Shown here: in pieces, positions 1 through 33,155 of the stretch | Layout of the letters: each line of letters begins with the position of its first letter | How positions within the stretch are numbered: the first letter of the stretch is position 1 | Assembly: GCA_900088475.1 (NCBI GenBank) | Contig: FLMG01004041.1 | Span: 1-33,155, forward strand | DNA length: 33,155 nucleotides | Direction: 5' to 3' | DNA from: Hyphochytrium catenoides | Taxonomy: Eukaryota; Protista; Hyphochytriomycota | Notes under the pieces: generated by a model | What the model saw: the letters and a program-made list of their open reading frames with translations, nothing else | Databases searched by the model: none | What the model was told of the DNA's origin: nothing | Position numbers and translations under genes: made by a program

Positions 1-1342
1 AGAGGGAACCTCCGGCTTACTTCCAGCGATCTCGTCAATCTCAGCCATGATCTCAGGCGTTAGCTTTGGCACGAAATCCAATGCCTTGATATTCTCATCC
101 AGCTGTGGGATCTTGGTTGCTCCCAGAATGACAGTGGAGACATTCTTGTTTGCCACGCACCAGGCAACAGCAAGCTGAGCTAAGCTGCACCCAATCTTAT
201 CGGCCACACCCTTCAAACGATCAGTGGTCTCCAGTCTCTTAGGATCCTTGAGCACAATGTCCTTTAACCACTTGTAGTCTGGAAGGTCTAAACGTGAGCC
301 CTCAGGAATGTTGCTGCCACTGTACTTGCCAGTTAAGACGCCAGACGCAAGAGGACTCCAGATGGTCAGTCCGTACTTATAGTCCTGAATCGGTTCTCAG
401 ATGAGCATGAGTCTTCAACGATCGTCGCCGATCAATAGATACTAACCTGGTAAAGTGGAAGGTACTCATACTCGACTCTCTTGCGCTCAAATATGTTATA
501 TTGCGGCTGATCCATGACCTGAGAAAAGGAAATAGCGATATGCGGCGGACAGATCAGTAAAGAGTTCTATCCTTCTAGGACCAAGAGAATCATCCATGAT
601 AAACAAGCTTGGTAAAGAGCCAATCACTTTTCTTGCAAGGGAAGAACCGATCGAAACTTACAGGACGGATAAGGTTCAGCTTGTCAGCTATTCTGCAGGC
701 CTCACTAATCTGTTGGGCACTCCACTCGCTCGTGCCCCAATAAAAAGCGAAGCCCTTTTCAATGACGTAGTTCATAGCCCGAACAGTCTCCTCAATAGGT
801 GTTTCTGCGTCAGGCCGGTGGCAGAAGATAAGGTCTACATAGTCCAGGCCCATTCGCCTGAGGGACGCCTTGGTGCCTTCAATAATATGCTTTCTGCTGA
901 GGCCAGCGCCATTGGGCCCGCCCAATGGACCCCAGAAAATTTTGGTGCTGAGAACCTTCAAGAGGTGCGGTCAGTTAAAAGCGGCAACTATTGTGTCTTA
1001 ACATATGCGCCTCGGCTTACCAGGTCTTCTCTGTGCCACTCCTTCCGTTCGATGCCCATCTTAACTACCTTTCCCATAATCTCCTCTGACTGACCCTTCG
1101 CGTAGGCTTCAGCATTGTCGAAGAAGTTAATCCCAGCTTTGTAGGCATGGAGCATAAGCTCGTAGGCCTGCAGAAGTAAGCCATGCAAAAGCACTTGAGA
1201 CGATCTAAACACGGACAGAACTGACCAATGATGCAGTCCACATTACCTTTTCAACATCAACTTGCGTGCCGAAGGTTACCCAGCTGCCGAACGACAGCTC
1301 AGAGACGAGAAGTCCACTGTTACCAAGGTGCCTGTACTTCAT
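1..1342 (-). CDS. Aldo-keto reductase, voltage-gated K+ channel beta-subunit-like (AKR6/KCNAB family); 3' end runs off the window
   Basis: Spliced translation: [25 protein letters not shown]...[14 protein letters not shown]...STKIFWG...[10 protein letters not shown]...DLIFCHRPD...YWGTSEWSA...QPQYN...[17 protein letters not shown]...QLAVAWC...TVILGATK. Four GT-AG introns at about 1168-1246, 956-1020, 519-661 and 386-446. Confidence 0.93.
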
Positions 1343-1456
1343 GTTGGCGGTGAAATATAACGGAGATACGCCAGCTAGCAATGCTACGGAGGAGAATTCA
1401 ACTGTCGCCTTTGGCTGAAGATTGGAAACTGTTGTTCCACGTCAGGATCTTCCTTC

Positions 1457-1464
1457 TTTATATA
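1457..1464 (-). promoter_or_regulatory. Candidate TATA box (TATATAAA) upstream of the AKR gene
   Basis: TATATAAA on the minus strand about 115 nt upstream of the ATG at 1342. Confidence 0.45.
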
Positions 1465-2935
1465 GAGGGTGAGGGTACGGCATCATTGAGGAACATCAAG
1501 GAAGGAATGATGCGAAACCTGTTGATAACCTCTTTCGAGATGACGTAGTAAGATGCGAATCTTGGAGCAGAAGCAACTTGTTCACCTCCGTATCTCGTAG
1601 TAATAGTAGCGCCTTACGTCTTCCTGGTTGCACACGATGCTTGAAATAAACGCCAAGCAGATCAGAAGCAGGAAGGGAAGATCTAACACTACCGGGGGAA
1701 CTCTGGATACTTTGCCAAGTAAATGGTGTCTTGCTCTTGCTTCCTTACTTCATCCCCTCGAAAGTGCTTCTTTCGAAGTGAACGTTGCCAGTGTAGCAGG
1801 AGTGCAAGCACCGCTGCCCTGGCGATCTTCGCCTGGCGGGAAGGGCTGAGCCGAAGGGGTGCATAGCATAATCAACTCGGTCCTCTGGTGGGACCAGCTG
1901 CATCTTATTGACTTCCCGTCGGTCACTTTCCTTGGTGAGGTGTTCAGTGCCATTTGCAATGCAGGTGTAAAGGCCATTACCGTCAGCCGACAATTCATCA
2001 TAATCAAACGGGAGCCCATGGCGACAACCCACATGGAAGGAGAAAGATAGAGAGGAGGATAGCGAGAGTATGTGAGTAACTAGGTGCCTTGAGCTCAGGT
2101 GCAACTCTTCCCATAGGTGTATGTATGGCTCTTACGGTCAACTCCTTGAGCGCTACGTGACAATAAATTCTCGTTAGTATGGCCCAGCGTTTCCTACGAT
2201 TGGCGTATGGACCTGCCTGGGTCCTCCTGTCTGGCAATATGGCGCTGTTCAGCGTATGGACCTGCCTTGACCCTTGTGTTTGACAGGTAGCACCCTGACC
2301 CTCTTGATTGGGATATGGATCTGCTTTGATCCTCCGCCGCAGTTGGTACTTTGATCACGACGGGCTTATGCATTTGGCAAAGGCAGAAAAAGCTGAATCG
2401 ACGCTGCTAGTTGCCTGAGGATGATCAAGGTAGATTTTTCATCAATGATGCGGATCGATCTCTGTCTGCTTTGCCGGTGAGCTGCGTTGCTTCAGGAGAC
2501 ACTCATTCTTGTTGGCTGGCGGCCGCCGCAGGCAGAAGGAAGAAATAAACTTGCCCATATCGTTATTATTAGGGCTTCGTTATCTCAGGGCTGCTATTCT
2601 TGATAATATGAGCTAGGAAATTCTGCATCTTTGCAAAATCATCCTCGGCCCAATTTAGCCCAGAGCATTTCCCGTTCCACAGCATTTTAGATAATCTCGA
2701 TTCAATTCTCGGCACGAGCATGAAAAGGCCTTGAACCAGATAAACAGAGAAAAGAGAAGTGGGCTTTTAGTTAGTTATTCCATCCATCTATCTGTCTGGT
2801 GTCTGGTGTGTCCATGCTTGTCCAGCCTGTCGTAGAGCTTCCAACCTTACGAAGGCGTGACGGACCTCAGGCCATACAACAGATTTTTCCATTTACGGAT
2901 CACCACCTTTGCCTGTTCAACTTGTCAGTTGGAGC

Positions 2936-3668
2936 ATGTGGTTGAAGGTATTTACTGCCACTAGCCTGCTGCTTGGCGCTCTGTTTTATCTTGGGACAGC
3001 ACAGCCGCATGTAAGGTCCTCCCACTGCTAACGGCTCTAAGCGGTCGATGCGGAGTGGCGACAAAGATGGCCACCACTGCAGACATCTTTCACGAGGTAA
3101 AGAATTGAAGGAGATACGAGAAGAGCTTTCATTACTAGGTGCCAAACTCCTGGAAGTCATGGCTACTCCGTAACTTCTAATTTTTGCGCACGAGAATAGT
3201 TTCAGCTATATCACGCTTCAAAAAGGGGAGCTCGAAAATCAATGCACTCCGCACCTCAATTTCCCCTCGGTACCAGCTCTCGTCGAGTAAGCAGCAGTTT
3301 GACGAGGTACAGGTGGAGCGAAGTCGTGAAATTTCAAGTTGGTGGTAGGTCGTCGCCAGCGCAGTAGGACAAGGGAAGCACTGCTAAGACACAACATGAC
3401 AACAGTGGCCAAACGTGCGGAGGGCGACTGTCCCACAGTAATATTGAGAAAGTCTCACCAGAAACATAAGGCTACAAATCGTTTACGGCGTGGACTGAAA
3501 ATGATCAAGCTGGTCAAGGTAAGCTGCACATAATTGACAGAATGTCGTCCAGGTTAGTCAACTGCAAGTCTCATAGAGTATGAACAGCGACGCCTTAAAT
3601 GGTTGAAGGGAGGGTCTCCACCTGCCATGAAAGAACCGTCCTTCGGCAAATCCAGTTCAGCACGCTAG
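2936..3668 (+). CDS. Putative small secreted multi-exon protein of unknown function; internal exons unresolved
   Basis: ATG 2936 encodes signal-peptide-like MWLKVFTATSLLLGALFYLGTAQPH followed by a GTAAGG donor. Further donors GTAAAG and GTAAGC occur. Plausible last exons are YKSFTAWTENDQAGQ|EYEQRRLKWLKGGSPPAMKEPSFGKSSSAR*, with the stop 59 bp from the convergent PITP stop. Confidence 0.4.
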
Positions 3669-3727
3669 TAACTATGTCATAAGAGTTCTTGCCGATCTGA
3701 AGGACGGGTCCTCTATTATGGCTGACG

Positions 3728-5139
3728 TTAGTACTTGTTCTCAACTAAGCCACCCTCGGCACGCTTCTTCGCAAGTCTATCACGAGCTTCCTCTTCCAAC
3801 CGTCGAATATCTGCCATCGTCAGCCCGTACCACTCATCCGTCAAAGTGTAGCACTGAGTCAATTGCAAAGCAAGACGTTAGTCAATGTGTTCTCATGTTG
3901 CGTGGACTACTGGCCTACCTGTCTGAGAGTGTTTAAAAATAGCTTTCGCTGTGCATCAAGGATCATGCTCTCAACCTGAACATTAACCGTTAGACGAAGC
4001 GAAGAGGGCCATGGTGCGGGGGTCATGAAGACTCACCTTCCCACTTATTGGCCAGTATTCAAATTTTGCTCGCACCACCTGCGCGGAGAAAGGAATCTCA
4101 ACTATGGAAGTGGCAACGCAACCATCAAAGCTGTGCAGATACCTTGTAGCAAGTCATGACAGGTTCCAAGGTTTCGATCCAGTTGCCCGTCAGCGGGCCT
4201 CTGCCAGTCTTTGCTGAATGGTACTGCCGTTCCCAAAGACTTAGCAGGTGAAAAGGGCTTGGAAGGTGAAATGGAGGCACTTCTGAGTTACCTTGCCTGG
4301 GTCCTCTGAGGCCTTGTAAAGCTTGTCCGGAACAGGCTTCGCGATATCCAGTCTATAAAGGGAAGGAGGGTGGACCTAGTGACCATCATTGCCTTCTTTC
4401 TTTCGCGAGCAATTTCACTTACATCTCGACTCTCCTCTTCTTCAGCTCCGACGCGTCCATATTTAGCACATTCTCTGTTCATAACCGGTAAGATGCAGCA
4501 GTCGAGTGTCCAATAATTCTACCGCTTACCATTGTCGGCACGATCTGATAAGTGCACAGATTCAATGCATATGTGAAACTTATCCTTGGAAAGGTATCCT
4601 GCAGCCGTCCCCAATATGTTAGACCATTCTCTTCTGCCTTTCCATGGAGCAAACCCATGTACCATTCGTGATCACTGTGACACAATGTGGGTACGCGTTC
4701 CAAGCCTCCTCTATGAGGACAGTGCTATCTCTTGGGACGATTGATGTGACCAAGCTCGGAAGCTTGCTCGCGATAAAGTAGTACTTTAGAGTGTATTGTC
4801 CTGCAGTTTTGGGAACTTCCCAACCTGTGATTGCAGAGCGGCCAAGCTGGGGGAAAAATCAGCAAGGAGGAGCAACAGCTGTAGATGGAAAGCTTTAACC
4901 TTTACCTTGCCATCTCTGTTGTCATAAGGCTCATTTTTTACGATCTCGACGCCCTCGCCACCCCCTGTCTCTTGCTCGCTTGCTTTCATGACCATAAATA
5001 ACTGCAGAGAAAAGCCCAAGAGGGGGGATTCTTGTTAGATGTCTTTGAATTGGCCCAATAGATCTTACGGCACCTGAGCTACTTGGAATTCCTCGACGGA
5101 CATATTGAGAGGTATCCGAAACTCATGTATGATTGTCAT
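3728..5139 (-). CDS. Phosphatidylinositol transfer protein (class I PITP, PITPalpha/beta-like)
   Basis: Spliced: MTIIHEFRIPLNMSVEEFQVAQ|LFMVMKASEQETGGGEGVEIVKNEPY...GQYTLKYY...EEAWNAYPHC...KTGRGPL...MTCYK|VV...DEWYGLTMADIRRLEEEA...KY*. These match hallmark PITP motifs (ETGGGEGVE, AWNAYP, KTGRGPL). About 9 GT-AG introns; largely invisible in the ORF track. Confidence 0.93.
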
Positions 5140-6432
5140 TTTGTCCCTGCTTCAGTAATCAGGACTGATCCTACTATCTACAATGTCCGACTATCGTGGA
5201 GACTGCTTAGGTAGCTGATGTAGGTGGCGGCACCTTACATGCCCTGAGCAATCCCAGATCGCGATTTTCAATCCTGATGGCTAGCACACTTTGCGTGCTT
5301 CTCACTTGGGAGTGACGATTGCAGATGAAGCCAGGATGAGCCGGATGGGCCTATGGATATAGATAGGGTTTACAATGTAGGTACCGAACGGTAAGTTCCT
5401 CAGACCTCAAAGGCACATCTTGTCTCAGCACTCGTCGAATGCGACTGCAAGAAGTTTCCAGTTCTCAATAGTGTCAGTGCTTGTCGTTCCCACTGGGAAA
5501 CAGCCATACATAATGTGAGAGCAGGATAACACTCCAGCAACAACATGATGTACAAGAGCCTTGCCTTGTTGACAGCAAGCACTAAAGGGTGTCGTTGTGT
5601 GTAGATGTACACAGTACAGACCATGGCAGTATCGAAGGCCGCTACCGGCTCTCATTTACCCTTCCCCACCCAGACTAGTCCTTGATTCATTATCTAGTTA
5701 TCACTCCGGGGGTGGGTATGTCCAAAAACCTCTGAACAATGGCGTCTGCGTCTACTCTAAAGCTGGTAAAGGCCGTCATTGACGTCACTGTCTGTGTGTG
5801 TTTGACACCAGAAGTGGGCAGCCTCAGACGCGCCACAGCAGGGCGGGTTGGGTGTTTTACTCTACAGAGAGGGGAGGGGAGGGGTGTGATGAGGGTGGGA
5901 GGAGGGAGGTACAGGGCATCATCAGGGTCATGCAGGGAGTGCACTTGGTAAGTGATGATGATGGCACGGGTCCGCTGCTGCTGTAAGCTGCGCTTGCTGT
6001 TTGTGGGCTGATGAGCTGATAAACTGATGAGCGCGCTGGATAGTTCTACTGAGAGAGGAAACGGTCACATAAATACATGCGCGCATCTCATCGGCAAAGC
6101 TGCAACGAGCGCTCGGGCCTTTCTTCATTCATCCCGCGTGATCGTGGTGACTTCTCCTCACTAGTTCTCAAGGCCACAGCACTCTACGGGACATTCTGAT
6201 CCTAATATAGTAACGTGCATTCGAAGGGTCAATGAGGGGCTGCGGGCAACCGATCTAGCTGAGTGCGGAGGACTACAGCTGGTGCCGCTTGACGTTTTTG
6301 AATGAGGTGGCGCTGAGCTTCAGTGAGGCGGAGAAGGACTTGGCTCTACTTTGCCCAATAAGAATAAAGCCGATCAGAGAAAGGGCAAGCTGAGCCCTTG
6401 TTTTGCTAAGAAGAAGCAACGAAATAACAAAG

Positions 6433-8560
6433 ATGGGCAACAGGCAGGGGAAGCCTGCCAGTAGGAAGGCAAAGGAGAGGAATGCCCGGGAGGAAGCGTT
6501 AGCAGGGCAGCAAAGAGGCCAGGCTCCGCCACGCCCTGCCCCTTCAAGGAGTCCACACCAGCATCCATCGTCGTCATCAGGTTCCTCGATGTCATCTCAG
6601 AACGCTAGTAGCGACCCACCCCCTCCTCCTGCAGGGCGACCGAAGAAGGCACCCGCAATGGAACCCATTCTCTGTACGCGCTGAAAGCTTTAGTCTAAGA
6701 ATGATTGGCTCTTCTGCTCACTGCCACTTTACCCCTCACCTCTTCCATTTTTAGCTGACGATGAGTCGGACCTTCCCGCTTTCACAGAGCAACTTGATGT
6801 CCGGGATGCCCCTAACGCGCAGAAGAAGGTGAGCATATGGCTCTTATTCTTTGTACTGCAGGCGGCTCAGCACTGACCTTACCCTTTCTATTAACGGATC
6901 TTAGATCAGCATAAATGACTTTCAACTGCTCAAGGTGCTGGGTAAAGGTAGCTTTGGCAAGGTACGCAAGAAACATAAGAAGCACAGGAAGAGAGAGCAC
7001 GTAGTAATGTTGATCATTCTTCCTCATCTAATGGAACTCCATGCCTGGTATCAGGTGATGCTGGTGAGAAAGAAGGACGATGGGGAAATCTACGCTATGA
7101 AAACGCTGCGGAAAGCGGCTCTTATCCGGAGAAACCAGCTGCTTCATACGCAGACAGAGCGGAACATCCTACAAAACATTCGCCATCCTTTTCTGGTCAA
7201 CCTGCAGGTGACGGTCCCCGCTACTCTTTACGTCTTCATCGTTTGCGTGATTGACGCTCACGTTCTTCACCCTCTCAGTACGCCTTCCAGACGCCGGATA
7301 AACTGTACATGGTGCTAGACTTCATGGGAGGAGGCGAGCTCTTCTTTTGGCTTAAGAAAGAGAGACGCTTCTCTCAAGCTAGGTGTGTTCGCTTCGCGTG
7401 TTGCCTTCTCCCTCCATTCTCCCTTTATTGCTCTTTACTCTGTTTCCCGCACCCTACGCTAACTTTGCACCGCAATAGGGCAAGGCTGTATGCTGCAGAA
7501 ATCCTGTTAGCCCTGGAAGAGCTACACTCGCATGACATCATATACCGCGACCTTAAGCCTGAAAACATTTTGCTGGACTTTGACGGACATCTAAAGCTCA
7601 CAGACTTTGGACTGAGCAAAGAGGCCGTGTCTGGGGCTGGTCCCAAAGGTAGCTTCCGTTGTAGAAAGTGAGGTCCATTCGTCAGCACTCAACCCCCTAT
7701 CCTTTAAAGGAGGAACCAAGACATTTTGCGGGACGCCAGAATATCTGGCGCCGGAGATTTTGGAGAACAAGGTAGTGAACCCTCTTCCCTTCCTGGCATA
7801 AGAGCTATGTAAGGATCTGACCGTCAGTTGTGCCACGGGTAGGGACATGGCAAGGCGGTAGACTGGTGGTCCCTAGGAACGTTGCTATATGAGATGATGA
7901 CAGGGCTGCCGCCGTTTTATGACCAGAACATGCAGCGAATGTATGACAAGATCCTCCACGCGCCGCTAAGGTACGAGCCGAGCTGATCGAGACTTTTTTC
8001 GGATTCTCTAGTAGATGAAACCTCAAGGGACTTATGCATCTTCTTCTTTCTCGCAGGTTTCCTACATATCTCTCTCCAGAGGCGAAGGATGTGTTAACGA
8101 AACTCTTACATCGAAAGATAGACGATAGGCTAGGCAGCGGCAAACGAGGAGGAGGAGACATCAAGGTTATCCTAGTTGGCATTTTTCTTCTGGGTACCTT
8201 AATGACCTCACCCTCCTTCTTTCACTTCCCCTCATGACTTGATATAGAGCCACGACTTCTTTAGGGTTCTCGACTTCACGAAAGTGTATAAAAAAGAATA
8301 TGAGCCAGATTTTAAGCCGCCACAGGGCAATGGTAAGCAGCAGACACATTATCCGGTTCTAGATCTCTTCTGGTTGATGTCACACCTAATGGTCATGATG
8401 TGTCGTAGGTCTTCTCGATGTACGGAACTTTGATAAAGAGTTTACTTCAGAGCGGCCGGAAGACTCTGTCGTCACTGGGCAGCTAACTGCTACACAGAAA
8501 GCCAAGGCAGAGTTCAAAGGCTTCACATTTGATGCGACTAATCTCCCGGACAGAAGTTAG
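6433..8560 (+). CDS. AGC family Ser/Thr kinase 1 (Akt/SGK/S6K-like, no PH domain, putative N-myristoylation)
   Basis: MGNRQGK start; [45 protein letters not shown]; AGC tail NFDKEFT and hydrophobic motif FKGFTF; 10 GT-AG introns. Confidence 0.95.
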
Positions 8561-8677
8561 CCGTGAAGCCTAGCCTACATGCGGAGAACATAGAGGCGGC
8601 GGATGTATCTAGGCAAGCACAATTATGTTATTAAATATTAGGTCAACTTCTTTTGACCCAGATCTCCAGCAAGCCGT

Positions 8678-11408
8678 CTATAGCCTCTGAGTGCTGACTC
8701 TGTTAGTTACGACCATGTGATTGCCGTCAATGTGTGTCGGCTTCTCTTTAGACGATTGCGCCTGAGTCCCAGACGAGCCGCCATTGAAGTTAACTCTACC
8801 GTTGACTACAAAGAGAGGGTTAGCCGAGCTCAGCACTGCTTCATTCACAGAGACGCCATCCAGATATTGCTTTAACAGCGATTGGAGCTGCTGGTTTTCT
8901 TGCGTCAGCCTATCCTTTTCTCTCTGCATTGCCAGCTGATCCAATAGTGCCTATGCAGAAATCCAAGGGATTTGGTGTTAGCTATAATGAACACGACGAG
9001 AGTAGCCTCCCATTGTACCTTGTTATGACGCTTCCAGAATCGGTCCAGGTAGTGCAGCATTTGCACTGGCTCTCCGGACTCTGTTACCCCTCGGGCCCGA
9101 AGCTCTTCACTCTTTTTATCGCTAGGCAGATGATCCTCTGTAGGCCCACGCAGCAGGAGATTGTGTGACTGTTGCTCCATGTCGTTGTCCAGTTTGCTCT
9201 CATCCTCAGCGGTGGATTCAAGAAAGGGTAGAACCTTCTCTCTCTCTGTCTCTTTCGCACGAGCTAGCTCTGCCATCTTTAGTATTCGCTCGGCCAATTC
9301 GACCTATAAATGTGTAAGCTTAGCCCAACCATTGAGATAACACCACGCGCAAACTTTTGCAGGGCCATCCATTGCCGCATAGGGAAGTACCTTGTCTTTC
9401 AGTGCTGCTTTGGTCTTTTGAGCAGAGATAGCCAGGTCTGTCAGACGCTTTTGTTGGTCCTCTCTGTACTTGTTCATGCTGTTTTTCAGATGATGATAGT
9501 GCCCAGCAATCACCTGCCCCAGAGTCGAACATGTTAGATGAAACTGGCTTCGACGGATCTGAGGAGAGGAGATGTATAGGACCAACCTCCTTCTCTTCGA
9601 CTAGGGCTTGGTTGCGTTGAGCACTTTCCTTGGTGTTCTGGCTGAGTTTGGTTCTCCAGTGGTTGATACTGGCTTGCAGTCTCTCAATCTTCCGCACCTT
9701 GATCTCAATCTCTTTAGATAGCTCCTAAGGATCGGGGGATATACCCGTGAGCTCCTTGGTCGGGCATGTTCACCACACACGGTTTGTAAGGCCCACGCCG
9801 GTTTCGCTTACCTGGTCTTTAGCAGTGAGATATTTAAAGTCCTGCGTCCGTTGGTCTGTCTTCTGCAGGTAGCTAAGATGCTCAGCCTCAAACTTCTGCT
9901 CCAGTTCCTCTATGGCGCTGGTAGGCAACAGTTAAGAACACGATAGAGACCACACAGTCGGTAAGATATGCGGTTCTATCAGCATTATCCTTATCAGCGC
10001 GGGTGCCGAACCTGTCGAGGGTTATCCGGAGTACGTTGATATCGTCTAAGTTCTTGTTCTTAATTTCCTCAGTGATCTGCTCGTGTTCCTGGAGAGCCTC
10101 GTTTTCCCTCTCTTTCTCTTCTTGTTCAATGGCCTCCAGAATGCCTGTTAAGCGATTGATATCCCAGGTGTGCTGAGGGGGGAAGGGGATCAGAGTTACG
10201 TTAGCTTCATTGCAGAGAATTAGAAACGCTGCGACCTAGTTGCACGGTACTTTAATAGGAGTTTTAGACGTCGGTCGTGTCAATGGAGAGGGAATGAAAG
10301 ACAGCGGCGGGAGGAACACGTCACCTGCTTGATGATCTGCTCTTTCTCTGCGTAGAACTCTTCTTCTAAAACACGAAGCTCTTTGTGGAACTCTGACTCG
10401 ATGCCCTTGATCCGCTCAGTCTGCAGTCGGAGAAGGCTATCCATGTTCTGGAGGTGGCTACGAAGGGCGATCTGGTATTGTTCCTGGAAAGAGAGCCAAG
10501 GCACGTCAGGACGCCTTCTCCGCTTCTATTTCACCTGGGACTCCTTCTTTCTCACTACTCTCTCTCTCTCTTTCTCTGTGTCGCTCTCTTCCTCCGGTCT
10601 CTCACTCATGTCATTATTTGTATCTGTGCACTTCCCTCTCGCTATTTGGTTGCCTGCTCACTGTCTTCCGCTCCCGGTTTCCTTCGACAATCTATTCCAC
10701 TGACCTCTGCCTCCGTCAGATCCCGGTCAAGCATCTGAATAATTGCGTCCTTCCTATCTGCATCACGCTCGTGGTTTTGACTGAGGATCTGCCCGTCATT
10801 TTCAAAAGGTAGCCAGGGCCGTAGCGTTACTATCTGTCTGTCCGACAAAAGAAGTTGTCGAAATAAAAAGAAGAGAGTACCTCGATGTCCTTCTTTAAGG
10901 TCTCGACTTTTGCTTGGCGCATGACTCTGCGCCACTGGTTCTGAATCTTCATCATGTTTATGCGGCTGTTGCGCTGCTCACTCTGCATATATTCCCGCAG
11001 ACGCTCCCTCTCGACCATCGCCAACCGGCGCTTCTGGTCTGCTTCTTCCTGGAGACGGATCTTCTCCTAGAGGCCGAGGACAAAGGAGAGAGAGTGCGGG
11101 GAGAAAGAGACCAAAGATGGACACGTAGTCGAGCGTCAGAACGGCGTCATGGCCTAAAGAAGAGAGAGTAGCAGCCAACTCACTTGCAATAAGAGCTCCT
11201 CTGGACTGAGCTTCTGCTCTTGTCCCTTCCCCTTGCCCTTCTTCTTTTTGGCACCGCCCCTAAGACGAAGAGGTACCGCGATGGTAGATGAGAGGCTTTC
11301 TCGATCCACCAGGAGGGGCCTCTCAAGTAGTCGCTCATCCATCTCATCGCCGAGGTCAGCGGAGACCATATCACGCCGCTGTCGCTCACCTCTGCGTCCC
11401 TGCGCCAT
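8678..11408 (-). CDS. DRC2: Dynein regulatory complex subunit 2 (CCDC65/DRC2) with an N-terminal leader ending in LRLRGG
   Basis: Coiled-coil protein with DRC2 motifs [26 protein letters not shown]|[28 protein letters not shown]|[32 protein letters not shown] and [19 protein letters not shown]. Nine GT-AG introns. The start Met is uncertain among three in-frame Mets at ~11408, ~11369 and ~11342. Confidence 0.9.
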
Positions 11409-11599
11409 GGTTTCCTTGGTTTACAGATGAGATAGCAGGCAACCTTCAGCACAGACGTCAGGCCGGAGATAAAGAGACTCTGAGATGCACCGCGTGCCTC
11501 TAGATGCTTCCCCTATCCTTCTCGCTCCTTCCTCTCATTGTCCAGGCTTCACCTACTGCCGCAACGTTGGTCTTTCTCTCCGCATTTATATTCTCCCCC

Positions 11600-11796
11600 T
11601 GCTCTCTCTCTTTTCTCTATTCTACTCCTCTCCCAGTCACTCTCCTCCCCCCNNNNNNNNNNNNNNNNNNNNNNNNNNNTCTCTCTCCCCCCCTCTCGCT
11701 CTCTCTCTCTCTCTCTCTCTCTGTCTGTCTGTCTGTCTGTCTATCTGTCTGTCTGTCTCTCTCGCTCTCTCTCTCGCTCTCTCTCTCGCTCTCTCT
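11600..11796. repeat. Compound microsatellite (CT)n/(CTGT)n/(CTCTCTCTCG)n spanning an assembly gap (Ns at 11653-11679)
   Basis: Directly visible simple repeats flanking 27 Ns. Confidence 0.95.
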
Positions 11797-12541
11797 ATGC
11801 CGGGCCCTAAGCCTTGCTATCAGTCTCTGTCGGGTTTCCATATCATCTCTCCTGCCTTTGAAGATTGCTTGCTTTTCTTCCTAGTTCTCTCCCTCCAAGG
11901 CCGTTACTAGCCCCATCCAGAACTACCCCAGGATCATGCCCGAATTTAGGCCATCATGACGAAAGTAACTCAGGTTCTCTCTTTGTTCTGCGAATCTTCC
12001 TGCCTGCCTTCCCTTGCTTCTTCAACCTTCAAGGTCCTCAGCTCACCCGCTGCGGGCCAGCGTGCGAGCGACAGGGACATGAGCTGCAGATAGACAGACC
12101 ATCCAGCACCACCAACAGCAAGCAAAGCAGCATCAGCACCATCACCACCAGTGGGAACACCTGCAGCGGCACCAACAGCAGCTAAACACCATCAGCAGCG
12201 CACCATCAGCTGCTCAAGGATAGCAGCGGCCAGCGGCGGTACCCTGAAAAAGAGCGGCTGCAGCGGTCTCTCTCTGTTCACTCCTCAGTGTTGAGGCACC
12301 TGAGTCCTGTAAGTGGGCCATCCTTTCTTGGTTCCTACTTTTGTTCTCTCACCCATGTGCGTGCGTGGTCCCCCATAAGCCAAAGCCTAACGCCAGCGCT
12401 ACTTCATCCCTCGCATGTATGCATCCCATCTCTCCTTGACTGAAGAAGTAATGAAGGGGAGAAAGCTTTAAGCCCTGTCAGGGCCTCCATCAGCGGGAAG
12501 CAGCATTTTTTGTAGGACCCCAGAAGGCCTCCTTAACGACG

Positions 12542-14220
12542 ATGGAGAAGCTTGAAGAGGACTCGAGCAAGCTCAAGAAGAAGCGCAAACAATTGAGCAC
12601 TGCCACCCTACAGCGCTTGGATGGACTGATCGATGCTGTGTCACGCTTCAAGCGAGCAAAGCTGGGAGGTAAGGAGTCTATGATATGCATGCATCACCGA
12701 TGCAGTTCCGACGAACCAACTCATGGCTTCTGTTACCTTCTTTCAGCAAACGCGCCATGGGGAACCACTACTGAGACCACAGAGCAACTCGAAAGCCTGT
12801 CTGCGGACACTCCCAGCGAGTTCAGCAACCTGATAAAGGGCTATAGGGCCAATGTCTCCAAGTTCACAAAGGCTACGGAGAAGGTCTCTATTGACTCCCT
12901 GTTCTCGGCTTCGGGAGTTCAATCGTCAGCACCTTACTCACGTTCTCTGCTTGTAGCTCCTGGCATCAGATGCAGATCGTGTCTTTCGAGGAGGCGGCCA
13001 CTTGTCCAAGCCGGCCATCACCCAGTGGATTCTGCAGCATTTGACCCAAGAAGGATATTTTGAGACGGCACAAAGACTTGCTGCGGTGGGTTCCTCTTTA
13101 GCAAAATCCACGAGGCTCGCAGGCATGGCTGTGGACTGACACGTAGGTTCTAGGAGACGGGCCAAGAGCCCTCCAATGAACTAATGGAAGAGCTCCAGCA
13201 CCTGTACCGGCTTATTGAAGATATTAGAGTCCGTAAGGATCTGCAACATGCTTTAAGGTAACCTATGTTCACTGTTGAAGATCCACGAGATCGCTGACTG
13301 GTCCTCTAGCTGGGCTCAAGGGCGAAGTAAAGAGCTCCAGCAAATTGGAAGTGATCTGGAATTTGCACTTCATCGGCTGGTGTTTCTTCAGATGGTCACG
13401 CGTGGACGGCCCGTGAAGGAAATCCTAGACTTTGCACAGAAGAGCCTGGGGAACTTCTCCGAAACTCACCTTCAAGGCACGAAAATACTATTACTACTTA
13501 TTGCACAGAATCATGCTTCTAAATTAGCAACCCACAGATATCCAGAAGCTCTTGTGCTGCGTGCTGTTCGTTAACCGGCTTGGAAGCTCCCCGTACGCCT
13601 CGTACACGCAGGAACAGCTATGGGAGGATGCGGAACACCTTCTTCTACGAGATGGCTGCGCTCTACTGAGCCTTCCTTATCCTTCCGCTATCTCCTCTTG
13701 GTAAGAGCTTATCGGCAGACTTCTTTGGTAGCTGATGAGCGGTAGAGGCTAAGGATTCTATCTAGCCTAGAGGCAGGAACCCTGGCCCTGCCAAAAGTGA
13801 CGAAGATGGTGAAAATCATGCCTCTAGAGCAGTGGAAAGCGCTGGATGAACTTCCGGTAAGAGTCTGACCGCAAGAGGTATCGACGTTTGCCCTCAATGC
13901 GGTTACTAAGTCAAGCGGTACTGTCACACACAGGTAGACGTCCCACTCCCTCAGCGCCTTCAGTTCCATAGCCTCTTCTCTTGTCCTGTCTCTAAGGAGC
14001 TCAGCACCCCAGCCAACCCTCCTGTGTTGCTCCGTTGTGGCCATGTCGTCTGTCGAAGCTGCGTCGATAGATTCTTGAAAAACTCCTCCAGGTGGGGTCT
14101 GATGATGAAGGGTAGGAGTGCCGTTTCTAGACATTGATCATTCCATGTTTGAACAGCTTCAAGTGTCCAACGTGCCCTGCAGAGCAAAGCGAGGAATATC
14201 TTCGCGAGATTTGTCTCTAG
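12542..14220 (+). CDS. RMND5: RMND5/Gid2 RING subunit of the CTLH/GID E3 ubiquitin ligase
   Basis: LisH/CTLH-like ILQHLTQEGYFETA, WAQ...SDLEFALHRLVFLQ, DIQKLL...SSPY, AGTLALP...ELP|VDV...FHSLFSCPVSKELSTPANPPVLLRCGHVVC...FKCPTCP degenerate RING. Eight introns including one GC-AG (13477-13537). Confidence 0.92.
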
Positions 14221-14227
14221 CTTCCCA

Positions 14228-16200
14228 TCACTCGGGCTTCTCGTACTTGGCGTGAATCCAGACTCGGAAGCGCGGCTGCTGTTGCTGTCTGTTTATATAC
14301 TGGCGCCTGATGTAGCGATTCTCGACCATTCGCAAGCCCGCTGCGGTACACAGATTATGGAAGTCGTCTGTGGAGTAATATGTGGACCAATGCATTTATC
14401 CGTGATAAGATGAGAAGTTATATGGAGGATGGAGTTAGTCATGAGATAGATCATCAGGACAGATGATGGGCTTGACGATCTACGAGCAAGGCTCACAAAC
14501 GCACCAGTCGTGAAGTAGTACGCCCGAGTGCCGTCTTGTCTGACGTAGAAGTTATCCTCTAGCTTATGCCCAGGACTGAACCGCAGCTGGGCCTGGTCGT
14601 ACCGCCCATAGTCTCGAAAGAGGAGTCTCGCACCTGGCTTCATTGCCTGGGGCACAGGAAGATAAGCAGTTTAAAAGGAAGGCAGTCGCAATGACGAAAA
14701 AGTTACGAGGGTCGTTTGATATAAGCTTTACCTGGGATAACTTTGTAAGTACGGACTGCATCCTGTTAGGGGCAATGGCCGAGAGACAGAAGAGAAGCAG
14801 GACAAGGTCAACCTTTTCCTTAACAACAGCGGAAGGCAGCGGGTCGGCGGTAATGTCGCAAACGAAGGCATGGCACCTGCCCTGACGATACAGCTCATGA
14901 GCCTGCAACGATAGAGATTCAACCCCTTCATCAGTTCACCATCATCCTTGAAAAGCAGCAAGGCCAGCAAAATCTATGAGCATTACCTTGACGAAGGATA
15001 TGGCTTGTGGCGCAAAGTCTAAGGCAAAGACTGTCAAGTTGGGATTGTGTTCAAGCAAAGGAAAAGCGGCATTGCCGACTCCACATCCTACTTCGAGAAG
15101 CGTCTTGGCCTGCAGTTCGACGTGCCGATGAGCAGCAAATTGCTAGGTCAGGGAGCTACGGAATAGAAGCGAAGAAATAGCTAGAGCTACTTGCCTGCGA
15201 GGTCGGGTTCCCCTCGTGGTCTTTCGAGCAGTCTAGCTCAGGAAACTCCAAATGTAAATAGTGCCTAGCGCAGAAATAGGTCGGTCAGCTTGCCCTTCAG
15301 AGCAGGAGAAGACAAGACGCTAAGTAGTTCCACCTGTCTTTATAGAAGTTTGTTTTGTTTCGACGATAGAAGAGGTTCCACTGTTTGCTTGCCTCACGCT
15401 CTAGTTTCTCTGAAGGATGCAGTTAGTTCAACAGCAGTCCCCCTAAGCTTCAAGATGATCAGAGACTAATAACATCGTGCCGGAAGCTCTCATGTCGAAG
15501 AGGGACTAGAAGAATCGCGCGGAAGTGCTCACCTCGCCAGAACTTGTCAAGAGTCTTAGTATCCTTTTGCAGCAGGTCCTGGGCTGCCTTCTCCCGCTCT
15601 TCAGTCCAAGCATCCTCTATCCAATGGTCTTCCATTGCAGGAGTAATAAGCTCGACTTGAGACCGCTTCGCAACATCCAGGACGCGTAAGTTTCTTTCCT
15701 TCTGAAGCTTTGAGGGACCTGGGATCAAAGACTCAGGCGGCGGCGGAGGCGCGAGGCTTGTTGGGGCACTCGAAGGTCCTTGTTCAATACTAGGGTTGGG
15801 CCAGAATCGAGAAGATTCTAGCACGGACGTGGCCTGGGCATACCAAGGAAGCAGAACTGAGAACTCATCGAGAACAACAGAGGCGTTCTCCTGGTACAAT
15901 CCGATCGGGACAGTCATGGCTGCGTAAGCCTGTCTTATAATACCTCAAGCGTTTAATGATCAGCCGTGTCACACTACTACCCACTTGAGCGCGTATGCGT
16001 TATCATAGCAGTCGGCACTTATAGCACCTGCATAGGAAGCTGACGTCGGGAGAATACTCTGGACTTGCCAGAAGATTATAAAGAGAGTTGAGCTGCTGCT
16101 CCTTGCGGCCAAGAGTCAATGTATTTGCTGAATAGCTCTGGTCGGATGATGCGAAGCTCAACAACACCCGCAGCCCCCACCACTGCCGATCTGCCATCAT
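14228..16200 (-). CDS. METTL6: tRNA N3-methylcytidine methyltransferase (METTL6/METTL2/Trm140 family) with a long N-terminal extension
   Basis: [25 protein letters not shown]|[45 protein letters not shown]...[12 protein letters not shown]. One GC-AG intron (15110-15194). The start at 16200 is tentative (needs an AAG acceptor); 15917 is an alternative Met. Confidence 0.88.
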
Positions 16201-16919
16201 CCTCGCATCTTAGTTATCAACCATGCTGCCTTTAAAGTTATCACTGATTGCGGGTGGGGCACTGGGGCGGATGGGCATCAGAAGTGCATGAGCCATTTGG
16301 CCGTAGTTATACCTCACCACGGTGCTGGGTGGGTCGTCACAGAGTGGGTTAAGGAAGGGGAGGAGTCTGGCTCGGGTTTCTTCCTATCTTGGAAGGTGAA
16401 AGGGCTTGACACCTTGTGCCTGTCAGTGTAGGAGAGAGATGACTATCTTTCTATTATTGAGAGAGATACCGTACGAGCGAAGAAGAGACAGGAGACCCTA
16501 CATGCGAAACAGAGGTTTACACAAGATGTGGCGAGAGCAACGTAAAAGACATAAGGCGCTACGCAGACAGAGCACAGAGATAGATATGAGCGGGTAACAG
16601 GTGTATGGGGTATTTTATACCTCCAGACTGGGCTGTGCTGTGCTGTGCTGTGTGCTTGTGCTGGGCTGAGTGATCGCAGTCATTGATGCGCAACGAAAGC
16701 TCTGCAGTGGTGCTTGACGCGCTCTTCTCTCTTGCAGCCTCTTGCGTTTCCAGGAGTCAGGATTCAGAACGCCTGCCTGAGACTCTTGCAGCACCTTCTC
16801 AGCTTGCCGATATCTTCTAATCGGCTTCACCTCTCGCACTTTTCAAAAGCAAGTCTTGGCGGCGCCCCTTAGGTGGGTCGGGCAATAGAGGAGCGTGGAC
16901 CTTGTCTATACTTCTTTAG

Positions 16920-18576
16920 ACTCCGAAGCTGGGGCTCCCGGATCCAGGACGCCAGGAAACGCAAATGACGATCAGCGTCAGGCAGCTTTACCGGCGGCGG
17001 CGTCAAATAGTCGTGCACCTCCAGCTCCCCCGTCTTCCACCTCCTCCAGCTCGCGAGGTGTTGTCTCGGGAGGGCCTCGTTCGGGCCAACCTGCTAGCGT
17101 AGCGTCTGTAACGAATGCGCTTGATAAAGCCAAGCTCGATGACTCCGATTGTAAGCGCTATCTCACTTGACTCTATCGCTTTGAGGACTAATGAATCAAC
17201 ATAACTTTGTTACTCTTAGCTGACGACGAAGGTGAGGCTGGTGGCCCTGCCTTCAGAGCTGAGATTGATGTCAGTACGGCTCTGAAGCACGACCCCAAAA
17301 AGAAGATATCTATCGAGGACTTCGATCTTCTCAAGGTGCTGGGCCAGGGAAGTTTCGGCAAGGTCATGCTAGTCAGGAAAAAGGACACACAAGAAGTGTT
17401 TGCCATGAAGATCTTGAAGAAATCTACTCTTCTAAAGCGTAACCAGCTGCTTCATACTAAGACTGAGCGGTATATCCTTCAGAACATCCGGCATCCTTTC
17501 ATTGTAGCACTGCAGGTAAGTTCTTAAGTTTGTGGTGCAGCTGAAGGCTAGATCCCTACGCTAAGGCCGTATCTGTAGTATGCTTTTCAAACAGAGTCGA
17601 AGCTTTACATGGTTCTAGACTTTATGGGTGGCGGGGAGCTCTTCTTTTGGTTGAAGAAAGAGAGACGCTTCAAGCCAGACAGAGTGCGATTATGGTCCAT
17701 GGAGATCTTGCTAGCGCTAGAAGATCTTCATAGGCGAGACATAATATACAGAGACCTGAAACCTGAGAACATCTTGGTAGGGCTTGATGGACACATCAAG
17801 CTAACTGACTTTGGTCTGGCCAAGGAAGCTGTGACAGGCATAGGCCCAGCAGGTACGCAGCCGAGATCGTGGGTAGAACACAAAGACTTCTCTCACCCGT
17901 TCTTTCCCGCCCTCTTTGATTGCCTTAGGTGGTACAAAAACTTTTGCTGGAACACCGGAATACCTGGCGCCGGAGATTCTCCTCAACAAGGGCCACGGTA
18001 AGGCCGTAGATTGGTGGTCCTTGGGCACACTCATGTATGAGATGCTCGCGGGTCTTCCGCCCTTCTACGACAAAAATGTACAACGGATGTATCAGAAGAT
18101 TATGCATTCGGAACTTAAGTTCCCACCCTTTATGCCCCCAGAAGCTCAGGATTGCATTGGAAAGCTTCTGATTCGGCAGGTATGTAACCGTTTATGGTGA
18201 ACCAAGGTTTAACATATTTAGCTGATGGAATGCTTGCTAAGGTGGAAGAGAGGCTGGGAAGCAAAGGTGGTGGCACTGAAATCCAGACCCATCCATTCTT
18301 TGCTGTGCTGGACGTCAACAAGGTTTTGGCAAGGTTAGTGACTTCGCGACCTCCTTTAGTTTCCTACGTCGCACTCAACTAGTCCTTAGGGAGTATGATC
18401 CTGGATGGAAGCCCCCGCAGGATGATGTCATTGGCAATTTTGATACAGAGTTTACTACGATGCATGTGATGGATACCCCTGTGACAAGCTCTATGAGCGT
18501 AACGGGACAGGAGAAAGTTGCGCAAGCCCTACAGAACTTCACATACGATGGTAGCTCCATTGCACCAAGAGATTAG
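16920..18576 (+). CDS. AGC family Ser/Thr kinase 2 (paralogue of kinase 1); first exon and start codon not resolved
   Basis: [53 protein letters not shown]; five introns downstream of the TTTAG acceptor at 16919. Confidence 0.93.
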
Positions 18577-18690
18577 CTAAGATGGACAGTCATCTATAAC
18601 GCATGTGGAACTGATTGACCAGGGGTCATGATGGTGATCAGTCAACATAGTTCATGCAACTAGTATAAGTTGAAGTTAAATTTGCAACGG

Positions 18691-19991
18691 TTAAATCACA
18701 CTGCCGAATTTGGTACGGCCTGACATCGAGGCTGCGGGGGCGCTCTTATAGGAAGATAAGGCCTGCTTGCCAATGGCGTGGTAACGCTTATATGAGCCAG
18801 GACCTGGGTCAGTTATGACGATGGGTAGTTAGGAGGGCGTGCGACGGAGACCTTCAGTTGAAGAAATAGTAGTCATTTACCGGGAACCTCGTCATGGCTC
18901 ATCCTGGAGCCGATTGGTGCGTGATTCCGGCCGGCAACGCTGAAGGAATAGGCAGCTGGCGCACGGATTGAACGGGAAGCAAAGAGAGAGCTAGCAAGTA
19001 AGCACAGTCTGAAGTCAAGTTCGCGAAAAATGGTACGGCCCGAACCTGAGCTCTTCTTGGTAGAGATTGGCTGGGGACCCGTAGCAGTGACAGGTGTCTT
19101 ATATTCTCCTGCAGATAAATACGAGCACACATCAGATTAAGAATATCCAACTTGAGGACCTCTCACATCTACCTGGGCCGACATCGCCAGCTGACTCTAT
19201 CAAGAGAGGTGGCCTTGCACCCGTTCCGAAGGTTGCACAGCCTCCCGATGTCTGGGTCGTGTAACAGATTAGGAGAGTTCATACGGACTGCATGATCACA
19301 CCATAGGGGCATTACCTCCTTTAATAAACCAACTGGCACTTCATAGTCACCCGGACCGGGGGTCTTGCAAGCTTCTTTGGCGGAACTCCATCTTTTCCCT
19401 AGAGGATATGCTGGTGCTCTTGACTCATTGGGATTGACTATCTTGCTGGTATATTGCCCTATATAAATGAGCACAGGGATCGTGTCTCAGACAAAGTTAG
19501 GCGTTAGGTCGTACTCGTGATGCTTGATCACCTGGGCCTGGAAGGTTACTCGCTGCCTTCAAGTTGGCAGTGGATCCAAATTTTTCTCTTCCCCTTACAG
19601 AAAAGGACGGTGCCGATTTCTTTGTGCTATCAACCGAGGCTCCTATCGTCGATGGAACCGGATACTGCCCTGGACCCTGAGGGTCAGACATGTCAGCCAA
19701 TTAATCCGCTGAGAAGGGCCATGGTTTTCTCGAGACACATACCGGTACATCTCTCCCTCGAGGTTCCAGAGGTGGACGCGTGGATGTCCCAAAGCCTAGG
19801 GGACAGAGCGTGACGAGTTATTGGGGCACTATCAGCTTGAAGCTTAACCTCCAAGACAACTTACTAATGGATGGTGATGTCTTCTTGGTGGAGTCATGCT
19901 GCGGTCCCACTGAGCTCTTTATGTCATCAAACCCAATGTATGTGACCATTTTGGACTCAGCCTTAAGAGGGTCGGTGTCATTGTTATCCAT
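18691..19991 (-). CDS. ODF3/CIMAP1-like SHIPPO (PGP)-repeat ciliary microtubule-associated protein
   Basis: Spliced product MDNNDTDPL... has repeated PGPGQY, PGPGDY, VGPGEY and PGPGSY units followed by STKK..P.FS-type segments, and ends GRTKFGSVI*. Six GT-AG introns. Confidence 0.8.
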
Positions 19992-20757
19992 CTTCCCGAC
20001 GGCCCGAAGCTGGCCTTGGGTCTGCTCAAGGGTTCCGACTTTAAACTAGTGCTTTCAAGGACTGCAATAGGAGATTCTCTGCCCGCAAGAGAACCAAGAC
20101 GGTTCGTTCTCTCTTCCTGGAGACTTTCGTGCACGAAAGCCTCCCTTCAGAGTTCCAAACGCCCTACTTTCTGATGTCTCACCTAGTTGAATCTGGTTCG
20201 CAACTCTGCGCTTCGTATTGCTCTTGAGCTCCCTAGCGCGGCGCGGAAGCTCTCAATCATTCTTCCCTACATCCACATCACTTTCATGCTGTCAATGCGA
20301 AGGCGGCCGCCTTCCTTCAGACCCGAGCGGTGGGAGAGAAGAGGAGGTGAAGAAGCCCACAGATGCAGATGACCTTCAATAAGGAGGTTAGCGGCTACTG
20401 ATGCAGAACAATGTAACGCCAAAATGTGATAATCAAATTGAGGTAACTAGTTGTGAAAGCTCTGCTCCATCATCGACCATCAACTATCCGAAAGCTGGTT
20501 GAGCTTCTTCTGAGGGAAGGCTGAGGACTGAAGACTGAAGACTAGGAGAGTCAGAGCGATGACCATTTGAAGCTCTTCAATGTGACATTGGATTCAAATA
20601 TAATAGGACCAACTTCTTACCGCTTCGTGTCCGTCAGCAGACGTCTGTATGAGACAGCGGAAGCAGTGCTCCGCCTTGGGCCGCTCTGCGGGCCACCGCT
20701 GTCGCCGAGGCAAGAGGGATATGCTGCTCCGGCCCTTTCGAAGGGGCCCAAAAGACC

Positions 20758-21830
20758 ATGACTACGGGTGTGCATGGAGCCAATTTTGAACGTGTGGAAC
20801 GCTATTTGTTTACCCCTAACTCTGATTATGAAGAAGCGGTTGAGGTGGTGATACGAGAGGTGAGCTACAGTCATCAAACCACTTCCATGCCGCACCCCTT
20901 TTCGCATTTTAAAGACAATTTCTCTTCCAGGACCTATCAGGAGATCAGTTTGGGCTCTTTGTATGGCCCAGCGGCCATGTCCTTGCACATTACATCTGGA
21001 GTCAGAAGAGTGCCTTTGCGGGAAAGACTGTCGTAGAGCTCGGTGCTGGTGCCGCTCTACCAAGCCTGCTGTGTGCCAAGCTAGGGTGCGAGGTGCAGTC
21101 GATAGGGCATTTGGGACCACTGGAAGTTCATTTTATTCAATCTTTCCGTTCTTCTGCAGGTAACCATTACTGACCAGCCTTCGGAACTTCTCTTGAGCAA
21201 CATTCGAGCTTCAGTCCAACTGAACGCGCTTGATGAGTTCTGTTCCGTGGTACTAACTTCAAAAAACTCTGACGTGACGAGATTCTTAACAACACTAAGG
21301 CCATGCTTCTAACCGCAGCATCCTCTATCTTGGGGCTGGTTTACTGAGGACATCTTCACAATATGCTCCAAAGCGCCAGAAATCATACTGGCCTCGGACT
21401 GCTTTTATAATTCTGAAGGTGCAACAAAGATGTTGCCTATCTTGCTTTTGTTACTGATAGCATCTGACTGCACCGTCGCCGTTATAACAGACTTTGAGGA
21501 TGTTATTGCAACGATATACTTTCTCTTGAATAATTCGACTGGCAAACGCGCCAAGTGCTACGTAACTTACCACGAAAGGAGGTGAGGTTTCTCCGCGGCA
21601 ACAGCTCTTGAAACCAGGCACTAACATGAAAGCTTTTCCCCAAAAGCTCAAACCGGTCGATTGGTAGCTTACTGACAAAATGGCGACTAGATGCATTGGT
21701 GGTACCCCTCGAGGCATTCATCCCCGAGGAAGCTTTCCTCACTTCATTTCTGAGTATCTCCATGATGGAGCTTAGTCTAACATCCACAGCCGCAAAGGGA
21801 TCACCAGGCGGTGTTACACATAAATATTAG
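20758..21830 (+). CDS. METTL23: Methyltransf_16 family protein methyltransferase, METTL23-like
   Basis: FGLFVWPSGHVLAHYIW...GKTVVELGAGAALPSL, ITD, LSWGWF, IILASDCFY...DFEDVIATIYFLL...YHERS. Five GT-AG introns. Confidence 0.87.
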
Positions 21831-21867
21831 ATGAAGGCAAAGGCCCGGTTATTCCCCTTTCCTCAAC

Positions 21868-22727
21868 CTATGCCTGGGAGCGTACAGGAGGAATAACGTG
21901 CCGCGAGCCCAGCGGATGCGGTCGCTTGTTTCTTCGGCGTCGCGATTGATCTCGGGTAGCCACCTTACTCTCTGGGCGAGCACCATCTGCAGCGGAAGTT
22001 GGATTAGACTGTGGGGTGGAAGTAGAAGACAGAGACTTGGCTTGCTCTTCCCATCGTTCCTTGACTTCCTTAGGAATAAGCCCACAAATTGGGTCGTAAA
22101 CCAGCCAGTCGTCAGGCCTCGCGGCAGTAGCATTGGTACCACGTGTTCTGGCATGACTTGTCTCACTTAGTGACGGCTCTGATGCCGATCGAGAGGGGGC
22201 CTTCAGAGAAGGATTCGCGATGAACTGTCTCCTATTTGGTGACCTTTGGTTAAGCTGGGGTGACGAAGTTTGTTGTTGCAACTTCGTTCGTTGATGACAA
22301 ACCGTACCGTCGACCGGCTCTAGATCAGGAACTTCCCCTTCAGCGCCTTCACTTTCCCTGTCCATTTAACAGCCATGATTAGCCCCGAACAATACGCCTC
22401 TCGACCTAGACTTGGACCTCTCACTTACCGAATTGTTCCGAATCCTGCGCTAAGTAGTAGGTCAGCCGCTGTCTCAAAGCCTAGGCCATCGAGAATGACT
22501 ACTAGCCATCGCCTACCATACCAGCTAATAAGAAGCAAACCGGCCGTACTTGCGAAACCAGCTGGGTTACGCTGGAGCCATGTTGCCGGAACCATAATCA
22601 CAGGGTGCTCTTGCAGAAGGGCATAAAGGTCTTTGCGGTCATTGGCATAGAGCTGTTGGGCAAGATCATAGCCGACCTTCATGAGCAGCAGTAGGACTGC
22701 CAGCTGAATCATGCCGGAGACAGTCAT
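21868..22727 (-). CDS. Hypothetical membrane protein (hydrophobic N-terminus, basic disordered C-terminus)
   Basis: ORF 22425-22727 joins ORF 21868-22365 in frame via a GTAAGT...GGACAG phase-2 intron. Two or three hydrophobic segments and a compact motif DDWLVYDPICGLIPKEVKERWEE. Confidence 0.65.
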
Positions 22728-23708
22728 TATCTCCCAGGTTAATCCGTCAAATTGTATGTGGCCGAGGTGCGTGCTTCATTAACCTACGGCTGAATAACTG
22801 CAACGAGTCCTCGACACCCAATTAGGGATCCCACATTCCGTTTCGTTGGACTACTCCTTGTCCTTGTAACTATTCATGAGTGAGCTTATTTGTTGGTCGT
22901 TGTCATAGGGAGCAAACACAACGTGACGAGCCTCAAACAATCGGTGGTGCGCGAAACGATAGTGCTTATGTTGGGCGAAGGAAAGGAAGCGATCGGAGAA
23001 GACGAACCTGAGATGAAGATTTGGCGAATGAGCAGTGGAGAGTCAGAGCGCTGCTGATGTGTGAGTCGTGAGTTGAGTCTGACAAGGCCGACGGGCAGGC
23101 AGCAGAGCTGGAAACTGGAAGAGGACAGAGCAGACGAGCTTTATCACTGCAAAGCAGGAACGCAGCCTCAACAGCAGCAACAGACCTACCTCCACAGCAC
23201 CCTCGGGCATAGCATATTTCAGGAATAGATGCAGTATATATGGTCGTATTAGGAAATGGCTATGTCTCCTATTCGAAACTACTCCTCTGTGGCTGCAAAT
23301 TACCCCAAGTCGGACTTCCCAAGCACAGCTCCTACGGTGCCCGTGTCCGAGAAGAGGGTACCCTGCTTTCTTGGGGTTCTCATTCGTGTGTGTGTTTTAC
23401 TGGTATACTTGTGCATATTTACTTATCAAAGTACATAGTCCTTTGTACTTATGGACTTGTACTTGGTCTGTGGATGAAGAGTGTAACCCGAACCGCCAGC
23501 GCCGACATGAGAACTCCGTCGGCATCATCGCCTTCTGGGGTGCTATGGCCTGTTATTGGTGATGGAGGGAGCGATGAGAGAGGAGGCGACGGCAGCTTCC
23601 AAGAGCGCAACGCGGAGCAAGCTCACACCGTGGCGGGCTCCGAGGGTCAGATGGCTTGCGGGACAGGTGCTGAATAGCGTGGAGAGGAAGGGATCATTGT
23701 ACCTCAAA

Positions 23709-26021
23709 ATGAGTCATCGAAGCCTCCTGGGTTCTGTTTGGCGCCCAATGGCAAGACGTCGGCTTGGCAGACAGCGCTTGATGAGTTCTTATCGATTCCT
23801 TGGTTCTGCTGCGAGTGGAAGGTTTGCTCCACCACCTCTAGCGCCAACTCGTAGAGTTGTCGTGACAGGTTAGCAGGAACATCAATTGAAAGTAGGTCGC
23901 TGTTTGTTTTACCCAGACCCCACCCTCGGTTTTGCTATTGTAGGTATGGGCCTTGTGTCGCCTTTAGGCATTGGTGTTCAGCGGTCATGGGAGCGGCTAA
24001 TCAACGGCGACTGCGGGATTCAGGTAAAGAGAAAGTAAGACAATTTGCACCTGCTTCACCGCCCAATCTAAGTGATCTCGCCTATTAGGCTATCGAGAGC
24101 TTCGACTGCAGTTTTCTGCCGTCGCAGGTGGCAGCCCAGGTTCCGTGGGGGGATGCAGAAGGCTCGTTTCGCTTAGAAGACTGGGTTGATGCAAAGGATA
24201 AGCGCACCCAGGATGTCCGCTTCATAGCCTATGCCATCGCTGCGGGTCAGTTGCTTTAGCCCACGACTGATTTCCTTCCCTTAGGCGCTAAGGTTCCCGT
24301 TCATTCCCCTTACAGCTACGGAGGCACTCAAAGACGCTCGTTGGCATCCAAGGACAGAAGAGGAACAGATCAGAAGTGTACGTCTTGACGTAGTTGGGGC
24401 ATTCAGCTCGTTCAACGGGCTGGCTCTCTGTCGAGTCTAACCTTCTGTCCATCAATAGGGGGTAGCAGTCGGTTCAGGAATGGGAAGCCTACAAGATATT
24501 GTGGACGTGGGTCGGCTGTTTGCAGAACCAAGGCAGGTAAGCAAAGCTGCACCAGTAACGTGAACATGAGGCTAACCCTGGCAATTCTAGGGCTACCGGA
24601 AACTCAGCCCTTTCTTCATCCCTCGAGTGCTAATAAACTTGGCAGCGGGGAACATTAGCATCAAGTTTGGTCTAAAGGTTAACCTTTCTGCCTGATTAAG
24701 CCTGTGTCTGGCTGCCCTAACCGAGAGAGCTTCAGGGCCCAAATCACTCCTGCGTCACAGCATGTGCCACTGGCGCTCACAGCATTGGTGATGCTTTTCG
24801 GTTTATTAGACATGGTGGTAGGTAGCTTCCTCCGTGTATTGCTGTCTAAATCGTAGAAACTTACGTTCGACGAAGACGCCGATGTTATGGTGGCAGGCGG
24901 CACAGAAGCTAGCATTAATGCTGTTTCTTTGGCTGGATTCTGCCGTCTGAAAGCGCTGGCGACTAAGGTAAAGCGAGTTCCTATTTTCGTGTTTAGTGGC
25001 TAGATCAATGGACTCACTGCGTGCCACACTAGTTCAATGCTAACGCGACAGCGTCTTCAAGGCCCTTTGACCGGCACCGGGAAGGTTTCGTAATGGGCGA
25101 GGGCGCCGGCATAATTGTCCTTGAGGTGTAACTTGGAACTTATAGGGCTGCTGGAGTAACACCATGAACTTATAGGGCTGTGCCCATTCCTTTCTTAATG
25201 CTCTGGCATCCTGCTACTTAGGAATACGAACACGCAAAGTCTAGAGGGGCAAGAATATACGCGGAGGTGCGCGGATATGGTCTCAGCGGGGACGCCTACC
25301 ATATAACCCAACCTGAGGGTGGTGGTGCCAGGCGGTGAGCGTCTTGTCCTGTCTTGCTCTCTGTCAAGGGCTAGGCCGTTACTCAGGACTTTCTAGGGCT
25401 ATGCAAGCAGCAATCTCGACCTCTGGCTTGTCGTTGTCGGATATTGACTACATCAACGCTCATGCGACTTCAACACCCCTGGGCGATAAAATGGAGGCTG
25501 CTGCTATTGCAGAGCTTTTCGGTATGATAGTCTTCTCTTCTCTGACGTTCACCTGATTATGGCCGCTGACAGATCATTTTACTTATTTTGCAGGCGAGCA
25601 TGCTAAGGATCTACTAGTTTCCTCGACGAAGGTAGCCACTATCATTGAGAGTACTTAACCGTCCGCCTCCTACTCATACGGCTGATGTAGGGCGCCGTGG
25701 GGCATCTGCTAGGTGCTGCTGGGGCAGCAGAGGCCATATTCACCATAAAGGCAATTGAAGAGGTACGTATGGGCATTTTTCAAAAGCACACCTCCGCCTT
25801 TACAAGGATGGATGACTCTAGAAGAAACTGTGATGACTCACGTTGATGCTCAGGGTATTGCACCGCCTACACTGAACCTGCACAATCCGGACACTGGAGT
25901 AGAGCTAGATTACGTACCACTGGAGTCCAAGAAGCGGCTTATCAGAGCTGCTCTAAGCAACTCGTTTGGTTTTGGAGGCACCAACTCTAGTCTCCTCTTC
26001 TCATGTCCGCCAGAGCAGTAG
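23709..26021 (+). CDS. 3-oxoacyl-ACP synthase II (FabF/KAS), probably mitochondrial (OXSM-like)
   Basis: Arg/Ser-rich presequence, then RRVVVTG|[26 protein letters not shown] (catalytic Cys), RPFD...[23 protein letters not shown]|[11 protein letters not shown] and [10 protein letters not shown]. About 13 introns. Confidence 0.95.
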
Positions 26022-26110
26022 AATGACTGACAAGGTGGCCCAAGCTGAGTGCCCATCCTGCAAAGGACTATGGGCCTAGAGAAAACTGAGGCTCCACATA
26101 GCAGTACACA

Positions 26111-26116
26111 TTTATT
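26111..26116 (-). terminator. Candidate AATAAA polyadenylation signal just after the CDC45 stop
   Basis: Minus strand reads TAG-TAAC-AATAAA. Confidence 0.4.
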
Positions 26117-26120
26117 GTTA

Positions 26121-29100
26121 CTAGGCATCAAGGGTATTATGCAAGGATTCAATGAATCTGAAAATATCGTCCTTCGGGATGGTGATAACTGCCGTCTCAA
26201 ACCCCTCATTGACCGAGGGCGCGTCAATCTCCTCTGCTGCTAGTGCAAAGGCTATACCAAATTTACTGAAAAGAGGGGAGCATTAGTCAGTGGGCAATCA
26301 ATCAGGGTCTTCGGTGGCAAGTGCAAAGGCTGTATCAAGGATACTGAAAGCAGGAGAGCCTTACTCAGTGGCTCCAAGAACGAAAGGGAAAGGATAAGGG
26401 CCCAGCAGCGGCAACTCAAAGCACTTACTTCTTAACCACGTCACCGTAATTTTCTGGGCACATTGTTGCCACAGCTGTGTAGGCTCCAGTCTTTTCATTG
26501 AGGCTGAGAAGGACAAGTGGCAAAGCCTGCTTGCCTATCCAGCGTTTTGACTCCTTCAGACAGGAAGAAGTCAATGATGCTTCGCGCTATTGGAGAAGTG
26601 AAAAAAGCTACTTACCCTATGAACATCAATAAGAAAAAGTGCCAAAGAAGATAGAGTCGCAGGGTAGGAAAATATCCGCTCGTCTTCATCCGCCACAACC
26701 TACGCTCAGCTTAGTACACGAGTAGCGGACTGATGGTGACAACAAGCTGTATAATACCTGGAGGATGGCGTAGCGAAAGTGCTTTGCCCTGGTTATCGAT
26801 CGCTTTTCCATGATGCTCACAGCTTGTCGGACTACGGCCTGCTGAAGCCTCATACTTTCCTGGATACCGTCACCGAGTAAATCGGTATTTGTGTTCTTAC
26901 TGCAAGAGCGTTTTGAGAGAATCCAATGATGGTAACCAAGGGTATGTTTAGTTCAGTAGCGGGAGCCGGGAAAAGAAAGGATCCTGAAGTTCAAGCACAG
27001 CTGCCCAAACCTTGATGTGGCCGAGTACGCTAGGAACCATCGGTCCTTTGATGTGAACTGAGGGCCATCTGGAGCATCTGGGCCGTTCCCAGAATTAGCT
27101 CCATCTTCAGACGACGAATAGCGAGAAAGCAGCTTCGCAGAGGCGCGAAGCAGAGACGATAGTGCGTATGCCGCATCTGAAGCCGAGAGAGATTGCTTGA
27201 ACCCTAGGAACATTTGTACCCACGTTAGTCAAGTATCATGAAGCGGTGGAGTCCCTCCCCAAAATACTATCGACTTACCGTAGGTTCTTCTAAAGGAGCC
27301 GTAGAAGAGCTCGGTTAAACCATAAGCCTCACTGGCTTCAGACAGCTTCAACCGTAGCTTACTGCGAAGGTCACTACTCATGAAGGTAAACCTAGCAGGG
27401 AATCAGCGCCAGATGTCATACTTAATCAAGGGGAGAGAGCTGCTGTACTCACTTCTGTTGACATTCTCTTAGAGACAGACCCATTCTGGCTAGCATAGTC
27501 TCCAGCTTCGTTCGACCTACAATAAAGAGAGAGTGGGCAAGGGTAGTTGCGCCTTCAGGCGGTGAACAAAGGTCCATCTCACCTGCCGCTCTCCAAATCT
27601 CCAGTTTGGCGGCAACATAGTTGGAGTGATACATACTCTCATACAGTGACCAATGACGGTACAGCATCAAGCGGTATTCGAGCTCAAAGTGGAGTTTGCC
27701 ATTCTCAGCTGCACCGATTCGGGGTTATAAATGGAAAAAAACGCTTTAGCTGATCGGAGTGCTCACCTGTGGGTACCGAAGCCCCGTCCTCTAGGACAAA
27801 AGTAGCAGCAGAATCGCTGTTCTTGTGAATAACCTTGAGATAAGTTACGGAAATCAGTGATTGCTGGAATATTCCTTGCTATAGCTACTTGTACCTCTTG
27901 CTGCAAGACCTCGACGTGAGAGTTGTAGCTATCAGTGTCCATGTGCTGCGTAACGTAGTGACTTGTCAAGCCGACAATTGCCATCCAGAGATAGTTATTC
28001 GTGTCTCGGTTAAGCTGCTGTGAGAGCTCGTACATTAGACACGATGACGGACTTCCAAGAAAATTGCCACTATAATATTCTCGGATTTGTCTACGACGCT
28101 TTTTCCTGCGCATAGAATCGCAGCAAGGAGGTGAGTTCACTGTATGTCGGTCCCCGATGAGAGTTCTGAACTCACAGGGACGTGGTCTTGTCGCCGCGTC
28201 TTAGACGTCGACGTTTAACGCTTGGCTCTTCACCGTCTTCAGGTTCGAGGATGTCCTCTTCCTCACTGTCAAAACAAAGGGAATCAATGCAAACCGAGGC
28301 GCCATAGAGCAGAAGGAGTGATTGACTGTCGCTTTTTTTATGTAAAGAAGACAGCGACTCACCTCGCTTTATCTTTTACACGAGCTTCCGCTGGCAGACT
28401 CTCCCCACCACCGCCTACAGGTTTATCCACGCTATCCGTGTGTCTGGTGCTTCCTTCTGAAGTGCATGGTATTTCTGAGTACCTGCGGAATGCTGCAACC
28501 AGTAGTAAGGACAAACCTGCATCACCCTCGATATTAGTGCTTCTCTCATCCGTATTCCGCAAACCCATTTGGTTCTCTTGATCTTCGGGTCCATCGCTAG
28601 CTTCTTGTCCAGTTTCGTTGTCCCTGCTTCTGCTACGCTCAGGCTCAAATTCTTTCTCGCTACCATCCTCGTCGCTATCTTCAAGAGGATCACCCATTTC
28701 GACTCCTTTCTCATCTTCACTGTCAGACCCGGAACCATCGGCCTCATCGTCATCAGAGCCCATGAGGTTATCGTCTTCCGAGTCGTAGTCGCTTGGAATA
28801 TCTTTCCCAACCTTGAGGATGCCGTCATCTATAACTATGATCTTGGAGTGCAAGGTAAGTACGTGACGTGATAAGATTAGGGCCTGCGGGTGTTAGCATC
28901 CCAAACGGCTTACCTGTTTCTTATCATGGACATTGGCGAGGTGGACGGGGCGATGGCTGTCAATGACAAAGCAAAGCAGATCTTCTGGCAACCCAACAAA
29001 TTTTCTCAGGTCGATCATTGCTCCACAATTTACAAAGATTACACTCCGTAGCTCAAGGCTGGATTGCAACCTTTCCTCTACAGATGCTTTAAGTTCCTTA

Positions 29101-29340
29101 TAGTTGCAGACGGGAACTAATGAATAGCTTATCAGCTCTACACGGAACAGCGACTGTGCATGGGTTAGGGCGGTCAGTTGGGGTCGTCATAGGCTAAAGG
29201 TGTACCGTTAAAATTCTGCAGGCACAAAGGGAATCCGGATCGCCTGCAACAAGCAGAAGAACGGTTGTTCCTCCTGCAGCTGCATTTTTCCGAATACGGT
29301 CGAACGCCACTGAAAGCTGATCTCGCGGCCAAAGAACCAT
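26121..29340 (-). CDS. CDC45: Cell division control protein 45 (CMG helicase component)
   Basis: VLLLVAGDPDSLCACRILT|SLF, VIFVNCGAMIDL, VIDSHRPVHLANV, acidic insertion, LWMAIVGLT, LMLYRHWSLYESMYHS, LARMGLSL, SASDAAYAL, N|KFGIAF. Multi-intron. Confidence 0.95.
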
Positions 29341-30285
29341 GCTTTGGACAATGACAGAGGTCCCTGTGCGATGGGGACCGAACGTCGGTAGGCAGGAGCC
29401 AGGAGGGGCGAAGGGAAAGAGTAGATAAGCACGCCTGGAGGAGTAGTTCTTTACGGCGCCAGTTTCAGGGTCTTGACTGTTATCGGGAGAGCAGATCCGT
29501 CGACATACGAGTAGCTTGATTCTACACAAGCTCTATTGAGACTGCCCAGTTCCTGTTGAGCTCAGCTTCTCAACGAACAAGTAAGCATAAGCAGTCGTGG
29601 ATGAGACTCGAGCTCTGCCTGTCTTCTTCTTGGGGCTCCTGAAGTGCTAGCAGGCATGATAATGTGCAGACCTTGGCGCCAAAGGGCCTGCCAGTTCGTT
29701 TCATAGCACTGAACTCAAAAATACCGCGAAAGATGGAATGACCCTGTGACTGCTAACCGCTAGAGCCACGGTCAGTGAACAGCCAGAGGCCGTCATACGA
29801 GGTCGTCGTTGGCGTGTTTCGCCCTACAAAGTTAGGTCAGGCTTCCTACTACTGTCTGGGATCCCCTCAAACTTCCTTGTTGGGATCATTCATTGCATTG
29901 TCATTGTTGCGGTGTCATCATGAGTCTTGGATCGATAATCTCATCGTCATTTATTGGCTCTGAAGCCTCTGCTTGGTTGTACTTGTATTAGAATTACATT
30001 ATGAAGTCTCTGCTTTATTAGAATTACATTATAGCTCGCCGTGGAATGGAGTGCCTATTACTTGGCCTCTAGTCTGTTCTACCGATCTGTAGAACGCTTG
30101 GTACTACTATGCAGGGTTCCCTACTACCATTATTATTTGCTGGCGGCTGTTCATTCTTTCACATCTGCTGACCGTCTCCTCCTCCTCCTACCTCCTCCCC
30201 CTTTTCTTCTATCTCTCTGACCTTTCTCCTCTTCATAAGCTTTCTCCATATCTCCTTTTTTCGGTGTTAAGGGGTGATTTTTAAT

Positions 30286-30490
30286 GACTACTACTACTGA
30301 TAACTAAGAAGAAGCAAAAGGAAGGAAGAAGAAGAAAAGGAGGAGAAGAAGTCGAAGAAGGAGAAGGGGAAGAAGAAGAGGACGAAGGAGGAGGGGAAGA
30401 AGAAGAGGACGAAGGAGGAGGAGGGGAAGAAGAAGAGACGAAGGAGAGGAAGAAGAAGGAGAAGAAGAAGAAGAGAAGCGGAGACGAGAG
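30286..30490. repeat. Purine-rich (GAA/GGA)n low-complexity tract preceded by (CTA)n
   Basis: Visible imperfect GAAGAAGAAGAGGACGAAGGAGGA units. Confidence 0.9.
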
Positions 30491-31600
30491 CTACAAAGCC
30501 CTGGACTCTACAACGCGTTCTTCTCCTCGTCCCTCACCATCGATATCGGCAAAGGAAGAAGAAACATAGTTGAACTCTTCCGCAATAATAATGATAGGAG
30601 ATGGAGGAGGAGAAGAAGAGAAGGGCGTGGCGCCGAGACCATCATCATCATCGCGCTCAATCATGCAAGAAGCTAAGGCGTCCAATAATAATTGCTGAAC
30701 AGAAATACGCTTTAGGATCATCTGAATTGCAGCCTCTTCATGGATGGCGAAAGAGGTTCTGGTATGGAGAGTCAGAGTCTTTGCCAACCGAGGCCAATGA
30801 CCAAGAGGACGGGAAGCCTCAAGAGCGGCACGATCATACTGAAGCTTGACCAGCTGTTGCACAGGCTCCAGGACATGTGGCAAAGCACCACCAAAGGACG
30901 CCTAGACGAGCGGCACAAATAGTAGCCCCACAGCCTGCTGGCCAGGGACCCTCATATAACCTCACCTTCGCTTTGTAACAGGACGCCTCCCGAGACTGTC
31001 TCACGCTTTCTCAGACAACCGACCTTGATAGCCCGCATGGACTGCTGCATAAGGAAGGGTTCTGGATTGCAGCGAATCCGTGACGGACACATCAAAGGCC
31101 GAGTACTGATAGAAAGGTGAAAATCCACGAACCAACAAATCGCTAGTAGGCTTCGGATTGGAGCCCGCGGAGGTGGCGAGATTCGCGGGAGACTCTGAGA
31201 CCAGAATTCCGAAAGGCATGAAAGAGAAGTTCTGGACGCGGCGGTGACGCTAATGAGCGCCACCGCCACGACGACAGACTGTGCCATGATCGCCAACAAA
31301 GGCATCCATTGGACGGGAACAAGAAGGCAGGGGGCTGGTGGGTGGAGTGCAGAAAAGAGGGATACCTAAAAATAGCCACAGCTTCAGTCGGAACACCAAC
31401 GCAGCAGAAGAGATCTTCAGTTGCAACCAGGGAATAGAAGCAGCCCGAAGGAAAGCCCCTACGTGTGGGAGGGAAGTAGCCCGCAAGCGAGCTTGAGCGC
31501 AAGTCTAGGCCAGCAGAAGACAGGAGAGCTTTGGAAGAAGCCGTCATCACCCACAAAGCGGGACAGTTACCGTTGCAGATGCACCTGAGCCAAAAGATCA
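30491..31600 (-). mobile_element. Degenerate 3' portion of a CRE-like non-LTR retrotransposon (zinc knuckle plus restriction-like endonuclease)
   Basis: Broken minus-strand frames give, in order: LRATSLPHVGAFLRAASIPWLQLKI...LGIPL, CSRPMDAFVGDHGTVCRRGGGAH*RH, PTSDLLVRGF...AFDVSVTDSL and VGLLFVPLV*ASFGG. This matches my recollection of the motif order in CRE-clade ORF C-termini. Stops and frameshifts are present, no introns. Boundaries approximate. Confidence 0.75.
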
Positions 31601-33155
31601 GGGAAGGACTGATGCAGTTTCATATCATGCACGTCGTTGGCGTTCCAAAAGGTATCGAGAAGCTCGGCGACCAGTGGAGGCAAGGAATCCTCGACGTCCG
31701 GCAAAATATACCTTTCAATCAATGCCAAGACTTCAGCCTACTACTGCCCGCTCTTCTTCTACCATCATGTGCCTGAGGGTCAAACTCACCTAATTCCAGC
31801 CCTTCGCTATCATGTTCCAGAGCTTCTCTATCACATCATTGCTTCTCTTTCTTCTATCGCTTTTCTCTTCTATAGCTCTCTTTCTGTCTCATCATGTCTC
31901 GTGTATTATGATGGTTCTTCTTATCTAAGTAGTATTCCTCAGTCTTCTTTTTGCTAGATTTTGTCTCTCTTCTTTGTCTCTTCGTTCAATCTTCATTGTT
32001 GACAGTCATGTTCTTTTGATTTGCGTTATTCTGATCCTTTTTATGCGGTGCGGGGCAGAACTGTGCAACGAGAGATCCAGAGAGAAGGAACTGACCCAAG
32101 AATGGCACGAAAGAAACGCTGCTACTACGGGTAGTATTAGCATTTCGCGAGCAGAAGAGCAGAGAATACTGGGAGGATACTCGGATCACAAGGCCGCAAG
32201 CCTCTTTTGCTAACGCTTCTGCCAGAAATTCACTTCAAACCTGTTTTCTCTCCCTTCTTCTCCTTCTTCTTTGAGCTTATTAGCTCCATTCTCTGCAGGA
32301 GGAACTAAATATAACGGGTAGACGGAACGGAGCATGAGGAGAAAGAAAGTACATTTATGAGGGCTAAAGTGTAGACGAAGTGGGAGTTTAGGGACGAGTA
32401 GGTGCTGCGAGATCTGTTGCGGTTAACAGGGAGGGCAGCAGCAAGGAGCACAGATTTGTATGGTCAGTCGAGGAACACAACCAGTAGTGTATCAGCCCAT
32501 AGCTCCGTAACAGCTGCTCGTTCGTGGGACCAGTTGGCCACCGATGTCTCCGATGTCCTGATCATTTGGCTAGACTACTAGTCAATCCGTACATCATAGA
32601 AGGTGCTCCGTCAGTAGCAGTAGCTTCTTGGGGATGCAGAGCCATCGCATCATGTGATGAACGACTCTCCAGTCTGGAGAGCTAAGAGGGATCGAAAGTC
32701 GAAGCAAATAGACCTCATTAAGGTAGTAAGGTGAGGGAAAAAAAGAACTGAGGAGCAGAGCCAGCTCTGACAGGAAAAGGGGCGCCCAGAATCCTGCTGC
32801 AAGAAGTTGTCGGGCCAAGGAATAGCCGGCCGAGATCGAAAGAAAATCGAAGTCAGAATCTCTTCCTCTTAAATAGAAAAGAGGTCCGGGGCGGTTTAGC
32901 TTGTCTTCTCGGTCATCAACAAGAGAAGATATCATCTTCCTCTTATCCCTCTTTTGACGATGAGGCACCTCTTGCTCTCCAAACAGTCTCACCGAAGTCA
33001 TACAGGAAACTGCCTCACCATCTCCTTGTACCTCTCTCTCTTTTCTCTATTCTCTCACTCCTTAGTCTGTTCCTTTTGACGTCAATTCTCTCTCCTTCTC
33101 CCTGTCTCCTATAATAATATCCCTGACAGGCAGTGCAGAAGCAATGATATACATT

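Follow-up and report, generated by a model that had tools for sequence, protein, structure and literature searches.

A probable eroded ubiquitin-like fusion ahead of the ciliary protein DRC2 in Hyphochytrium catenoides and its oomycete relatives

Background

Ubiquitin or a ubiquitin-like domain (UBL) is fused to another protein in only a small number of natural precursors, namely polyubiquitin, eL40, eS31, FUBI-eS30, SDE2, and a few that are specific to particular lineages. All of them have been informative on co-translational processing and deubiquitinase specificity. In Ub-eS31 (RPS27A) and Ub-eL40 (UBA52) a ubiquitin ending in LRLRGG precedes a Lys-rich cargo in the same reading frame and is cleaved off by deubiquitinases. 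In the split-ubiquitin Cub reporters of Johnsson and Varshavsky, a C-terminal ubiquitin fragment is cut after GG by UBPs only once the fold has been completed.

SDE2 and FUBI-eS30 carry a folded, divergent UBL ending in a diglycine, which is removed by a ubiquitin-specific protease, being USP5 for SDE2 (PMC13572447) and USP36 for FUBI-eS30 (PMC8354635). Mutations in the tail of the SDE2 UBL abolish cleavage, and cleavage exposes a destabilising Lys. For USP1 or USP12 to cut a bare LRGG peptide, activation by cofactors is required (PMC8024992).

The DRC2 gene described here lies in a window of 33,155 bp, the whole stretch of Hyphochytrium catenoides DNA that was analysed. Judged by sequence, its leader is best read as a variant of the ubiquitin-fusion precursor type represented by Ub-eS31/eL40, FUBI-eS30, and SDE2, and one that is itself new. 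As in Ub-eS31 and Ub-eL40, the N-terminal tail is LRLRGG and a Lys-rich cargo N-terminus starts right after it. Unlike in these, what follows the tail is a coiled-coil protein of the axoneme rather than a ribosomal one, the module is in most lineages a divergent UBL rather than true ubiquitin, and occurrence is scattered (in stramenopiles and in some cryptophyte-like sequences) rather than universal. Full UBL-DRC2 proteins resemble SDE2 and FUBI-eS30 in having a divergent UBL with a terminal diglycine, whereas the window and oomycete leaders have no beta-grasp fold, only strand beta5 and the tail. The predicted DRC2 neo-N-terminus is Ala, in contrast to the Lys of SDE2. The window DRC2 is like a Cub reporter in carrying a C-terminal ubiquitin fragment on a cargo, yet the reporters are engineered with true ubiquitin residues 35–76, while the window leader has ~13 ubiquitin-like residues and no known partner fragment.

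No paper describing a fusion of ubiquitin or a UBL to DRC2/CCDC65 was found in the literature searched, an absence that is not proof. A UBL-DRC2 precursor across stramenopiles would add a new class of cargo, a ciliary structural protein, in a group that includes oomycete plant and fish pathogens with flagella-dependent zoospores.

The DRC2 gene and its leader

[quoted passage not shown] The model has 10 exons (Table 1), all joined at GT-AG junctions, with an ORF of 1740 nt encoding 579 residues, and is collinear with oomycete DRC2 over residues 40–575 at 53–56% identity. Exon 2 matches solved DRC2 structures at E-values of 5e-7 to 7e-5, including 7ju4_2 (residues 24–88, E 5e-7), Tetrahymena 8tek_B, human 8j07_2, and 9fqr_Qu, and on its own it scores above threshold for Pfam NYD-SP28 (PF14772; 32.9 bits, cut-off 22.1). 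Exon 10 alone is a weak match to NYD-SP28_assoc (PF14775; 15 bits, cut-off 27), and this region aligns well with homologues in tblastn. The junction of exons 1 and 2 is backed by homology, the sequence EELLLQEKIR being unbroken in homologue P0131.

Table 1. Features of the DRC2 locus, in coordinates of the window.
Feature	Position	Strand	Description
DRC2 exon 1	11184..11408	-	75 codons without a stop; ATG 11408-11406; donor GTGAGT after 11184
Leader residues 1-39	11292..11408	-	Basic/acidic stretch, no detectable ubiquitin similarity
Leader residues 40-52	11253..11291	-	Remnant of ubiquitin strand beta5 plus LRLRGG; putative cleavage site after 11253
Predicted mature DRC2 N-terminus	11184..11252	-	Ala53 onward, Lys/Gly-rich, then SPEELLLQ
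DRC2 exons 2-10 as a block	8678..11066	-	tblastn; GT-AG junctions; NYD-SP28 match
DRC2 exons 2-5	11066-10881, 10788-10705, 10483-10325, 10172-10012	-	tblastn with P0052, P0016, P0097
DRC2 exons 6-10	9917-9812, 9724-9587, 9513-9391, 9303-9019, 8950-8678 (including stop)	-	tblastn with P0052, P0016, P0097
Assembly gap, 27 N	11653..11679		GA/GACA microsatellites on both sides; 245 bp upstream of the DRC2 ATG
Intergenic interval, 1133 bp	11409..12541		DRC2 ATG to divergent CTLH-domain gene

The original prediction described exon 1 as encoding up to 52 residues that end in PLRLRGG, with a further 23 residues directly after them. This is what the translation contains, a leader of 52 residues being followed directly by a Lys-rich DRC2 N-terminus, with LRLRGG encoded at 11270–11253 on the minus strand. 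It is also the case, as had been claimed, that no Met separates the GG from the DRC2-like region; the leader has Met only at positions 1, 14, and 23, and the next is residue 92, within conserved DRC2 sequence. The leader therefore has to be translated. An in-frame TAA is present at 11423–11421, four codons 5' of the first ATG, and the codon-usage score of exon 1 is +5.2 bits in frame 0 against -8.7 and -49.2 bits in the other frames.

The similarity of the leader to ubiquitin is confined to its end. A Pfam scan of exon 1 gave no match at E<=1, including to the ubiquitin domain PF00240 (~70 residues), and a word-indexed search with exon 1 did not find a homologue of the leader. A UBL-DRC2 profile built from 46 full UBL-DRC2 leaders was run on all six frames of the window. 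The sole segment to match was residues 40–52 of exon 1 with the junction (E 0.003, profile positions 71–93), residues 40–52 being aligned to positions 71–83 (gstvevllrlrGG), so the C-terminal tail after strand beta5 is present. The original statement that the leader apart from its LRLRGG does not resemble ubiquitin is thus correct for residues 1–40, which score -1.2 bits against the UBL profile with 441 of 500 shuffles equally high, but not for the last ~13 residues, which score 14.3 bits with none of 500 shuffles as high.

It could be argued that LRLRGG arose by chance, in an N-terminal extension of low complexity that contains Arg, Leu, and Gly. The motif was singled out after scanning, and one such hexapeptide is expected per proteome of a few million residues, as estimated from typical amino-acid frequencies. 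However, the six translated frames of the window contain it a single time where composition predicts 0.023, the expectation for a protein of DRC2 composition is 7e-5, and the glycine-tail motif is found at the homologous UBL-tail position in more than 90 orthologues. Chance is therefore effectively refuted and can be given almost no weight.

A second possibility is that the short leader is an artefact of the gene model or assembly, with the rest of a UBL encoded by one or more true first exons in the gap or in unrecognised upstream DNA, or with the leader not translated. The gap is of uncertain true size and lies among microsatellites, and truncated models may likewise account for several of the short leaders that the database has from metagenomes. 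Translation of the leader is nevertheless forced, and both the stop upstream of the ATG and the codon usage favour the model. The interval between DRC2 and the divergently transcribed CTLH-domain gene (plus strand, ATG 12542) has no UBL-like reading frame. Since residues 1–40 have no UBL signal, an upstream exon would need to be spliced into the leader, at a site without the pyrimidine tract seen at the other acceptors of the gene. An upstream UBL exon was sought with the six-frame profile search, which matched exon 1 only; the gap is the sole place that could hide one. The same architecture is also found in unbroken reading frames in oomycete genomes. An artefact of either kind is considered improbable.

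Splicing through the motif itself was considered, as the CTT-AGG of LRLRGG is acceptor-like and GCAGAG/GTGAGC near the ATG is donor-like. This was rejected from the sequence because joining these sites shifts the frame and leaves exon 2 out of frame.

UBL-DRC2 fusions in other protists

A HMMER search with exon 2 identified many DRC2 proteins with a leader of ~70–90 residues ending in R-L-R-G-G or similar. The best match in the representative search was a 62-residue fragment with 68% identity (P0001, GCA_006365055.1). A full N-terminal UBL ending in GG is present on the DRC2 of many stramenopiles, including pelagophytes and brown algae, and of some cryptophyte-like sequences. Named carriers from a search with P0052 are Chrysophaeum, Pelagophyceae CCMP2097, Aureococcus, Ectocarpus, Undaria, Tribonema, Chrysoparadoxa, and Incisomonas. 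The full leaders match Pfam ubiquitin (PF00240) at 50–80 bits, that of P0137 being highly similar to ubiquitin at 80 bits.

The position of the junction is strictly kept. The GG adjoins what in unfused orthologues is the first residue after the initiator Met, and this residue usually opens the motif Ala-x-Leu-Gly-Lys-x-Val-Lys-Gly. All of 54 full-length leaders have Gly at position -2; position -1 is Gly in 44, Ser in 7, and Ala in 3, and position +1 is Ala in 53. A wider set of 123 homologues with the N-terminal motif has GG before it in 82 and G[SA] in 11, while 29 are unfused, with the cargo starting at the position after their initiator Met. None of the 123 has an extension that lacks G-G/S/A at the junction. 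Fused and unfused twins diverge exactly at this point, as in P0137 (LRLMGG/AQLGKTVKG) and P0209 (M/AQLGKTVKG), the latter with an in-frame stop upstream, and in P0110 (MLRLRGG/AKIKKAMKGG) and P0301 (M/AKIKKAMKGG). GS or GA takes the place of GG in about 12% of the extended sequences, which suggests that some lineages do not remove the UBL.

That the motif might be a relic of an eroded ubiquitin fusion was offered as an alternative in the original prediction. Strong support for it now comes from the dozens of orthologues in which a whole UBL ends in GG at exactly this position. The window leader is very likely to be an eroded UBL-DRC2 fusion.

Short leaders in the oomycetes

The oomycetes are the nearest relatives by DRC2 sequence, at about 55% identity. 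In ~34 clusters from some 10 genera, their DRC2 leader is 13–45 residues (13 in Achlya) and ends in (F/L)H(L/V)S(L/R)K(L/V)xGG, for example FHLSLKLRGG/AQLGK, in which the last ubiquitin strand and tail are kept. By this comparison, the ubiquitin-like fold is lost in the window and in all of the sampled oomycetes, and the last beta-strand and tail survive, as LRLRGG in the window. The diglycine stands directly before the predicted mature cargo in the window, and the folded UBL upstream of it that is present in many orthologues is found neither there nor in the oomycetes.

Like DRC2 of Phytophthora infestans (PITG_10796) and Saprolegnia parasitica (SPRG_10611), the window protein has a short non-UBL leader, a beta5-like strand, (K/R)-(L/V)-x-G-G, Ala, and a Lys-rich N-terminus. 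It differs in the length of the leader (52 residues), in having the exact ubiquitin tail, and in the Lys-rich sequence after the junction, which in oomycetes is AQLGKAVKG. The P. infestans and S. parasitica genes have a contiguous reading frame with a stop just upstream, and no UBL was found within 4 kb of either. In databases the oomycete proteins carry no label other than DRC2 or hypothetical, and the tail goes unmentioned.

An alignment of orthologues had been proposed as a check, the expectation being that the motif is kept while the leader diverges. In the oomycetes the GG is indeed invariant and the parts upstream vary between orders, although the leader start MPRRKSLRNNP is conserved too in the Peronosporales. 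The ~40 short-leader sequences all have GG followed by Ala, never GS or GA. At least one ochrophyte-like lineage (P0110) also has a short leader.

In the DRC2 tree the window sequence groups with P0159, which has a full UBL, and the oomycetes, with support of 97/92. The host is, on this placement, a stramenopile with DRC2 branching beside the oomycetes. The favoured topology is (window,(P0159, oomycetes)), and a clade of the window with the oomycetes is not rejected (AU test, p = 0.10), which leaves independent erosion in the two not established. The window DRC2 is on a long branch (0.99).

Proposed processing of the leader

Since a UBL remnant is found in the leader and the whole domain is kept in many related protists, the primary product is probably a DRC2 precursor that is cleaved behind the Gly-Gly. 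For the original proposal that a minimal ubiquitin tail acts as a maturation signal, the support is indirect only: every short-leader orthologue has an unvarying GG-Ala, and this lies at the place of the initiator Met in unfused DRC2. Translation of the leader would start from the ATG at 11408, and the product would then be cut after Gly52 by a protease able to recognise a ubiquitin tail, of the deubiquitinase-type cysteine protease kind. DRC2 would be freed with N-terminal Ala53, the same type of N-terminus as removal of Met gives in unfused orthologues. Once exposed, the Lys-rich N-terminus could take up a position at the linker top of the N-DRC. The N-terminus of Tetrahymena DRC2 serves as an interaction surface there, where it touches DRC8 (PMC10504270). 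Speculatively, the leader may help a long coiled-coil protein to be synthesised or to stay soluble, by analogy with ubiquitin for eS31 and eL40, or it may mask the DRC2 N-terminus until assembly.

A leader without the fold would be a poor substrate for conventional deubiquitinases, because the known enzymes bind the globular body of ubiquitin. This raises the alternative that the relic is no longer cleaved, strand beta5 and the tail being kept as a permanent extension of DRC2 that serves as a binding strand in the N-DRC, a stability signal, or a sorting signal. The fold requirement of deubiquitinases (PMC8024992, PMC13572447) is consistent with this, as are the GS and GA junctions in full-UBL lineages, in which uncleaved UBL-DRC2 is probably tolerated, and the conserved Peronosporales leader start, which hints at a role beyond discarding. 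On the other hand, retention as an extension does not account for the uniform GG-Ala junction of the short leaders or for the absence of homologue extensions without a glycine junction. The junction also falls precisely where unfused orthologues have their Met, which fits a removable leader and not a structural strand. A permanent extension is considered unlikely, though less so than an artefact of the model.

The preferred reading, an eroded UBL-DRC2 fusion with a Gly-Gly tail that continues to signal that the leader be removed, is on balance favoured. For cleavage at GG-Ala in the window organism taken by itself, the chances appear to be even. How a fold-less ubiquitin tail might act as a natural processing signal in the window organism, the oomycetes, and P0110 can be proposed only tentatively. 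A linear beta5-LR(L)RGG leader may be cut by a deubiquitinase-type protease that either needs no beta-grasp body or completes it in trans, in split-ubiquitin fashion. If this is true, such a leader would be the first natural deubiquitinase substrate to lack the fold, and its removal would be a maturation step peculiar to an axonemal protein. Eroded leaders of this tail-only kind may be a natural experiment on the minimal ubiquitin needed by the processing protease. Two independent lines, the strict glycine-junction rule and the repeated fused and unfused twins, lend a functional role enough likelihood for a test to be worthwhile. Cleavage predicts Ala-initiated DRC2 in axonemes, which can be sought in culturable Phytophthora, Saprolegnia, and Ectocarpus.

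In the predicted mature N-terminus of the window protein, the 23 residues after the GG correspond to the 22–27 residues ahead of the exon 2 equivalent in solved DRC2 proteins, and they align with A-x-LGK-x-VKG...EELLLQEK of homologues. The GG-Ala junction is present, but the x-LGK-x-VKG motif that usually follows the Ala is absent, which together with the long branch makes relaxed constraint possible in this DRC2. The likeness of this N-terminus to the AKKRKK of the Ub-eS31 junction, to which the original prediction drew attention, is probably coincidental, as the Lys-rich stretch is the normal N-terminus of DRC2. Similar Lys-rich variants are found in P0058 (AKKGGKK), P0110 (AKIKKAMKGG), and P0288 (AKKKGGG).

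The DRC2 gene model and its leader

The window encodes a bona fide DRC2 in which a leader of 52 residues precedes the protein proper. The gene model was built from tblastn with three full-length homologues and inspection of the junctions; it has 10 exons, GT-AG at every junction and a product of 579 residues. Exon 2 is matched by Pfam NYD-SP28 above threshold and by solved DRC2 chains (Chlamydomonas 7ju4_2 residues 24–88, Tetrahymena 8tek_B and human 8j07_2). The ten residues across the exon 1/2 junction, EELLLQEKIR, are unbroken in the homologue P0131, which supports the join. Translation of exon 1 bears out the original prediction of a leader ending in LRLRGG, with 23 residues directly after it, up to the donor. 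Since this is about the length found before the exon 2 equivalent in solved DRC2s (22–27 residues), the leader residues are extra. Met occurs at leader positions 1, 14 and 23, and the first ATG is preceded, four codons upstream, by an in-frame TAA. The stretch between GG and the DRC2-like region is free of Met, as had been claimed, the next being residue 92, already within conserved DRC2 sequence.

Features of the window
Feature	Position	Strand	Remarks
DRC2 exon 1	11408-11184	minus	75 codons, then GTGAGT donor
LRLRGG codons	11270-11253	minus	translation of exon 1
DRC2 exon 2	11066-10881	minus	matches solved axoneme DRC2 chains and Pfam NYD-SP28
GA, GACA and GAGC microsatellites	11690-11830		on both sides of the 27-N gap
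CTLH/CRA-domain protein gene	12542-14100	plus	divergent; ATG 12542; PF10607, E 7e-10
AGC-type Ser/Thr protein kinase	6905-7668	plus	paralog
AGC-type Ser/Thr protein kinase	17195-18573	plus	paralog
CDC45	27766-29500	minus	PF02724, E 6e-22; long acidic Asp/Glu/Ser exon
Aldo/keto reductase	1-970	minus	PF00248; runs off window start
Purine-rich repeat	30308-30500		would translate as poly-Arg/Gly/Glu

Ubiquitin-like fusions to DRC2

With exon 2 as HMMER query, 97 DRC2-like proteins were retrieved from 1.84 billion representative proteins; in many of them the conserved region is shifted by about 75–110 residues. The extra N-termini are ubiquitin-like, starting MQ(I/L)(F/L)V and ending R-L-R-G-G, R-V-F-G-G, R-M-R-G-G and the like, with A-(Q/L)-L-G-K-x-V-K-G-R directly after them. 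A second search with one full-length ubiquitin-like domain (UBL)-DRC2, P0052, found fusions in pelagophytes (Chrysophaeum, CCMP2097 and Aureococcus), brown algae (Ectocarpus and Undaria), Tribonema, Chrysoparadoxa and Incisomonas. Five leaders of named members match Pfam ubiquitin (PF00240) at 50–80 bits.

A third search found the same arrangement in cryptophyte-like DRC2s, 82–90% identical to Hanusia phi and MMETSP sequences. The unfused form (MPKKGGKK..., e.g. Hanusia phi P0222) prevails among these DRC2s, and a PF00240 UBL occurs in a few. Fused P0058 and P0064 (L007) read ...LLGLRGG then AKKGGKK, and P0217 reads ...LRIRGG then MPKKGKK, with the initiator Met still present after GG. In P0217 a ubiquitin-like unit seems to have been captured in frame only recently, so that fusion to DRC2 may have arisen more than once.

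No report of DRC2/CCDC65 fused to ubiquitin or a UBL was found in the literature searched, and public annotation calls the oomycete proteins merely DRC2, 'Sperm tail' or hypothetical. What is new is an axonemal scaffold protein as cargo, a wide but patchy distribution, and an apparent tail-only derivative with about 10–13 ubiquitin-like residues left.

Eroded leaders

The window DRC2 resembles its oomycete counterparts most (53–56% identity, nearly full length) and in the maximum-likelihood tree groups, on a long branch, with P0159 (full UBL) and the oomycetes (support 97/92). Leaders in all oomycete proteins sampled have only 13–45 residues: MPRRKSLRNNPRREHELPALFH(L/V)SLKLRGG in Phytophthora, MVRVLHLSLKLQGG in Saprolegnia, MRVFHVSSKVRGG in Achlya and ...VVEIALRLRGG in Lagenidium, each followed by AQLGK. 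An alternating hydrophobic strand and (K/R)-(L/V)-x-G-G are kept across oomycete orders, equivalent to beta5 and tail of ubiquitin, which ends LHLVLRLRGG; the upstream parts vary. In the S. parasitica and P. infestans genomes the DRC2 frame is unbroken, with a stop 9–12 codons upstream of the ATG and no further UBL profile matches within 4 kb. Truncated models are thus not the source of the short oomycete leaders, which are real. Phytophthora, Lagenidium and relatives (P0177-P0215, P0136, P0140, P0145) share the conserved extreme N-terminus MPRRKSLRNNP, which in these Peronosporalean leaders has no ubiquitin similarity.

A UBL profile made from 46 full leaders matched one of 1563 six-frame segments of the window, that of exon 1, over 22 residues only (profile positions 71–93; 14.3 bits; 0 of 500 shuffles as high). 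Leader residues 1–40 scored -1.2 bits, a value equalled or exceeded by 441 of 500 shuffles. The description of the leader as non-ubiquitin thus holds for these residues and not for its end. Chance occurrence of LRLRGG is excluded, with 0.023 expected in the window and a position homologous to the UBL tail. A third eroded leader, P0110, ends exactly in LRLRGG, shows no UBL signal in its upstream frame and is nested among full-UBL ochrophyte sequences (support 98/99). Erosion may have been independent in the window and the oomycetes or shared, as the AU test does not reject a clade of the two (p = 0.10).

Sequence comparison shows the window leader to be homologous to the C-terminal end of the UBL fused to DRC2 in many relatives. 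That it is what remains of an eroded ubiquitin fusion, one of the readings originally offered, is strongly supported by the full UBL-GG in relatives and the beta5 and tail remnant here, and is very probably correct. A 27-N gap 245 bp upstream of the DRC2 ATG, amid GA/GACA repeats, could hide an exon, making the leader a gene-model artefact. This is unlikely, as no UBL-like frame occurs in the 1133 bp between the ATGs of DRC2 and the divergent CTLH-domain gene, and codon usage backs the annotated leader frame (+5.2 bits versus -8.7 and -49.2 for the others). A CTTAG within the codons for LRLRGG resembles an acceptor but was rejected, no upstream donor giving an in-frame join being found.

The glycine junction

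In the 54 sequences whose leaders have 60 residues or more, Gly is invariant at position -2, position -1 is Gly in 44, Ser in 7 and Ala in 3, and position +1 is Ala in 53. The second count took all fetched homologues with xx[LMFVI]GKxxKG, the motif of the DRC2 N-terminus (n = 123). GG precedes the motif in 82 and GS or GA in 11, every one with a full UBL; 29 start with Met at the junction point, one has just a second Met upstream, and none has an N-terminal extension lacking the glycine junction. Close fused and unfused pairs split at this point: P0137 (...LRLMGG then AQLGKTVKG) versus P0209 (M then AQLGKTVKG, with an in-frame stop upstream of the Met in its transcript-like contig), and P0110 (...MLRLRGG then AKIKKAMKGG) versus P0301 (M then AKIKKAMKGG). 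The UBL module therefore sits exactly where the initiator Met would be, as in ubiquitin-ribosomal protein precursors, and this is what a removable leader would predict. The glycine junction is shown to be the most conserved feature of these leaders, and it falls where unfused DRC2 starts.

In entire clades of full UBL-DRC2, GG is replaced by LLGS or (P/K/T)GA; the members are P0154, P0156, P0170, P0184, P0198 (Incisomonas), P0212; P0106, P0113, P0133. These UBLs may remain joined to DRC2, as the analogy of ubiquitin G76 mutants suggests.

Possible cleavage of the leader

Cleavage after Gly52 by a deubiquitinase-type protease would release Ala53-DRC2; that the window DRC2 is such a pro-protein, the other reading originally offered, is plausible and well motivated, with chances about even. 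Ub-eS31 and Ub-eL40 are the precedent for leader cleavage after GG, and deubiquitinases generally grip the folded ubiquitin body. FUBI-eS30 is cleaved by USP36 (PMC8354635) and SDE2 by USP5; mutating GG, or the SDE2 tail residues that correspond to ubiquitin L70 and R73, abolishes the latter cleavage (PMC13572447). Cofactor activation is needed for USP1 or USP12 to cut the minimal peptide LRGG-AMC (PMC8024992). The predicted mode of working resembles that of ubiquitin/UBL-GG fusion precursors, and the window DRC2 shares their diglycine junction as well as their cargo-start property; unlike theirs, its leader, as read, lacks a folded UBL. The weak cutting of the bare peptide and the grip on the fold count against a simple deubiquitinase model. 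They favour instead a retained relic that has lost cleavage, as do the GS/GA junctions, which suggest that uncleaved UBL-DRC2 is tolerated in some full-UBL lineages; this alternative appears rather unlikely. At the top of the N-DRC linker of Tetrahymena, DRC8 is in contact with the extended N-terminus of DRC2 (PMC10504270). Masking or unmasking of this end could plausibly matter for assembly, although this is speculation.

Neighbouring genes

The CTLH-domain gene encodes a protein of the RMND5/MAEA-like type, a kind of subunit of the GID/CTLH ubiquitin ligase. On metagenome contig L003, too, a full UBL-DRC2 gene has a CTLH homologue beside it (tblastn E 7e-11), with the relative orientation reversed; this could be conserved linkage or coincidence. 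The P. infestans gene directly downstream of DRC2 (L009 5707-7650, from DS028137.1) encodes PX and DUSP domains, the latter typical of ubiquitin-specific proteases. The two AGC kinase genes, about 10 kb apart, have nearly collinear exons and shared peptides, which suggests a local duplication.
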